From Anaerolineales bacterium (lineage in GTDB: Bacteria > Chloroflexota > Anaerolineae > Anaerolineales > RBG-16-64-43): 64,000 nt of DNA. The stretch is taken from positions 7,245 through 71,244 of the forward strand of contig JAFGKK010000012.1 of NCBI GenBank assembly GCA_016928575.1, read 5' to 3'. The number at the start of each line of letters is the position of its first letter. The stretch's first letter is position 1. This document shows, one piece after another, positions 1 through 64,000 of the stretch. The notes beneath the pieces were generated by a model. It searched no databases and was not told the DNA's origin. It saw only the letters and a program-made list of their open reading frames with translations. The translations under genes were made by a program, and so were the position numbers.

Positions 1-1758
1 ATCGTCCACGACCAATCCTCCTCCGGCGCGACCCTGTTCATCGAACCGCTGGCCGCGGTCGAACTCGGCAACCGTTGGCGCGAGGCGATCCTGGAGGAGC
101 AGGAGGAGGTCCACCGCATTCTGGCCGCACTCTCGGCCCAGATCGGCGCACAACGCGAATCCATCGTGCTAACCGTCGAGGCGCTGGCGGACTACGATGC
201 GGCCGTCGCCCGCGCCCGCTACGCCGAGGCGTTGGACGCCGTGCGCGCGGAGCTGGCGGAGATGCCGGAAAAGCCGCCGCCGGATTTCACCCCCCTGCTC
301 TTCCACGCCGCGCGCCACCCGCTGCTCCCGCCCGAGAAGGTGGTGCCGATCGACGTCGCTCTGCGGCCGGGGGTGCGGGCTCTGGTCATCACCGGTCCGA
401 ACACCGGCGGAAAGACGGTCGCGCTCAAAACCGCCGGCCTGCTCGCGCTGATGGCCCAATGCGGGATGCACGTCCCGGCCGAACGCGGATCGAAAACCGC
501 GTTCTTCGACTCGGTCTACGCCGACATCGGCGACGAGCAGTCGATCGAGCAGTCGCTTTCGACTTTTAGCGCGCACGTCGGGCAGATCATCCGCATCCTC
601 GCCGCGGCCACCCCGCGCTCGCTGGTGATCCTCGACGAACTGGGCGCCGGGACCGATCCGCAGGAGGGATCGGGGCTGGCGCGGGCGATCCTTTCGGACC
701 TTCTGCGCCGCGGGATCCCGACCCTGGTGGCGACCCACTATCCGGAGCTCAAGGCCTTCGCCTACAACACACCGGGCGCGGAGAACGCCTGCATGGAATT
801 CGATCTGCGCTCCCTGCGGCCGACCTACCGCCTGGTTCTCGGTCTGCCGGGGCGCTCCAACGCGCTGGCGATCGCCAAACGGCTGGGCCTGCCGGAGGAA
901 ATCCTCGCCGAAGCCCGCGCGATGGTCGACGCCGGCGATCTCGAAGCCGACCGCCTGCTGGAGAAGATCCAGCGCGAGCGCGAAACGGCGCGCCGGGCGC
1001 GGGCCGACGCCGAAAAGTTAAAGGGTCGGGCGCTGCAGCGCGAACGGATGCTCGCCAACCGACTGGGCGGGATCGAGGAAGAGCGCAACCGGATCCTCGG
1101 AGAATCCCGCGCCCAGGCCGAACGCGAACTGGAGGACCTGCGGGATGAGTTGCGCGAACTCCGCCGCCGGGCGGGCCACGCCGCCGCGCCCGAACTGCAG
1201 AACATCGCCGCCGAAGCGCGGGCCCTGGAGGACCGGATCGAGCGCAGCGCGGAGAAAAGCGGCCTCGCTTCCGCCCCGGCGGCCGCGCCGGCGCGCGAGG
1301 CGCGCGTCGGCGAAACCGTGCGCATGAAAGGGCTCGGCGTTTTGGGGAAGATCACCGCCCGCGACGGCGAACGCTACGAACTGCAGCTCGGCGCGCTGCG
1401 GATCCGCGCCGAGCGCGGGGATTTCATCCTGCCCGAGGATCTGCCCGCGCCGGCGGAGGCGCCCGCGCCGAAATCCGCTCCGCCGCCGGCCGCGCGGACC
1501 GCGAAACCCGGCCCGGGCCTGGAATTCGACATGCGCGGAATGATGGTGGAGGACGGGCTGATCGAATTGGATCGCTACATCGATTCGGCGGTGGCGGCCG
1601 GCCTGCCGTGGGTGCGGATCATCCACGGCAAGGGGTCCGGCAAGCTGCGCAGCGCGGTGCGCGACGCCCTGCGCCGGCATCCGCAGGTCTCATCAGCCGA
1701 ATCCGGCGGGGAACACGAAGGCGGCGAGGGCGTGACGGTCGCGCGGCTGGAGGTTTAA
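1..1758 (+). CDS. mutS2: Endonuclease MutS2, 5'-truncated by the window edge; C-terminal Smr domain
   Basis: Frame 1 is open from nt 1 (IVHDQSSSGATLFIEPL...). Walker A ITGPNTGGKTV, MutS family motif DELGAGTDP, long coiled-coil, C-terminal Smr (IIHGKGSGKLR). Confidence 0.9.
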   Translation: MVHDQSSSGATLFIEPLAAVELGNRWREAILEEQEEVHRILAALSAQIGAQRESIVLTVEALADYDAAVARARYAEALDAVRAELAEMPEKPPPDFTPLLFHAARHPLLPPEKVVPIDVALRPGVRALVITGPNTGGKTVALKTAGLLALMAQCGMHVPAERGSKTAFFDSVYADIGDEQSIEQSLSTFSAHVGQIIRILAAATPRSLVILDELGAGTDPQEGSGLARAILSDLLRRGIPTLVATHYPELKAFAYNTPGAENACMEFDLRSLRPTYRLVLGLPGRSNALAIAKRLGLPEEILAEARAMVDAGDLEADRLLEKIQRERETARRARADAEKLKGRALQRERMLANRLGGIEEERNRILGESRAQAERELEDLRDELRELRRRAGHAAAPELQNIAAEARALEDRIERSAEKSGLASAPAAAPAREARVGETVRMKGLGVLGKITARDGERYELQLGALRIRAERGDFILPEDLPAPAEAPAPKSAPPPAARTAKPGPGLEFDMRGMMVEDGLIELDRYIDSAVAAGLPWVRIIHGKGSGKLRSAVRDALRRHPQVSSAESGGEHEGGEGVTVARLEV

Positions 1759-1772
1759 GCCGATATCCGGCA

Positions 1773-1781
1773 TGTTATACT
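1773..1781 (+). promoter_or_regulatory. Candidate extended -10 (TGtTATACT) upstream of trpS
   Basis: tgttatact lies in the mutS2-trpS spacer. AT-rich hexamers are rare in this GC-rich DNA. It would give a leader of about 240 nt. Confidence 0.3.
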
Positions 1782-1867
1782 TGCGACTTGACATTGCGTC
1801 GGTTGACTCCAACGAATTCTTCTCCGACCCCTCATCCCTTCCTCCCGTCACTGCGTTCCGGGAAAAA

Positions 1868-1901
1868 TTCTCCCAGCTGACGCTGGGAGAAGGTGGCCGA
1901 A
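1868..1901. repeat. REP-like hairpin (ttctcccagc-tgac-gctgggagaa) plus conserved tail
   Basis: 10-bp perfect stem with a 4-nt loop. The 22 nt at 1880-1901 (acgctgggagaaggtggccgaa) are identical to 11290-11311. Confidence 0.6.
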
Positions 1902-2031
1902 GGCCGGGTGAGGAATCAGGCAGTTGGAGATTCCAGCAATACATCACAGTTCGGATTCACCCGTTCTCGGCTCCTCCTCCCGTCTCTCTGGCTCGGGAAC
2001 CGGAACGATCCCTTAGGTTAAGGATCTTATC

Positions 2032-3021
2032 GTGGCGAACAAAAAAGGACGCGTGTTCTCCGGCGCCCGCCCGACCGGGCGCCAGCATCTCGGCAACTAC
2101 CTCGGCGCGATCAAAAACTACGTCGCCCTGCAGGACGATTACGATTGCGTCTACTGCATTGTCGACCTGCACGCCCTGACCACGCTCGAGGATTTTCATC
2201 TCCTGCGGGAGAACACCGCCGAAATGGCGCTGGACTGGCTGGCGGCGGGCATCCGCCCGGAGGAGACGATCCTCTTCGTGCAAAGCCACGTTCCGCAGGT
2301 GACCGAACTGCACACGATCCTTTCGATGTTCACGCCGCTCGGGAAACTCACCGACCTGCCGACCTTCAAGGAAAAAGCCCGCATGCACCCGCACAACATC
2401 AACTACGGGCTGGTGGGCTACCCGGTGCTGATGGCCGCCGACATCGCACTCTACAAGGCCGACGTCGTCCCGGTCGGGATCGACCAGGAAAGCCACCTCG
2501 AGTTCACGCGCGAAGTGGTGCGCTCGTTCAACTTCAAAACCGGTAAACCGGTTCTGGTCGAGCCGCAGATGAAGACGACCAATTACCCCAAGGTGCTCGG
2601 CACCGACGGGGCGCAGAAGATGAGCAAGAGCCTCAACAACCAGATCGAACTGGCCCTCACCGAGGCGGAGACCGCGGCCAAGGTAATGGCCATGGTCACC
2701 GACCCCCAGCGCACCCACCGCAACATCCCCGGCCGCCCCGAAGTGTGCAACGTCTTCACCCTGCACCGGACCTTCACGCCCGCCGCGGACGTGGAACGGA
2801 TCGCGGCCGATTGCCGCAGCGCCAAACTCGGCTGCGTCGACGATAAAAAATGCCTGGCGGCGAACATCAACGCAAGCCTCGCGGAATTCCGCGCCAAACG
2901 CGCCGAATTGGCGAAGGATCCGGATTACGTCTGGGACGTGCTGGCCGACGGCGCCAAACGCGCGCACCTCATCGCCGAAGCGACGATGGCCGAAGTGCGC
3001 GCGGCGATCGGTCTGCCGTGA
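2032..3021 (+). CDS. trpS: Tryptophan--tRNA ligase
   Basis: Class I aaRS: N-terminal GARPTGRQHLGNYLG (HIGH-type) and KMSKS present. GTG start at 2032 with aagga upstream. Confidence 0.95.
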   Translation: MANKKGRVFSGARPTGRQHLGNYLGAIKNYVALQDDYDCVYCIVDLHALTTLEDFHLLRENTAEMALDWLAAGIRPEETILFVQSHVPQVTELHTILSMFTPLGKLTDLPTFKEKARMHPHNINYGLVGYPVLMAADIALYKADVVPVGIDQESHLEFTREVVRSFNFKTGKPVLVEPQMKTTNYPKVLGTDGAQKMSKSLNNQIELALTEAETAAKVMAMVTDPQRTHRNIPGRPEVCNVFTLHRTFTPAADVERIAADCRSAKLGCVDDKKCLAANINASLAEFRAKRAELAKDPDYVWDVLADGAKRAHLIAEATMAEVRAAIGLP

Positions 3022-3041
3022 GAATCCGACCATCGACGATT

Positions 3042-3162
3042 GACCATGGACCATCGTGCAGGGTTCAGAAAAGCATCTTGATTTAAAATCACCCAATGCA
3101 TTAACCCGGCATTAGCGAAGAACCGCCGATCTGAAATCAATCCGCGGCGATGGTCCATGGTC
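3042..3162. repeat. 15-bp inverted repeat (gaccatggaccatcg / cgatggtccatggtc) flanking a 91-bp AT-rich core
   Basis: Arms at 3042-3056 and 3148-3162 are exact reverse complements. Lies in the trpS-dtd spacer. Confidence 0.5.
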
Positions 3163-3219
3163 GACGGTCAGATTACTCGGTTTCCATAATCCACGTACGG
3201 AAAGAACTGGACAACCCCT

Positions 3220-3666
3220 ATGCGAGTAGTCCTTCAGCGGGTTACGAAAGCCAGCGTGAGCGTCGACGGCCAGGCCGTCGCCGCGGTCGGGCGCGGCCTG
3301 CTGATTTTTCTGGGGATCGGCGCGCGGGACGGCGCGGGGGATGCGGACGCCCTGGCGGAAAAGTGCGCCTACCTGCGGATCTTCGAGGACGAGGCGGGAA
3401 AAACGAACTTGTCGGTTCAGGATGTTCGGGGGGAAGCGCTGGTGGTTTCGCAATTCACGCTGTATGCCGACGCGCGCAAGGGAAGGCGGCCCTCCTTCAC
3501 CGACGCCGCCGCGCCGGAGGCCGCCGAACCGCTGGTGCGCCGATTTGCGGAGAAGCTGAACGCGCTGGAAGTGCCAGCCCGCACCGGTGCCTTCGGCGCG
3601 CACATGCGGGTGGAACTCGTCAACGATGGGCCGTTTACGGTCTGGCTGGACACCGATAACAGATAA
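3220..3666 (+). CDS. dtd: D-aminoacyl-tRNA deacylase
   Basis: MRVVLQRV...SQFTLYAD...RPSF...NDGPFT is the typical full-length Dtd signature (148 aa). Confidence 0.95.
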
Positions 3667-3765
3667 CCCCCATCCACGAAGGATGGGACCGGGATTGTTG
3701 AAAAAACATAGTCATAGCTCGGCCTTCCCCTTTCCACAGCCCCTCTCCCCGCGAATGTTTTCGAC

Positions 3766-3796
3766 CGTCATCCCCGAGTGATCGTATCGGGGATCC
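3766..3796. repeat. REP-like hairpin, same family as 12842 and 12932 (cgtcAT-stem-loop-stem-ATcc)
   Basis: atccccga / tcggggat 8-bp stem with a 9-nt loop. Flanks cgtc..atcc are shared with the other two copies. Confidence 0.5.
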
Positions 3797-3956
3797 GCAA
3801 GACACAGACTCGCAAAGTCCCTGGATGCCCGCCACGGTCACCCGCGTTGCGCAAGCCCGCCCCGGTGGTCGGGCCGGGGGGCAGGCGTGGGCATGCCGCG
3901 CCAAAATCCTCCGGAGGCTTCAGGTCCCTCTCGTGTCTTTCGCGGATGACCTTCCA

Positions 3957-5363
3957 CTACTCCTTTATCGCCGCTTTGATCCTCTTCGCCATTTCCCGCG
4001 CGCGATCCGGCGCCGAGCCGACATACGCGCCGGCGTCCATCAGCTCCCGGATCCGCGCCGGCTGGAGGTGCTTGAGCATGTCAGGATCGGCGGCCAGGTA
4101 ATCCGCCAGCGGGTTCGGGCGTCCTTCGCGCAGAACCTCCCACGCCTTGCGGCTGTGTTCGCGGATCTTTTCGTGCATCGCCTGCCGGTCGGCCCCGGCC
4201 GCCACGAGCCCCATCAGCACCCGTTCGCTGGCCGAGAACGCGCCGAACCGGGCGAGGTTCGCCGCGCAACCCGCCTCGTCCACATCCAGCCCGCCGACGA
4301 CGGCGGTCATCACGGTCAGCATTTCCTCGGTCGCCAGAAACGCCTCAGGCAGGATGCTGCGCCGGTTGGCGGAATCGTCGAGCGTGCGCTCCAGCAGGTT
4401 GCTCGCGGCGTTCTGCCAGGCGATCTCCGGCAAAACGGCCACGAAGCGCGCCAGCGAGCAGACGTTCTCGGATTTCACCGGGTTGCGTTTGAAGGGCATC
4501 GCGCTGGAACCCACCTGGCGCTTGCCCATCGGCTCGCGCACTTCGCCGAAACCGGCGGATTGCATGATCCGCAGGTCGAAGGCGAACTTGTGCAGTGCGG
4601 CGGCCAAGCCGGCCAGCGCCGAGAGCGCGCGGTAATCCTGTATCCGCGGATACGTCTGCGAGGCGATCGGGTAGGACTTCAGGCCCAGCATCTCCATCAC
4701 GGTCGCGTCGATGACATCCGGGGACACGTTCTTTCCGTTGAGGATTTCGCCGTACGAGGCCGCGGTCCCCACTGCCCCCTTCATCCCCTTGCCGCGCAGG
4801 CCGTCGCGGATCCGTCCAAGGTCCTCCCAATGCTCGAGCAAATCCTGCCCGAAAAGCGCCAAGCGGTATCCGAGAGTCGTCGGCTCGGCGGGTTGGAGGT
4901 GCGTGTATCCGAGGACCACGAATCCGGCGTAACGCTCGATCTGCCCGGCGACGGCCTCGAGCAGCCTGCGGAGTCCGTCCAACAGCAGATCCATTCCGTC
5001 GCGCATCCGCAATACGTCGGCGTTGTCGGTGATGTCGGCCGAGGTTGCCCCCCAATGGATGATCCCGCCGCCGACCGGGCAGAGTTCGGCGAAGGCGCGG
5101 ACCTCGGCCATCACGTCGTGGCCGATTTCCTTTTCGATTTCCAGCGAACGCTCGAGGGTCACATCCGCGGCGTGCAGGCGCAAGTCCTCCACCTGTTCGG
5201 GGCGGACGAGTCCGAATTTCTGCTGGGTCTCCGCCAGCGCGATCCAGATCCGCCGCCAGAGGGTGCGGCGGTTCTTTTCGGAAAAAATCCGGCGCATGGC
5301 GACGGATCCGTAGCGCGAGCTGAAGGGCGAGGCGTAATCATCCAGCAAGACATCGACGTCCAT
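3957..5363 (-). CDS. purB: Adenylosuccinate lyase
   Basis: 468 aa with fumarate-lyase-family signature (GSSAMPFKRNP). N-terminus YASPFSSRYGS is typical of PurB. Confidence 0.95.
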   Translation of the reverse strand: MDVDVLLDDYASPFSSRYGSVAMRRIFSEKNRRTLWRRIWIALAETQQKFGLVRPEQVEDLRLHAADVTLERSLEIEKEIGHDVMAEVRAFAELCPVGGGIIHWGATSADITDNADVLRMRDGMDLLLDGLRRLLEAVAGQIERYAGFVVLGYTHLQPAEPTTLGYRLALFGQDLLEHWEDLGRIRDGLRGKGMKGAVGTAASYGEILNGKNVSPDVIDATVMEMLGLKSYPIASQTYPRIQDYRALSALAGLAAALHKFAFDLRIMQSAGFGEVREPMGKRQVGSSAMPFKRNPVKSENVCSLARFVAVLPEIAWQNAASNLLERTLDDSANRRSILPEAFLATEEMLTVMTAVVGGLDVDEAGCAANLARFGAFSASERVLMGLVAAGADRQAMHEKIREHSRKAWEVLREGRPNPLADYLAADPDMLKHLQPARIRELMDAGAYVGSAPDRAREMAKRIKAAIKE

Positions 5364-5582
5364 GGAGTACCTCCCGCGGGATGGCTTTCAGGCGCGCGCA
5401 AAGCCGCCGCGCGCGCAATTATGCGTCAGTTTGGGGAATGCGACAACCCTTTTCCGCAAACGACGCCGATTCCTCGCCGCCCCTTCGGGCTCCTCGGAAT
5501 GACGCAATGACGCTCGGGATGGGTCAACCCGAGGCCGCTTTGGTGTCGAAGAATCGGCGCTACAAGGGGAAGAGCTTTCAGC

Positions 5583-6497
5583 CTACTTTTCCTTCGTCGC
5601 GTACCCCAGCCGCCGGAGGGCGTCCTCGCGGTCGCGCCAACCGGGAAGCGCCTTGACCCGCAGCTGCAGATACAGCTTGCGGCCGCTCATCGCTTCGATC
5701 TTCCGCCGGGCGTCGGTGCCGATCCGCTTCAGCATGGATCCCCCCTTGCCGATCACGATCGCTTTGTGCGATTCCCTCTCGACGAAGATCGTGGCTTCGA
5801 CCCAGGCGCCTCCCTCCCCGCGTTCCTTGTATTGCTCGATCCGGACCGCCACGCCGTGGGGGACTTCGGCCCGCAGGTTGCGCAGAGCCGCTTCCCGGAT
5901 CAGATCGGCGGAGATTTCCCGCTCCGACAAATCGGTGATTTCCTCTTCCGGGTACAGAATCGGCCCTTCGGGAAGCCGCGCGGAAATTCTCTCGATCAAT
6001 TCCCCAAGCCCCAGGTTTTCCCTGGCGGAGATCACGCAGCCTTCGGCCTGCGGCAGGAGCGCGCGGTAAACGGCGGCGCGCTCCTCGCATAACGGCGGCG
6101 CAACGGCGTCCGCCTTGTTCAGCGCGAGAACGGCGGGAGCATCCGGCTCGTGCCGGATCAGCCAGGCGGCGAGGGCGCGGTCCTCCTCCGCCGGTGGGAG
6201 CGAGAGGTCCGCCAGAAACAGAACCACATCCGAATCCCGGATGGTTTTTTCGGAATCGCGGATCATCGCCCGGCCCAGGCCGTCCTTGGGCGCGTGCCAG
6301 CCCGGCGTGTCGAGGAAGATCAGTTGCGCGGACGGGAGGGTGAGGATCCCCATTTGCCGGCGTCTCGTCGTTTGCGGCCACGGCGACACTCCGGCGATTT
6401 TTTGGCCGAGCAAGGCGTTCAGCAGGGTGGATTTGCCGACGTTGGGACGACCGACGACGGCGACGAAGCCCGATCGGTGGACGGGGACGCTCTGCAT
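5583..6497 (-). CDS. era: GTPase Era
   Basis: G1 GRPNVGKST, G3 DTPG, NKAD, C-terminal KH domain. I chose the internal ATG at 6497, because the 344-aa track ORF would run over the upstream SCP2 gene. Confidence 0.9.
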   Translation of the reverse strand: MQSVPVHRSGFVAVVGRPNVGKSTLLNALLGQKIAGVSPWPQTTRRRQMGILTLPSAQLIFLDTPGWHAPKDGLGRAMIRDSEKTIRDSDVVLFLADLSLPPAEEDRALAAWLIRHEPDAPAVLALNKADAVAPPLCEERAAVYRALLPQAEGCVISARENLGLGELIERISARLPEGPILYPEEEITDLSEREISADLIREAALRNLRAEVPHGVAVRIEQYKERGEGGAWVEATIFVERESHKAIVIGKGGSMLKRIGTDARRKIEAMSGRKLYLQLRVKALPGWRDREDALRRLGYATKEK

Positions 6498-6507
6498 TGA
6501 GGGCGGA

Positions 6508-6834
6508 TCAGGCGCGCTGAAACAAGTTAACCATGCGCATCGCCAGGCCGACATCGCCGTCGAGTTTAATCTTCCCCTGCATGAACGCGGCCATGCCGTC
6601 AAGCTTGCCTTCCGCAACGGCGATCAGATCCGCCAGGCCGGCGGTGACGGTCAACCGGGGGGCGCTGGTTTTCCCCTCCGTTGCGGTCACTTTCCCGCCG
6701 GCGAACTTGATCACCCAATTTCCGCCGCCCGGCCCGGACAGAATCAATTGAATCTCCGCTTCCAGTCCGGCGGCTTTGTCGGGGGGAAAATTAGCCAGCA
6801 TCTGATCGACTAATTGTTTGGCGTCAAGAGCCAT
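6508..6834 (-). CDS. SCP2 sterol-binding-domain protein
   Basis: 109-aa product from the internal ATG at 6834 ending ...GKLDGMAAFMQGKIKLDGDVGLAMRMVNLF, the typical SCP2 C-terminal signature. Confidence 0.75.
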   Translation of the reverse strand: MALDAKQLVDQMLANFPPDKAAGLEAEIQLILSGPGGGNWVIKFAGGKVTATEGKTSAPRLTVTAGLADLIAVAEGKLDGMAAFMQGKIKLDGDVGLAMRMVNLFQRA

Positions 6835-6862
6835 ACCCACTCCTCTCCCTCTCTCCCGGACA

Positions 6863-7519
6863 TCACGCTTGGGGACGCGCATCCTTCCGGCGGTCCAAGA
6901 TGAACTGCACCAGCGATTCCTGCTGCTGCGGCGTGATGTCGATGAATTCCACGCCCGCCTGGCTTTTCCTGGCGCCCTCGGCGGGAGTCGAACGGACAAT
7001 CCGCCCGGTCAGGATTAATTCCTCCTCCATCGCCCCGAGCGGAATCTGGAACTTCACCCGCACCAGGCTTTCCCGCGGGCACAGCCGGTTCGTTTCCAGC
7101 CGGATTCCCCCCCCGCTGATGTCGAGCGCCGTGGAACGCGAGTACGGGATGTTCCCCCCCCCGTCCCGGATCTCCGCATATTGGGCATCCATCCGGACGG
7201 GAAGACGCGGAAATGCGCGACGCTCCAAATGGACCACCTCCTTTGGAAAATCCAACTCCACGCGGCGCCCGGATCCCTGCTCCTCGCACAGCACCCCGCA
7301 GGTAAATTGGAAAAGCCCCTCTTTCGAGGGAACGCTGACGCGGATTCTTTGATCGGGTTGGAACGAAAACGCACCGTTGTCTTTTTTCGGAGGCAGGATG
7401 AAGAAGGAAGCGGACCCCACCTCCGCAACTTTCGACGCATACCAATCTTCCCCCTCCATGGAGGTCGAAATGTTCACAATTTGGCCTTCCTGGACCCACT
7501 TGCCGATGTCCATGATCAA
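6863..7519 (-). CDS. PilZ-domain (c-di-GMP-binding, YcgR-like) protein
   Basis: RxxxR (RAFPR) followed by DxSxxG (DISGGG) in the C-terminal half. N-terminal YcgR-like beta-barrel region. Confidence 0.8.
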   Translation of the reverse strand: MIMDIGKWVQEGQIVNISTSMEGEDWYASKVAEVGSASFFILPPKKDNGAFSFQPDQRIRVSVPSKEGLFQFTCGVLCEEQGSGRRVELDFPKEVVHLERRAFPRLPVRMDAQYAEIRDGGGNIPYSRSTALDISGGGIRLETNRLCPRESLVRVKFQIPLGAMEEELILTGRIVRSTPAEGARKSQAGVEFIDITPQQQESLVQFILDRRKDARPQA

Positions 7520-7702
7520 TCCCCTGGCACACTCCCCAGAGTTCCGAAATTTCTCCGCCCTCCGCCGTCACGGCTGGGCGCGGAGAATCCCCCCGTTTTT
7601 GTCATTATACCCCTTCGGGAAGCAATCCGATACGCGATCCGTCACGAATTTGGCGCAAATTAATCACTTTTTTGTGATGATCTTATGGCATCGGCGGGAC
7701 CG

Positions 7703-8482
7703 CTAAGCCAAAACCGGCCAGGGAATCGAAACCCCCGGGCCGGGAAGCGGGAATTTTTTCGCCTTCCAAAGGGCTTTCGCCCTGACCCTCACCGCGGAGA
7801 TCTCTTCACCGGAAATCAGCGGAGACAGGGCGCCCTTCAGACGGGTTCGAATCGAGGAATTCGGCGAAGGATGATCGTCCGGTTTGGATTCGGCGAAGGC
7901 CGCCAACACCTGCAGGACGTCGTCCGGCAGGGCTTGGCCGGCAAAATCCCAGATGACGGTCCGCAGTTTCCAATCCCGGTGGAAGCACAACCCGTGATCG
8001 ATCAGCCAGATCCTTCCGGCATCGTCGCGCAGGACGTGCATCGCCTTGCGGTCCGCATTGTTGACCAGGATGTCAAAGGCCGCCACCCGCCGCAGGGCGG
8101 CCGGAGCCTGCCCACGGAGAAGGAAATAATTCTGCTCGAGGTCCAGATTCAGGTATTCCTGGAAGGACCCGGGGCCGAGCGGTCCGTCGCGGCGGAACAC
8201 CGTAGGGGGCACGAAATCCCAGCCGAGCAGGCGGGCCGTCTCAAACGCCGCGGCTTCGCGTTTGGCCAAGCTGCCCCGGGGAAAATCCCACAGCGGGCGC
8301 TCCCCCCGCACCGGTTTGTACACCGCCTGAAGCTCGCCGGCATCCGAACGCAGCCGGCACAGAAAAGCGTCGTTCGAACCGAGGCGGAACAAACCGCGCA
8401 CTTCCGCCTCGCCCTTGCGGAGGATTTCCAGCGCGCGGTCTGTGGATGTCGGGCGTGAACCCCGATCAGTGCTTGTGCCCAT
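7703..8482 (-). CDS. SCO1664-family protein (PI3/PI4-kinase-like catalytic motifs)
   Basis: NNADRK and LIDHGLCFH kinase-like motifs. Start taken at the ATG at 8482 (17-nt overlap with the upstream gene); the start is uncertain. Confidence 0.7.
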   Translation of the reverse strand: MGTSTDRGSRPTSTDRALEILRKGEAEVRGLFRLGSNDAFLCRLRSDAGELQAVYKPVRGERPLWDFPRGSLAKREAAAFETARLLGWDFVPPTVFRRDGPLGPGSFQEYLNLDLEQNYFLLRGQAPAALRRVAAFDILVNNADRKAMHVLRDDAGRIWLIDHGLCFHRDWKLRTVIWDFAGQALPDDVLQVLAAFAESKPDDHPSPNSSIRTRLKGALSPLISGEEISAVRVRAKALWKAKKFPLPGPGVSIPWPVLA

Positions 8483-8993
8483 TTCTCCGGGGGCAGAAGT
8501 GACCGCCGGGATCGATCGGATTCCCGCAGTTCCCGCAGATCGGCCGGCCGCGGCGCGCCAACTCGGCCCCCCACAGCGCCAGCCGCCGCAATTGGCCGCG
8601 GGTGCACCACAGGGAAGCCTCCGAGGTCGGATTTCCGGCGGGCAGATCCTCGACGGCCTCGCGCAGGACGAACAACAGCCGGTCCTCCTTCTCATCGTAT
8701 CCCAGCCCCATGTTACCGATGTGGAATGCCGGCTCCAGCGGATCGACCAAGTCCATCTCCCCCTCTTCGAACCGCGCATCGGCCTCCGCAAGGTTCGGAA
8801 ACCGCTGCTGGAGGTCGTTGAGAAACTGCTCGATCGACAAGGCCAGCATCAGCACCTGTTCCTTCTCCACCCGGAGGGTCAGAAGCTTTTCCCCTCCTCC
8901 GGCTTGCAGGTAAAACACGCGGTGCCCGGGTTCGCCGATTGCGCCGACGGTGATCCGTTCCACGGGACGTATCTCATACCGAGAGGGTGTCAT
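8466..8993 (-). CDS. DUF3090-family protein with C-terminal zinc-ribbon-like CxxC...CPRRNGH
   Basis: 175 aa. The C-terminus CGNCGNPIDPGGHFCPRRNGHKH is typical of the family that accompanies SCO1664-type genes. Confidence 0.75.
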   Translation of the reverse strand: MTPSRYEIRPVERITVGAIGEPGHRVFYLQAGGGEKLLTLRVEKEQVLMLALSIEQFLNDLQQRFPNLAEADARFEEGEMDLVDPLEPAFHIGNMGLGYDEKEDRLLFVLREAVEDLPAGNPTSEASLWCTRGQLRRLALWGAELARRGRPICGNCGNPIDPGGHFCPRRNGHKH

Positions 8994-9011
8994 GCCGCTC
9001 CTGGAAAAAGG

Positions 9012-9629
9012 TTAATCCTTTGGGATGACCAGCGGTGATCCCGGGGGGAGGTTGACCCCGTGCACCCGGACAACCCGCCCCGTTAAGGATAGCACCGAAA
9101 CCGACGCCGGATCCGTCACCAGGGCATGGTAAGAGGCCAAGGGCATGCCCAGGAAAAACGCCAGCGCCAGCCGGATGGTGTCGGCATGGGTGAATGCCGC
9201 CACAACCCCGGATTCCCGGCCGGACTGCAGCTCCTTGATGAACCGAACGGCCCGATCCTGGACTTCCTGGAGGCTCTCACCGCCGGGATACCGCACGGAC
9301 GCCGGATCCCGGTGAACCTTCCGCCAGATCGGGACCTCACGCAGTTCGGCGTAGGGAAATCCTGCAAGCCCGCCGAAATCCACCTCCTGCAGGCGATCAT
9401 CGCGGACGATTCTCAATCCCGCCGTTCGCGCAGCGGGTTCCGCCGTTTCCACCGCCCGTTCGAGGGGGGAAGAATAGACCTCGGCGAGGGGAACGTCGCG
9501 GAGCATGGCCGCCACCGTCTCCGCCTTCCTGCGCCCTTCCGCGTTCAGGTGGACATCCGGAAGCCGACCGGCCAGACGCTCCCCAAGCCAATCGGTTTCG
9601 CCGTGGCGGACCAGGAGCAGGACGGTCAT
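9012..9629 (-). CDS. Histidine phosphatase family protein (MSMEG_4193-type putative phosphomutase)
   Basis: LVRHGETDW catalytic RHG motif. 205 aa from the ATG at 9629, which overlaps the stop of the beta-glucosidase gene (ATGA). Confidence 0.85.
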   Translation of the reverse strand: MTVLLLVRHGETDWLGERLAGRLPDVHLNAEGRRKAETVAAMLRDVPLAEVYSSPLERAVETAEPAARTAGLRIVRDDRLQEVDFGGLAGFPYAELREVPIWRKVHRDPASVRYPGGESLQEVQDRAVRFIKELQSGRESGVVAAFTHADTIRLALAFFLGMPLASYHALVTDPASVSVLSLTGRVVRVHGVNLPPGSPLVIPKD

Positions 9630-10975
9630 CCGGCCGCCTCGATTCGATTGCGGCGGATCACCCCGGCATACCAATCGAAGGAGGATTTGGGAGTGCGCTT
9701 GAGCGTCCCGAAATCCACGCGGATCAATCCGAAGCGCATCGCATACCCCAGATCCCATTCGTAGTTGTCGGTCAGCGACCAGACGAAGTACCCCTTCACC
9801 GGAATGCGCTTGGCGATGGTTCCGTGCAGCTCCTGCAGATGGCGCCGCAGATAGGTGATGCGCCGCGGATCGTCGACCGCGCCCGACGGATCCGGCACAT
9901 CCGCCGTCGGAATCCCGTTTTCGGTCACCAGGATCATCTTCGGCCGGTATTCGTTCCACACCCGTTCGAGCGTCTCGCTTAACCCGGGCGGATAAATTTC
10001 CCACATCGGGGAGAACTCGCCCGTTTCCGGCCGCACCATCTTTCCGCCCATGAAAGGGATCCACCAGCGGGCGGAGACGACGTGGCGGGTGTAAAAATTC
10101 ACACCCAGGAAGTCCAGCGGTTCGGAGATTCCGGCCAGATCGCCGGGACGGATGGGCGGGGCAAACAGCCCGAACCGGCGCCACAAATCCTCGGGATAGG
10201 AGCCGCGCAGGATCGGATCCAGGCAGATGCGGTTCGACAGCGCGTCGAAGGCCGCGGCCGCTTTGCGGTCGGGTTCCGTTTGCCGAAGGGGATGAACCGG
10301 GGAAAGATTGAGCGCGATTCCGACCCGCGGCGTACGCGGCGCCGCGGCGCGCACGGCGCGCACCGCCTCGCCGTTCGCCATCAGCACGGAATGCATCGCG
10401 CGGGCGAAGGCTCCCGGGTGGCGCCTTCCCGGCGCGTGATTTCCCAGCAGATACCCCATCATGGCGATCACCATCGGTTCGTTGATCGTGATCCACCAGG
10501 TCGCCCGGTCGCCCAGGCGCGCCGCCACGGATGACGCGAACTCTCCGAAGGCCGAAGCCGTTTCACGCGAAGGCCAGCCCCCCTTCTTATGCAACGCGAG
10601 CGGCAGGTCGAAATGGTGGAGCGTGGGGAAGGGCTCGATTCCCCGTTCCAGCAGTCCGTCGACCAGGCGGTCGTAGAAATCCAATCCCTTCGGGTTGATT
10701 TTTCCCCGGCCTTCGGGGATCACGCGCGACCAGGAGACCGAGAAACGGTATGCGCCGACGCCCAGCGCCTTGAGCAGATCGAGGTCTTCCCGCCAACGGT
10801 GGTAGTGATCGCAGGCGACGTCCCCGGTTTCGCCGCGAGCCGTCTTCCCGGGGAGGTGCGAGTACCAGTCCCAAATCGAAGGCCCCTTGCCGTCCTCGTT
10901 CCAGGCGCCTTCGATCTGGTAGGCGGAGGAGGATACGCCCCAGAGGAAACCGTCGGGGAAGATCAGGTCCGGCAT
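9626..10975 (-). CDS. GH1 beta-glucosidase
   Basis: FLWGVSSSAYQIEGA, TINEP (acid/base Glu) and VTENG (nucleophile Glu) motifs. 449 aa. Confidence 0.95.
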   Translation of the reverse strand: MPDLIFPDGFLWGVSSSAYQIEGAWNEDGKGPSIWDWYSHLPGKTARGETGDVACDHYHRWREDLDLLKALGVGAYRFSVSWSRVIPEGRGKINPKGLDFYDRLVDGLLERGIEPFPTLHHFDLPLALHKKGGWPSRETASAFGEFASSVAARLGDRATWWITINEPMVIAMMGYLLGNHAPGRRHPGAFARAMHSVLMANGEAVRAVRAAAPRTPRVGIALNLSPVHPLRQTEPDRKAAAAFDALSNRICLDPILRGSYPEDLWRRFGLFAPPIRPGDLAGISEPLDFLGVNFYTRHVVSARWWIPFMGGKMVRPETGEFSPMWEIYPPGLSETLERVWNEYRPKMILVTENGIPTADVPDPSGAVDDPRRITYLRRHLQELHGTIAKRIPVKGYFVWSLTDNYEWDLGYAMRFGLIRVDFGTLKRTPKSSFDWYAGVIRRNRIEAAG

Positions 10976-11035
10976 TTGCCTCCACCTTTGGACCTGTCAG
11001 GTCTTGACAACCTGTTGGTCCCGGGAATCAGGAGC

Positions 11036-11215
11036 CTACGCCGTTTCCACCACTTGGGCGCCGGTGGCGTTCTGGCGGACGGATTCGATCCCCTCCAAAC
11101 AGGCTTGTTTGCTTGAGTATCCCTCGCCCGAATCGGCGATCGATCTGCCGTTGGGTGCGACGAGCCGCCAGCGGTATTGCCCCTCCTTGTCTTTGTAAAC
11201 CTCGAATTTGTACAT
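11036..11215 (-). CDS. DUF1508 (YegP-like) small protein, 59 aa; not in the ORF track
   Basis: My translation: MYKFEVYKDKEGQYRWRLVAPNGRSIADSGEGYSSKQACLEGIESVRQNATGAQVVETA. AAGGAG lies 6 nt upstream of the ATG. Matches the YegP repeat pattern (F..yrfrL.a.NG..i..Se.Y.sk....GI.sV). Confidence 0.75.
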   Translation of the reverse strand: MYKFEVYKDKEGQYRWRLVAPNGRSIADSGEGYSSKQACLEGIESVRQNATGAQVVETA

Positions 11216-11289
11216 GTGAGTCTCCTTGAAAAAGTGATGGGGATCATTTTTCTTGCGGCGCCGCCCTCATCCATTCCTTTTCCCTGCTT

Positions 11290-11311
11290 ACGCTGGGAGA
11301 AGGTGGCCGAA
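11290..11311. repeat. Second copy of the 22-nt REP core acgctgggagaaggtggccgaa
   Basis: Identical to 1880-1901; intergenic. Confidence 0.6.
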
Positions 11312-11359
11312 CCTGTCCCGGAGCGGAGTGACGGTAGGCCGGATGAGGGGGGGAATGGC

Positions 11360-12775
11360 TTATGTATTCTTAAATCCCATCTTGCGCTTGATGCTTTCGG
11401 CCTCCTCGTGCGTCGGTGTGGGCAGGGTGGTCGTCTCGGTGACCCCGAGGGCCTTCTCCTGCGCCCGCCGCCAGCGCTCCAGCCGCTCCCGCACCTGGGC
11501 TTCGTACCCGATGCCGGTGGGTTTGTAGAAGTAGGTTCCCTGCAACGCTTTCGGCAGGTATTGCTGGCCGACGTGGTGGCCTTCCATCTGGTGCGGGTAC
11601 ACGTACCCCGCGCCGTGCCCCAACCCTTTCGCGTCGCGGTTGGAATCCTTCAGATGGTCCGGAACCTCCGTCACGCCCCGCGCCTCGACCGTTTCATAGG
11701 CTTGAAAGTAGGCCAGCGCGCTGTTGGATTTCGGCGCCGTCGAAAGGTACAGCGCCGCTTCGACTATCGGGTAGATTCCCTCCGGCAGGCCGACGTAATC
11801 GAAGGCCTGCGCCGCCGCATTGGCGACCACCAACGCGTTCGGATCCGCCAAGCCGATATCCTCCCCGGCCAGGATCAGCATCCGGCGCAGGATGAAGCGC
11901 GGATCCTCGCCCGAGTAAAGCATGCGCGCCATCCAGTAGAGGGCCGCGTCCGGATCGGAGCCGCGCAGGGATTTAATGAACGCGCTGATCGTGTCGTAGT
12001 GCGCGTCGCCGTCGCGGTCGTAAAGCAGCGCCCGGCGCTGGATCGATTCCTGCGCCACGGCGAGGTCGATCCGCACGGCGCCGTCCGGCCCCGGGGCGGT
12101 GGATTCGACTGCCAGTTCGAGCGCGTTGAGCGCGTTGCGCGCGTCGCCGCCGGACACGTCCACCAAGTGGGTTCCCGCCTCCTCCGCCAGCACCACCGGC
12201 CGGCCGCCGTAGCCGCGCTCGGGGTCTTCGAGCGCGCGCCGGATCAGGCGCCGCACGTCGTCCTGCGCCAGCGGCCGCAATTGGAAGATGCGCGAGCGCG
12301 ACACCAGCGCCCCGATCACCTCGAAGTAGGGATTTTCAGTCGTCGCGCCAACGAGCACCACCGTGCCGTTTTCCACGTGCGGCAGCAGCGCGTCCTGCTG
12401 GGCCTTGTTCCAGCGGTGGACTTCGTCTACAAAGAGGATCGTGCGCACGTTGTGGAGCTTGCGGCGCTCCTGCGCCTGGGCGATCACCCGCCGCAGTTCG
12501 GCCACGCCCGCCAGCACGGCGCTCAGTGTTTCGAAGTGGGATTTGGTCGAATTGGCGATGATCTGGGCGAGGGTCGTTTTGCCGCTGCCGGGCGGCCCCC
12601 AAAGCAGGATCGACGAGAACAGCCGGTCGGCTTCGATCGCGCGGCGGAGGAGTTTTCCGGGGCCGATGATTTCTTCCTGCCCGACGAACTCGTCGATCGT
12701 GCGCGGACGCATCCGGGCCGCCAGCGGCGCCTCGCGTTTCATCCGCTCCTTCAGCGCGTGATCGAAAAGGTCCAT
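11360..12775 (-). CDS. rarA: Replication-associated recombination protein A (AAA+ ATPase)
   Basis: GPPGSGKTT Walker A, FVDEVHR Walker B, MgsA C-terminal domain. Start at the ATG at 12775 (MDLFDH...). Confidence 0.9.
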   Translation of the reverse strand: MDLFDHALKERMKREAPLAARMRPRTIDEFVGQEEIIGPGKLLRRAIEADRLFSSILLWGPPGSGKTTLAQIIANSTKSHFETLSAVLAGVAELRRVIAQAQERRKLHNVRTILFVDEVHRWNKAQQDALLPHVENGTVVLVGATTENPYFEVIGALVSRSRIFQLRPLAQDDVRRLIRRALEDPERGYGGRPVVLAEEAGTHLVDVSGGDARNALNALELAVESTAPGPDGAVRIDLAVAQESIQRRALLYDRDGDAHYDTISAFIKSLRGSDPDAALYWMARMLYSGEDPRFILRRMLILAGEDIGLADPNALVVANAAAQAFDYVGLPEGIYPIVEAALYLSTAPKSNSALAYFQAYETVEARGVTEVPDHLKDSNRDAKGLGHGAGYVYPHQMEGHHVGQQYLPKALQGTYFYKPTGIGYEAQVRERLERWRRAQEKALGVTETTTLPTPTHEEAESIKRKMGFKNT

Positions 12776-12782
12776 GGGGGAA

Positions 12783-12788
12783 AGTATA
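12783..12788 (-). promoter_or_regulatory. -10 box TATACT 7 nt upstream of the rarA ATG (leaderless-type promoter)
   Basis: Minus-strand reading is ctgcTATACTttcccccATG. No SD is possible in the 7-nt gap. Confidence 0.4.
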
Positions 12789-12841
12789 GCAGAAACCACG
12801 AAGGACACGAAAAAAACCTGAAGAACACGAAGGGTTTTACT

Positions 12842-12874
12842 CGTCATGCCGGCGTGCACGAAGCCGGCATCCAG
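12842..12874. repeat. 33-nt REP hairpin cgtcatgccggcgtgcacgaagccggcatccag
   Basis: 8-bp stem atgccggc/gccggcat. Paralogous to 12932-12964 and 3766-3796. Confidence 0.65.
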
Positions 12875-12931
12875 TGGCTCTATAACCGACAAGAGCAAAA
12901 AGCGTCAGGATTGGGCATTAGCGGAATAGGC

Positions 12932-12964
12932 CGTCATGCCCGCGTGTTCTTAGCGGGCATCCAG
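12932..12964. repeat. 33-nt REP hairpin cgtcatgcccgcgtgttcttagcgggcatccag
   Basis: 8-bp stem atgcccgc/gcgggcat. Relative to the 12842 copy, one stem pair is swapped G-C to C-G (compensatory change). Confidence 0.65.
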
Positions 12965-12999
12965 GGTTGAATTAATTACTATACTCATCGAAACGTAAT

Positions 13000-13857
13000 T
13001 TACTTTGCTTTAGCTCTTTGTTTTTTTCGTGTGTTATTCAAGGGTTTTGCTTTGATTTTGGATGACTCTTTGATGGAAAAAAGGCTGCGTATCTTTGCTT
13101 CTTCCTGACCCTCTTCCACAAGATATTCCTCGATTTTCTCATTGATATGGAATCCGGGAAACTCCTTTTGCACATACGTTTGTAATTGCCCCATGCGGCT
13201 CTGCTCGGTCATGAGGTCGAGAACTTGTTTCTTATATGTCGTATCCTCGTTTCCCGCGATATGCTCCCCCTTCGCCTCGAGAATGTATACGATATCCAGC
13301 TTACCGGACGTGTTTTTCTTGGCCGCGACGAAATCTGGAAAAAAGCGGTTTTCCCTCCAACCCTGAATGGAATACCACCCTCCCTTAACCCGGTTTTTAA
13401 ACCACCAGACAATGGTTTGTTGTCGATCCAGCAGTTCCCCGACGTGCCGTTCCAGCGAGTTCATGGAAGAAACGTCAACGTCGTTGAATAGATAATATTG
13501 ATAAGGATTTGCACCGCTGGAAACGATTTCATCCGCATCCGGTATCCGATAGCCGAGTTCCGGATCGTTTGAAACCGCAAGAACTAATTTTTTTTCTTTC
13601 ACATAGTCCAGAAAAATCCTCTCTTCTAGGTCGGCTTTTTCTTGGGCCAATCGATGGCAAAGGAAAGAAACGGAAAAACCAAAATGATCCGATAATTTCT
13701 TCTCCGGAATGGTTTTGGAAAGCTTCTCCAAGTGACTAGAAGCCAGAGTCCGCGCCCGAAACGCATTGGGGATGATGTCCGCATAACGCCGGGTTAAATA
13801 ATCCAAATCGATACCCTGGATTTTTCCGGATTTCCCCGCGCCGCGGCGGAGAAGCAT
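13000..13857 (-). CDS. PD-(D/E)xK nuclease-like protein; probable 3' remnant of a Res/SF2-helicase-type restriction gene
   Basis: WWFKNR...YSIQGW...FFPDFVAAKK...IVYILEAKGEH matches the (P)D...(D/E)xK pattern seen at the C-termini of type III Res-like helicase-nucleases. No helicase motifs are present. Visibly AT-rich. The ATG abuts a terminator hairpin with no RBS. Confidence 0.45.
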   Translation of the reverse strand: MLLRRGAGKSGKIQGIDLDYLTRRYADIIPNAFRARTLASSHLEKLSKTIPEKKLSDHFGFSVSFLCHRLAQEKADLEERIFLDYVKEKKLVLAVSNDPELGYRIPDADEIVSSGANPYQYYLFNDVDVSSMNSLERHVGELLDRQQTIVWWFKNRVKGGWYSIQGWRENRFFPDFVAAKKNTSGKLDIVYILEAKGEHIAGNEDTTYKKQVLDLMTEQSRMGQLQTYVQKEFPGFHINEKIEEYLVEEGQEEAKIRSLFSIKESSKIKAKPLNNTRKKQRAKAK

Positions 13858-13890
13858 AAAAGGGCTTCCGGAAAAACCGGAAGCCCTTTT
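13858..13890 (-). terminator. Rho-independent terminator (bidirectional-looking) downstream of the glutaredoxin-like gene
   Basis: aaaagggcttccgg-aaaaa-ccggaagccctttt: 14-bp stem and 5-nt loop, with T-runs on both strands. Confidence 0.7.
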
Positions 13891-13991
13891 CCCGAACCCG
13901 ACGATAAGGGGAAGCGGTGGTTTTCATCGAGTATTGGAATGGGTTAAGTCCGCCCTCTTCCCCATAATCCCGATTTGCGGATACCGGCGCC

Positions 13992-14264
13992 TCAACCGAT
14001 CCCCAGCAGTTCCGCCACCCGTTCCTTTTCCCAATCCACCACGATCTGGCCGCCGATGTCGAAGGTCGGAGTGGTCTCGTTGCCGTCCGCCCAGCCGCGG
14101 ACGCGCGCCGCGGCCTGCGAATCGCGGTGGATGTCGATCTCGGTGTACGCAATGCCGTGTTCCTTGAGGAAATTCCGCGCCGCGCGGCAGCTCGGGCACC
14201 ACTGCGTGCAATAAAGAATCACTTCCGCCTTCGGATCGGACGAACCGGTTTCACTTTTTGGCAT
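13992..14264 (-). CDS. Glutaredoxin-like (NrdH/mycoredoxin-type) thiol-disulfide protein
   Basis: 90 aa. CPSC active site after beta1 (ILYCTQWCPSC) and a TTPTF cis-Pro region. Confidence 0.8.
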   Translation of the reverse strand: MPKSETGSSDPKAEVILYCTQWCPSCRAARNFLKEHGIAYTEIDIHRDSQAAARVRGWADGNETTPTFDIGGQIVVDWEKERVAELLGIG

Positions 14265-14300
14265 GATTTTTCTCTCGGTCTTCTGAAAACCTTTTTTACC

Positions 14301-14349
14301 GCAGAGACGCAGAGGCCGCAGGGACAGTGTTCTCCTCTGCGTTCTCTGC
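14301..14349. repeat. REP-like imperfect hairpin (gcagagacgcagagg ... cctctgcgttctctgc)
   Basis: The arms are reverse complements except for one extra t. Lies between larC and the grx-like gene. Confidence 0.5.
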
Positions 14350-14367
14350 GCCTCTGCGATGAAACGT

Positions 14368-15543
14368 CTATTTCTTCATCGCCCGGGCCGCGGCCAGCGC
14401 CGCCTGCCACACTTCCTTGAGCGGGACGTTCTTTTCCTCCGCCAGCCGCAGACAATCCCGGTATTCCGGTGCCGCGTTCATCACCCGTCCTTCCCACTTG
14501 GCGTTTTTCACCCGCACCGTACCATAGGGCGTCTCGACCGTCTTTTCCTCGCGGTCGAGCTTGCGCCGCTCGACCGGATGGATCCGCACGCCGATGGTCG
14601 TGGTCTCCGCAAACAGGATCCCGAGCACCGGATCCAACCGGGTTTCCTCCACCAGCATTCCGAGCATCACCGCCGGCCGGTTGCGCTTCATGTGGATCGG
14701 GGTGAGGTACACGTCGAGCGCCCCCGCCGCAAACAGCCGTTCGGTGACGTGCTCGTACCACTGGGGATTCATGTCGTCGATGTTGGCTTCCACGACCAAT
14801 TCCCGCGCGGCGGACGGCTCCCGATCCGCGACCGCGCCGATCGTCACGCGCAACAGGTTGGCCCACGGCAGGTCGCGGGTTCCGGCGCCGTATCCCACCC
14901 GTTCGACCCGCATCGGCGGCGCCGCGCCAAACTCCGCCGCAAGCCCCGCCAAGAGCGCCGCGCCGGTCGGGGTGACCAATTCGGCCTCTACGTCCCGACC
15001 GTAGACCGGAACCCCCCGCAGAAGTTCGGCCGTCGCCGGAGCGGGGACAGGCAGCAGCCCGTGCGCGGATTGCACGGTTCCGGCGCCGATGTGCAGCGGC
15101 GACGCGTACACGTTCTCAACCCCCAGAATCTCCAGGCAGATCGCGGTCCCGACGATGTCGACGATCGCGTCCACCGCGCCGACCTCGTGAAAATGGATTT
15201 TCTCCACCGCTTCGCCGTGGACCCGCGATTCCGCTTCCGCCAGCCTGCGAAAGACCGCCAGACTCCGTTCCCGGATCCGTGCCGTAAAGCCGCCGCGGAG
15301 GATGATCTCCTCGATGTCCCGCAGATGGCGGTGGGGCTGCTTCTCCTCCACCGGAACGTCGACGAAGAGACCGCGCAGGCCGGACTTTTCCGCCTCGCGG
15401 ACCTCCAGCCGGTACCCGCCCAGGTTCAATTTATGCAATTCAGCCTTAAGCGAATCCGGCGCGACGCCGCAATCCATCAGCGCGCCGAGCGCCATGTTGC
15501 CGCTGATGCCGGAATAACAATCGAAGTAGGCGATTGTCTTCAT
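14368..15543 (-). CDS. larC: Nickel-pincer cofactor biosynthesis protein LarC (nickel insertion, DUF111)
   Basis: 391 aa from the ATG at 15543. N-terminus YFDCYSGISGNM, HFHEVGAVD, and C-terminal TTTIGVR...ETPYG...KNA are typical of single-polypeptide LarC. Confidence 0.9.
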   Translation of the reverse strand: MKTIAYFDCYSGISGNMALGALMDCGVAPDSLKAELHKLNLGGYRLEVREAEKSGLRGLFVDVPVEEKQPHRHLRDIEEIILRGGFTARIRERSLAVFRRLAEAESRVHGEAVEKIHFHEVGAVDAIVDIVGTAICLEILGVENVYASPLHIGAGTVQSAHGLLPVPAPATAELLRGVPVYGRDVEAELVTPTGAALLAGLAAEFGAAPPMRVERVGYGAGTRDLPWANLLRVTIGAVADREPSAARELVVEANIDDMNPQWYEHVTERLFAAGALDVYLTPIHMKRNRPAVMLGMLVEETRLDPVLGILFAETTTIGVRIHPVERRKLDREEKTVETPYGTVRVKNAKWEGRVMNAAPEYRDCLRLAEEKNVPLKEVWQAALAAARAMKK

Positions 15544-15605
15544 ATTTCTGCGTTCCTTTATGATGCGGAAGCTACCCGGGCGGCCGACAAACAGCCCCGC
15601 CGTGA

Positions 15606-16034
15606 TTAATCCGCCAGAATCAGAACCCGCTGTTTGGTTTTGTCCATCACCAACACCACCTCGATCAGCACCCATTCGCCCGCGCGCTTGCGGGCCGTGA
15701 TGTACACCACGCCGGACCCCTTCGGTCCGGAGACGGGAACCGAGAGTTCCGCGGTTCCGGTGGCGCCCGTCTCGGAGACTTCGCCGCTGACGAACCATCC
15801 CGCTTCGATGGGCTCGCCCAAGAGCTCTTGCGCCCGGGTGTTTTCTTGAACCAAGGCCAAGCCTTCCTGATACGCGGGATGGGATTTCATCAGCCCGAAG
15901 ACGCCGAAGAAGCCCGCCGTTCCGCAGCCCACGCACGACAGCGCCAAAACCAGCACCACGGCCAGCACGCTGACCGGGATCAACCAGATGACGTTCCGGG
16001 AAAGCCAGCCTTTTTTCGGGGTTGTGGTTTCCAT
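15606..16034 (-). CDS. Membrane-anchored Coa1-like (cytochrome oxidase assembly protein 1 family) protein
   Basis: One N-terminal TM helix, then HPAYQEGL...LGEPIEAGW...LSVPVSGPKGSG...ARKRAGEW, which resembles the bacterial Coa1/PF08695-type pattern. Confidence 0.6.
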   Translation of the reverse strand: METTTPKKGWLSRNVIWLIPVSVLAVVLVLALSCVGCGTAGFFGVFGLMKSHPAYQEGLALVQENTRAQELLGEPIEAGWFVSGEVSETGATGTAELSVPVSGPKGSGVVYITARKRAGEWVLIEVVLVMDKTKQRVLILAD

Positions 16035-16092
16035 TCTTGCCTCCCTTTTTTGGTATTCGTTCGATACCGAATGCCGGGGATGTCTCGAAGGA

Positions 16093-16413
16093 TCACCTTG
16101 AAAGCATCCGCACCAACGCCGGAATGAGGAAAAGGCCCGCCAGGCAGGCCGCGGCCACCGCGGCTAAAACCAGATTGGCGTAGCCGAGCAACAGACCGGC
16201 CACCGCCAGTCCATCACCCCTCAGCCGCCCCGCCGATCGCGCAATCCGTGTCCTCGCCATATGTCCCAAGAGGACCGCCGGGACAGCGAAGAAAACCGGA
16301 GCCGCAACCCAACTCAGGATGCCGAACACCAGGCTGGTCCAGGCCAGAGAGCTTTCCTTTTCCAGCGGTTCTTCCGGCGGAAGATACGACCGCCCTTCCA
16401 GCGACTCGCTCAC
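16093..16413 (-). CDS. DUF4190-like small membrane protein
   Basis: Two hydrophobic helices with GILSW...LLGH and GLLLGYANL patterns. GTG start with GAGGAG upstream. Confidence 0.6.
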   Translation of the reverse strand: MSESLEGRSYLPPEEPLEKESSLAWTSLVFGILSWVAAPVFFAVPAVLLGHMARTRIARSAGRLRGDGLAVAGLLLGYANLVLAAVAAACLAGLFLIPALVRMLSR

Positions 16414-16428
16414 GATCCAGCCTTCTCC

Positions 16429-17013
16429 TCAACCGGCTTCCCATTCGGCGCGGGTCACCGGATGGCAGTCCATCTGCAGCCATTCCCAAAAGGCGGCGCA
16501 ATCCCCGTTCAGGGTGTATTGTACTTTCTGAACGAAGCCGAATTGGAACACCGTGCTGTTCATCTGCGAGAGCAGCATCCGGCTTCCGGCGCTGGTCGAG
16601 GCGTTTGGAATCAGGGCCGGCCATCCGGCGACGTCCACGGTGAATTCTCCGTCCCCGGCGGATACCGCGACGACCGTTCCGGCCGTCTCGGCCGAAAACC
16701 AGGAGGTCATCCCCGCGGCCTGCTCGGCCCCGGTCGGCCCCTTGACCAGCTCCTTAAGCGTCGAATGCAGCAGGACGGCTTCGTTGGCCGACTCCGGCAC
16801 GCTCCGCTCCACCGGAACGGGCGTCATGTTCTCGTCGGCGGCCATTGTGTAATACACCCAAACGGCCGTCATCGCCGCGGTGGAAGTCGGCGTGGCGGCC
16901 GGCAGGCCGGTTTCGACCGGCGCGGCCGGCTGTCCGGGAGAGGGCGTGGCGGTTCTCGCGCACGCCAATCCGCCCGCGGCAAGGACCATAAGGATGAGAA
17001 CGCGACGCTTCAT
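16429..17013 (-). CDS. GerMN-domain lipoprotein
   Basis: Signal/lipobox MKRRVLILMVLAAGGLAC, then the VWVYY...LLHSTLKELVKGPT pattern of GerMN domains. GGGAGA SD before the ATG at 17013. Confidence 0.7.
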   Translation of the reverse strand: MKRRVLILMVLAAGGLACARTATPSPGQPAAPVETGLPAATPTSTAAMTAVWVYYTMAADENMTPVPVERSVPESANEAVLLHSTLKELVKGPTGAEQAAGMTSWFSAETAGTVVAVSAGDGEFTVDVAGWPALIPNASTSAGSRMLLSQMNSTVFQFGFVQKVQYTLNGDCAAFWEWLQMDCHPVTRAEWEAG

Positions 17014-17038
17014 GCCGGTCTCCCGGAAAACCACGGTG

Positions 17039-18223
17039 CTAAATCCACCCGAAAACGGCATAACTCAGATCAATATCGTCCCTATCATACGCCACGCCGG
17101 TGAAATACAACGATCCGTCGCCGTTGAAGACCGCGGATTCACCGGTCATCCAATACTCCGAATAGGCGCCGCTCAACACCGGGACGGGGTCGCCGAATCC
17201 TTCCTCCGCGGTCCCATGCAGGGTATGCATGCCGTTCTCGTCCCACAACGCAATCCATAGGATTCCCCGGTCGGATTCGCCGAGAAAGATATCCTCGTTA
17301 AAAAATGCGTACTTCCGGTCAAACGGAAGTTCCAGCCGGATCCACTCCGCAGACGGCGGATGGTGCAGGAGAATCAGCTTATTTAATTCCGTCCAGGCCA
17401 GGTACAGCGTGCCGTCCCGCCCCAGGAAGAATTTCGGCTCCCCTCCATGGCCGCGGAAAATTTCCGCCGGGGCGGACCACGTTTGGCCCCGATCCATGGA
17501 TTCCGAGATCATCATCGGGGCGGCGGAAACGGTGTCGTCGTCCATCCAGAATAACAAGTAATATGTCCCGGCTCCGTCGTGCGCCAGACGCACGCCGGAT
17601 ATATCCCCTATCCCGCGGAATACCGGCTTTCCGTTGAAGTGCAGGATACCATAAGATCCTTCCAGGGTGATGTAGGCCGTCACGATCCGGGGCGGATCCA
17701 GAAACAGCGAGAGGCTGTGATTTATCAAATCCGCATATCCGTCGACATTGGACGTCATCCAGCCGCCCCCCACCCTGCAGTTCAATCCGAGTACGGCGGT
17801 GTCCGCATCTTCGTAGTAGGTGAAGCAGGGGCGGCCCTGGTCGTCCATCAGAAAGAACGGATCAAAATTCAACTCCGAATTTTCGATCCGCTCCTCGGCG
17901 TCCCACGACCCGTCCGTCCGACGCCGCCGCAGCAGATAATCATACGAGCGGTAATCGCCGTCGCCGTACTCTTCCTGCCAGAACAGGTAGACGGTCCCTT
18001 CCCTGTCGACCAGCACCTGGGTGTATTGAATCAGCGCCCCGTCTTCCCGTGACAGCCGGACGAATTGCATTTCGCCCTCGCCCCATGGAAATGCCGGCGG
18101 TTCGTCCTGCGGTCCGAACGCCGGATCCTTCGGCGGCGTGCCAAGGAATGAGGTCCAACAGGCGATTCCGGCGGCGGCGCATACCGCCCCCATGAGCGCG
18201 GTTCTGCGGAAACGGAAACGCAT
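17039..18223 (-). CDS. Secreted BNR/Asp-box beta-propeller-like protein
   Basis: N-terminal signal, Asp-box SxDxGxTW (SMDRGQTW), and repeated aromatic-rich beta-strand segments. Confidence 0.55.
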   Translation of the reverse strand: MRFRFRRTALMGAVCAAAGIACWTSFLGTPPKDPAFGPQDEPPAFPWGEGEMQFVRLSREDGALIQYTQVLVDREGTVYLFWQEEYGDGDYRSYDYLLRRRRTDGSWDAEERIENSELNFDPFFLMDDQGRPCFTYYEDADTAVLGLNCRVGGGWMTSNVDGYADLINHSLSLFLDPPRIVTAYITLEGSYGILHFNGKPVFRGIGDISGVRLAHDGAGTYYLLFWMDDDTVSAAPMMISESMDRGQTWSAPAEIFRGHGGEPKFFLGRDGTLYLAWTELNKLILLHHPPSAEWIRLELPFDRKYAFFNEDIFLGESDRGILWIALWDENGMHTLHGTAEEGFGDPVPVLSGAYSEYWMTGESAVFNGDGSLYFTGVAYDRDDIDLSYAVFGWI

Positions 18224-18249
18224 GGTTTTCCTATCCCCCCTTTCGGCCG

Positions 18250-18975
18250 TCAGGCCAGGTTGGCGGCTTCCTTGGCGAACTCTTCCACCTGCGCGGATTG
18301 GGCCCGAATCTGCCGGACGATCTGCGGCGCCTCTTTCGCCGCCTGCGCGCCGCCCAAGGCTTGCAGGCGCGCGATGTCTGCGAGCAGGGCGTCCATCGTG
18401 GTGATCATGCTCGCCAGCTGGGCCTCCACGCGGTTGAGCAGGGTTTCCACCTTCTTCAGCTTCTTGATCCGATCCTCGACGGCCTGCAGGGCCTCCTGCT
18501 TCTCCCGCTTCACCAGCGGATCGCTCTCGGTTTCCAGGCCGAGTTTGAGCAGGGCCCGCTCGCCCTCCAGGTCGGTGTTCATCTTCGAGACCTTGAGGAA
18601 ATTTTCGGGGCCGGTCATTTGCCGGCAGAGGTTATACACCCGTTTGGTCAGCAGCTCGATTTCCGCCTGAACCGGATCGAGTGCCGTTTTCGTCCGTCCG
18701 CTGGCGCTCATCAGCGAATTGAAGATCCGCATCTGCGAGCGTACGACCTTGGAATACTGCTCCTGGAACCGCGCCGACAGCGTTCCCGACCGGGCTCGCA
18801 TGTCGTAGTCCATGCGGATCCGGCGATCGGTGGCGACCCGCGCGACCATGACCAGCCACAGGATCAGCCCCACCGGAAACAGCCACCACGCCGCGGTCAA
18901 ACCGGCCAGCACGGCCAGGCCCAGCATCGCCGGATTCAAGCTATGGAACAAGGCGGTCATCCAAGGGGATCGCAT
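18250..18975 (-). CDS. Membrane protein with long C-terminal coiled coil (XpaC/TelA-like architecture)
   Basis: Two N-terminal TM segments followed by about 190 aa of heptad-rich helix. Weak family assignment. Confidence 0.55.
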   Translation of the reverse strand: MRSPWMTALFHSLNPAMLGLAVLAGLTAAWWLFPVGLILWLVMVARVATDRRIRMDYDMRARSGTLSARFQEQYSKVVRSQMRIFNSLMSASGRTKTALDPVQAEIELLTKRVYNLCRQMTGPENFLKVSKMNTDLEGERALLKLGLETESDPLVKREKQEALQAVEDRIKKLKKVETLLNRVEAQLASMITTMDALLADIARLQALGGAQAAKEAPQIVRQIRAQSAQVEEFAKEAANLA

Positions 18976-18993
18976 CGCTTCGTCCTTCCCGGC

Positions 18994-20730
18994 TTAGAAG
19001 TAACTGCTGATGATTTCCAGCAGTTTGGCGATGTCGTCGGGATCGCCGGACTGCACCTTGGTGGCCGAGGCGCGCGCGATGCTGTTCAAGGCGCCGATGT
19101 CGGCGTCGGAGCCGTAGGCGACCGGGATGATCAGGATCGGGTTGCGTCCGGTCCGCCCCTCGGCGATCTTCTCCAGGACCTGGTTCAAGGTGGCCGCGCT
19201 CGCCGTGTCCTGGCCGTCGCTCAGCAGGACGATGGCGCGGATCCGGTCTTCCCCTTCTGCCGGGGCCGTGGCCATCAATTCGTCGATGGTCAGGATCAGC
19301 GTGTCGTACAGCGCCGTGCCGCCGACCGCCTCCAGGGCGTAGATCTGCGTGGCGATCCGGTTGCTGACCTCCTCCACCAGCCCGGGGGGCACCAATTCCA
19401 GCACCGTATCGTTGAAGATCGTCAATCCGACCCGGTTCTGCTTGGGCATCTTGTCCAGGAACAGCACCGCCGCCTGCTTCACCTGCTCGATCTTATCGCC
19501 TTCCATCGAGCCGGAGCGGTCGATCACCAGCAGGATGTCGCCCTGCTTCTTCACGTACTGCCAGCTGGCTTGGACGGCGGCGATCACGTCCGGGTCGGGC
19601 ACGTTCAGGACGGTCGCCGGCTGGTTCGGATCCACCCCCAGTTCCGCGACGATCGGGTATCCGATCGCAACGCTGGCGTTAACCGGCCGGAATCCGTTCT
19701 CCAGCACCTTGCGCTGGACCGTTTCGCCGAGGATGTAGTCGGTGAACAGTTTCGCGGCCGTCCGCTGTTCCTCGGTCACCCAATCCGCGTTGGGGACGGC
19801 GAACGGATGCTCGTGCCAGAAGGTCCCTTCCTTCGGATACAAGGCCACCAGCTTCTCCGGCGGCTTGTATTGGGTCTTGCCCTGGTTGATGAAGATCAGA
19901 TCGTTCTCCTCCAGCGCCACGAAATCCAGGTATTCCGGGCCCTGGGCGATGTATTCCTTGAACTCGGTCGTGCGCGAGGAGTAGTGCTTGATCAGGCTCT
20001 CGATCCGGCGCACGCCCGCCTGCACCTCCTCGTCCTGCACCAGGTCCATGGTCAAGCGGCGGATATCGCCGGCGCCGGCATTGTACATGGCGCTGGCGTA
20101 GAATTCCGCGATCAGAGTCGAGATCGCCGTCGAACTGATGTAGGGATCGGTGTGTCCGTAGTAGACCGTCGTGCGGTTCCCGCCGATGCCGTAATCCGCC
20201 CAGCCGTTGGGGGAGTTCATCACTTCCAGGAGCTCCTCCCATCCCACCGGCCGGCCGCCGTTTTTGTTTTGGATCGCCCGCAGGCGCGATTCCCAAATCG
20301 CCATCACCACCGGGGCGAGCGCGGTCGGCGGGCAGTCGGAGAGGGTGAAGATCTCCCGGCCCGTCTGGTAGTTCACCAGCGCCAGCCAATGGCTGACCGA
20401 CGGGCTGAAGATCGTCGGCCGGGCGACGTTTTCGTTGTTGGGCGCCAGGATGGCGTTGATGATCCCCTGCGCCACCGTGCCCGAGGATCCGGAGCCTCCG
20501 GTCACCCAGACCGGCTTCTCGCCGGCCGCGTAGGGTTGGTTGGTGACGGGATTCTTGCCGGCGGCCGAGGTTTGGTTGAAGGCTTCGACGGCTTCCTTCA
20601 AGTACAGTTCGCTCTCGGGCGCGTAGGTGATGCTGATCTCCACGGCGTCCTTGGGTTTGGCTTCGCCGATGATGCTGCAGGCCGCCGCGAACACGCTCAC
20701 TCCGAGGATGACTGCGATCAGGCGCTTCAT
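18994..20730 (-). CDS. Lipoprotein: periplasmic-binding-protein-like domain fused to a vWA domain
   Basis: Lipobox VFAAAC. C-terminal vWA with MIDAS DRSGSM...GGT...SDG. The N-terminal roughly 400 aa are SBP-like. Confidence 0.8.
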   Translation of the reverse strand: MKRLIAVILGVSVFAAACSIIGEAKPKDAVEISITYAPESELYLKEAVEAFNQTSAAGKNPVTNQPYAAGEKPVWVTGGSGSSGTVAQGIINAILAPNNENVARPTIFSPSVSHWLALVNYQTGREIFTLSDCPPTALAPVVMAIWESRLRAIQNKNGGRPVGWEELLEVMNSPNGWADYGIGGNRTTVYYGHTDPYISSTAISTLIAEFYASAMYNAGAGDIRRLTMDLVQDEEVQAGVRRIESLIKHYSSRTTEFKEYIAQGPEYLDFVALEENDLIFINQGKTQYKPPEKLVALYPKEGTFWHEHPFAVPNADWVTEEQRTAAKLFTDYILGETVQRKVLENGFRPVNASVAIGYPIVAELGVDPNQPATVLNVPDPDVIAAVQASWQYVKKQGDILLVIDRSGSMEGDKIEQVKQAAVLFLDKMPKQNRVGLTIFNDTVLELVPPGLVEEVSNRIATQIYALEAVGGTALYDTLILTIDELMATAPAEGEDRIRAIVLLSDGQDTASAATLNQVLEKIAEGRTGRNPILIIPVAYGSDADIGALNSIARASATKVQSGDPDDIAKLLEIISSYF

Positions 20731-21770
20731 GCATTCCCTCCTTGACGACTCCAGCAGAACTGCAGGGCATAGACGGCGTGCTCATCCGCCGGGCGGACGG
20801 GGTTGGGGAAATCCGCCCCGGGGCCGCTCAGGCCGTGCGCCGCCAATCCGCCCTGCACGCCGCCGCTTAATAAATGAGCGCGGAATTTCTCCGCCGCTTG
20901 GCGCTGCAACTCCGCCTCCCAATCCTCGATCTCCAGCCAGGAAGAGCGGATATAAAAGGTGAAATTAAGAACCGCCGCGGATTGCGGGGCCTGCAGGAGG
21001 AACGCCGACCCGTCCAGGCGGCGGCCGTCGCTGAGGGGCAGAAAGGCCGCATCCGCCTGCGGGGGGCGGCTGGTCAGCTGGTCGAACGGATTGCGCTTCA
21101 GATCCGGGACCGACTCCAACAACTCCGACTTCCATCTTTGGAAGGATGCGTCGTTGATCTGATCCGCCGTCAGCACGGATTGCTGGAAATATTCCGCGGC
21201 CGCCGAAAGGCATCCGCCCATCCCCTCCACGCTTCCTTCCGGCGGAACCGCCAGACGGAACTGCGGATCGGAAGCGGCCAGCCGGGAAATGGATCCCCAA
21301 TCCAATTGGGAAAGCGCATCGGCCCGCGATCCGGACCAAACCGTCCAGACGAAGGAATCCTGCGCGACGACCCACCCCTCGGTTTCGAACGGGATTCCGC
21401 CCGCCGCCGTCCGGGTCCAGTCCGATTCGGCGATCCACACGTCCGGAATCCCGGTCATTACGTTCAGCCGCCGGCCGGCATCCACGCCCCGGACCACGGT
21501 CAGCTCGACGGTGATCAGCGGATTCTGGCTGGAGAAATCGGCCGTGGAATCCTTGACCCAATTCTCCAAAGCAGACGGGACAGCGACGAGCAGGGTCACC
21601 GGTTTTCCGGCTTGGGGATTCAGGTAAAAATTGGGAAACAGGGAATCCCGCAGGGGGGCATACGACAGACTGCGGACCTGCGGCGAGAACAACGCGGCGC
21701 TTCCCACGCAGAAGGAAAGGAAAATGAAGGCAACAAACAAAAACCGGTTTAGGCGCGGCGTGCTGTTCAT
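20727..21770 (-). CDS. Substrate-binding-protein-like exported protein
   Basis: N-terminal TM/signal and a type-2 PBP-like pattern. 4-nt overlap with the downstream vWA gene. Confidence 0.6.
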   Translation of the reverse strand: MNSTPRLNRFLFVAFIFLSFCVGSAALFSPQVRSLSYAPLRDSLFPNFYLNPQAGKPVTLLVAVPSALENWVKDSTADFSSQNPLITVELTVVRGVDAGRRLNVMTGIPDVWIAESDWTRTAAGGIPFETEGWVVAQDSFVWTVWSGSRADALSQLDWGSISRLAASDPQFRLAVPPEGSVEGMGGCLSAAAEYFQQSVLTADQINDASFQRWKSELLESVPDLKRNPFDQLTSRPPQADAAFLPLSDGRRLDGSAFLLQAPQSAAVLNFTFYIRSSWLEIEDWEAELQRQAAEKFRAHLLSGGVQGGLAAHGLSGPGADFPNPVRPADEHAVYALQFCWSRQGGNA

Positions 21771-21778
21771 ATTGGCTT

Positions 21779-21784
21779 ATTATA
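21779..21784 (-). promoter_or_regulatory. -10 box TATAAT 8 nt upstream of the ATG at 21770 (leaderless-type)
   Basis: Minus-strand reading is gtcTATAATaagccaatATG. Confidence 0.4.
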
Positions 21785-21953
21785 GACGAAAACATCCATC
21801 CCCATGACCGGCGTTTGCTCATTCCATGACCGCCGGACGGCGAGCCCGAAAGGCAAGGCTCATGGGTATATACGCAAAGCAGGACGACAAGGTATGGAGA
21901 AATGCCTCTGCGGCCCCTCTTCGCCCGGCGCTACCACGGGATGGAATGAAGCC

Positions 21954-21987
21954 ATCTCCCCCGCCGGGGATGGGAGGTTTCGGCTGG
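21954..21987. repeat. 34-nt direct repeat, copy 1 (atctcccccgccggggatgggaggtttcggctgg)
   Basis: 32/34 identical to 22120-22153. Confidence 0.6.
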
Positions 21988-22119
21988 CGAAGGAGGAAGA
22001 CATCCGGGACAGGATTGCTGGATTTTTCAGGATGGCCAGGATTACCGGAAGAGGACGCATCCGCGCCGCCCGTGGGGGATTCCATGTTGTCATTGCGAGA
22101 CGCCGAAGGCGGCGAAGCA

Positions 22120-22153
22120 ATCTCCCGCGCCGGGGATGGGCGGTTTCGGCTGG
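22120..22153. repeat. 34-nt direct repeat, copy 2, preceded by a cattgcgag...gcaatc REP module
   Basis: atctcccgcgccggggatgggcggtttcggctgg. The adjacent sequence is gtcattgcgagacgccgaaggcggcgaagcaatc. Confidence 0.6.
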
Positions 22154-22175
22154 GAGCAATCCCGATCGGCTCCTC

Positions 22176-22916
22176 TTATTGGTTCATTAGATGCGCGGAG
22201 AATCCGGCGCCAAACCCGTTGTCGATATTCACCACGGTCACGCCCGGCGCGCAGGAGTTGAGCATCGTCAGCAGCGCGGCCAATCCGCCGAAGGAAGCCC
22301 CGTATCCGACGCTGGTGGGGACCGCGATCACCGGCCGGCTGACCAGCCCGCCGACGACGCTGGGCAGCGCGCCGTCCATTCCGGCCACGACGATCAGCAC
22401 ATTGGCCGAAAACAGCGTTTCGCGGCGGTCCAGCAAACGGTGGATTCCCGCCACGCCGACGTCGAACAGCCGCTCGACTTTGCTGCCGAGCGTTTCGGCG
22501 GTCACCGCCGCCTCGTCCGCGACGGGGATGTCGGCCGTTCCGGCGCTGAGCACGAGGACCGTCCCCTTCCCGGAGGGTGCGGTCTCCCCGAGGGTGACGA
22601 TTCGCGCCGACGCATGATGGACGGCCTGCGGAAATTTTCTGCGGATGGCTTCGGCCGCCTCGGCGGAAGCGCGCGCCGCCATCACCCGGCCTTCGCCTTG
22701 GGCCACGCGCTCGAAGATGGCGGCGATCTGGTCGACGGTTTTTCCCGGGCAGAAGATCACCTCGGGATATCCCTTGCGCAGCGCGCGGTGGGTGTCGATC
22801 CGCGCGAATCCGAGATCCTCGTACGGCAGGTCTTTGATGCCGGCGAAGGCATCCTCCACGCTCAATCTTCCGCTGCGGACCTGCTCCAGCAGTTCGCGCA
22901 CCCGGTTGCTATCCAT
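22176..22916 (-). CDS. larB: Nickel-pincer cofactor biosynthesis protein LarB (P2CMN synthase, AIR-carboxylase-like)
   Basis: N-terminal RIDTHRALRKGYPEVIF, and C-terminal PurE-like VIAVPTSVGYG...VNIDNG. Confidence 0.9.
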   Translation of the reverse strand: MDSNRVRELLEQVRSGRLSVEDAFAGIKDLPYEDLGFARIDTHRALRKGYPEVIFCPGKTVDQIAAIFERVAQGEGRVMAARASAEAAEAIRRKFPQAVHHASARIVTLGETAPSGKGTVLVLSAGTADIPVADEAAVTAETLGSKVERLFDVGVAGIHRLLDRRETLFSANVLIVVAGMDGALPSVVGGLVSRPVIAVPTSVGYGASFGGLAALLTMLNSCAPGVTVVNIDNGFGAGFSAHLMNQ

Positions 22917-23793
22917 GGCGTCCCTCTCCGGCCGAAGGGCCGAGCGTCTCGTTTAGACTTCCCCGCCGATACCCCTGCAGGTCGGCGGCGACGTAAGCGT
23001 ATCCGGCGCGCCGCAGGGCCGCCGCCGCTTGGGCGGCGGTTTCCGGCGACGCAAGGAGGGCGATTTCCTCCGGCGCCACTTCCACGCGGGCCATCGCCCC
23101 GTAATCCCGCACGCGCACATCGTGGAACCCCATCGCCTTGAGCGCCGCCTCGGCTTCCCGCACGCGCCGCAATCCTTCGGACGTGATCCGCGCCCCGTAG
23201 GGGAACCGGGTCGCCAGGCAGGATTCGGCCGGCTTATCCCACGCCGCGAGTCCCGCGCGGCGGGCCAATCCGCGGATCTCGGCCTTGGCCAGATCCGCCT
23301 CGCACAACGGACTGCGCGTTCCCGCCTCGCGCGCCGCCCGTTCGCCGGGGCGGTAGTCGCCCAGGTCGTCGCGGTTGGAACCCTCGACGACCCAATCGAT
23401 CCCTTCCCGGCGGGCCAATTCCGCGAACGACTCCAGCACGCCGCGTTTGCAGTAATAGCACCGGTCCTGCGGATTATGGGTGAAAACCTCGTCCTCGAGT
23501 TGCCGCACGTCCCGGAACAGATGCCGGATTCCAAGCTCGCGGGGAAGCGCCCGCAGGGATTCCTCATCTTGCTCGACGTAAATCGGCGACCGGGCCGTCG
23601 CGGCGGTCACCTTCCCCGCTCCGAGCGCCCGCACCGCGGCCCACAGCAGATAACTGCTGTCCACGCCGCCGGAATAGGCGACCAGCACCGATCCCATGTC
23701 CTTCAGGATCGAGAACAAAGCGTTTTGCTTCGCGGCAAGTTGGGATTCATCCTGCACGGCGTGCCGCCTTTCGGAATCCGGCACTCCCCTCAT
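22909..23793 (-). CDS. larE: ATP-dependent sacrificial sulfur transferase LarE
   Basis: PP-loop VAYSGGVDSS and conserved Cys region (ESCLATRFPYG). ATG at 23793; an alternative GTG at 23757 fits the LarE N-terminal length better. Confidence 0.9.
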   Translation of the reverse strand: MRGVPDSERRHAVQDESQLAAKQNALFSILKDMGSVLVAYSGGVDSSYLLWAAVRALGAGKVTAATARSPIYVEQDEESLRALPRELGIRHLFRDVRQLEDEVFTHNPQDRCYYCKRGVLESFAELARREGIDWVVEGSNRDDLGDYRPGERAAREAGTRSPLCEADLAKAEIRGLARRAGLAAWDKPAESCLATRFPYGARITSEGLRRVREAEAALKAMGFHDVRVRDYGAMARVEVAPEEIALLASPETAAQAAAALRRAGYAYVAADLQGYRRGSLNETLGPSAGEGRHG

Positions 23794-24511
23794 CCGGCCT
23801 GCCGCCGCCCGCTCCGGGGCGGGTTCGGCCGCCCTCCCCCGGGATTGGGGGGACAAGGACGGCCGGCGAGGGAGTCACCGCATCGAGAATGATCGACGTA
23901 TAGGCCAGCTTCCCCCCGCGGTTGCGCTTGTCGAACCGCTTCGAACGGTGGATCATTCCGTCGGCCGGAGACCATTCGTCGCAATGGAAACGGCCGGCCT
24001 CGTCGAAGAATTCATACAGCCGCACCCGGAATCCCGCCCGTTCGAAGAGGGCCTTCGCACTGTGGTGCGTGTAGAGGACCTTATGGTCCGTTGCCCCCGC
24101 CCCGCTTCCGCCCGGCTCCACCCAGCGGATATAGTCCGGATCCGGATGACAGCCATCGGGGACGGCGATCCGCAGGTATCCGCCGGGCTTGAGGTAGCGG
24201 CGGCACAACTCCGCGCCGCGCAGAGCCTCCTCTGCGGTAAGGTGCTCCCAAACGTGCTCGGCTAGCATGGCGTCGATCGACCCGGGTTCGAAGAACCGCG
24301 CCCAATCCTCCTCGCGCAGAATGTTCAACGCCTCGATTTCGGTCGGGATCCAGCCCGGATCGAACGTCGCCGAGGCGCCGATTACGATCCGCAGCGGGGA
24401 ACGGCCCAGGGCGCCGCGGATCCGCCGCGCGTTCCGCCACCCGCGCAACGCTTTTCCCGCTTTGCGCAACCCCTGGCCGACGATCGGAATTCCCGCGATG
24501 CGCGCCAACAT
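23747..24511 (-). CDS. SAM-dependent methyltransferase-like protein (COG4627-like)
   Basis: The pattern HVWEHL...LKPGGYLRIAVPD is typical of this methyltransferase-fold group. The C-terminal tail overlaps larE. Confidence 0.65.
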   Translation of the reverse strand: MLARIAGIPIVGQGLRKAGKALRGWRNARRIRGALGRSPLRIVIGASATFDPGWIPTEIEALNILREEDWARFFEPGSIDAMLAEHVWEHLTAEEALRGAELCRRYLKPGGYLRIAVPDGCHPDPDYIRWVEPGGSGAGATDHKVLYTHHSAKALFERAGFRVRLYEFFDEAGRFHCDEWSPADGMIHRSKRFDKRNRGGKLAYTSIILDAVTPSPAVLVPPIPGEGGRTRPGAGGGRPDEGSAGFRKAARRAG

Positions 24512-24515
24512 CGGA

Positions 24516-25196
24516 TCAGCCTTTGCCGCCGCCCGCGGACTTCCGACCGGCGATCAGGATCCAGGAAATGTGATGGTGGTCCGCCCCCTCCGCCCGGCTC
24601 TCGAGGTATTCCTGTTCGAAAAACTTCTGGAACTCCAAAAAGGGGAAGGCGGTTTCCAGCTCGGCCCGGTCGCTGATGTGGACGTACGTCCGATCGATCC
24701 GGGAATTGGGATCTCCGGGGACCGCCGCTCCATTCCCGGCATGCTCGGGATCGCGGCTAGAAAGGGGGCCGAGGATCAACAATCCGTCCGGCATAAGAAG
24801 CGAATCCACCGCCTGCGGGAATTGCTCTCGCTCCTCCGGCGGCAGAATTTGATAAAGGTTCGAGGCGTAGACCAGGTCGTACGGGGAGTCGGCGAGATCC
24901 TGAAAGCGGGCCGTGCGGAACTCCACCGCCGGCCGCCCATGCTCCGGACCCTCGGCACGGGCCATCGCCACCGCGGCCGGGGAGGGATCGACGGCCGTCA
25001 CGCACAAACCCCACCGGGAGGCGAGGAAAAAGGAATCCCACCCGTATCCGCAGCCGATCTCCAGCAGACGCTTGCCCGCAGTCGCAAACTCCGCCTCGGA
25101 AAAGTATTCTCCGGCGGCGAGCGCCGTTTCGCTCGGACCCCGGCCCCAGATCCTGCGGTCGCCGCGGTATGCGCCGTCCCAATCGGAAAGGTTCAT
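24516..25196 (-). CDS. Class I SAM-dependent methyltransferase
   Basis: Motif I LLEIGCGYG, post-I VTAVD, and LMPDGLLIL. Start could also be at 25217. Confidence 0.8.
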   Translation of the reverse strand: MNLSDWDGAYRGDRRIWGRGPSETALAAGEYFSEAEFATAGKRLLEIGCGYGWDSFFLASRWGLCVTAVDPSPAAVAMARAEGPEHGRPAVEFRTARFQDLADSPYDLVYASNLYQILPPEEREQFPQAVDSLLMPDGLLILGPLSSRDPEHAGNGAAVPGDPNSRIDRTYVHISDRAELETAFPFLEFQKFFEQEYLESRAEGADHHHISWILIAGRKSAGGGKG

Positions 25197-25198
25197 CG

Positions 25199-25945
25199 TC
25201 AGGCCTGCCCCCTCCAATGCACCAGCAGGGCCGCGGCCTCGCCGATGGTTTTCACCTGGGCGTCGGGGACGACCTTTCTCCGCAAGGGCTTGTTGGTGGA
25301 CGAATCCTTTTCCGTGGTCAGCCAGATCGTCCGCATGCCCAGCCCCAGGCCCCCGCGGACATCTTTGCCCAATTGGTCCCCGACCATCACGAGTTCACTG
25401 GCCGGGATTTTCCAAGCCGCCAGGATCGGCCAGAACGCCCGGGGATCCGGCTTGCGGATTCCGATCGCGGCGGAGATGACCACCGGATCGAAGAAGGACT
25501 TCAATCCGTGACCCTCCAGCATCGTGCGGACGTTTTCTTCGTCGGAGGCGTTGGAGAGCATCGCCAGGCGCAAGCCGGAGGCGCGGATCCGCTCCAGCGC
25601 GGGAAGGGTGTCGGGGAACAGCTTCCAGTGCGACTCGTACACTTCGTACATCGCCCGCAGGGCCCGCCGGATCCGGTCGGCCGGCTGGGCGGGATGCCCC
25701 TCCGCCTCGAGAACCGCCGCCAGCACCGCGAAGGCCGTGGGTTCCCGGTGGTCGGCGTTGCGCTTGCGGTCGTATTCGTCGAACTTCCGCGCGAACCGGT
25801 TGAGGAAGGACGCTTCGCGCAACGGCAGACCTTCGCGGCGCAGGCGCTCCAGCATCGCCCGGTGCGCGCGGCCGCGCACTTCGGCGACATCTCCGTCGAA
25901 CGTGATCAGTGTCGATCCGTAATCCAAAATTGCCCCGTGAATCAT
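25199..25945 (-). CDS. HAD-superfamily hydrolase (subfamily IA; motif I is D-Y-G-S-T, without the second Asp)
   Basis: ILDYGSTL, SNAS, RKPD, MVGDQLGKD motifs. 248 aa from the ATG at 25945. Confidence 0.85.
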   Translation of the reverse strand: MIHGAILDYGSTLITFDGDVAEVRGRAHRAMLERLRREGLPLREASFLNRFARKFDEYDRKRNADHREPTAFAVLAAVLEAEGHPAQPADRIRRALRAMYEVYESHWKLFPDTLPALERIRASGLRLAMLSNASDEENVRTMLEGHGLKSFFDPVVISAAIGIRKPDPRAFWPILAAWKIPASELVMVGDQLGKDVRGGLGLGMRTIWLTTEKDSSTNKPLRRKVVPDAQVKTIGEAAALLVHWRGQA

Positions 25946-25953
25946 TCGGGGTT

Positions 25954-26970
25954 CTAATACCCTCTCTGCGGATCCAGCCGGTTGACGAGCGGCTGGCGGG
26001 AAAGATAGCGGCGCAGGTTTTCGGCGAACACCAGCGACGCCCGGGCATCGTAGAGCGGGGAATGGCCTGCGATGTGCGGCGTCAGGAACAGGCGCGGCGA
26101 CTCCCACAGCGGATCCTCGGCCGGGAGCGGCTCGCGGGCGAACACGTCCAGCGCCGCCCCGCGGAGTTTGCCCTCGGCCAAGGCGGAGCGCAGGGCCGCC
26201 TCGTCGATGATTCCGCCCCGCGAGATTCCCACCAGGCAGGCCCCTTCGCGCATCGCCGCGATCATCTCCGCGCCGAACCAAGCCTGCGTGGCGGAGGTCA
26301 GCGGCGCGCAGACGATCACGAAATCGCATTCCGCCAGCATCCGCTTGGCCGCCTGCGGCGGGTAGATGCGGGCCGGGATTCTCCCCTCCGGATCCCCTAC
26401 GCCTTCCGGAGAGTAGCCGCCGTCATCGGGGGCCATCACGTCGCGCTTGACCGCAAGAACCCTGGCCCCGAAGGCGTTGCACAGGCGGGCCGTTTCGCGC
26501 CCGACGCTGCCATAGCCCACGATCCCGACCGTCGAACCTCGCAGCTCGCGCGGCGCGAACTTTTCCCACTTATCGCGCGGCCATTCGCGGGCGGCCTGGG
26601 CCCCGAGAAGATCCGGCAGGCGGTGCCCCAGCGCGAGCAGCATCATCACGATGTACTCGGCGATCTGGGGCGCGGCCGCGCCCGAAAGCGAGGTGAATTC
26701 GACTCCCCGATGAAGGATGGGGGAATCGGCGAAGCGGTCCAGGCCGGCCTGATGAAATTGGATCCATTTCAGGTTCGGGGCCTGCTCCGGCGCGGGAACG
26801 ATCCGCAGGGTGTAGAGCACCTCGGCCCGCGCCAGCAGGGAGGGCGGAACCTCTTCGAGTTTGTTCGCAGGGTGGACGTGCAACTCAAGCCGCGGAGAGA
26901 TCGCCTGCAGTTGGTCGACGATCTCGGCGGAGAACGGTTCCGTGATCAGGACAAAGACGGGTTCTTCCAT
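25954..26970 (-). CDS. D-isomer-specific 2-hydroxyacid dehydrogenase
   Basis: GIVGYGSVGR NAD-binding site, ISRGGIIDE, LDVFAREP, TPHIAG catalytic His. GAGGAA SD before the ATG at 26970. Confidence 0.9.
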   Translation of the reverse strand: MEEPVFVLITEPFSAEIVDQLQAISPRLELHVHPANKLEEVPPSLLARAEVLYTLRIVPAPEQAPNLKWIQFHQAGLDRFADSPILHRGVEFTSLSGAAAPQIAEYIVMMLLALGHRLPDLLGAQAAREWPRDKWEKFAPRELRGSTVGIVGYGSVGRETARLCNAFGARVLAVKRDVMAPDDGGYSPEGVGDPEGRIPARIYPPQAAKRMLAECDFVIVCAPLTSATQAWFGAEMIAAMREGACLVGISRGGIIDEAALRSALAEGKLRGAALDVFAREPLPAEDPLWESPRLFLTPHIAGHSPLYDARASLVFAENLRRYLSRQPLVNRLDPQRGY

Positions 26971-27097
26971 AGGCGCCGATTCCTCACAAACCGTCTCTGG
27001 TTTTGGGGGATACGGAGTGGGCGGATGCGGCCCGGGAACCAATCGTATCAAGTTCTCCTCAGGCCTGCAATGATGCCCGTCTTTCCCTTCCCCGTCC

Positions 27098-27129
27098 TCC
27101 CCACATCATCGGGGGCGATGATGTGGGGA
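27098..27129. repeat. REP-like hairpin tccccacatcatc-gggggc-gatgatgtgggga
   Basis: 13-bp perfect stem in the lctP / 2-HADH spacer. A T9 run lies 22 nt further on the + strand. Confidence 0.5.
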
Positions 27130-27180
27130 TGACGGGGAGATGTCCATTCTTTTTTTTTGTGAGGGTCAAGTGGTGCGGGG

Positions 27181-28707
27181 TTAACCCAAGAAGACGGCAA
27201 ATCCGCTCGCCGCCGTCAGCAACAACGCGGCCGGGATCAGCAAACGTCGGATTACGTCCCCTTCCCTCAAGGAAACCCCCGCCGCGGCGGTTCCGACCCC
27301 GACCTTCGCCGGCGAGAGCACGGAACCCACGGCGCCTCCGGCGGTCTGCGCCGCCAGGAGGATCTTTTCCTCCGCGCCGATCGTCCGAGCTACCTGCTGC
27401 TGCAGCGGGGCAAACAAAAGGTTGGAATTGGTGTTGCTCCCGGCGAGGAAAGCCCCGGCCGCGCCCAGCCACGGCGCGCAGGCGGGGAACGCGGCGCCGA
27501 GGGTAGCGGCCAGCCCGTCCGCCAAGCGCGCGGTCATCCCGGAATACGAAAGCATCGTCGAGATCCCGGTCATCAGCAGGATTCCGGCCGAGGCCGGAAG
27601 CGCCCGGCCGAAGGTCGTTCGGAGGATCTTTCCCGCCGCATCCGGAGGATACCAGCGCCGCGCGGAAAACGCGAGGAACACGGCGAGCGAGGCATACAGC
27701 AACAGGGTCCCGGGGTGCGCCAGCGGCGCAATCCGGAGCACCTCGCCGGCGGCGGTTTCGTGCCCGAGCGCGGTCGCCGCCGCCGGAAGCGAAAACCGCA
27801 TTTGCCAGGATTCCAGCGCGTCGCGCAGGGGGCCGATCCATCGCGCGCACAGCACGATCGCCGCCAGCAGGACGTAGCCCGATAATCCCATGAGAAATTT
27901 GCTGTCCCGTTTTCCAGGCGCCGGGGCGTCCCTCCCGCGCATCAGCCGCCCGGCGGCAAGCAGGACGAGTATCCCAACCAAACCGCCTCCCAGCGAAGCC
28001 ATCTGCCAAAAGCCGGACGCCGCCAGGAAATACTGCATTCCGGCCATCGCCGATCCGGCAAGGAGGATAACGGGCGACAGGCGCAGGAATTCACCCTTCG
28101 CGGCGACCGACGCGCCAATCAGGAAGCCCGTCAGCAAACACAATATTCCGAGAACTGCGGCCGACGGCGCCGCCAGCGCTTCACATCCCAACCCGCTGGC
28201 CGACATCAGCGCCTGGAAGGATGCCCCGAGCGATCCGAAGGTTACCGCCCAGCCATGCCCGAGGAAAGGAAGCACCACCGCATGGATCGGGGAGAAGCCG
28301 GACGCGACCATCAGCGGAGCCGTGACCACCACCGGAACGCCGAACCCTCCCGCGCCTTGCAGAAAGGAGGCAAAGGCCCAAGCCAGGAGCAGTCCGCGCA
28401 GGCTTTTCCGGGGAACGGCGTCCGCCAAGCCGTCCCCGACGGCCCGGATGATCCCGGCCTCCGAACAGACCGAATAGAACAACAGCGCCCCCCAGACGAT
28501 GGGCAGGACGTCCAGCGCCAACAACAGCGCTTTGGCTTGTGAGACGGCGAGGGTCGCGGATCCTGCTTCAAAAGCCGCCGCCGCAAGCGCAAGGGTCAAG
28601 CACCAAACGGCGAGGCCGGTTCGGATCAGGTTCCAGCGCAATCCCGCGATCAGCAGGAGGATGGCCAGAAGCGGAGACGCGGACAAGAGGATCCGCCAAG
28701 TATCCAT
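27181..28707 (-). CDS. lctP: L-lactate (LctP/GlcA family) permease
   Basis: 508 aa and polytopic. FLQGAGGFGVPVVVTAPLMV...TFGSLG matches the LctP signature FLEGAAGFGTPVA...AFGA.G. Confidence 0.8.
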   Translation of the reverse strand: MDTWRILLSASPLLAILLLIAGLRWNLIRTGLAVWCLTLALAAAAFEAGSATLAVSQAKALLLALDVLPIVWGALLFYSVCSEAGIIRAVGDGLADAVPRKSLRGLLLAWAFASFLQGAGGFGVPVVVTAPLMVASGFSPIHAVVLPFLGHGWAVTFGSLGASFQALMSASGLGCEALAAPSAAVLGILCLLTGFLIGASVAAKGEFLRLSPVILLAGSAMAGMQYFLAASGFWQMASLGGGLVGILVLLAAGRLMRGRDAPAPGKRDSKFLMGLSGYVLLAAIVLCARWIGPLRDALESWQMRFSLPAAATALGHETAAGEVLRIAPLAHPGTLLLYASLAVFLAFSARRWYPPDAAGKILRTTFGRALPASAGILLMTGISTMLSYSGMTARLADGLAATLGAAFPACAPWLGAAGAFLAGSNTNSNLLFAPLQQQVARTIGAEEKILLAAQTAGGAVGSVLSPAKVGVGTAAAGVSLREGDVIRRLLIPAALLLTAASGFAVFLG

Positions 28708-28915
28708 GGTTGCGGCAGGGAAGGGCCGTTCTCCTATCGGCTGGGTGTTAAGGAAAGGTTAAAACGGGCGCGGCGTAGGGCATTCGTAGGTTTTCCGTCG
28801 GACATCGAGCATGCATTTTTTCGACGGATGTGTTAATCTACATAACAGAAGGGCAATTCTCTCTTCTTCTCCTCCTTTTCGAGAGCCGGGGTCGGCGTCC
28901 CCGGCTCTTGTGATT

Positions 28916-31738
28916 CTACTCGGAGGAGGCGGCCGGCCGCCGCGCATTCGAACCCCGGCGGAAGATCCCCTTCATCAACTCGGCGGCAAGCGACGAGGCC
29001 AAGGCGAAGGGGAACAAAACCAGCCAATCCTGCAGGTCGAGCGCGACGGTGTTGAAAATCGGGTCGAAAAAGGGGATGTAGATCACCGCCAAGAGGAGCA
29101 GCAGAGAGCTCACGACCGCGGCCTGCATCCACCGGTTGGTGAACAACCCGATCTGGAACACGGACATGCGCTCGGAGCGAACGGTGTACGCCCGCAGCAG
29201 TTCGGAGAGGACCAGCGTGGCGAACGCCACCGTTTGGGCGCCTGCCAGGTTCCCAGGATACCGTTGCAGCCCGTACAGGAACGCGCTTAACACCGCCGCC
29301 GTCATCACCAAAGCCTGAACCGCGATGCCCGCCGTCATCTCGCGGTTGATGATCGGCTCCTTCGGCGGCCGAGGCGGTCGCCGCATCACGTCCGGTTCGC
29401 CTTTCTCCATCCCCAGCGCCAGCGCGGGCGCGCCGTCGGTCACCAGGTTCAGCCACAGCAGTTGGATCGGCCGGAGGGGCAAAGGAAGCCCGCCGACCAT
29501 GGAAAACAGGACGATCAGGATCTCCCCGATGTTGCAGGAGATCAGATAGTAGACGAATTTCCGGATGTTGGAATAAATGATCCGGCCTTCCTCGATCGCC
29601 GAAACGATGCTGACGTAGTTGTCGTCGGTCAGCACCATGTCGGCGGTCTCCTTCGAGACGTCGGTGCCGGTGATCCCCATTGCGATCCCGATATCCGAGC
29701 GTTTCAGGGCCGGGGCGTCGTTCACCCCGTCGCCGGTCATCGCCACCACATGGCCGCGGGATTTCAAGGCCTCGACGATCTTGACCTTGTGCTGGGGCGA
29801 AACCCTGGCATACACGCCGACCCGCTCGGCCCGATCCGAGATTTCGGCGTCGCTCAGCGCATCCAGCTCCGAGCCCGGCAGCACCTCCTGCCCCTTTCCG
29901 AGGAGGTTGATCTGCTCGCCGATCGCCCGCGCCGTGTCGGGGTAGTCGCCGGTCACCATCACCGTCCGCAATCCGGCTGCGCGGGCGGTGCGGATCGCAG
30001 CCGCGACTTCCGGCCGCGGCGGATCGATCATCCCCAGCATGCCGACGAACACCATCTCCCGTTCCAGCCCCTCCGCATCCTCGGTATCGGGTTTTTCGGA
30101 TAACGACCGGCAGGCCACGCTGAGGACCCTCAGGGCGCGCCGCGCCATGCCGTGGTTGGCGTCCAGCACCGCCTGCTTCCGCTCGGGCGTCAGCGGCACA
30201 TCGCTTCCGTCTTCCCGGATCCGGGTACACAGATCCAGGACGACGTCCGGCGCCCCCTTCATGAAAGCAATCCAGCCGGAACCGTCCTTTCCCCGGACGG
30301 GATGAATCGTCGTCATGCGCTTGCGCGCCGAGTCGAACGGGACCTCGCCCGCCCGGGGGGCTTCCCGTTCGAGCGCTTCGCGTTGCAGACCCGCCTTCGC
30401 CGCCGCAACCAGCAGGGCCCCCTCGGTCGGATCGCCGATCATGCGCCAGGTTTTCTCGCCTTCGGATTCGCCGCTTTCCTCGAGCCGCGCGTCGTTGCAC
30501 AGCGCTGCCCCCCGCAGGAGCAGGAACGCATCCGGATCGCGGGCCGGCTCGAACGCCGATTCTCCCCGGCGGTAGCAGCCCTCGGTCAGGCAGGCCGTGC
30601 CCTCGACGGTGAACTCGGCCCGGCTCACCCAGCCGTGGGTGACGGCCATCTCGTTTTGGGTGAGGGTTCCGGTCTTGTCGGAGCAGATCACCGTCGCGCT
30701 GCCCAGCGTTTCCACCGCCGCCAGCTTGCGGATCAGCGCGTGCCGGCCGACCATCCGCTGCATCCCGAGCGCCAGGCAGATCGTCACCACCGCCGGCAGT
30801 CCTTCCGGCACGGCCGCGATCGCCAGGCTGACCGCGGTCATGAACAATTCGACGATCTCGGATCGGTGGGCGGCCAGGTAGGCCCCGACGCCCTGGGCGA
30901 GGATCACTCCCGGGGAGGTGTCGCGGAGGATGCCGTACAGGAAGATCCCCCCGCAGATCGCCAGCGCCGCCACGCCCAGCGTGCGCGCCAGGTCGTCCAA
31001 CCTCCGCTGCAGCGGGGTCGGCTCCTCCTCGTAGGTTTGCAGCATCTGGGCGATCATGCCGATTTGGGTGTGCATCCCCGTCGCCACGACCAATCCGCGC
31101 CCGCGCCCGTAGGTGATCATCGAACTCATGAAGGCCGAGTTGGTCCGGTCGCCGATGGGAATGTCTTTGTCCAGCACCACCCCCGAATCCTTGTGGACCG
31201 GCTGGGATTCTCCGGTCAGCGCGGATTCGTCGATCTTCAGGTTGACGCTTTCCACCAAGCGCAGGTCGGCGGGAACGTAGTTGCCCGCCTCGAGCAGGAC
31301 AATGTCGCCGGGAACCAGCTCGCGCGAGGGGATCAGCATCTGCGCGCCGTCCCGGACAATCATTGCGTTCGGGGCCGCCATCTTGCGCAATGCGGCCAGG
31401 GCTTTCTCCGCCCGCGATTCCTGAACCACGCCCAAAACGGCGTTGAGGACGACGATCGCCAGGATCGCCGCTGCGTCCACGTACTCTCCCAGGAGCATGG
31501 ACACCCCGGCGGCCACGATCAGCAGCATGATCAGGAAGTTGTTGAATTGCGCCAGGAGCAGATGCAGGAAGCCGGGCCGGGGCCGTTCCTTAAGCTCGTT
31601 CGGGCCGACCTTCTCCAACCGTTCCCGGGCCTGATCGGCGCCGAGGCCTTTGTGAATGTGGGTGTCGAGTTGGTTGACAAGGTCCTCGACGCTGTTGGAG
31701 TGGATTTCCTGAGCTTTGGGGGGAGTTATCTCGGTCAA
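28916..31738 (-). CDS. P-type (P2A, Ca2+-type) cation-transporting ATPase
   Basis: [17 protein letters not shown] phosphorylation site, [18 protein letters not shown], 10-TM architecture. TTG start, with no in-frame ATG nearby. Confidence 0.95.
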
Positions 31739-32122
31739 GGATCGTTAAGCCGCCTTTCTGGAAAGTTCGTCAAAACGGATTCCCGTCGGTCGGAAGCCCG
31801 CCGTTTTCGGGCGCATATTCTACTCTACGCAGGGATTGTATCATCGGATGCGCCCTTCGATCCGGCCGGCGGATCGGAACAGGGAGATTGCGGTAACGGT
31901 TGACGCATCCGCCCGGTTTGGGTGGAGGAATCCGCGGCGGCGGATAGGGGATGAGTTTTTTTCGAAAGGCAACCGTTCGGGGGAAGTAAGCCGGCCGGTT
32001 TCTGCCAAATGGAATGCGGGTTTCGTATTCGAAGCAGAAAAGAACGCCGGCATGGAATACTTCCCTCGGCGGCCTTCGCATCCCTGCGGCGAAAATGCGC
32101 TCCATCCTTCCGGCGTCGTTCT

Positions 32123-32131
32123 TGCTATAAT
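32123..32131 (+). promoter_or_regulatory. Extended -10 TGcTATAAT 7 nt upstream of the murJ ATG (leaderless-type)
   Basis: cttgcTATAATcccgctcATG. Confidence 0.45.
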
Positions 32132-32138
32132 CCCGCTC

Positions 32139-33713
32139 ATGGCCCCGACCGCCGCCCCCACCCGATCCATCCGCCGCTCCGCCCTGGTGGTCATGATCGG
32201 CCTGGCTCTTTCACAGGCCGTCGGGCTGATTCGAAGCATCGTCGTCGCGCACGCCTTCGGCACCGGCGCGGATTACGATTCGTTCGTCGCGGCCAACCGG
32301 CTGCCGGAGTTCCTCTTCAACCTGATGGCCGGCGGCGCGCTGGCGTCGGCCTTCATCCCCACCTACACCGCGTTCCTAATCGAGGACAAGCGCCGGCAAG
32401 CCGACCTTCTGGCCTCGGCCGTCGGCAGTTGGGTGTTCGTCCTGCTGGCGGCGGTTTCCGGGCTGTGCGCCGTCTTCGCCGATCCGCTGGTCCGGTTCGT
32501 GATTGCGCCGGGATACACGGATCCGCCGCAGATTCACACGACCATCAGCCTGCTGCGGATCCTGCTGGTATGCCCGGCGGTCTTCGGGATCAGCGGGCTG
32601 GCGATGGGCATTCTCAACGCCCACCACCGCTTTTTCCTTTCGGCGCTGGCGCCGATGTTTTATTCGCTGGGCTGGATCGCCGGAACGCTGTGGCTCGCAC
32701 CGGCGCTGGGAATCTTCGGCCTGGCGTGGGGGGTGGTCGGGGGCGCGGTGATGCATCTCGCCGTGCAGCTGCCCGCGCTCGTCTCCCTGCGGCCGGCGTA
32801 CCGGTTCCTTCTCGAGACCGCCGACTCCGCATTGCGCAACGTTGCGCGGTTGATGGTTCCGCGGGCGGTCGGCCAATCCGCCATCCAATTGAATCTGCTG
32901 GTGAACACGATCCTCGCCTCCTCCCTGCCGGAGGGCAGTCAGTCCGCGATCGCGCTGGCCTTCGCCCTGATGCTGATGCCGGAGATTGCCGTGGCGCAGG
33001 CCGCCGGGACGGCGGCCTTCCCGACCCTCTCGGCCCAGGCCGGCCGCGGGGAAATCGATCTGCTGCGCCGGACCGTCGCCTCGGTCCTGCGGGGGATCTT
33101 TTTCCTCGCCCTGCCGGCCGCGGCCGGATTGATCCTGCTCGGGCGGCCGATCGTCCGGATGATTTTCGAGCGCGGCGCCTTCGACTCCCGCTCCACCGAC
33201 ATGGTGGCCTGGGCCCTGGCATTCTTTGCCATCGGCCTGGTGGCGCATTCGCTGCTGGAAGTCCTCAACCGCACGTTCTTCGCCATGCAGGATACGGCCA
33301 CTCCCGTCGCGGTCAGCATCGGCGGAATGGCGCTGAACGTCGCGCTGAGTCTTCTGCTGATCTCCCTGTTTCCGCGCCTGGGCTGGATGCCGCACGGCGG
33401 ATTGGCGCTGGCGAATTCGCTGGCGACAATCGCCGAAATGTCGGCCCTGATCCTCCTGTTGCGCCGGCGGATCCGGCGGTTGATGGACCGCACGGCGTGG
33501 CTGAGCCTCGCACGCACCGCGCTCGCCTCGGCGGTCATGGCCGCGGCGCTCTGGATATGGATCGGCGCCGCCGGACACTTGTCGGTTTGGATTCAGGGCT
33601 TGGGAGGGCTTCTGGCCGGGACGGGCATATTCGGGGCGGCCAGCCTTCTCATCGGTTCGCCGGAAGCGCGGGGCGCATTGCGCTCCCTGCAATCGAAGTT
33701 CCTACACCGCTAA
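32139..33713 (+). CDS. murJ: Lipid II flippase MurJ
   Basis: N-terminus GLIRSIVVAHAFGTGADYDSFVAANRLPEFLFNLMAGGALASAFIP is typical MurJ/MviN. 524 aa from the ATG at 32139. Confidence 0.9.
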   Translation: MAPTAAPTRSIRRSALVVMIGLALSQAVGLIRSIVVAHAFGTGADYDSFVAANRLPEFLFNLMAGGALASAFIPTYTAFLIEDKRRQADLLASAVGSWVFVLLAAVSGLCAVFADPLVRFVIAPGYTDPPQIHTTISLLRILLVCPAVFGISGLAMGILNAHHRFFLSALAPMFYSLGWIAGTLWLAPALGIFGLAWGVVGGAVMHLAVQLPALVSLRPAYRFLLETADSALRNVARLMVPRAVGQSAIQLNLLVNTILASSLPEGSQSAIALAFALMLMPEIAVAQAAGTAAFPTLSAQAGRGEIDLLRRTVASVLRGIFFLALPAAAGLILLGRPIVRMIFERGAFDSRSTDMVAWALAFFAIGLVAHSLLEVLNRTFFAMQDTATPVAVSIGGMALNVALSLLLISLFPRLGWMPHGGLALANSLATIAEMSALILLLRRRIRRLMDRTAWLSLARTALASAVMAAALWIWIGAAGHLSVWIQGLGGLLAGTGIFGAASLLIGSPEARGALRSLQSKFLHR

Positions 33714-33868
33714 GACGCCAAACGCCCACAATCCTCATTCCCCCTTTCTCCGTCGGCGTTCCTTCAACGATCCCCTCGCCCGGGCAGGCGATCGATCCTG
33801 CAGTTAATTCGCCTTTCGCCTTTGTGCCGCAAATGATGAAAAAGGGCCGTGGAATCCGGCGGAGCGGT

Positions 33869-34315
33869 TCACCAACCCGCATCGGCCATCATCAACACGG
33901 CGACGGTGACCCCGACAACCGTGCCGACGATCACTTCGCCCGGCGTGTGTCCGAGCAATTCCTTCAGGTTTTCCTCCTTTAAGGGGTGGCCGTGGGCCAG
34001 ATCGTCGATGATGGCGTTGATCACCCGCGCGTGCTCCCCCGCCTGGCGCCGGACTCCCGCCGCGTCGTACAGCACGATCATGCAGATCGCCACGCTGAGG
34101 GCGAAGACCGGCGAGTCGAATCCCAACAGCGCCCCGATGGAGGTCGTCGCCGCGACGATCACGGCCGAATGGGTGGACGGCATGCCGCCCGCGCTGAAAA
34201 ACCAGTGCCACCCCCATTCCCGCGTGCGCAGATATTGGATGAACGGCTTGCTGGATTGCGCGATCAACCACGCGACCAACACGCAATGCAACACCCGGTT
34301 CTGCAGTATCTCCAT
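33869..34315 (-). CDS. Divergent PAP2 (DUF212, acid phosphatase/haloperoxidase-related) membrane protein
   Basis: [11 protein letters not shown] and LGHTPGEV motifs. 148 aa from the ATG at 34315. Confidence 0.8.
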
Positions 34316-34334
34316 GGTTCGCCGAATGCTCCCG

Positions 34335-34571
34335 TCAATCTGGCTGAGTGGATTCCGCGGCGGCCTTTCCCAATTCCCGGATCCGCAATTCCGCCTTCTC
34401 AAGCAGATCCGAGCAGGTTTTCGCCAGGGCTTGGCCCCGTTCGTACAGCGTCAGGGCGTCTTCCAGGGGCAGGTCGCCGGCTTCGAGTTTGGCGACGATC
34501 TCCTGCAGTTCGGAAAATGATTTCTCATAGCTCGGTCCCCGGTCCGGGGATTTTTTCGATTTGGGGGGCAT
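34335..34571 (-). CDS. xseB: Exodeoxyribonuclease VII small subunit
   Basis: 78 aa. [32 protein letters not shown] is the XseB signature. Confidence 0.85.
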
Positions 34572-34609
34572 TTCCAAGCTCCTTTGCGGCGCCGGCGGCG
34601 GCCTTCCGC

Positions 34610-35842
34610 TCAGCGGGCGGCCGCGGAATTTTCCGCGCCCTCCGAACGGGCGCGGAAGTCCCCGTCCTTCACCTGCACGCGAAGCATCGTCCCCGCCGGG
34701 GCGTGGACGACGGACCGCACCAGGCGGCCGTCGTCGGCCCGCCGCACCAAGGCATATCCGCGGTCGAGCACGCCCGCCGGCCCCATCCCTTCCAGCACCC
34801 GCGCCAAACCCTGCAAAGCCGTGCGCCGGAGCGAGACCCGGTTGCGGATCGACGCTTCCGCCCGGCGCGTCAGTTCGTCGATCTGCTGGCGGATGTTTTG
34901 CAGGCGGTGGACCGGGGAGGCGCCGCGCATTCGGATCTCCGTCGAATACAGGAGTTCGCACTTCGCGCGCAGGGCGGATTCCACCGCCAGCGCAAGGCGC
35001 CGCCGGCTGCGGCGGATTTCCTGGACGAGGTCCGCCCGATCCGGGGAAACAAGCTCCGCCGCCGCGGAAGGAGTCGGCGCGCGCAAATCGGCCGCGAAAT
35101 CCGCCAGGGTGAAATCCGTCTCATGCCCCACTCCGGTAACGACGGGGGTTTGCATGGCGGCGACCGTCCGGACCAGCTCCTCGTCGTTGAACGCCCACAA
35201 ATCCTCGATGCTTCCGCCGCCGCGGACCAGCAAGACCACGTCCGCTTTGGCACGATCGGCCGCGCGCAGGGCTGAGCATAACCGCGGCGGGGCCTCCTCC
35301 CCCTGCACCACCGCGGGCGCGAACAGCACTTCGGCGAGGGGGAACCTGCGCGCCAGAACGGTCTGCACGTCGCGCCAGGCGGCGCCGATCGGCGAGGTGA
35401 CGACCGCGATTCGGGCCGGCCAGCGCGGAATCGGCCGCTTGCGCTGCGGATCGAACAAGCCTTCGGATTCCAATTTCGCCTTCAAGCGCAGGAATTCGGC
35501 GAACAATTCGCCCTGCCCGGCGAGCCGAAGGGTGTCGACATACAATTGATATTGGCCGCCGGCCTCGTAAAGGCTGATGCGCCCATGGGCTTCGACGGCC
35601 TCGCCTTCGCGCGGAGGCGGGATCCGCGCCGCCGCGTCGCGCCACATCACACAGCGCAGGGAGGCGGCGGAATCCTTTAGGGTGAAATACAAATGCCCTG
35701 AGGCCGGCCGCGATACGCCGGAAACCTCTCCGCCGACCCAAACGTCCTGCAGGAGGGGTTCGCGTTCCAGAGTGGAACGCGCCAACCGGTTGATTTGCGT
35801 GACCGTCAGACAGTCCGATCGGAAAAGGGAAAGTTGCTGCAT
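34610..35842 (-). CDS. xseA: Exodeoxyribonuclease VII large subunit
   Basis: OB-fold N-terminus (VWVGGEVSG...[10 protein letters not shown]), then catalytic and coiled-coil regions. 410 aa. Confidence 0.95.
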
Positions 35843-35864
35843 ACATCCGCCGTCTTGCTTTGCG

Positions 35865-35873
35865 ATTGTACCA
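35865..35873 (-). promoter_or_regulatory. Extended -10 TGgTACAAT upstream of xseA
   Basis: Minus-strand reading is attggTACAATcgc, 22 nt before the ATG. Confidence 0.4.
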
Positions 35874-35912
35874 ATTTTCCGGGCCGCGGCTTCCGCCGGA
35901 TCGGCGGGGGAT

Positions 35913-35943
35913 AAAAAAAAACCCCGCGGGAAGCGGGGTTTTT
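35913..35943 (-). terminator. Rho-independent terminator after the second ATP-grasp gene
   Basis: Minus-strand reading is aaaaaccccgc-ttccc-gcggggttttttttt: GC stem followed by a T9 run. Confidence 0.75.
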
Positions 35944-35957
35944 CCGGGGTCGGGCGG

Positions 35958-37001
35958 TCAGGCCATCGCCATCACCGATTCCGGAATTTCGGCCGGAATG
36001 GCGCTGCGGGCAACGGCCAGCTCAAGGATCCGCGCGATCGCCTGGCCGTAGTCGTATCCGGCCGCGCGCGCGGAGCGGGCGAATCCGCCCTCCATGGTGA
36101 TGTCGGGATTCGAGTTGACGTCCACCACGTAGGGGATTCCGTCGCGGACGCGCAGATCCACACGGCCGTAATCCCGCAATCTCAACGAGCGGTAGGTGCG
36201 CCGGCAGACGTTTTCGATCCGGCGCCGCAGTTCGTCCTCCAGCGGGGCCGGGCAGCGCACCGAGGTGAGCAGGTAGGCTTCGGATGCCGGATCCCACTTG
36301 GCGTCGTAGGAGCACAGCCGGTCGTGGTAATCAGGAAAGACGGAATAATCGATGCACGCCAGGGGAAGAACATCCAGCCGGTCGTTCCCCCACAGCGAGA
36401 CGTTGTATTCCGGTCCGTCGATGAAATCCTCCACCAAAGCCTTGCAATGGTACGTATCCAGCACGTACTCCACCCGCTTGCGGAGTTCGTCGGAAGAATC
36501 CACGACGGATTCGCGGGTGATGCCGAAGGAACAATGTTCGGTGGCGGGTTTGACCAGCGCCGGGAACCGGACCCAGCCGTTCCGCGCCGGGCGCGAATAC
36601 ACGGCGGCCTGCGGCGTCGGAATTCGATGGCGGCGGAGGATTTCCTTAGTGGTCACTTTGTCTTCGGTGATGTTCAGGCACCAAGCATCCGATCCGGTGT
36701 AGATGAATCCGAGCCGCTCAAGAATCGGCGGGATCGCATCGTAGGCGTTTGGTTCGCCGTCCAAGCCTTCACACCAATTGAAGATGATGCACTCTCTGGG
36801 GTTAAACCCTTGAAGGGCGCCTTCGATGTCGCGCCGAACGGGGATCGAAGTGACTTCCATGCCAAGCGACGTCAACCCGTACTTCATCCGGGTCACCGCT
36901 TGCTCGGCGGCTTCGATGTCCGCCGAAGTCCAATCGCTCATTACATTGTGAAGGATCAAGACCGAGTACGGATTGTAGATTTCTTTTGTCGATCGTCTCA
37001 T
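35958..37001 (-). CDS. Ddl-like ATP-grasp ligase (paralog 2)
   Basis: 347 aa. Ddl-type three-domain layout (..ERLGFIYTGSD...DKVTTKEIL...ALVKPATEHCSFGI...LVEDFIDGPEYNV...GRVDLRV...YVVDVNSNP). Lacks the canonical Ddl N-terminal GG.S.EHEVS motif. Confidence 0.85.
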   Translation of the reverse strand: MRRSTKEIYNPYSVLILHNVMSDWTSADIEAAEQAVTRMKYGLTSLGMEVTSIPVRRDIEGALQGFNPRECIIFNWCEGLDGEPNAYDAIPPILERLGFIYTGSDAWCLNITEDKVTTKEILRRHRIPTPQAAVYSRPARNGWVRFPALVKPATEHCSFGITRESVVDSSDELRKRVEYVLDTYHCKALVEDFIDGPEYNVSLWGNDRLDVLPLACIDYSVFPDYHDRLCSYDAKWDPASEAYLLTSVRCPAPLEDELRRRIENVCRRTYRSLRLRDYGRVDLRVRDGIPYVVDVNSNPDITMEGGFARSARAAGYDYGQAIARILELAVARSAIPAEIPESVMAMA

Positions 37002-37053
37002 GTCTCTCCTGTTTTTCCGCCGAAACGGATGAACGATCTCCTTTATGATTTTT

Positions 37054-37081
37054 ATTCTACATGACAAAACCGGGAAGTCAA
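37054..37081 (-). promoter_or_regulatory. Sigma70-like promoter TTGACT-16 nt-TAGAAT for ATP-grasp paralog 2
   Basis: Minus-strand reading is TTGACTtcccggttttgtcatgTAGAAT. A leader of about 45 nt contains aaaggag and acaggagag. Confidence 0.45.
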
Positions 37082-37378
37082 TGGGTTGAATCTTAAAGTT
37101 GCCTTTGGGCGCTTTTAACATTTCGCGCGGTTCGCGATGCGGTTTTGCTCCTTCCGCGGCGATGGAATAATTTTTTTTCTCGACTCCGCAGTGAAGTTCC
37201 GGATTTGCTCCGCGAAGGAAATATTTTTTCGGACCGGACGAAAAGAATTGGAGGAATCCACACGTATGAAAATATTTCTCCGCCCGAAGTCGTTCCTTTT
37301 AAAAAATCCGTATCTCCTCAGCCTCAGCAATATTGAAATGAAATCCTGCTCTTTTCCATCCTCACCCCTATCCCCTGG

Positions 37379-37422
37379 CCCCTTCCCCCTCTCCTGACAT
37401 AAGTCAGTAGAGGGGGAAGGGG
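37379..37422. repeat. Long hairpin ccccttccccctct(c)ctgac-ataa-gtcag(t)agagggggaagggg
   Basis: 14 + 5 bp of complementarity with one mismatch. Lies in the 598-bp gap inside the kamA cluster. Confidence 0.6.
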
Positions 37423-37480
37423 TTGAGGGGGTTGGAGGTGAGGAAAGGGCAAGGACGGGGGGCTGAGGAGATACAAAAAA

Positions 37481-37541
37481 CCCTTGGCGTCTTTGCGCCT
37501 TGGTGGTGGAACAAACCACCAAGGCGCAAAGACGCCAAGGG
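37481..37541. repeat. 27-bp perfect hairpin (cccttggcgtctttgcgccttggtggt / accaccaaggcgcaaagacgccaaggg)
   Basis: Arms 37481-37507 and 37515-37541 with a 7-nt loop. Sits about 60 nt downstream of the GNAT stop on the minus strand. Confidence 0.7.
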
Positions 37542-37599
37542 AATCAATCGAATGCGGGTTAAGGCCGGAGAAAAATGGGGCGAAGTGAAAAAACCACGG

Positions 37600-38085
37600 C
37601 TAGAAATGTTTAACGTACACGACCAAATCCTCTCCCGGTTGGTAATAATCACGGATCCGCGCCGAAAGCTGGCAGCCCATTGCCTTGTAGAATTTCGCCG
37701 CCGGACGGTACTTGGCGGCTCCGCTGGTCCAAACCATCAGCAAGCGGCCGCCGCGTGCGCGGATGTCCGCTTCCATCGCCGCGATTAAATTGCGCCCCAC
37801 GCCTCCCCCCCGCGCCTCGGGATCGGAGCAGATCCAATACAAATCGTACGCCCCCTGCGCGAACGACGCCGGACCGTAGCAGGCGTACCCCACCACACGA
37901 CCCTCTCTCCGCGCAGAGAGCCATTCATAGCCCGAGTCGTCCGATTGCAGGTGCGCGTCGAACAATTCAAAGACCGACTCCCGCTCCTCTTCGGTGAACA
38001 CCCCGGCCCGCCGGGTGATCTCGCCGATCGCATCGCGGTCCTCCGGACGGCTGGCCGCCACGCTGAGACCCGGCAAGGGGATCAT
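37600..38085 (-). CDS. GNAT family N-acetyltransferase (161 aa)
   Basis: Acetyl-CoA motif A region (DPEARGGGVGRNLI). The ATG at 38085 overlaps the upstream ATP-grasp stop (ATGA). Confidence 0.85.
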   Translation of the reverse strand: MIPLPGLSVAASRPEDRDAIGEITRRAGVFTEEERESVFELFDAHLQSDDSGYEWLSARREGRVVGYACYGPASFAQGAYDLYWICSDPEARGGGVGRNLIAAMEADIRARGGRLLMVWTSGAAKYRPAAKFYKAMGCQLSARIRDYYQPGEDLVVYVKHF

Positions 38086-39299
38086 CCGAGTCGGCCCGGT
38101 TCCCCTTCGGCGGGAAGCAGTCCGTACCGTTTGGCGCCGGCGGCGAGAACCGATTGAATCAACCGGGGATACTCCCATCCTTCCGCCTGCGCGCAAAGGG
38201 TTAGGTCGCTGATCGGCGTCAGGCCGGGCAAGGCGTTGATCTCGATGATGTACGGCCGGAGGTTCTCCCCTTCGTGCAGGCGGAAATCCACCCGCGCGAA
38301 ATCCAGGCACCGGGTCACCCGGAAGGTCTCCAAGGTCAGCCGGCGGACTTCATCGGCGACGTCTTCCGGGATCGGCGCCGGGCAGAAATACGGATATTCT
38401 TCAAGCGACAGCGCCTTCACCGCATAAGAATAATACGGATCCATGTCCGGGATCCGGGCATGATCCACTTCGGAGATGGGAAAGATATGGATGTCCCCCC
38501 AATCCAGTCCGCCGCTCGGGGTCTTCGGCCGATCCGTCAAATCGGGGATCGGCCGGCCGGATTCCAAAGCGCTCAGGTTCCCCACCAGCCCGCAGGTGAT
38601 ATCGCGGCCGGGGATGTACTCCTCGACCAGCGCAGTCTGGCCATATTCCTTTAATATGTAGTCCACCTTGGCGCGAAGCTGAGATTCGGAGCCCACCAGG
38701 GATTGGCTGTCGATGCCGATCCCGGTTCCCTCGCGATTCGGTTTGACAAACAGCGGAAAACGCAGGGGATCCTCCAAGGGAAGCTCGGCATCCGTGAATT
38801 CCTGGAAACGCGGCGTCGGGAGGCCGAAGGCTTGGAGAATCCGCTTGGTCGCGGCTTTATCGAGCGTATTGGCCAGGCAGGTGACCTTGCCGCCGGTGTA
38901 GGGAATTCCAATCATTTCTAGCATCGCCGGGACCTGGGCCTCGCGCGCGTCCCCGCGGTACCCCTCGCAGGTATTGAAGCAGATATCGACTTTTAGGCGC
39001 TTAAGCCGGCGGAAGAGGTCCGGATTGCCGTCGATCCCGATCACATGGTGTCCGGCCGCGCGCAACGCAGCGGCATAAGCGGCAATGTTGGCCTCGCTGT
39101 CAAGTTCGGCAAACGCATCCGCCGGGTGGGCGCCGTTGGCCGGGGCATGCTTCTTTAAATTATGCAGGACCGCGACGCGCAATCCGCTTTTTCTGCCGGT
39201 TTTTCCGCGGTTGGGGTCTTCTACAGGCCGGGGAGGAACGTTGTCGTCCCCCTTGGGCGCGGTTTTCATATCTTTGGATGAAATATCGGTCAACGGCAA
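38082..39299 (-). CDS. Ddl-like ATP-grasp ligase (paralog 1)
   Basis: EMIGIPYTGG...DKAATKRIL...LFVKPNREGTGIGI...LVEEYIPGRDITC...ARVDFRL...YIIEINALPG. TTG at 39299 or ATG at 39269 as the start. Confidence 0.85.
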   Translation of the reverse strand: MPLTDISSKDMKTAPKGDDNVPPRPVEDPNRGKTGRKSGLRVAVLHNLKKHAPANGAHPADAFAELDSEANIAAYAAALRAAGHHVIGIDGNPDLFRRLKRLKVDICFNTCEGYRGDAREAQVPAMLEMIGIPYTGGKVTCLANTLDKAATKRILQAFGLPTPRFQEFTDAELPLEDPLRFPLFVKPNREGTGIGIDSQSLVGSESQLRAKVDYILKEYGQTALVEEYIPGRDITCGLVGNLSALESGRPIPDLTDRPKTPSGGLDWGDIHIFPISEVDHARIPDMDPYYSYAVKALSLEEYPYFCPAPIPEDVADEVRRLTLETFRVTRCLDFARVDFRLHEGENLRPYIIEINALPGLTPISDLTLCAQAEGWEYPRLIQSVLAAGAKRYGLLPAEGEPGRLG

Positions 39300-39302
39300 T
39301 CC

Positions 39303-40718
39303 TTATGCCTTTGGATGGGGAGGCCTTGCGGACCCTTGCGGACTCTCGGGGTCCTGCGCCGCACCGGCTTCCGCGCCGCCGCCGGGTCCCGGCGGCGCTC
39401 CGATCCCGCGCGGATTCCATTTGCCCGAGTCCCGGTTCAAACGGTGCTCCATTCCCCCGCGGGTATGGGTTATCCCCCAATCCCGAGGTTCGATCGCCAG
39501 ATCGTCCCCGTCGAGCAGGCCGGTGACGCCCTTCTGCCCCTCTTCGGTCCGCTTGCTTCGGCAATCCGGACACGCGGCGGGGTCGTGCGGCGTGTACCCG
39601 AGGGGCTCTTCGTAGATGGAGATGTAGCCTTCGAAATTCCTCAGCGCCACGCGGCGGTCCGACATGCTTAGCAGGTAGTTCGGTCCGAGAGGGATCTTCC
39701 CGCCTCCGCCCGGAGCATCGACAACGTAGGTGGGCACGGCGAAGCCGGAGGTATGCCCGCGCAGGCCTTCGATGATCTCAATTCCCTTTGAGACCGGGGT
39801 GCGGAAATGGCCGGCTCCCTCCACCAGATCGCATTGGTAGAGATAGTAAGGCCGGACGCGGATCCGCAGGAGGTCCTGGACCAGGCGCCGCTGGACATGG
39901 ACGCAATCGTTCACGCCGGCCAGCAGAACCGACTGGTTGCCGAGCGGAACGCCGGCGCGGGTCAGCTTGTCGGCCGCCGCCGCCAGCTCCGGGGTGATTT
40001 CGTTGGGGTGGTTGACGTGGATGTTCATCCACAGCGGGTGGTAGCGCGAAAGCATCGCGCACAGTTCGTCGTCGACGCGCATCGGCAGGAACACCGGAAC
40101 GCGCGAGCCGATGCGGATGATCTCGACGTGGGAAATTTCCCGCAGGCTGGCGATCAGGTTTTCCAGGACCTTCGGCGCGAGCGTCAGCGGATCCCCGCCC
40201 GAAAGCAGCACGTCGCGGACCTGCGGCGTGCGCCGGATGTAATCCAACTGTTCTTCGTATTCGGCCGAGGAGAACTGCTCGGACGGATCCCCGACGATCC
40301 GCGAGCGGGTGCAGTAGCGGCAGTAGGACGCGCATTGGGTCGTGACCAGCATCAGCACCCGGTCCGGATAGCGATGGACCAATCCCGGGACGGGCGAGTG
40401 CTTATCCTCGGCGAGCGAATCCTCCATCATCGCCGTAAACGGCACCAGCTCCTCGGCGGTGGGGATCACCTGGCGCCGGATCGGATCGCGGGGATCGTCG
40501 GGGCGGATGAGGGAGACGAAATACGGGGTGACCTCCACGCGGAACAAGCCGGCCGCCGAAAGCGCCTTGCGTTCGCTCTCGGTGAGCGCAAACACGCGCT
40601 CCAGCTCGTCGGCCTTGTTCAGCCGGTGGCCGAGCTGCCAGCGCCAGTCGTTCCACTGCGCGTCCGGGATCTCCCGGAAGGCGGGGGCGCGGCGGGGATT
40701 TTCTCCCCCGGAAGTCAT
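39303..40718 (-). CDS. kamA: L-lysine 2,3-aminomutase (radical SAM/PLP, KamA/AblA type)
   Basis: CxxxCxxC cluster CASYCRYCTR, YLYQCDL and VVDAPGGGGK (lysine-binding Asp residues and PLP Lys), collinear with clostridial KamA including GLLDGDDLAIEP. ATG at 40718 preceded by GGGAGG. Confidence 0.95.
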   Translation of the reverse strand: MTSGGENPRRAPAFREIPDAQWNDWRWQLGHRLNKADELERVFALTESERKALSAAGLFRVEVTPYFVSLIRPDDPRDPIRRQVIPTAEELVPFTAMMEDSLAEDKHSPVPGLVHRYPDRVLMLVTTQCASYCRYCTRSRIVGDPSEQFSSAEYEEQLDYIRRTPQVRDVLLSGGDPLTLAPKVLENLIASLREISHVEIIRIGSRVPVFLPMRVDDELCAMLSRYHPLWMNIHVNHPNEITPELAAAADKLTRAGVPLGNQSVLLAGVNDCVHVQRRLVQDLLRIRVRPYYLYQCDLVEGAGHFRTPVSKGIEIIEGLRGHTSGFAVPTYVVDAPGGGGKIPLGPNYLLSMSDRRVALRNFEGYISIYEEPLGYTPHDPAACPDCRSKRTEEGQKGVTGLLDGDDLAIEPRDWGITHTRGGMEHRLNRDSGKWNPRGIGAPPGPGGGAEAGAAQDPESPQGSARPPHPKA

Positions 40719-40755
40719 GCCCCCCTCCCGGCGGAACGTTCGCACGGTATGCGGT

Positions 40756-40923
40756 TCATTTTGCCGAAACGTTGGCCTTCGGATTGATCTGCAGGATTTT
40801 TTGCGCGATCGCGGCGCGCGCCTTTGAATCTTTGGCTTCGGCCAAGCGCCGGCGGAGGAACTGCATTTTCAATCTGCGTTGGCGTCGGCGCGAGATTTCA
40901 CGATCCCGTTCGGTCTTCGGCAT
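40756..40923 (-). CDS. 55-aa Arg/Lys-rich small protein; not in the ORF track
   Basis: My translation: MPKTERDREISRRRQRRLKMQFLRRRLAEAKDSKARAAIAQKILQINPKANVSAK. GGGAGG lies 4 nt upstream of the ATG. The stop is 37 nt before kamA on the same strand. Confidence 0.6.
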   Translation of the reverse strand: MPKTERDREISRRRQRRLKMQFLRRRLAEAKDSKARAAIAQKILQINPKANVSAK

Positions 40924-40957
40924 GCAAACCTCCCAAGCGTTTCCATCGGATGAATCC

Positions 40958-40963
40958 AGTATA
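40958..40963 (-). promoter_or_regulatory. -10 box TATACT for the small-ORF/kamA transcript
   Basis: Minus-strand reading is ggagaTATACTggattc, 34 nt before the small-ORF ATG. Confidence 0.35.
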
Positions 40964-41039
40964 TCTCCTTTCGCGGCCCGCGGCCAGAGCGGTTGCGCAC
41001 GCGCGCATGTGCAAACGCGCCGCGCGGGGAATGGCGGAC

Positions 41040-41048
41040 TGGTATAAT
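41040..41048 (+). promoter_or_regulatory. Extended -10 TGgTATAAT upstream of the MazG-like gene
   Basis: ggacTGGTATAATccgcc, 60 nt before the ATG at 41109. Confidence 0.45.
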
Positions 41049-41108
41049 CCGCCGCGGAGATTTTTTCCCTCCCCGCGAGGTTCGCCGGGGCGGGATTCGG
41101 ACGGGAAC

Positions 41109-41429
41109 ATGGATCTGAAGCAGCTCACGGAGGAGATGCATCGGTTCGTCCGGTCGAAAGGCTGGTACGAGGAGAATTCCCCCCGCCCGCAAACCCCGCG
41201 CAACCTCGCGGCGTCCCTCGTGCTCGAAGCGGCTGAAGTGCTGGAGCACTTCCAGTGGGAGGAGCAGGCCGATCCGGCGGTGAAGGAAGAACTCGCCGAT
41301 ACGGCGCTGTACCTCCTGCAGCTGGCCTCCGTCCTCGGCATCGATCTGGAACAGGCGATCCTCGAAAAGCTGAAGGCGAATTACGAACGGCGTTGGCCCG
41401 GTCCGGGCGCTGCAGGAAGCGGATCCTGA
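41109..41429 (+). CDS. MazG-like nucleotide pyrophosphohydrolase (small, single domain)
   Basis: 106 aa. The EAAEVLEHFQW...ELADTALYLLQLA pattern gives an EExxE...D metal-binding helix pair. Confidence 0.8.
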   Translation: MDLKQLTEEMHRFVRSKGWYEENSPRPQTPRNLAASLVLEAAEVLEHFQWEEQADPAVKEELADTALYLLQLASVLGIDLEQAILEKLKANYERRWPGPGAAGSGS

Positions 41430-42091
41430 TGGCCTCCCCGGACCGGCGGATCCTCTTGGCGGTAAGCGACGACGTCTCCCCGCGTTTGAACACCTGCCAA
41501 GCCCCCGAACGCACCGGCAAGGTCGATCTGATCGTCAGCTGCGGCGACCTGCCCTTCGACTACCTGGAATTCCTGATGAGCGTTTTCAACGTCCCGATGT
41601 ACTACGTCCTGGGCAACCACGACGGCGAGGGATTTTTCCGCGAATCCGGGAAGGTCGACTTCCTGCCCGACGCCGGTGAGAGCATCGACGGCGCTACCCT
41701 GGAGGCAAAGGGGGTTTTGATCGCCGGATTGGGCGGCAGCCTCCGCTTCGGCGCCACGACCAAGAACCAGTCCACCGAGGCCGAAATGTGGCGGCGGGTG
41801 CTGAAGCTGACACCCAAGCTGCTGACCAACCAAGTGCGCTACGGCCGCCGGCTCGACATTCTCGTCACCCATTCGCCGGCCCGCGGGATTCACGAAGGCG
41901 AAGACCCCGCCCACAAAGGATTCGCAGCGTTCCGCTGGCTGCTCGAATGGGCCAAGCCGCGCTGGATGCTGCACGGCCATTCGCAGTTCGCCCGCCCGCC
42001 GCACGATCTCCAGACCCGCGTCGGATCCACCGACGTCTTCTACATCCCGCCTTTCCGACTCCTGGATTGGGATGGGGAAGCGGGGAAATAG
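41429..42091 (+). CDS. Metallophosphoesterase (calcineurin-like)
   Basis: Motifs SDD, GDL, GNHD, H..P. The ATG overlaps the MazG stop (TGATG). Confidence 0.85.
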   Translation: MASPDRRILLAVSDDVSPRLNTCQAPERTGKVDLIVSCGDLPFDYLEFLMSVFNVPMYYVLGNHDGEGFFRESGKVDFLPDAGESIDGATLEAKGVLIAGLGGSLRFGATTKNQSTEAEMWRRVLKLTPKLLTNQVRYGRRLDILVTHSPARGIHEGEDPAHKGFAAFRWLLEWAKPRWMLHGHSQFARPPHDLQTRVGSTDVFYIPPFRLLDWDGEAGK

Positions 42092-42092
42092 T

Positions 42093-42683
42093 ATGGCGGA
42101 TTCCAAAGCGGCCGGCCCCGCAGTGAAAAAACCGGTCGTCGCCGTGTTCGGCGCCGCCCTTCTGCCGGAGGATGGGCCGACGTACGCGGCCGCCCGCGAG
42201 CTCGGCGCGCAGATCGCTGGGCGCGGATGGACCGCCGCCAGCGGCGGATACGGCGGGACGATGGCCGCCGTCAGCCGCGGCGCGGCCGAAGCCGGCGGCC
42301 GCACGGTGGGAGTTACCAGCGAAACCATGACCCGCGCCGGCCGCCGCACCAATCCCTGGATTAAAGAAGAGATCCGATGTCCCACGGCGCGGGAAAGGCT
42401 GCTGACCCTGTGCCGCCTGGGCGACGCCGCGGTCGCGCTGGATGGCGGGATCGGGACTCTGTCGGAGATCGCCTTCTGCGCCACCCAGATCCAGACCGGC
42501 GAGCTTTCCCCCCGCCCGATTCTGCTGCTCGGCCCCTTGTGGAAAGCGACGTTTCCCTTTTTCTTCCGTTCCGCCGCCGCATACCTGACCGAAAACGACA
42601 AGGCGCTGTTCCGATTTCCGGACTCGCCGGCAGAGGCGGTCCGGATCCTGCAAAACGTTTTTTTACAGTCAAAGCCGGCCTGA
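42093..42683 (+). CDS. LOG/TIGR00725-like Rossmann-fold nucleotide-binding protein
   Basis: GGYGGTM and DGGIGTLSE resemble the LOG family GGGxGxM / PGGxGTxxE motifs. Confidence 0.7.
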   Translation: MADSKAAGPAVKKPVVAVFGAALLPEDGPTYAAARELGAQIAGRGWTAASGGYGGTMAAVSRGAAEAGGRTVGVTSETMTRAGRRTNPWIKEEIRCPTARERLLTLCRLGDAAVALDGGIGTLSEIAFCATQIQTGELSPRPILLLGPLWKATFPFFFRSAAAYLTENDKALFRFPDSPAEAVRILQNVFLQSKPA

Positions 42684-42916
42684 AGCCCGCACCCAACCGG
42701 CCGCTTTCTCGGCTTGATCGGGGAAATCCACCCGCTTTCCCCGACCTGCCCGGCCCTTCCCCTTTCCTCCCGCCCCCCTATCGCCCCAGGATGAAAACCG
42801 AATCCTCCGCTCTGCAAGACTCGGCGAATGGGAGCCGGACGGGGTCTGGTTGGCTATCTCCGCCGAACCGGGTATGATTGCCCGGAATCCTTTCCCCGAC
42901 GGAGGCAATTTTCTTC

Positions 42917-44353
42917 ATGGCTGAGGACCGACTTCCCTCGCGCGCCGAGGACTTTTCCGAATGGTACAACCAGCTGGTGTTGCGGGCCGAACTGGCCGAC
43001 TACGCGCCGGTGCGCGGCTGCATGGTCGTGCGTCCATACGGCTGGGCGCTGTGGGAAAACATCACCCGCGAGCTCGACCGGCGCTTCAAGGCCACCGGCC
43101 ACGTTAACGCCGGCTTCCCGATGTTCATCCCCAAATCCTTCCTCGAAAAGGAAAAGGAACACGTCGAGGGATTCTCGCCCGAACTCGCAGTGGTGACGAT
43201 CGGCGGCGGCGAAAAACTCGAGGAACCGCTGGCGATCCGCCCCACTTCCGAGACGATCATCGGCCACATGTACGCCAAGTGGGTCAAGTCGTACCGCGAC
43301 CTGCCGATCCTGATCAACCTTTGGAACAGCGTCGTGCGCTGGGAGAAGCGCACCAAACTGTTCCTGCGCACCACCGAGTTCTACTGGCAGGAAGGGCACA
43401 CCGCCCACGCCACGGCCGAGGAAGCCGAGGCGGAGACCCGCCAAATGCTCGACATCTACGCCGACTTCGCGGAAAACGAAGCCGCCGTCCCGGTGATCCG
43501 CGGCCGGAAAAGCGAAAGCGAAAAATTCGCCGGCGCGTCCGCCACCTACGCCGTCGAAGCCATGATGGGCGACGGCAAGGCCCTGCAGTCCGCCACCTCG
43601 CACAACCTCGGGCAGAACTTCGCCAAGGCCTTCAACATCCAATACCTGGACCCCCAGAACGCGCTGCAATACGCCTGGACCACGTCTTGGGGGCTATCCA
43701 CCCGCTTCGTCGGCGCGATCATCATGGTCCACGGGGACGATACGGGGCTGATCCTTCCCCCGCGCCTGGCGCCGATCCAAGCGGTGATCACGCCGATCTG
43801 GAAGAAGGAAGAGGAGAAAGCGGCGGTTTGCGAGCAGGCCCGCCGCCTGGAAGCGGAGTTGAAGGCGGGTCTGCGGGTGACCGTCGACCTGCGCGAAGGG
43901 CTGACTCCCGGCTTCAAGTTCAACGATTGGGAGATGCGCGGCGTGCCGGTGCGGATCGAGCTCGGCCCCCGCGACCTGGCGGGGCAGTCGGTGATGCTGG
44001 CCCGGCGCGACAAGCCCGGCCGGGAAGGGAAGACAGCGGCCCCCTGGGCCGGACTGGCCGAGTCGGTCGAAACCTTATTGGGCGACATCCAACAATCGCT
44101 CTTCCAGCGGGCGAAGCAATTCCGCGACAGCCGGATTCAGGATCCCCCCGATTATGCTTCGTTCCGCGAGGCCGTGGAGAACGGGTTCGCTTCCTCCTGG
44201 TGGTGCGGCGCGGCGGCGTGCGAGGAGAAGGTGAAGAAAGACACTAAAGCCACCATCCGCTGCATCCCCTTCGACCAGCCGGGCGGCAGCGGCAACTGCA
44301 TCGTCTGCGGGAAATCCTCCGCCCACAAGGCCGTGTTCGGCAAAGCGTACTAA
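42917..44353 (+). CDS. proS: Proline--tRNA ligase (archaeal/eukaryote-like type)
   Basis: N-terminus FSEWYNQLVLRAELADY...RGCMVVRPYG, class II motifs, and C-terminal Zn-binding domain (CIVCG). GGAGG upstream of the ATG at 42917. Confidence 0.95.
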   Translation: MAEDRLPSRAEDFSEWYNQLVLRAELADYAPVRGCMVVRPYGWALWENITRELDRRFKATGHVNAGFPMFIPKSFLEKEKEHVEGFSPELAVVTIGGGEKLEEPLAIRPTSETIIGHMYAKWVKSYRDLPILINLWNSVVRWEKRTKLFLRTTEFYWQEGHTAHATAEEAEAETRQMLDIYADFAENEAAVPVIRGRKSESEKFAGASATYAVEAMMGDGKALQSATSHNLGQNFAKAFNIQYLDPQNALQYAWTTSWGLSTRFVGAIIMVHGDDTGLILPPRLAPIQAVITPIWKKEEEKAAVCEQARRLEAELKAGLRVTVDLREGLTPGFKFNDWEMRGVPVRIELGPRDLAGQSVMLARRDKPGREGKTAAPWAGLAESVETLLGDIQQSLFQRAKQFRDSRIQDPPDYASFREAVENGFASSWWCGAAACEEKVKKDTKATIRCIPFDQPGGSGNCIVCGKSSAHKAVFGKAY

Positions 44354-44356
44354 GGC

Positions 44357-45148
44357 ATGGCGCCGGTCGATCTTCACAGCCTGCGCCGGGAGACCCTGGC
44401 GTTAAGCGGCTTGCTCGGCGATCCCGCCGCGTTTGCACAGCGGTTGCGCACGCTGCTGGAAGGGCATGCTCACCGCCTGCTTCGGCGCGGTCCGTCGCTC
44501 TCCAAACGCGGCGCGCTTCCCGCATGGGACGTCCCCGGCCTGCTGGTCCGTGAAGTGGAAGCCGCTTTGCTGCCTGCGGCGCAGGAGAATCCCCCGGCGG
44601 CCCTGGCCGCCGCGGCGGCCCTCTGGCCTTCCGGAAGACTGGAGGAAAAGCAATTGGCGGCCTTCCTGGCCGGCTTCTCGCAGGATTCAGGCGAGATTCG
44701 AACCCTGCTCCGCGGATGGCTGGAGGGAGTCGACGACCCGGTTTTGTTGGATACCCTCGCCGCCCGCGCCTGCCCTCCCCTGTGGCGCTCGAACGCCGTT
44801 CTCTTTCGGTCCGACGTCCGCGGGTGGATCGAGCATCCCGTTCCCGCCCGCCGGAGGTTCGGCTGGACGGCGCTCCGCAAATGGGCGGAGGAAAAGACCT
44901 CCGAATCGGCGTTCGCCGCTTTTGACTTGCTGGCCGCCGCTTTCTCCGAATCGGATCCGGAAGCCCAGGACCGGGCTTCCGGCTTGTTTCTGAAGCTGGC
45001 GGAATTCTATCCGCAGGAGACGCAGGGATGGATTTCGGAATTGTCCACACGATCGTTGGAGCGGGGCCGGACCTTCCTGCGCAGGCTGCTTCCCCGCCTG
45101 CCCGCGGAAACCGCGGAACTGATCCGGAGGATTCGGACGGCGGAATGA
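44357..45148 (+). CDS. Hypothetical helical-repeat protein (possibly DNA-alkylation-repair/HEAT-like)
   Basis: 263 aa with coding-like composition, 3 nt after proS. Only a weak family resemblance. Confidence 0.5.
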   Translation: MAPVDLHSLRRETLALSGLLGDPAAFAQRLRTLLEGHAHRLLRRGPSLSKRGALPAWDVPGLLVREVEAALLPAAQENPPAALAAAAALWPSGRLEEKQLAAFLAGFSQDSGEIRTLLRGWLEGVDDPVLLDTLAARACPPLWRSNAVLFRSDVRGWIEHPVPARRRFGWTALRKWAEEKTSESAFAAFDLLAAAFSESDPEAQDRASGLFLKLAEFYPQETQGWISELSTRSLERGRTFLRRLLPRLPAETAELIRRIRTAE

Positions 45149-45188
45149 ACCTCCGCGAAGCCTGCCCCTTGGTAAACGAACAGCGGCC

Positions 45189-45569
45189 ATGACCGTTCGA
45201 GGGAAGGCGCATAACAAAATCCTGGGAGACCAAGGCGAACGAGCGGCCGCAGAAAGCCTGCGGCGCGCCGGGTACGAAATTATCGGACGCAACCTGCGCA
45301 CGCCGTACGGCGAGGTGGACTTGGTCGCCCGGCACATGGGATTTACCGTCTTCGTCGAAGTGAAAACCCGCCGCAGCCGCGCCCACGGCCTTCCGGAGGA
45401 GGCGGTCACCGCCCGTAAACGGACCCGCCTGATCCGCTCGGCGCAGCATTACCTTCAGGAGCGCGGCCTTTTGGATACGCCCTGGCGGATCGACGTGGTG
45501 GCGGTGGAATTCGGCCGGGCGGGAGATTCGCAGCGGATCGAGGTGTTTGAGAATGCCGTCCGCGGTTGA
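45189..45569 (+). CDS. yraN: YraN-family (UPF0102) endonuclease-fold protein
   Basis: G..GE..A...L...GY.I..RN.R...GE.DLV...FVEVK.R pattern is present. Confidence 0.85.
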   Translation: MTVRGKAHNKILGDQGERAAAESLRRAGYEIIGRNLRTPYGEVDLVARHMGFTVFVEVKTRRSRAHGLPEEAVTARKRTRLIRSAQHYLQERGLLDTPWRIDVVAVEFGRAGDSQRIEVFENAVRG

Positions 45570-46506
45570 TCGCGACGGCCGCCCGTGGGCGGCGTTCATC
45601 GTCGGCCCGACGGGCTCCGGCAAAAGCGCGTTGGCCCTGGCCCTGGCGCGGAGGTTGCCGGCCGAAATCGTATCGGCCGACAGCCGCCTGCTGTACCGGG
45701 GGTTTGACATCGGGACCGACAAGCCTTCCGCGGTGGTCCGCGCCGAAATCCCGCACCATCTGATCGACGTCGCCGAGCCGGATCAGCCGTGGTCGCTGGC
45801 CGAGTATCAAGCCGCCGCGCTGGATTGCATCCGCCGGATCGCCGGCCGGGGCGCGCTTCCGTTGTGCGTCGGGGGCACGGGCCAATACGTGCGCGCCCTG
45901 CTCGAGGCTTGGGAGATTCCCCCCGCATCGCCGGCGCCCAGGCTGCGCCGGACCCTGGAGCAACGCTCGCTGCGGGAACCCGCCGCCTTGTACGCGGAAT
46001 TGGAGCAGGCCGATCCGGAAGCCGCCGCGCGCATCGATCCGCGCAACGTGCGGCGGGTTGTCCGCGCATTGGAAGTCGTGCTCTCGACCGGCAGGCCGTT
46101 CTCCGCCCAGCGCCGCCGCGGCGCGGCCGAATTTCAATCCGTGCTGATCGGCCTCGCACTCCCGCGGCCCGAGTTGTACGCCCGGGTGGATGCGCGAATC
46201 GCCTCTATGATCGCCGCGGGTTGGATCGAGGAAGTGCGCATCCTTCTGGCCGGGGGGTACTCGCCCGCCCTGCCGGCCTTTTCGGCGCTCGGGTACGGCG
46301 CGATCGCCCGCCACCTGCAGGGCGAACTCACCCGGGAAGAATGCGTCGTCGAAATCCGCCGCGCAACCCGCCGCTTGGTCCGCCATCAGGCAAACTGGTT
46401 CCGCCCCGGCGATCCGAACATCCATTGGTTGCCCTCCGGCCCGGATGCGGCGGGCCGGGCGGAAGCCGTCCTGCGAGCGTCCATCCCCGGTTTGGAATCC
46501 GCCTGA
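45553..46506 (+). CDS. miaA: tRNA dimethylallyltransferase
   Basis: P-loop GPTGSGKSALA, then SADSRLLYRGFDIGTDKP. First ATG at 45553; the track ORF begins at a TTG two codons upstream. Confidence 0.9.
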   Translation: MPSAVDRDGRPWAAFIVGPTGSGKSALALALARRLPAEIVSADSRLLYRGFDIGTDKPSAVVRAEIPHHLIDVAEPDQPWSLAEYQAAALDCIRRIAGRGALPLCVGGTGQYVRALLEAWEIPPASPAPRLRRTLEQRSLREPAALYAELEQADPEAAARIDPRNVRRVVRALEVVLSTGRPFSAQRRRGAAEFQSVLIGLALPRPELYARVDARIASMIAAGWIEEVRILLAGGYSPALPAFSALGYGAIARHLQGELTREECVVEIRRATRRLVRHQANWFRPGDPNIHWLPSGPDAAGRAEAVLRASIPGLESA

Positions 46507-46700
46507 TCCGACACGCGCGTGTTTTAAAGGAATCCTTTTCCTCCATTCATTGCCGAGCGGCGGATTTGCGCAATCATCGCTTTCCTCCTTTCACACACGG
46601 ATGTTGGCGCAACCTTCTTCGACGGGATCGGCGCAAATGAGGCCGGAGACCGCCCCCCAACCCTTCCGATCCTCCCCTGAGGCTGACGCCGCGAGCCTTC

Positions 46701-46730
46701 CACCTGACAGGTCCGCATCACCTGACAGGT
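46701..46730. repeat. Tandem 12-nt motif cacctgacaggt x2 (each with an acctg-a-caggt palindrome), 18-nt register
   Basis: Copies at 46701-46712 and 46719-46730, both flanked by ccttcc. Lies in a 657-bp gene-free gap. Confidence 0.5.
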
Positions 46731-47115
46731 GCCTTCCGCCGCTTGAGGGCACAGCCTTTTTTGGGCGGCTGAGATTCCGCAGATTGCCGCCGCCAAAAGC
46801 GCCGGCCCCGCTTCCACCCGCATCGCGGCCGGCTTCGGGAATGCCGCTTCGGGAAGTTACACTCCGGCTTCGCTATGGCGAGGCCGGGGGTGCGCTCCTT
46901 AAGCTCATCGGTGGCCTGTTTTCCAGCCCGTCCGCCTCCCCCCGCGGGATCGCTTCCGCCTAATTCTTCAGAATGGGACGAGTACCACACTCAACGCGCG
47001 GCAGTCAGCAGGGGGAAGGGAAGAGGGGGAGGCCAAGCAGATGCCTTCTCGTTTTCACTTTCACGGCGGAGCCCTTTGTGGGTGCTCACGGCCATGGACA
47101 GTGATTTCCCAAGGC

Positions 47116-47143
47116 AAAAAAAGCGCCCGGAAAAACCGGGCGC
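47116..47143 (-). terminator. Rho-independent terminator
   Basis: Minus-strand reading is gcgcccgg-ttttt-ccgggcgc followed by TTTTTTT, 20 nt after the stop at 47164. Confidence 0.85.
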
Positions 47144-47163
47144 AATCGGATTTCACTCGACGG

Positions 47164-47802
47164 TCAGGGGATAGGCTTCCGTTCGATGCGGTTGCCGCAT
47201 GTGCAGCGGACAAATCCATCGGCATCCACGGGCAGATCCCCGCAATACTTGCCGCACTTCGGACAGCGCAAGGACGAACCTTTCCATAACCTTTGGAGAA
47301 TCGACTGTTGGTAATCCTCCGTCTTGGCTTCGCTCCGCCGCCGGTGCCATTTCCAGATCTCCTTTGCGGTTTGTGGAATCAACACAACCGCCAGCAAACC
47401 CCCGATGATGACTCCCGCCGCCGGCACGTTTCCGATCCAAACGCTCAATCCGTAATGCGCAAGGCCTACGGCGGTGAACAACAAGCCGACCCCGAGGATT
47501 TTCACCGCATCCACCAGGAACCGCCGGATGAGCTGCGGCATGCACCAAAAGGCGGCGTGCAGGCCCTCCAGATCCCGCTTCATTTCGCGCAGAGAAAGCT
47601 CGCCGTCCGCCACCCGCCGCGCCTGGGCGGAGATGTGATAGAACTTGCCGTAGGCGTCCGCCACCCGGTTCCGGTTTTGGTCCTCCCACAGATTGCATTC
47701 GCGGAATACCCACGCGGAGGGTTTCTTCTCCCGGCGCTGAAGGTCCAGCAGATGCTCAATCTCCTTCATGACTTCATCGGGCGTGAACGGAAATAAAAGC
47801 AT
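47164..47802 (-). CDS. Hypothetical 2-TM membrane protein with C-terminal zinc ribbon
   Basis: Hydrophobic segments ILGVGLLFTAVGLAHYGL and VPAAGVIIGGLLAVVLI. C-terminal CPKC...CTC. SD-like gggaaggga upstream. Confidence 0.6.
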   Translation of the reverse strand: MLLFPFTPDEVMKEIEHLLDLQRREKKPSAWVFRECNLWEDQNRNRVADAYGKFYHISAQARRVADGELSLREMKRDLEGLHAAFWCMPQLIRRFLVDAVKILGVGLLFTAVGLAHYGLSVWIGNVPAAGVIIGGLLAVVLIPQTAKEIWKWHRRRSEAKTEDYQQSILQRLWKGSSLRCPKCGKYCGDLPVDADGFVRCTCGNRIERKPIP

Positions 47803-48057
47803 AGTCGGTCCCTTCCCTGGCAGATGCGGCTTTCAAACCGGAATATGATGCCTTTGAATAATAAGAAGAAGAAGAGAGCCGAGGATGTTTTTCCGGCCCG
47901 CTTTCCCGCCTGATGCGGACGGGAGAAACCATCGCCATCAGCCCCGGAAGGAACATCCTCTTTATACGCGAAACGGCCGGTGTTTTTCAACCCTCCCGCG
48001 GCGGAGGTTCTCCCTCTGCGCGGCAATATCCGCGGAAACTTGAGATTCCGCGCCGGC

Positions 48058-48540
48058 CTACGGCGCTTTTTTTATGGAGTTTTTATCGTCGTCCGCTCCG
48101 AAGAACAAGGAAAGGTATCGGCCGTATCCCGCGGCTTCCATCTCGGCGAGCGGAACGAACCGCAGGGCGGCCGAGTTAATGCAATAGCGCTTGCCGGTCG
48201 GCTGCGGTCCGTCGTCAAACACATGCCCGAGGTGCGAATCCGCACGCCCCGAACGGACTTCCGTGCGTTCCCGGACCAGTGTCCGGTCGCGGTGGTACAC
48301 CAGCTCCGCATCGGGCATCGGCCGCAGGAAACTCGGCCAACCGGTGCCGGAATCGAATTTGTCGAGCGAGGAAAACAGCGGCTCGCCCGACACCACATCC
48401 ACATAAATGCCGGGCCGCTTGTTTTCCCAATACGCGTTGGCAAACGGGGTTTCGGTATCGGAGCACTGCGTCACACGGTATTCTTCGGGGGTCAACCGTT
48501 TGCGCAATTCGTCATCCGGGGGTTTGGAATAATCGCTCAT
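48058..48540 (-). CDS. msrB: Peptide-methionine (R)-S-oxide reductase
   Basis: GTGWPSF and [17 protein letters not shown]...RYCINS (catalytic Cys) are present. Confidence 0.95.
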
Positions 48541-48645
48541 ACCATCCTCCCGCCGGTCGGGCGCCTTTTCCCTGCGGGCGGAGGCCTCGCAACCGGCGTG
48601 GATATTATACGCTCCGCGCCCGGAGGACCGGAAACACAGCCGGCC

Positions 48646-49464
48646 TCAGCGCCGGTTCCGCTCCAGCCACCACTCGCCGGCCTGCTGGACCGCCAGCACG
48701 GTGAATGCCAGCGCCAAGCCGGGAACCGCCGCCTGCCAGGAAGCCCGCCCGAAAACCATCCGCGCGTCGGCGAGCATCCGCCCCCATTCCGAAGCCGAGG
48801 GATCGCCGCCGAATCCGAGGAACGTCAGCGACGAGGCGTTCACCATCGCCCATCCGAAGTGCAGCGCCCCGTAGGCGGTGAGCGGGCCGGCGATGTTCGG
48901 CAAAAGGTGGCGGAACATCCGATGCACCGTTCCCGCGCCGAGCGTCCGCGCCGCGAGAAGGTACTCGCGATTCCGAATTTGCGCCGCTTCCGCGCGCAGC
49001 AGGCGCGCGTACGTCGCCGCACTGCTCAAGCCGACGGCGAGAATCACCGCCGCCTCGCTCGGACCGAGCGCCGCCAGAATCACCAAACCCAAGATCAGCG
49101 CCGGAATGGAGAGGGCGGCATCGATGGCGCGCCCGAGGATCCGGTCGATCCATCCGCCGGCGAATCCCGCCGCCAGCCCCCAGACTCCGCCGAGCAGCAC
49201 CGCAATCAACGCCGATCCCGAAGCGATCAGAAAGGTCCGCGCCCCTCCGGCCAGGAAACGCCAGGCCAGATCGCGCCCCAAGAGGTCCGTTCCCAGCCAA
49301 TGATTCCAACCGGGCGGCTGGAGCGGGAGGCCCGCCGCCGGGGCGGGGAAGAATCCGGCGAGCAATCCCGCGGCGGGCAAAACTATGAGCCAACCAAGAG
49401 CGACCCACGGGCGGCGCGCTCCGGCGGCCGGGACGCGGTGGATCTTCGCCTTCGCCGGGTTCAC
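48646..49464 (-). CDS. ABC transporter permease (DppC/NikC type)
   Basis: EAA-loop region (EYLLAARTLGAG...HLLPN). The GTG start overlaps the upstream permease stop (GTGA). Confidence 0.85.
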   Translation of the reverse strand: MNPAKAKIHRVPAAGARRPWVALGWLIVLPAAGLLAGFFPAPAAGLPLQPPGWNHWLGTDLLGRDLAWRFLAGGARTFLIASGSALIAVLLGGVWGLAAGFAGGWIDRILGRAIDAALSIPALILGLVILAALGPSEAAVILAVGLSSAATYARLLRAEAAQIRNREYLLAARTLGAGTVHRMFRHLLPNIAGPLTAYGALHFGWAMVNASSLTFLGFGGDPSASEWGRMLADARMVFGRASWQAAVPGLALAFTVLAVQQAGEWWLERNRR

Positions 49465-50390
49465 GCAGCCTCCCTCACCCGCGGATCCAGGACGGCGGCC
49501 GAGAAATCCGCCGCCATCCCGAGCAGCGTGTACGCCAGCGCGGCGAGGCCGAGCAGCGCCTGGACGACCGGATAATCTCCGCGCAGAACGGCGTCGACAA
49601 GCGTCCGCCCCAGCCCTGGCCGGGCGAATACAACCTCGGTGATCATCGTCCCGCCGAGCAGGAAGGCCGCTTCCATCCCAGCCATCGCCAGGACCGGGGC
49701 GATGGCGGCCCGCAGAAGCCTCCAATCGGCGCGCCAACCCCGCGGGAATCCGCGGGCGCGCATCGCCAGATGGAACGGCTCGCCGCGGACCTGACGGATC
49801 GAGGCCTCGGCCGCGCGGCCGATTCCGCATCCGACGGTCAGCGCAAGCGCGGCCGCCGGCAGGAACAGGCGCAGGGCTTCGCGCCACGCTTCCGCGGCGG
49901 ACACAGCGAACAGCGGAATCGACGCCCACAGAATAATCAGGCCCAACCAAGCCGCGGGAGTGGACGCCCCCACCGCGAGCAGCGCCGAAACGAGGCCGCC
50001 GATTCCGGGCCCGATCCCGGCGGCGCGGCGGGCGGCGACGGCTCCCAGGCCGATGCCCAACACGACCGCCAGAATCCAAGCCGCGGCCGCCAGCGGCACC
50101 GTATGCTTGGCGGCTTCTGCGATCATCGCCGCCACATCCTGCCCGCTGAAGAGCGACCGTCCAAGATCGCCGCGCAGGGCATCCCCGAAATAATCCGTGT
50201 ATTGTTCCAACAGCGGCCGATCCAAACCCAGCGCGCGGCGCATCTCTGCCGTTTGCTCCTCGGTCGCCAACCCCTGGGCCGCAAGCGCGGCCAGCGGATC
50301 CACCCGCCCCAGCCGCAGGGCGAAGAAGGCGGCCGTCGCCACGGCCCAGACGACGATCAGGCTTTCCAGAAGGCGCCGCAAAACGGACAT
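49461..50390 (-). CDS. ABC transporter permease (DppB/NikB type)
   Basis: N-terminus RRLLESLIVVW.V.T..F and an EAA-loop region (FHLAMRARGFP). ATG at 50390. Confidence 0.85.
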   Translation of the reverse strand: MSVLRRLLESLIVVWAVATAAFFALRLGRVDPLAALAAQGLATEEQTAEMRRALGLDRPLLEQYTDYFGDALRGDLGRSLFSGQDVAAMIAEAAKHTVPLAAAAWILAVVLGIGLGAVAARRAAGIGPGIGGLVSALLAVGASTPAAWLGLIILWASIPLFAVSAAEAWREALRLFLPAAALALTVGCGIGRAAEASIRQVRGEPFHLAMRARGFPRGWRADWRLLRAAIAPVLAMAGMEAAFLLGGTMITEVVFARPGLGRTLVDAVLRGDYPVVQALLGLAALAYTLLGMAADFSAAVLDPRVREAA

Positions 50391-50397
50391 GGTCCGA

Positions 50398-50403
50398 ATT
50401 GTA
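50398..50403 (-). promoter_or_regulatory. -10 box TACAAT 7 nt upstream of the permease ATG (leaderless-type)
   Basis: Minus-strand reading is gggTACAATtcggaccATG. Confidence 0.4.
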
Positions 50404-50587
50404 CCCAACCTTGAGTAGGTGGATCCTCTTCGGCGGAAAAGAAAGCCGGGACGCCCCCCCCGCTGATGCATTTTCCGATCCGTCCTTTGGCTGCGGCGGA
50501 CAAAAAAGAATACGGTTTTTGCGGCCTTTTTGCATTTTTCGGCCGAAAGGTTCTTTGCCCTACAACCTTATCAAAGCCGTGCGGGGA

Positions 50588-50593
50588 TATAAT
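50588..50593 (+). promoter_or_regulatory. -10 box TATAAT upstream of the fhaA-like gene
   Basis: gggaTATAATaaaacgctactGGGAGAgttcATG. Confidence 0.45.
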
Positions 50594-50614
50594 AAAACGC
50601 TACTGGGAGAGTTC

Positions 50615-51403
50615 ATGACCGATCCGCTGCGGAAAATCGAAATCCAACTGGAAAACCTGTTCGAGAAGCGGACCGGGGTCCTTTCCACGCACATCGTCCA
50701 CGCCGGAAAAATCCTCACCCGGATGATCGAAGCGCTCGAGGAGCACTCCGAACAGGGTCCGGGCGGGCGCTGGATCGCTCCGAACCTGTACCGATTAAAG
50801 CTGGGAAAACGGCTATGGCAGACGGCCTCCGTCGTCCCGGACCTGAACACCCTCTTGGCGGGAAAACTGCAGGAACACGTGGCTGAGAGCGAGATGATCC
50901 TGCTCAATCCGATTCACATCGAACTTGCAGAGGATTCCAGCCTGCGCGACGAAGGCATCCGGGTCCGGGCGGAAATCTTCCGCTCCGGCGAGGAGAGCAC
51001 CGACGCCTTCCTTGTCCCGCCGGGCGGTCCGATCGATCTGCCGGCCGGGGCGTTCCTGATCATCAACGGCCGGCGCCACTTTCCGTTGAATCGGCCGGTG
51101 ATCAACGTCGGACGCCAGCTCGACAACCATCTGGTGCTGGACGATGCGCTCGTCAGCCGGCGCCACGCCCAGCTGCGGGCCCGCGACGGCCAGTTCCTGC
51201 TGACCGATTTAGGATCCAAACACGGCCTGCGGGTTAACAATGCCCCCGTGCACGAATGGGTTCTGCAGCCCGGCGACGTGTTCCGCCTCGGGAACACCGA
51301 GCTGATCTACGGCGACGAGCGTGAAGAGAGCATCACCCAGCCGATCCGGCCCCCCTCCCGGCCCGCCGATTCCCCCGCCCCGCCGGAGAAACGCGAGGCA
51401 TGA
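50615..51403 (+). CDS. fhaA: FhaA-like protein (DUF3662 N-terminal domain + C-terminal FHA)
   Basis: N-terminus LRKIEIQLENLFE.., and C-terminal FHA (VGR...SRRHAQL...DLGSKHG..VN). Confidence 0.8.
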   Translation: MTDPLRKIEIQLENLFEKRTGVLSTHIVHAGKILTRMIEALEEHSEQGPGGRWIAPNLYRLKLGKRLWQTASVVPDLNTLLAGKLQEHVAESEMILLNPIHIELAEDSSLRDEGIRVRAEIFRSGEESTDAFLVPPGGPIDLPAGAFLIINGRRHFPLNRPVINVGRQLDNHLVLDDALVSRRHAQLRARDGQFLLTDLGSKHGLRVNNAPVHEWVLQPGDVFRLGNTELIYGDEREESITQPIRPPSRPADSPAPPEKREA

Positions 51404-51867
51404 GCGTTTCCATTCTGATGCTGGCCGCCCGCATCGCGCTGGCTGTGTGCCTGTACGCCTTCCTGGCGCTCGTCCTGTTTGCATTGTGGCGCGACATCCG
51501 CGCCGCCGGCGGCGCGGATGTCTCGCCGATGCGGCTGGACCGGTTGCGCGAGGACGGAACCCTGGAACGCTCGTATTCGCTGCGGAAGGCCACCTGCTTC
51601 CTCGGCCGCTCGCCGAGCGTTGAAATCCCGCTCTCCGACGAGACCGTGTCCGTCGTCCACGCGCGCCTGTGGATGCAGAGCGGCCGCTGGTGGATCGAGG
51701 ATCTGGATTCCCGCAACGGAACTCAGCTCAACCGGATTCCGCTGACCAAGCCGGCGGTGCTCTGCCCGGGCGACCGAATCCGCGTCGGGCGGATCGCGCT
51801 GGAATTCCGCTCGGCGGATCCTTTCGCACCCGCGGCGGACTCTCCGGTCAAGGACCCGTCGGCATGA
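51400..51867 (+). CDS. fhaB: FhaB/FipA-like membrane-anchored FHA protein
   Basis: N-terminal TM helix and C-terminal FHA (LGRS...VVHARL...DLDSRNGT). ATGA overlap with fhaA. Confidence 0.8.
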   Translation: MSVSILMLAARIALAVCLYAFLALVLFALWRDIRAAGGADVSPMRLDRLREDGTLERSYSLRKATCFLGRSPSVEIPLSDETVSVVHARLWMQSGRWWIEDLDSRNGTQLNRIPLTKPAVLCPGDRIRVGRIALEFRSADPFAPAADSPVKDPSA

Positions 51868-54377
51868 TCCGCTCCTCCCGTTTGGAAGCGGCTCTGTTGG
51901 GTCTTGGATTCGCCTTCCAGGTGTTCGGCGCGGCGGCCCTTTGCCTTTCCCCCTCCGTCCGGGCGGGCGCATGGTCGTCCGCCGCGGATCGCCTCCTCGC
52001 GTTCGTCCCGCCGATCGTCTGGGCCGTGCTGGCCGTGCTGCTTCACCGCCAACTCGAGCGGCTTCTCCCCAACCGCGATCCCCTGCTCCTGCCGGCGGCG
52101 ATGTTCCTCTGCGGTTGGGGACTGCAAATCCTCGTCCGCCTCTCGGCGGAGACGGCTTTGCGCCAGACTCTATGGCTGGCGGTCGTCGGCGCGTCTTGGC
52201 TCTTTTTCCTGCGCCTCCCGCGCGACCTGGGATGGCTGCGCGAGTACCGCTATCTGTGGCTGGGCGGCGCGCTGGCCGCGCTGGCCGCCACGCTGGTGAT
52301 CGGGGTCGGCGCCGCGCCGGATTCACCGCGGTTGTGGCTGGGCTTGGATGGAATTTTTTTTCAACCCTCGGAATTTCTGCGCTGGATCTTCCCGGTGTTT
52401 GCCGCCTTCACCTTGGCGCCCCGCCCGTCGCCGTCCGCCCCGATCCACGCCAAGGACGCCATACCGGTGCTGGCCTTCGGCGCGGCGGGCGTCGCGATCC
52501 ACATCCTGCAGCAGGATCTCGGCGCGGCGATGCTGCTGCTGGGCGCGGTCGTCCTGATCCTGTACCTCGCCTACCGCAAGGCGTTCATCCTTCTGCTCGG
52601 CTTCGCCGCGGTGTGCGTCTTCCTGGGGTTCGGATATGCCTTTAACGATACCATCCGAATCCGCACCGCCACATGGTGGAATCCCTGGCTGGATCCGAGC
52701 AACACTTCCTACCAGGTGGTGCAGTCGCTCATCGCCGTCGCCTCCGGCGGCCTGATCGGCCGCGGTCCGGGCCTCGGCTCGCCCCAACTGGTGCCGGTGG
52801 CCTATTCGGATTTCATCTTCGCCGCGGTGGCGGAAGAGTACGGCGTGCTCGGCGCCATGGGCTGCCTGATCCTCTACGCCGTGCTGGTCCTGCGCGGATT
52901 GCGGATCGCCGCCCGGTCCGTCCAACCCGCCTTCCGGCTGATAGCCGCCAGCCTCAGCGCGCTTCTGGGAATGCAGGCCGTCCTGATCGTCGCCGGAAGC
53001 CTGCGCCTGCTGCCGCTGACCGGCGTCACCCTGCCGTGGATGAGCTACGGAGGATCCTCGCTGCTTGCCAGCACGATCATCCTCGGCATTCTGCTGGTGC
53101 TTTCCGACAAAGCTCCGGGGGAGGTTCCGCGCATGCGTCCGGACCGTCCGGTCCGGGTGATGGCGTCGGGGTTCCTGATCGCCTTTGCCGCCGCCGGCGC
53201 CAGCCTGGGGTGGTGGGGGATCTTCCGCGCTCCGGTCCTGCGTACGCGGACCGACAACTACCGCAGGGTTCTTCACGATTTGCAGGCCCGGCGCGGCGAC
53301 CTCTTCGACCGGAACGGCCTCCCGTTGGCGGTGACCGCCGGGGAACCGAGCGCCTACGCGCGCGAATACCCCGTCCCGTCGGCCGCCCCCGTCGTCGGCT
53401 ACACCACCGCCTTCTACGGCCAGGGGGGCATGGAAGCCGCGCTGGATCCGTGGCTGCGGGGCGAAGCCGGAAGGAACGCATTCGAGTTGTGGTGGTCGGA
53501 AACCGTTTTGGGAATTCCCCTGGAAGGGATGGACGCCTGGCTGGCGATCGACCTCGGCGTACAAAACCAGGGCAGCCGATGGATGGAGGGAAGGGTCGGC
53601 GCGGCCGTGGTGTTGCGCGCCGGAAGCGGGGAAATCCTGGCTCTGATCTCACAGCCGACGTTCGATCCGGCGGTTCTCGGCCGGGAATACGAATCCCTGG
53701 TCCGCGATCCCGATTCGCCTTTGCTCAACCGGGCCACCCAGGGGTTGTTTGCGCCCGGCCGGATGCTGTTCCCGTTCTTCGCGGCGGAAGCTCTGGACCG
53801 GAATTGGTTGGACGGCGGGGTGGACCTGTGCTCTGCACCCTATTTGGAATGGATCGCGGCGGATCCGGACTTTCCCAATCGGGCGCTGGCGCGTTTCCGA
53901 TTCGACCAGGATCCGGTGATGGATCTGCCGACGGCGAACGTCCCATCCTTGTCTTTCCCGGCGGAGGAAGAATCCGCGCAGCTCGAGTTCGACGGGCGCG
54001 GGCAGGTTTTCCTCAGTCCGATGCAGTTGGCGCTGGCGTTTTCCGCGATCGCCGCCGGGGGCATGGCCCCCGCCCCCCGGCTGGTTCTGCGTTTAGAGAC
54101 GCCCTCCGGGTGGACGACGCCCGCGACGGCGAGCCATCCGGTGGCGATGCTTCCCGCCGGCGCGGCTTTGCGGCTGCGGGAGATGCTGAGCGGCGGGGCA
54201 GATCCCGCCGAGTGGGTCGGATGCGGCGCCGCGGCCGGCGGGATCGCCTGGTACGCGGGTTTCCAAACCCTCGACGCGGATCCGATCGTGGTGGTCGTCG
54301 CGCTGGAGGGGTCTGCGGTGGACGCGGCCGTAATCGGGCGGAGGATCCTCCGGGCGGCGGCCGGGACGGTGCAGTGA
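51864..54377 (+). CDS. SEDS (FtsW/RodA) glycosyltransferase fused to a degenerate class-B PBP-like domain
   Basis: SEDS motifs are intact (FQPSEF, YSDFIFAAVAEEYG, LPWMSYGGSS). The C-terminal domain is collinear with PbpA (ILALISQPTFDP, LLNRATQGLF, SPMQLALAFSAIAAGG). However, SxxK is replaced by RMLF, SxN by SAP, and KTG by GCG. ATGA overlap with fhaB. Confidence 0.85.
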   Translation: MIRSSRLEAALLGLGFAFQVFGAAALCLSPSVRAGAWSSAADRLLAFVPPIVWAVLAVLLHRQLERLLPNRDPLLLPAAMFLCGWGLQILVRLSAETALRQTLWLAVVGASWLFFLRLPRDLGWLREYRYLWLGGALAALAATLVIGVGAAPDSPRLWLGLDGIFFQPSEFLRWIFPVFAAFTLAPRPSPSAPIHAKDAIPVLAFGAAGVAIHILQQDLGAAMLLLGAVVLILYLAYRKAFILLLGFAAVCVFLGFGYAFNDTIRIRTATWWNPWLDPSNTSYQVVQSLIAVASGGLIGRGPGLGSPQLVPVAYSDFIFAAVAEEYGVLGAMGCLILYAVLVLRGLRIAARSVQPAFRLIAASLSALLGMQAVLIVAGSLRLLPLTGVTLPWMSYGGSSLLASTIILGILLVLSDKAPGEVPRMRPDRPVRVMASGFLIAFAAAGASLGWWGIFRAPVLRTRTDNYRRVLHDLQARRGDLFDRNGLPLAVTAGEPSAYAREYPVPSAAPVVGYTTAFYGQGGMEAALDPWLRGEAGRNAFELWWSETVLGIPLEGMDAWLAIDLGVQNQGSRWMEGRVGAAVVLRAGSGEILALISQPTFDPAVLGREYESLVRDPDSPLLNRATQGLFAPGRMLFPFFAAEALDRNWLDGGVDLCSAPYLEWIAADPDFPNRALARFRFDQDPVMDLPTANVPSLSFPAEEESAQLEFDGRGQVFLSPMQLALAFSAIAAGGMAPAPRLVLRLETPSGWTTPATASHPVAMLPAGAALRLREMLSGGADPAEWVGCGAAAGGIAWYAGFQTLDADPIVVVVALEGSAVDAAVIGRRILRAAAGTVQ

Positions 54378-54650
54378 TTGTCCCTTCCGCGAAGTCTGCG
54401 GCCGTCCGGTTGGGAAAGGCCGCATCCTTTGGCGCGGCGGCGGGCCCGGCGGCTCCCGTTTAAATCCTTCAAGGACGGGAATCCGGCGAGGATGGCTTGC
54501 GATCCATCCGCGTCAGTGGAATTGGGAGACCATTCCGATATCAAGGCGCCCGGATTCCCGCCAAGAACCCCCCGCTTCGCAGAGCGGGCGCGGGAATGAC
54601 GGCCTGATCAAAACGCCCCCGCGAAGCGCGCGGCGATCCCGGGAGTTGCC

Positions 54651-55133
54651 ATGACCGATTACCGCATCCGCCCCGCCGATCCCGGAGACGTCGCCTGGAT
54701 CAAGAATTTGATTTGCGAGCATTGGGGGGATGAAACGGTGATCGTTCACGGGGATTGCTACCGCCCCCAAGAACTTCCGGGGTTTCTAGCCGAGAGCGGC
54801 GGGCGGAACCGGGGTTTGATCACCTACCGCCTGGACGGGGAAGACTGCGAAATCGTCTCGCTGGACAGCCTGGACCGCGGAAAGGGCATCGGCCGGGCGC
54901 TGGTGGGAGCCGTCGTCGACGCGGCCCGCCGCGCGGGGTGCCGCCGTTTGCGCGTGACGACCACCAACGACAACCTGCGGGCGTTAAGGTTTTATCAGCG
55001 GATCGGATTCACACTCGCCGCCCTGCGGCCGAACGCGCTGGCCGAGACCCGCAAACGCAAATCCGTCCCCGCCGCCGGCGAGGACGGGATTCCCATCCGG
55101 GATGAGATCGAACTGGCGAGGCCCCTGGATTGA
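54651..55133 (+). CDS. GNAT family N-acetyltransferase
   Basis: RGKGIGRALV acetyl-CoA motif and RFYQRIGF. 160 aa; GGGAG SD. Confidence 0.85.
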   Translation: MTDYRIRPADPGDVAWIKNLICEHWGDETVIVHGDCYRPQELPGFLAESGGRNRGLITYRLDGEDCEIVSLDSLDRGKGIGRALVGAVVDAARRAGCRRLRVTTTNDNLRALRFYQRIGFTLAALRPNALAETRKRKSVPAAGEDGIPIRDEIELARPLD

Positions 55134-55145
55134 CCGGGGGCCCGG

Positions 55146-55664
55146 TTATTGCGAGTAGCCCTTCTCCTTGATTTCGTCGAACACGACCAGTTGTTGCGGA
55201 CCCCGGCGGTGCGCCTCCCATAGCGCCACCGAAGCTCGGGAGAGCAGCTCGGTGGAGGTGATTCCTTCGCCGCCCGGATGCGAAGCCATCCCGGCGCAAA
55301 TCGACACGCCGTATTCGTGGAGCTCGCGGGTCACCTGCTTGCCCCGGAATTTGTCGGCCAGCCTCTCGGCCGCCTTGCGTGCCCCTTCGATATCAGATTC
55401 GGGCATCACCACCATGTAGTTGCCCTGGTAATGGCCGGGGATGTCGACTTCGCGCAGGCCGGCGTGCAGCATGTCGGCCATGAACGAACGCGCGCTGTCC
55501 AGAACCTCTTTGGAGGGATCTTCCGCGAAACGCAGGGCGATATACAAAACGGAAACCGGGCCGGGGTAGCGCTTGGCCCGCAAGACCTCGTTGTCGAGCA
55601 GGCTTTCCAGCATCTTCTGCGGGTAAAGACCGGTTTCCTTATCCAGCCGGGCGTCCTGATCCAT
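55146..55664 (-). CDS. Stand-alone degenerate GGDEF-fold protein (GG[DE]EF replaced by QGNYM)
   Basis: Collinear with the PleD GGDEF domain (D.ETGL...VDIPGHYQGNYMVVMPES...SICAGMAS...LLSRASVALWEAHRRG). The D-x-D metal-binding site is also absent. Confidence 0.65.
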   Translation of the reverse strand: MDQDARLDKETGLYPQKMLESLLDNEVLRAKRYPGPVSVLYIALRFAEDPSKEVLDSARSFMADMLHAGLREVDIPGHYQGNYMVVMPESDIEGARKAAERLADKFRGKQVTRELHEYGVSICAGMASHPGGEGITSTELLSRASVALWEAHRRGPQQLVVFDEIKEKGYSQ

Positions 55665-55718
55665 AGGGCTTTTCTTCCTTCCCCCTGGATTCCGCGGGTC
55701 TGCGATTGGATGGCTTGA

Positions 55719-56375
55719 TTAAACCTGAGAACCGCTTTCCCCGCAACCGTTGGGGGCGCGCTTCGCGCGGATCTCGTCGAACAGCACCAGGCTGTTCGGC
55801 CCCCGCCGTCGTGCTTCGCCCAACGCGGCGGCGGCTTCGGACAGCAAGTGCGAGGCCGAGATCCCCGCGCCCCCCGCATGGGAGGATACGCCGATGCAGG
55901 CGGAGATTTTGAAGTGCTCAGCCGTGCGCGTGACCAGGGATCCTCCCAATTCCTTAAGGATCCGCTGGGCGGCGGTCCTGGCGCCGGCGCCGTCGGTGGC
56001 GGGCAGGATCACCAGGTAGTCCCCCTCGTAATGGCCCGGCAGATCCGCCTCGCGGAGTTTGGAATGCAGGAGGTTGGCAATGAACAGCCGCGCGCTTTCG
56101 ACGATTTGTTCCGAAGATGGTTCCGGGAAGGAGATGCTGAAGTGGATCAGGGAAACGGGACTCGGATACCGGCGCGAACGGACGATTTCGTGAATCAACA
56201 GCGTTTCGAGCATTTTTTGGGGAAACAGCCCGGATTGTTGATCGAGACGGTCGTTTCCGTTCACGGGGATCCCTCTTCGGCGGAGGCGGAAGAGCGGTGC
56301 GGCGTCGGCAAAACCGCTGATCCGACCGCGGATCAGAGCGGGGCGGAGTTCAATGAAAGAGCGCGCAAGCCGCAT
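55719..56375 (-). CDS. Stand-alone degenerate GGDEF-fold protein, paralog (EGDYL)
   Basis: ADLPGHYEGDYLVILPAT. Paralogous to 55146-55664 throughout. A GTG at 56264 would give an N-terminus matching the paralog. Confidence 0.6.
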   Translation of the reverse strand: MRLARSFIELRPALIRGRISGFADAAPLFRLRRRGIPVNGNDRLDQQSGLFPQKMLETLLIHEIVRSRRYPSPVSLIHFSISFPEPSSEQIVESARLFIANLLHSKLREADLPGHYEGDYLVILPATDGAGARTAAQRILKELGGSLVTRTAEHFKISACIGVSSHAGGAGISASHLLSEAAAALGEARRRGPNSLVLFDEIRAKRAPNGCGESGSQV

Positions 56376-56394
56376 CCGTCCCGGCGGGGCGATT

Positions 56395-57630
56395 TTATCC
56401 CGCCTTGGTCAGCCGGACAAACCTGCGTTTCCCGACCTGCAGGACCGGGTCTCCCTCCCCCGACACCGCGGCGTTTGGATCTCGGACGGTGGCGCCCCCG
56501 AGTTTGACTCCTCCTTGTTCGATCAGGCGCCGCGCGTCGCTCTTGCTTTTCGCGAGGCCGTGGCCGGTCATCACGTCCACCAGACGCATCCCCGGCGCCA
56601 CGGCCAGGGACGGGATCTCCTCGGGCAATTCCGACTGCTGGAACACCAGCCGGAATTGCTGCTCGGCGGCGGCGGCGGCTTCCGGCCCGTGATAGATCTC
56701 CACGATCTCGCGCGCGAGGTTCATCTTCGCGTCCCGCGGATGAAGCGCGCCGGATTGCAGATCCCGCTCGACCGCGGCGATTTTCTCCGGGGTGAAGCGG
56801 GTCAGCAGTTTGAAGTACAGCCCCATCGCCGAATCCGGGACGCTCATTACCTTTCCGTACATGTCGCCCGGCTCGGCCATCAGGGGGATATGGTTGCCGA
56901 GGCTTTTGCTCATCCGGACCACCCCGTCGGTCCCGGGCAAAATCCCCAGCAGCACCCCGATGTTGGGCCGGACGCCGTAATGCTCCATGACCTTGCGCCC
57001 GGCGGTGATGATGTTAAACAGCTGTTCGGTTCCGCCGACCTGGACGTCGGCCCGCAAGGCGTAGGCGTCGTAGCCCTGCATGATCGAGTAGAAAAACTCG
57101 TGCAGGTAGATCGCGTCCCCCCGATCCCACCGCAAGCGGAAATTCTCGCGGGTGGTGAACTGCTGGACGGTGAAATTCGACCCCAGCCGGATCAACTCGG
57201 CGAACGACAACCGGGAAAGCCATTCGGAGTTGTGGCGGACCTCGGTCCGGCCGCGGTCGAGGATCCGGAAGGCTTGGTCGGCGTAGGTGCGGGCGTTTTC
57301 CTTTATCCGCTCCTCGACGAGCTGAGGCCGCAGGGCGTTTTTATCGGAAGGATCCCCGACGAGGGCGGTGTAATCGCCGATCAGGAAAACGACCGAATGG
57401 CCGAGTTCCTGGAACTGGCGCAGCTTGCGCATCGTCACGGTGTGCCCGAGGTGCAGGTCCGACGAGGTCGGATCGTACCCGGCGTAGACCCGCAGCGGTC
57501 GGTCTTCCTTCCCGGCCTGGATCAGGCGCTCGCGGAGTTCCGCGGCCATGGCCTGCTTGAGCGCCTCATCCCCGTATTCGGTTCCCTGCATGAGGAGCGC
57601 CACTTGTTGGTCGATTGCGGGTTTTGACAT
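56395..57630 (-). CDS. tyrS: Tyrosine--tRNA ligase
   Basis: HLGH (HIGH), KMSKSLGN, and C-terminal S4 domain. Confidence 0.95.
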   Translation of the reverse strand: MSKPAIDQQVALLMQGTEYGDEALKQAMAAELRERLIQAGKEDRPLRVYAGYDPTSSDLHLGHTVTMRKLRQFQELGHSVVFLIGDYTALVGDPSDKNALRPQLVEERIKENARTYADQAFRILDRGRTEVRHNSEWLSRLSFAELIRLGSNFTVQQFTTRENFRLRWDRGDAIYLHEFFYSIMQGYDAYALRADVQVGGTEQLFNIITAGRKVMEHYGVRPNIGVLLGILPGTDGVVRMSKSLGNHIPLMAEPGDMYGKVMSVPDSAMGLYFKLLTRFTPEKIAAVERDLQSGALHPRDAKMNLAREIVEIYHGPEAAAAAEQQFRLVFQQSELPEEIPSLAVAPGMRLVDVMTGHGLAKSKSDARRLIEQGGVKLGGATVRDPNAAVSGEGDPVLQVGKRRFVRLTKAG

Positions 57631-57681
57631 GCCTGCTCCGAAGGCGGAGGAAATTGGAGTGCAACGCTTCCGCGGGCCGGG

Positions 57682-57690
57682 ATTATAGCA
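57682..57690 (-). promoter_or_regulatory. Extended -10 TGcTATAAT upstream of tyrS
   Basis: Minus-strand reading is gatgcTATAATcccgg, about 50 nt before the ATG. Confidence 0.4.
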
Positions 57691-57731
57691 TCAACCCCGG
57701 AATTTCTGCGCCAAACGGGGCGATTTGCGGA

Positions 57732-57740
57732 TGGTATAAT
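57732..57740 (+). promoter_or_regulatory. Extended -10 TGgTATAAT upstream of mreB
   Basis: gcggaTGGTATAATcgg, about 60 nt before the mreB start. Confidence 0.5.
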
Positions 57741-57801
57741 CGGTATTTGGTCCCGCCGGGGCCGAAGGACGGCAAATTTCCATCCCAACCATGGAGAGAC
57801 T

Positions 57802-58866
57802 TTGGCGAATCCGCTTCAATGGCTGCTCGGCCTGATCACGCTGGACATCAGCATCGATCTCGGTACGGCCAACACGCTGGTCAACGTCCACGGCAAAGGC
57901 ATCGTCATCAACGAACCTTCCTGGGTGGCGGTCGACAAGAAATCCCGCCGGGTGCTGAAGGTCGGCCGGGCGGCGAAGGAGATCATCGGGCGGACGCCTC
58001 CGAACGTGGTGACGATGCGGCCGATCCGCGACGGCGTGATCTCGGAGTTCGACGCCACGGCGACGATGCTCGAATACTTCATCCGCCGGGTGATCAACCA
58101 GAGCGTGGTGCCGGTTCCCCTGACCCGGGTGATCGTCGGAGTCCCGGTGGGTGCGACGAGCGTCGAGCGGCGGGCGGTGATCGACGCCGCCACCTCGGCC
58201 GGTGCGCGCGAGGCTTTACTGGTGGAGGAGCCGGTGGCCTCGGCGATCGGGGCCGCTCTGCCGATCCGCGGCGTGCACAGCACGATGCTGATGGACATCG
58301 GCGGCGGCACGACCGAGATCGCCGTCTTTTCGTCGCGCAGGATCCTGATCTCCAACTCGATCCGCGTCGCCGGCGACGAGATGGACGAGAACGTGATCAC
58401 CTACCTGCGCGATAAATACAACCTGCTGGTGGGCCAGACCATGGCCGAACAGGCGAAGAAGACGGTCGGCGCCGCCGCCCCGCTGGGCGAGGAAAAGGTG
58501 ATGACCGTCCGCGGCCGCAACCTGATCTCCGGACTGCCGGAAGAGGTCGAAATCTCTTCGATCGAAATGCGCGAGGCCTTGGCGCCTTCGCTGAAAGCCA
58601 TCACCCAAGCCCTGCGCGAGGTCCTCGAGCAGGCGCCGCCGGAGATTATGGCCGACCTGATGGATTCCGGGTTGTGCCTGACGGGCGGGGGCGCCCTGCT
58701 CCACGGGCTTCCGGAAAAACTCAGCGAGGAGTTCAAGATCCGAGCCTGGCGCGCCGACGACCCGCTGACCTGCGTCGTCCGCGGCGCGGCCGCGGTGCTG
58801 TCGGGCATCGAGACCCACCGGGAATTCCTCGCATCCTCCGACCGGGATCACCGCGGCCGAAGGTAA
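57802..58866 (+). CDS. mreB: Rod shape-determining protein MreB
   Basis: DISIDLGTANTLV, actin-fold phosphate and adenosine motifs. TTG start (no in-frame ATG), with GGAGA upstream. Confidence 0.95.
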   Translation: MANPLQWLLGLITLDISIDLGTANTLVNVHGKGIVINEPSWVAVDKKSRRVLKVGRAAKEIIGRTPPNVVTMRPIRDGVISEFDATATMLEYFIRRVINQSVVPVPLTRVIVGVPVGATSVERRAVIDAATSAGAREALLVEEPVASAIGAALPIRGVHSTMLMDIGGGTTEIAVFSSRRILISNSIRVAGDEMDENVITYLRDKYNLLVGQTMAEQAKKTVGAAAPLGEEKVMTVRGRNLISGLPEEVEISSIEMREALAPSLKAITQALREVLEQAPPEIMADLMDSGLCLTGGGALLHGLPEKLSEEFKIRAWRADDPLTCVVRGAAAVLSGIETHREFLASSDRDHRGRR

Positions 58867-58905
58867 ACCGCCGTTTTCCTGTGATGGCTCCCCTCCGAAA
58901 ATCCC

Positions 58906-59748
58906 ATGCATAATCCACGAAGACGTCTCATGCTGGCCGGCGCGCTGCTGCTCGCCTCGCTCGGCCTGGTGCTGATCGGCCAAGCCGGGATGGTGGACCC
59001 GGTGCGGGATCTGGCCTTCCGGGCGGTGACCGGCGTCCAGCGCTCGATCTCGACCGCCTTCTTCAACATCCGCGATTTTCTGACCGCGCCGCGCAACCTG
59101 CAGGAGCTGATCCAAAAGAACAGCCAGTTGGAGGAACGCGTCGCCCAATTGGAGGCGGAAGTGGTCACCCTGCGCGATCAGGCCGCCGAAGTCGACGCCC
59201 TGCGGGCGCTGCTCGGCGCGGCGGCCCAAGCGCCGGAAAACCGATACCTGGCGGCGAACGTGATCGGGCGCGACACCAGCCCCTTCCTCCAATATCTGAT
59301 CCTCGACCGGGGATCCGACGCCGGGGTCCGGCGGGGAATGCCGGTGGTGAATGAAAACGGCTTGGTGGGCCGGATCATGGAAGTCAGCGCCACGGCTTCC
59401 AAACTGCAGCTCATCACCGATCCCAATTCGGCGGTCAACGCGCGGATCCAGGAAAGCCGCGCGGAAGGGATCCTGGTCGGCCGCCAGACGGGCGACCTGG
59501 AACTGCTTTACCTCTCCCAAGACATCACCGTAACCGTCGGCGAAACCATTGTGACCTCCGGATTGGGCGGCGGCTTTCCGCCGGAAATCCTGATCGGCCG
59601 GGTGGTCAGCGTTCGCCGCCGCGATTACGAGCTCTACCAAACCGCGATCATCGAACCGCGCAGCGATTTCTCCCGCTTGGAGATGGTCCTAATCATCACC
59701 AACTTCGAGCCGGTATACGTCGATCCGCTGTTGGAAAGCACCCTGTAG
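58906..59748 (+). CDS. mreC: Rod shape-determining protein MreC
   Basis: N-terminal TM, coiled coil (LQELIQKNSQLEERVAQLEAE), and C-terminal beta domains (GLVGRI...TSGLGGGFP). Confidence 0.9.
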   Translation: MHNPRRRLMLAGALLLASLGLVLIGQAGMVDPVRDLAFRAVTGVQRSISTAFFNIRDFLTAPRNLQELIQKNSQLEERVAQLEAEVVTLRDQAAEVDALRALLGAAAQAPENRYLAANVIGRDTSPFLQYLILDRGSDAGVRRGMPVVNENGLVGRIMEVSATASKLQLITDPNSAVNARIQESRAEGILVGRQTGDLELLYLSQDITVTVGETIVTSGLGGGFPPEILIGRVVSVRRRDYELYQTAIIEPRSDFSRLEMVLIITNFEPVYVDPLLESTL

Positions 59749-59757
59749 GGCCGGCCG

Positions 59758-60261
59758 ATGATTTGGTGGATCGCCGTTCCGCTGCTGGCCGTGCTGTCCA
59801 TCCTGCAGACCTCGCTGTTCCGTCAGGTTTTCCTTTTGGACGGCAATCTCGACCTGTTGCTGGTGACGGTGTTGTGCTGGAGCCTGCTGCGTCCGGAGGA
59901 GAGTCTGGCCTGGGCGGTGGCGGCGGGCTGCTTCGCGGACCTCTTCACCGGCGGCCCGTTCGGTGTCACCTCGATCGCCTTCCTGTTTTCCGCCTTTTGC
60001 ATCGGCCAATTGCACGGGCGGCTGCGCACCCACAGCCCGGTCGTCGTGATGGCGATCGCCATCTTCGGCACGCTCCTCGCCCACCTGGCCTCGATCGCAC
60101 TCCTGACCCTTTCCGGCCGGGGCCTCGACATCGGCTACCTGCTGATGTACGTCACCCTGCCCGCCGCATTCCTCAACACCCTCTTCTCCGTTCCGGTTTA
60201 CCTTGCGCTGCGGCGGCTGCACGTCATCGGCGCGCCGGCGCTGACGGAGGAGGGAGAATGA
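59758..60261 (+). CDS. mreD: Rod shape-determining protein MreD
   Basis: 167 aa, 5 TM segments, positioned between mreC and PBP2. Confidence 0.8.
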   Translation: MIWWIAVPLLAVLSILQTSLFRQVFLLDGNLDLLLVTVLCWSLLRPEESLAWAVAAGCFADLFTGGPFGVTSIAFLFSAFCIGQLHGRLRTHSPVVVMAIAIFGTLLAHLASIALLTLSGRGLDIGYLLMYVTLPAAFLNTLFSVPVYLALRRLHVIGAPALTEEGE

Positions 60262-62375
60262 GATCCTCGCTCGGCGACAACCGCGTGGCCCCGGGGCGGA
60301 TCCGGTTTTTCCTGGCGGGGATGCTGGTGATTTTCGCGATTTTCTCCCTGCGGCTGATTCAAATGCAGGTGATTCTGGGCGATTATTACGGCGCTTTGGC
60401 GGAGGACAACCGCACGCAATTGGTCTACGTCCCCTCCTCGCGCGGGGTGGTCTACGACCGCAACGGACTGCTCCTGGCGCGCAACACGCCCGCCTATAAC
60501 ATCACCCTCACTCCAGCCCTCCTGCCCTACAGCGCCGCGGAGATTGAAACCCTCTACCGCAAGCTGTCGCAACTGACCGGCGTGCCGATCCGCGTGCCGG
60601 GATCCGTCCCCTCCCAGGAATGCGCGCCGGGCCGCGGAATCGCCGACCTGATGGACGAGTGGATCGATCTTGCCCCCTACTACGCCGTGAAGATCGCCTG
60701 CGATGCCGATCCGACCGTCGCCAAAATCATTCTCGAACGGGCGGCCGACCTGCCCGGCGTGGGGGTGGAGGTTTCCGCGGTGCGGGATTACCCGAACGGC
60801 CGCTACACCGCGCACCTTGTCGGCTACATGGGCCGGATTCCGGCGGAGCTGGCCGACATCTACAAACCGCGCGGATATAACCTGGACCGCGACAAGATCG
60901 GCTACGCCGGGGTCGAAGCCTTCATGCAGAACGTGCTGGCCGGGGAATACGGCAGCGAATTGTGGGAGGTGGACGCCGCGGGGAAGAAGATCCGCCTGCT
61001 GGAGGCGCCGACCGCGGCGGTCCCCGGCCTCAACATCAAACTGACGATCGACTCGCGGCTGCAGCAGGCCGCCACGGAGATATTGGAAAAACAGATCGAA
61101 GAAACCCGGGCCAAAAAGCCTGAGTATCTGCGCAGTCCGATGGCCAGCGGGGTGGTGATCGCGATGAACCCGAACACCGGCGAGATCCTCGCCATGGTGT
61201 CGACGCCAACCTACGACAACCAGCGCTTCTCGCGCGCCATTCCGTTCGAATACTACAGCCAACTGGCGGCCGACATCAGCAATCCGCTGTTGAACCACGC
61301 CATCTCCGGCACCTACCCGCCGGGTTCGGTGTTCAAACTCGCCACCGCCGTTGGCGCGTTGAACGAAGGCATCGTCTCGCTCGACACCCCCGTGACCTGC
61401 CGCGGGACGATCACCGTCACGCAAAAATTCCACCCCACCGACCCCGGGCGCGAGATGCTCTTCTACTGTTACGACCGGACCGGGCACGGCGAGATCACCT
61501 TTCTCCGCGGGCTGGCTTTATCCTGCGACATTTACTTCTACAACCTGGGCGCCGGCTACAGCGGCCCGGGCGGCGTGGCCAAGGGCCTGGGGATCGAAGG
61601 AATTAAACAATACGCCGAGGCGCTGGGCTACGACCGGCCGCTCGGGATCGAGCTTTACGGCGAACGCCCCGGGTTGATTCCGGATCCGGACTGGAAACGA
61701 ATCAACCAGGGCGAGAACTGGGCCACCGGCGACACCTACATCGCCACCATCGGCCAGGGCTACGTGGACGCCACGCCCCTGCAGGTGGCCGAATCCTTCG
61801 CCGCGATCGCCGCCGGCGGGAAGGTGATGAAGCCGACGCTGATCAAAGAGTACCTGGACGGGGAAGGAAACACGATTACGGACTTCGTGAAACGGCGGTA
61901 CATAGACGAGGAAGGCTATGAAATAGCGGAATACTTTCAAGACGGATACGGAAACCCGGTCACCGCGCCCGGGCCGGTGATGCTCTACGACTTGGCCGAC
62001 GGGGTGATCACCGCTCCGTACGACGTGAACATCGAGCCGTGGGTGCTTCAAGCGGTGCAGCAGGGGATGCGCATGGCGGTGACGGAAGGAACCGCCGCGG
62101 ATTACGCGCAGGTCGAGAACATCCCCACCGCGGGGAAGACCGGCACGGCCGAATACTGCGACGACATCGCCCAATCCCGCAACTTGTGCAAGCGCGAAGC
62201 CTGGCCGACGCACGCCTGGTACGGCGCCTACGGCCCCTACGAGAATCCGGAGATCGTGGTGGTGGCGTTCGTGTACGACGGCGGCGAGGGCGCGGTCACC
62301 GCCGGGCCGGTCGTCCGCGACGTGTTGAAGGTGTATTTCTCGCTCAAGCAAGCCGACCTCGAGCGGGGCGGGTGA
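60258..62375 (+). CDS. mrdA: Penicillin-binding protein 2 (class-B transpeptidase, catalytic motifs intact)
   Basis: SVFK (SxxK), SCD (SxN/D) and KTGTAE are all present. ATGA overlap with mreD. Confidence 0.95.
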   Translation: MRSSLGDNRVAPGRIRFFLAGMLVIFAIFSLRLIQMQVILGDYYGALAEDNRTQLVYVPSSRGVVYDRNGLLLARNTPAYNITLTPALLPYSAAEIETLYRKLSQLTGVPIRVPGSVPSQECAPGRGIADLMDEWIDLAPYYAVKIACDADPTVAKIILERAADLPGVGVEVSAVRDYPNGRYTAHLVGYMGRIPAELADIYKPRGYNLDRDKIGYAGVEAFMQNVLAGEYGSELWEVDAAGKKIRLLEAPTAAVPGLNIKLTIDSRLQQAATEILEKQIEETRAKKPEYLRSPMASGVVIAMNPNTGEILAMVSTPTYDNQRFSRAIPFEYYSQLAADISNPLLNHAISGTYPPGSVFKLATAVGALNEGIVSLDTPVTCRGTITVTQKFHPTDPGREMLFYCYDRTGHGEITFLRGLALSCDIYFYNLGAGYSGPGGVAKGLGIEGIKQYAEALGYDRPLGIELYGERPGLIPDPDWKRINQGENWATGDTYIATIGQGYVDATPLQVAESFAAIAAGGKVMKPTLIKEYLDGEGNTITDFVKRRYIDEEGYEIAEYFQDGYGNPVTAPGPVMLYDLADGVITAPYDVNIEPWVLQAVQQGMRMAVTEGTAADYAQVENIPTAGKTGTAEYCDDIAQSRNLCKREAWPTHAWYGAYGPYENPEIVVVAFVYDGGEGAVTAGPVVRDVLKVYFSLKQADLERGG

Positions 62376-62487
62376 TTAACCGCGGGCTGCGCGGATGGAA
62401 AAAAAACGCGGAGGGCACGGATACAAAGATCCGTGGAATCGGTTTTCCGAATCCGTAAAATTCGCGGTCTTAACCGCGAGCATCGCG

Positions 62488-62496
62488 TGCTATAAT
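62488..62496 (+). promoter_or_regulatory. Extended -10 TGcTATAAT upstream of minC
   Basis: gcgTGCTATAATcatt, 41 nt before the ATG at 62538. Confidence 0.45.
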
Positions 62497-62537
62497 CATT
62501 CCCGATGGGACAACCGAACGGTAATTAACGAACAACC

Positions 62538-63227
62538 ATGCCGGTATCCGTCAGCGTCAAGGGCATCCACGAAGGCCTCCTGATCACCCTTCCTGAGGGG
62601 AATTGGGAAGAAGCATTCCCCTCCCTCCTGGAACATCTGGATTCCAAGCCGGATTTTTTCTCCGGCGCCAAGGCCATCCTGCAATTGGAAGGCTACGACC
62701 TGCATGCGGCCGACCTGGCCGGATTGCGCGGCGCTCTGGCGGACCGCGGGATGAGCCTGAAAACGGTGCTCTCCGGAAGCGAAGCCACTCGGCAGGCCGC
62801 CCGAAGCCTCGGGATCGAAACCGCGCTTCCCAAACGCGAAGCGCGGGAAGCCCCGTTCGAGACGGAACTGCAGGGTTCGGAGGCGATCCTTCTTCAGCAG
62901 ACCCTGCGCTCCGGCAACAGCATCCACTTCCCCGGACATGTGGTGGTGCTGGGAGACGTCAATCCGGGCGCGGAAATCTTCGCCGGGGGCAGCGTCGTCG
63001 TGTGGGGGCGCCTGCGCGGGACGGTGCACGCCGGGGCGCGGGGCGACGAACGCTCCGTGGTTTGCGCGATGGACCTCAGCCCGATGCAGCTGCGGATCGG
63101 CGCCCACGTCGCCACCTCCCCGCCGCGCCGCGGGAAACCCCAGCCCGAGACGGCTTTTCTGCGCGAAGGGCAATTGGTGGCGGAACCGTGGTCGCCGAAG
63201 GACAAAACGAAATCCGGGAAAGCGTGA
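62538..63227 (+). CDS. minC: Septum site-determining protein MinC
   Basis: C-terminal beta-helix LRSGNSIHFPGHVVVLGDVNPGAEIFAGGSVVVWGRLRG. Confidence 0.9.
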   Translation: MPVSVSVKGIHEGLLITLPEGNWEEAFPSLLEHLDSKPDFFSGAKAILQLEGYDLHAADLAGLRGALADRGMSLKTVLSGSEATRQAARSLGIETALPKREAREAPFETELQGSEAILLQQTLRSGNSIHFPGHVVVLGDVNPGAEIFAGGSVVVWGRLRGTVHAGARGDERSVVCAMDLSPMQLRIGAHVATSPPRRGKPQPETAFLREGQLVAEPWSPKDKTKSGKA

Positions 63228-63237
63228 CGGTTACCGG

Positions 63238-63270
63238 AGGCCGGCGCGGCTTTGGAAGCCGCGCCGGCCT
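63238..63270 (+). other. 13-bp GC-rich hairpin in the minC-minD spacer
   Basis: aggccggcgcggc-tttggaa-gccgcgccggcct, with no following T-run. Confidence 0.4.
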
Positions 63271-63297
63271 CGCGAGATCCTGATCTGAGGAGAACGC

Positions 63298-64000
63298 ATG
63301 ACGGCCAAGGTACTCACCATCACCTCGGGAAAGGGCGGCGTGGGCAAGACCACCGCCACCGCCAACATCGGAGTTGCGCTGGCCTCGCTCGGCCAGAAAG
63401 TGGTGTGCATCGACAGCGACATCGGCCTGCGCAACCTTGACGTCGTCATGGGGCTGGAGAACCGGATCGTCTACGATCTGGTGGACGTGATCGAAGGGCG
63501 CGCCCGCCTGCGGCAGGCGATGATCAAAGACAAGCGCCTCCCCGAACTGTACCTGATCCCGGCCGCGCAGACGCGCGACAAAACCTCGGTCTCCCCCAGC
63601 GACATGGTCCGGCTGTGCGACGAATTGCGGCCGGAGATGGATTGGGTGCTGATCGACAGCCCGGCCGGGATCGAACGCGGATTCCGCAACGCGATCGCGG
63701 CCACCGACACCGCGCTGATCGTCACCAACCCGGAGGTCTCAGCGGTGCGCGACGCCGACCGGATCATCGGTCTGCTGGAAGCCGAGGAAAAGGGGCCGGG
63801 AAAGCTGATCATCAACCGGATCAAACCGGAGCTGGTGGAACGGGGCGACATGCTCGACACCGCGGACGTCTTGGAGATCCTGGCCGTCGAGTTGATCGGC
63901 ATGATTCCCGAGGACGAGACGGTGCTGATCGCGACCAACCGCGGAAATCCGGCCGCGCTTGATCCGAAGAGCAAAGCCGGTCAGGCGTTCCGCGACATCG
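63298..64000 (+). CDS. minD: Septum site-determining ATPase MinD, 3'-truncated by the window edge; not in the ORF track
   Basis: My translation: MTAKVLTITSGKGGVGKTTATANIGVALASLGQKVVCIDSDIGLRNLD... (deviant Walker A). GAGGAG SD; open to nt 64000. Confidence 0.95.
   Translation, partial: MTAKVLTITSGKGGVGKTTATANIGVALASLGQKVVCIDSDIGLRNLDVVMGLENRIVYDLVDVIEGRARLRQAMIKDKRLPELYLIPAAQTRDKTSVSPSDMVRLCDELRPEMDWVLIDSPAGIERGFRNAIAATDTALIVTNPEVSAVRDADRIIGLLEAEEKGPGKLIINRIKPELVERGDMLDTADVLEILAVELIGMIPEDETVLIATNRGNPAALDPKSKAGQAFRDI

Follow-up and report, generated by a model that had tools for sequence, protein, structure and literature searches.

A lysine 2,3-aminomutase cassette with two Ddl-fold ATP-grasp ligases and a GNAT acetyltransferase in Anaerolineales: a candidate pathway to beta-lysine peptides

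Within a 64,000-nucleotide stretch from an Anaerolineales bacterium (contig JAFGKK010000012.1, positions 7,245 to 71,244; here termed the window), a minus-strand locus surrounded by the housekeeping genes xseAB, murJ and proS encodes a DUF6800 protein, KamA, an ATP-grasp ligase (AG1) and a GNAT acetyltransferase, followed by a strong terminator and then by a second ATP-grasp ligase (AG2) with its own conserved promoter and terminator:

40958..40963, minus strand: candidate -10 box TATACT of the DUF6800-kamA-AG1-GNAT operon, by direct sequence reading
40756..40923, minus strand: DUF6800 basic protein, 55 aa, first gene of the operon (Pfam PF20607, E 2.7e-9)
39303..40745, minus strand: KamA, lysine 2,3-aminomutase (KamA/AblA type), radical SAM and PLP dependent
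38082..39299, minus strand: AG1, Ddl-fold ATP-grasp ligase of the AG1-like subfamily (PF07478), starting 3 nt past the kamA stop
37600..38085, minus strand: small GNAT acetyltransferase, 161 aa (PF00583), its start in an ATGA overlap with the AG1 stop
37475..37541, minus strand: intrinsic terminator 3' of the GNAT gene (hairpin 37481-37541; 27-bp perfect stem, 7-nt loop, U6)
37355..37440, minus strand: second long hairpin in the GNAT-AG2 spacer
37054..37122, minus strand: AG2 promoter region, TTGACT (37081-37076), 16 nt, TAGAAT (37059-37054)
37122-37114 and 37097-37089, minus strand: half-sites upstream of the AG2 promoter, AATGTTAAA and TTTAAGATT
35958..37001, minus strand: AG2, second Ddl-fold ATP-grasp ligase, AG2-like subfamily, 347 aa (PF07478)
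35913..35943, minus strand: intrinsic terminator of AG2, a GC-rich stem then U9

This gene set and order, including the 3-nt gap before AG1 and the ATGA overlap, had been reported in an earlier note on the same DNA, and all of it is present in the sequence; kamA also has an alternative ATG start at 40718, and the real start of AG2 reads MRRSTKE, with an AGGAG ribosome-binding site upstream. The TATACT that the note took for a promoter is present and is a candidate -10 box, kept as GATATACT, with a block about 20 nt upstream, in 11 related genomes; a consensus scan of the operon upstream region gave no good -35 box. The AG2 promoter that it proposed (TTGACT-16-TAGAAT) agrees with the consensus at 10 of 12 positions and is kept in 11 related genomes together with both half-sites, unlike the remaining spacer. 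Also borne out were the two large hairpins after the GNAT gene (dG -57.1 kcal/mol, z -12.2 for the terminator; dG -66.9 kcal/mol, z -6.5 for the second), each of which occurs once within the window, and the strong terminator after AG2. The GNAT-AG2 spacers of relatives contain hairpins that differ from those of the window. Rfam matches at the second hairpin were of a generic hairpin kind and below the curated thresholds.

By sequence, the window KamA is a true lysine 2,3-aminomutase: it scores 527.6 bits against the AblA equivalog model TIGR03820 (cut-off 525.4) and shares 58% identity (E 5e-158) with 2A5H, the structure of the Clostridium subterminale enzyme. As the earlier note had read from the letters, its CxxxCxxC, YQCDL and VVDAPGGGGK motifs are intact, the alignment retains equivalents of the lysine-specific Asp293 and Asp330 and of the PLP-binding Lys337, and the protein is not EpmB-like, falling far under the cut-off of the EpmB model (267 versus 369.3 bits). 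The same three residues are kept in the KamA proteins of all four aligned cassettes from other phyla.

Both ligases have Ddl as their closest solved family, and an AlphaFold model of AG1 (pLDDT 83) returned Ddl structures as its top fold matches (TM about 0.8, target-normalised; 22-26% identity), but both fall far below the Ddl family cut-offs, missing all of them (169.8 for AG1 and 119.8 for AG2, against 243). Aligned to E. coli DdlB, whose numbering is used here and whose reference sequence is identical to 2DLN, both retain K97, K144, E180, K215, R255, D257, E/D270 and N272, and with these catalytic residues kept they look active as ATP-grasp enzymes. The canonical N-terminal Ddl motif, which the note had reported missing, is indeed absent from both (EREVS in these alignments). 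Both subfamilies have E in place of H63 and R in place of M259. They differ from each other where DdlB has S150, Y216 and L282: AG1 carries T at position 150, V, A or T at 216 and D at 282, and AG2 carries C or A, W and G at these positions. Each subfamily thus has its own signature residues, kept across phyla, and that of AG2 (W216, C/A150, G281-G282) is common to the second ligase of cassettes in other phyla. The D-Ala pockets have thus been remodelled along two different lines, both of which hold across phyla, and AG1 and AG2 are therefore very unlikely to be D-Ala-D-Ala ligases; going by the alignment, the acidic pocket residues may bind amino groups. The small GNAT has as its top solved relative 2R7H, a Desulfovibrio 'putative D-alanine N-acetyltransferase' (E 2e-31), and a protein 99% identical to 2R7H is itself encoded within a KamA-ligase-ligase-GNAT cassette on a D. 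alaskensis-like contig.

Conservation of the kamA linkage was checked in 80 Anaerolineae genome loci, selected for carrying AG1. The arrangement KamA-AG1-(AG1')-GNAT-AG2 is the rule across Anaerolineales genomes, with one to three ligases per cluster: in 43 of 66 evaluable Anaerolineae loci KamA, whose usual neighbour is an AG1-like ligase, immediately precedes AG1, and in 54 of 58 a GNAT and an AG2-like gene lie downstream. Outside Chloroflexota, eight of ten distinct GNAT-family contexts contain KamA, a Ddl-like ligase, a second Ddl-like ligase and the GNAT, among them Desulfovibrio mangrovi, the D. alaskensis-like contig, a Planctomycetota MAG and metagenome lineages. The four-gene unit was seen in Chloroflexota, Desulfobacterota, Planctomycetota and Myxococcota, and so occurs in at least three bacterial phyla besides Chloroflexota. 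In these other phyla the first ligase is AG1-like (31-38% identity) and the second AG2-like (27-30%), and by sequence both appear orthologous to those of the window. Among the best 149 cluster representatives matching AG1, we found 3 KamA-AG1, 13 AG1-AG2, 4 AG2-AG1 and 21 AG1-AG1 fusions, and downstream of one KamA-AG1 fusion come an AG2-like gene and a GNAT. KamA-AG1 pairs with no other conserved neighbour also exist, as a minimal unit. One tandem AG1-AG1 gene is translationally coupled to a gene for a Peptidase_S58 protein, a family that includes beta-aminopeptidases. The linkage nevertheless has exceptions: 23 Thermoflexales/Roseilinea loci combine AG1, two AG2-like ligases and a GNAT with kamA absent within 10 kb, and kamA is not beside 31 of 45 evaluable AG1-like genes in the metagenome sample, although their pocket residues are the same. 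The claim to beta-lysine is limited by these genes, for which either kamA lies elsewhere in the genome or AG1-like enzymes accept another substrate.

The earlier note had put forward the 55-aa protein as a candidate ligation substrate, which its distribution speaks against. Only 16 of the 80 Anaerolineae loci, all of the window's own two-ligase type, have a DUF6800 gene upstream of kamA, as does the sole window-type metagenome locus, and no conserved small ORF replaces it in other cassettes; its operon membership is confined to the window's clade, and it is no part of the core cassette. Nor is any exporter, transporter, regulator or other accessory gene conserved beside the cassette, which leaves its neighbours giving no hint to its role.

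From gene identities, conserved residues, synteny, fusions and transcription signals, we infer the substrates, step order, product and role of what we consider, at somewhat better than even chance, a ribosome- and NRPS-independent pathway to a small peptide-like compound made from beta-lysine. KamA would convert L-lysine to (3S)-beta-lysine; AG1, with the D-Ala-D-Ala ligase fold, complete ATP-grasp catalytic machinery and two rebuilt, partly acidic substrate pockets, would form the first amide bond through an acyl-phosphate intermediate, with beta-lysine as one substrate; AG2, whose different acceptor pocket is predicted to be roomier, would attach the next residue; and the GNAT would acetylate a free amino group. 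Product length might then differ between lineages with one, two or three ligases, and such variation in number is what one added residue per ligase would predict; where the GNAT is fused to a deacetylase the acetyl group may be removable. The note's proposal that KamA, two non-Ddl ligases and the GNAT act jointly on beta-lysine is supported by the cassettes in other phyla, the fusions and the lysine-specific residues of KamA; separate transcription of AG2 in the window's clade counts against the pathway.

Known systems offer partial parallels. The note's statement that known fates of beta-lysine never involve ATP-grasp enzymes does not hold, as the negamycin (neg) cluster carries genes for beta-lysine formation as well as for an ATP-grasp enzyme. 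That cluster is a precedent, pairing an ATP-grasp enzyme with an aminomutase that supplies a beta-amino acid and forming amide bonds stepwise and NRPS-free. Stand-alone ATP-grasp amide ligases also include the L-amino acid ligases BacD and TabS and act in the beta-arginine ligation step of blasticidin S; in contrast to such natural-product enzymes, the cassette lies outside actinomycete secondary-metabolite clusters as a compact four-gene unit without tailoring or export genes. AblA/AblB of methanogens and KamA/YodP of Bacillus, which synthesize N-epsilon-acetyl-beta-lysine, likewise co-transcribe a KamA-type aminomutase with a GNAT, but the cassette adds two obligatory ATP-grasp partners, one even fused to KamA, and its GNAT, of the 2R7H family, has no match to the AblB model TIGR03827. 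A model for the cassette is Ngg of NAGGN synthesis, in which GNAT acetylation and an ATP-grasp peptide bond yield a small N-acetylated peptide; Ngg, however, is a single fusion and acts on glutamine together with AsnO, whereas the cassette has separate proteins, Ddl-type ligases and beta-lysine as building block.

That the two Ddl-like genes have no functional tie to their neighbours, or act in the cell wall (for example as housekeeping or alternative D-Ala-D-X ligases), seems to us very unlikely. KamA does reach the AblA score with a GNAT co-transcribed, Ddl is the nearest solved family, no other ddl gene lies within the window, and murJ is nearby; yet linkage of the ligases to KamA spans phyla and extends to fusion proteins, the GNAT lacks the AblB match, and Desulfovibrio presumably keeps its normal ddl in the cell-division cluster. 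AG1 and AG2 share the fold and the ATP, Mg and catalytic residues of Ddl/Van ligases, but they score below Ddl cut-offs, lack S150, Y216 and L282, having both D-Ala pockets rebuilt, and sit in a kamA cassette. We give least credence of all to a microviridin-like RiPP (graspetide), with DUF6800 as a precursor cross-linked by the two ligases and N-acetylated by the GNAT. The gene content of mdnA-D (a small ORF, two ATP-grasp genes and a GNAT) is similar, but most cassettes have neither DUF6800 nor another conserved small ORF, graspetide ligases are RimK-like where those of the window are Ddl-type, and the pathway needs no KamA, let alone one keeping all free-lysine-binding residues.

Two further explanations retain beta-lysine. 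The ligases could join it, followed by one more residue, to a carboxylate or a lysine side chain of a protein, in the manner of RimK on ribosomal protein S6, LysX on LysW or tubulin-tyrosine ligase and functionally analogous to the lysylation of EF-P by EpmA/EpmB, with the GNAT and a deacetylase editing the modification. Protein-modifying ATP-grasp enzymes do exist, the GNAT shows a weak resemblance to RimI (TIGR01575, E 2.4e-10, below cut-off), AG2 is unusually conserved, more so than any other gene of the set in close relatives (84-93% identity), two AG1 homologues have precomputed matches to PF03133 (tubulin-tyrosine ligase family), and the cassette has no conserved transporter beside it; one lone GNAT-family member overlaps an RF-1 domain gene, which would also suit this reading. 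We nonetheless hold it improbable: no candidate substrate gene is conserved, Pfam and PDB searches gave the ligases no RimK or LysX match, and variable ligase number better fits stepwise peptide assembly. In EpmA/EpmB a KamA-family aminomutase likewise supplies beta-lysine to a dedicated ligase, but the cassette KamA is of AblA/KamA type and far below the EpmB cut-off, ATP-grasp enzymes take the place of a LysRS paralogue, and no efp gene was found in the window or the 80 genome loci. Improbable too, if by a hair less so, is a bioactive cationic beta-lysine compound of the streptothricin/negamycin kind, N-acetylated for self-protection and activated by a deacetylase where present. The negamycin cluster and the GNAT-Hist_deacetyl fusions in three cassettes speak for it, and resistance to streptothricin is known to arise through GNAT acetylation of its beta-lysine. 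It sits poorly with the lack of a conserved exporter or resistance gene, the housekeeping surroundings in the window and the absence of a deacetylase gene from the window and all 80 Anaerolineae loci; the regularity with which an AG2-like gene and a GNAT accompany AG1, in a sample itself selected for AG1, is likewise unlike a sporadic secondary-metabolite cluster.

We found no paper describing this four-gene cassette, which is uncharacterised. On the pathway that we favour, it most likely yields a soluble di- or tripeptide of beta-lysine with an N-acetyl group, or else oligo-beta-lysine of short length; the likeliest role of this product would be that of a stress-protective or osmoprotective solute or a nitrogen-rich reserve, with a polycationic bioactive compound as the main alternative.

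Every gene and signal that the earlier note had listed at this locus was found, all on the minus strand. The cassette, by which we mean a lysine 2,3-aminomutase (KamA), two ligases of the Ddl fold (AG1 and AG2, both ATP-grasp enzymes) and a 161-aa GNAT acetyltransferase of the 2R7H family, occupies neighbouring genes in the window, and its ligases carry the signature residues of both ligase subfamilies:

40756-40923, minus strand: DUF6800, a 55-aa basic protein (PF20607, E 2.7e-9)
39303-40745, minus strand: KamA (matches to TIGR03820 and 2A5H)
38082-39299, minus strand: AG1 (match to the Ddl C-terminal ATP-grasp family)
37600-38085, minus strand: GNAT, whose start overlaps AG1 (ATGA)
35958-37001, minus strand: AG2 (match to the Ddl C-terminal ATP-grasp family)
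35913-35943, minus strand: terminator

The surroundings are housekeeping in character, with xseA, xseB, a DUF212 gene and murJ on one flank and, on the other, genes for MazG-like, metallophosphoesterase and LOG-family proteins followed by proS. AG1 is 100% identical to JW929_01820 of an Anaerolineales MAG, which is labelled a hypothetical protein.

Judged by its sequence, KamA is a genuine lysine 2,3-aminomutase. It passes the TIGR03820 cut-off by a narrow margin (527.6 vs 525.4 bits) and is 58% identical (E 5e-158) to the solved Clostridium subterminale enzyme, 2A5H, with which its CASYCRYC, YQCDL and VVDAPGGGGK stretches align. This alignment bears out the earlier claim that the active site is intact, comprising the radical SAM CxxxCxxC cluster, PLP Lys337, and the Asp293 and Asp330 that hold the epsilon-amino group of lysine, and the lysine-specific residues are kept in all aligned cassette KamAs. 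The further expectation that the enzyme is not of the EpmB type also held, its score against the EpmB model being 267 bits (cut-off 369.3). Of the C-terminal zinc site (CxCxxC in C. subterminale), just a CPDC aligns in the window KamA, and cassette KamAs from other phyla stop short of the region; the C-terminal ~60 residues form a low-complexity Gly/Pro/Ala tail that is not in 2A5H. The open reading frame as listed begins with GTG at 40745, and there is an alternative in-frame ATG at 40718 (MTSGGEN...). At one comparison locus from another genome (L013, 8484-9804), KamA matches are split over two adjacent frames, representing either a frameshifted pseudogene or an error of MAG assembly.

The two ligases have the fold and the catalytic apparatus of D-alanine-D-alanine ligases with a different substrate pocket. 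Pfam returns just Dala_Dala_lig_C, ATP-grasp_3 and ATP-grasp_4 for both, and both fall far under every Ddl and Van cut-off: against NF002378 and TIGR01205 (cut-offs 243 and 245.65 bits), AG1 scores 169.8 and 148.2 bits and AG2 scores 119.8 and 94.0. Their solved relatives in a PDB search are Ddl and VanA enzymes and no others, with neither RimK nor LysX structures among the matches, and an AlphaFold model of AG1 (pLDDT 83, pTM 0.84) matches Ddl structures with a target-normalised TM of about 0.8 at 22-26% identity. Active sites were aligned to E. coli DdlB, whose sequence was verified as identical to 2DLN and whose residue numbers are used here. AG1 and AG2 keep the residues for ATP, Mg and catalysis (K97, K144, E180, K215, R255, D257, E270, which is D270 in AG2, and N272), and neither keeps the set that binds D-Ala in Ddl (the E15-S150-Y216 triad, H63 and S281-L282). 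In both, H63 is replaced by E and M259 by R; the AG1 pocket further has T150, V/A216, E63 and S281-D282, and that of AG2 has C150, W216, E63, D276 and G281-G282. The DdlB alignment also upheld the earlier observation that the Ddl N-terminal motif is lacking, as EREVS is missing from both. A role as the housekeeping Ddl is thus contradicted by several tests, among them the sub-cut-off scores and the altered D-Ala pockets; no other, canonical Ddl gene was found within the window. Judged by the alignment, the acidic residues new to AG1 (E63, D282 and the AEFD motif) and the new Arg259 would favour a substrate bearing additional amino groups.

The acetyltransferase has a single clear solved relative, 2R7H (E 2e-31), a structural-genomics protein from Desulfovibrio annotated as a 'putative D-alanine N-acetyltransferase'. 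Its top NCBIfam match is RimI, under the cut-off, and it has no match at E<=0.01 to the AblB model TIGR03827.

To follow the genes beyond the window, one genome per species was surveyed, yielding 80 loci, all in Chloroflexota and most of them carrying the label Anaerolineales, Thermoflexales or Roseilinea. Their architectures were called by searching with the proteins of the window and grouping the ligase paralogues into clusters. Three arrangements recur: KamA-AG1-GNAT-AG2, as in the window; KamA-AG1-AG1'-GNAT-AG2, with an extra AG1-type ligase (AG1'), common in Anaerolineales; and, in Thermoflexales and Roseilinea, AG1 followed by two AG2-like ligases with GNAT between them, KamA being absent within 10 kb. 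AG1 has KamA directly upstream at 43 of the 66 evaluable genome loci and GNAT plus an AG2-like ligase downstream at 54 of 58, and no further conserved neighbour genes were detected in the genome loci. The KamA-less ligase-GNAT cluster has dnaA directly upstream in 13 of 23 Thermoflexales/Roseilinea loci (e.g., L054, 7602-8978), which places it next to the presumed replication origin.

The cassette extends well outside Chloroflexota. A sequence search with 2R7H returned 2054 relatives, and of the ten whose genomic context was examined, eight showed KamA, a Ddl-like ligase, a second Ddl-like ligase and GNAT: these were Desulfovibrio mangrovi, a Planctomycetota MAG, a contig whose GNAT is 99% identical to 2R7H, and five more metagenome lineages. 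The other two had the GNAT without its cassette partners. Wherever a cassette has both ligase genes at full length, an AG1-like ligase (31-38% identity) comes first and an AG2-like one (27-30%) second, and the signatures of the window AG1 and AG2 are common to the Desulfovibrio, Planctomycetota and metagenome cassettes. Because ligase order and subfamily signatures are both kept, AG1 and AG2 represent two old orthologous lineages and not recent ddl duplicates. Taken together, the genome, context and metagenome surveys answer the earlier question of co-occurrence: linkage of kamA, ATP-grasp and GNAT genes recurs in Chloroflexota and in other phyla. Both Desulfovibrio cassettes are preceded by sigma-54 activator genes. 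Three cassettes (L081, 10629-12386; L082, 8265-10004; L087, 6211-8004), belonging to Desulfovibrio, a Planctomycetota MAG and one metagenome lineage, encode a fusion of ~590 aa in which an N-terminal GNAT domain is joined to a histone-deacetylase-family domain. This fusion is absent from the Anaerolineae loci, and neither the deacetylase nor a CxxCxxCC protein was found in the window, the 80 genome loci or the 80 loci of a metagenome scan. At two Desulfobacterales loci (L085, 2634-3567; L086, 997-1930), a lone GNAT-family gene extends into the beginning of a 154-aa RF-1 domain gene (ArfB-like), with neither kamA nor a ligase gene close by.

Gene fusions tie the components together. When 1.84 billion cluster representatives (50%-identity clusters) were searched exhaustively with HMMER, 666 matched AG1 at E<=1e-30, and the best 149 of these comprised 103 single AG1-like proteins, 21 AG1-AG1 tandem fusions, 13 AG1-AG2 fusions (one from a Myxococcota MAG), five single AG2-like proteins, four AG2-AG1 fusions and three KamA-AG1 fusions. 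One of the KamA-AG1 fusion genes is followed by an AG2-like gene and then GNAT. These fusions are the strongest evidence for the prediction that AG1 uses the product of KamA and that AG1 and AG2 share a pathway. At another locus (L094, 2505-5310), an AG1-AG1 fusion gene runs into the start of a Peptidase_S58 gene; a histidine kinase gene and one for a sigma-54 response regulator lie ahead of the fusion. The peptidase family (DmpA/BapA) includes beta-aminopeptidases, and the ligase and peptidase of L094 may form a synthesis-and-hydrolysis pair for a beta-peptide; Peptidase_S58 was not encountered in the 80 metagenome loci.

The linkage to KamA has limits. Those 80 additional loci, recovered with a cross-phylum AG1 alignment, include 24 with KamA beside AG1, and where upstream sequence was sufficient KamA was adjacent in 14 of 45. 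Six or seven of the 24 lack both GNAT and AG2-like genes downstream in the available sequence (L104, L127, L142, L145, L161, L165 and L172, the last with a divergent AG2-like gene upstream). Many of the metagenome AG1-like genes (L101-L174; 42-50% identity) stand alone, with no kamA, GNAT or AG2 within 5-8 kb (e.g., L103, L105, L107, L135 and L146), and their pocket residues are the same as those of KamA-linked and KamA-fused AG1. This leaves two options: kamA is located at a distance in those genomes, or the AG1-like enzymes can take a different substrate as well. Lone AG1-like genes have an MFS-like transporter gene upstream in 11 of 38 cases and a pyroglutamyl-peptidase-like gene downstream in six; no conserved accessory genes were detected near AG1 of the cassettes, near lone AG1-like genes or near KamA-AG1 pairs.

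Within the window clade, transcription signals divide the locus in two. The first hairpin in the spacer between GNAT and AG2 (37481-37541) consists of a perfect 27-bp stem with U6 after it (dG -57 kcal/mol, z-score -12) and is for these reasons read as a strong intrinsic terminator 3' of GNAT. The two promoter signals that had been proposed, TTGACT-16-TAGAAT for AG2 and a TATACT box 5' of DUF6800, are both present and each is kept in 11 related genomes, the latter with no convincing -35 box. Terminator and promoters together indicate two transcription units, DUF6800-kamA-AG1-GNAT and AG2 alone. Directly 5' of the AG2 -35 box (37089-37122), the A/T-rich half-sites AATGTTAAA and TTTAAGATT are likewise kept in 11 related genomes and may constitute a regulator binding site or UP element. 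The remainder of the 300-600-nt spacer is unconserved, its hairpins differing from genome to genome. In the window it holds two very long hairpins (37355-37541; 27 and about 35 bp), each single-copy there; relatives carry other hairpins at the same site, and such palindromic elements therefore seem to turn over quickly. A riboswitch or other known RNA was rejected, as matches were just sub-threshold and of generic hairpin type and the hairpins are neither conserved nor repeated in the window. The region of AG2 and the spacer (36001-38000) has a G+C of 57% vs about 64% over the rest of the window, and despite this dip no protein of the set is as well conserved among close relatives as AG2 (84-93% identity vs 73-85% for AG1).

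The most economical reading of these genes is the stepwise, ribosome-independent assembly of a small beta-lysine-containing peptide. KamA would supply beta-lysine, AG1 would form the first amide bond, AG1' (where present) and AG2 would add further residues, and GNAT would cap a free amine, a cap that in some lineages would be removed by the deacetylase. One added residue per ligase fits the variable number of ligases, from one to three. As to what the product does, we favour a compatible solute or nitrogen reserve on account of the housekeeping context and the regular company that AG2-like ligases and GNAT keep with AG1 in the sampled Anaerolineae; the main alternative is a bioactive polycation with protective acetylation.

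That ATP-grasp ligases instead attach beta-lysine to a protein, as a new post-translational modification whose adduct is edited by GNAT and in some lineages by the deacetylase, appears improbable to us. It would be a functional analogue of EpmA/EpmB acting on EF-P, or of RimK-type tailing, and we know of no such modifications in these phyla, but no substrate gene is conserved. The earlier note had offered the 55-aa protein as one candidate substrate, a suggestion that its distribution does not sustain: even with a permissive search using a custom HMM (E<=50), DUF6800 occurs in just 16 of the 80 genome loci, all in the window-type clade, a homologue search extended no further than close relatives, and we reject it as a core partner of the cassette. 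What small ORFs the other cassettes carry 5' of kamA show no relationship to each other and provide no conserved replacement. RimK/LysX-type modification in particular is disfavoured by the lack of a RimK-type domain in Pfam, of a RimK or LysX structural match and of a conserved small partner. The EpmA/EpmB route to EF-P was rejected given the sub-cut-off EpmB score and the unlinked efp, which is found neither in the window nor in the 80 genome loci. The restriction of DUF6800, with no other conserved small ORF to serve as precursor, led us to reject a microviridin-type graspetide, and no PADLOC match supports anti-phage defence. A plain AblAB system shares its first enzyme and a GNAT with the cassette, but its GNAT is of the AblB type, which the cassette lacks, and it is contradicted by several tests including this one.

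Along with AblAB, the closest precedents are natural-product pathways combining an aminomutase and an ATP-grasp ligase, such as the negamycin cluster. Full-text literature searches on DUF6800, kamA/aminomutase, ATP-grasp, GNAT, beta-lysine and Desulfovibrio brought up the standard AblAB pathway and the negamycin cluster and no account of the cassette, which we take to comprise free-standing ATP-grasp peptide ligases supplied by a beta-amino-acid mutase, widely distributed and unstudied. In the sources consulted, AG1-family proteins are labelled 'D-alanine-D-alanine ligase' or 'hypothetical'; our reading, if true, would correct a systematic mis-annotation, provide the orphan structural-genomics entry 2R7H with a function and add beta-amino-acid-handling ligases to the ATP-grasp toolbox. 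Desulfovibrio is genetically tractable, and its possession of the cassette makes the question directly testable. If the peptide reading is right, anaerobic bacteria of at least four phyla would share an undescribed, widespread pathway that turns lysine into a beta-lysine peptide or oligomer, from which a new compatible solute, nitrogen reserve or polycation may emerge.
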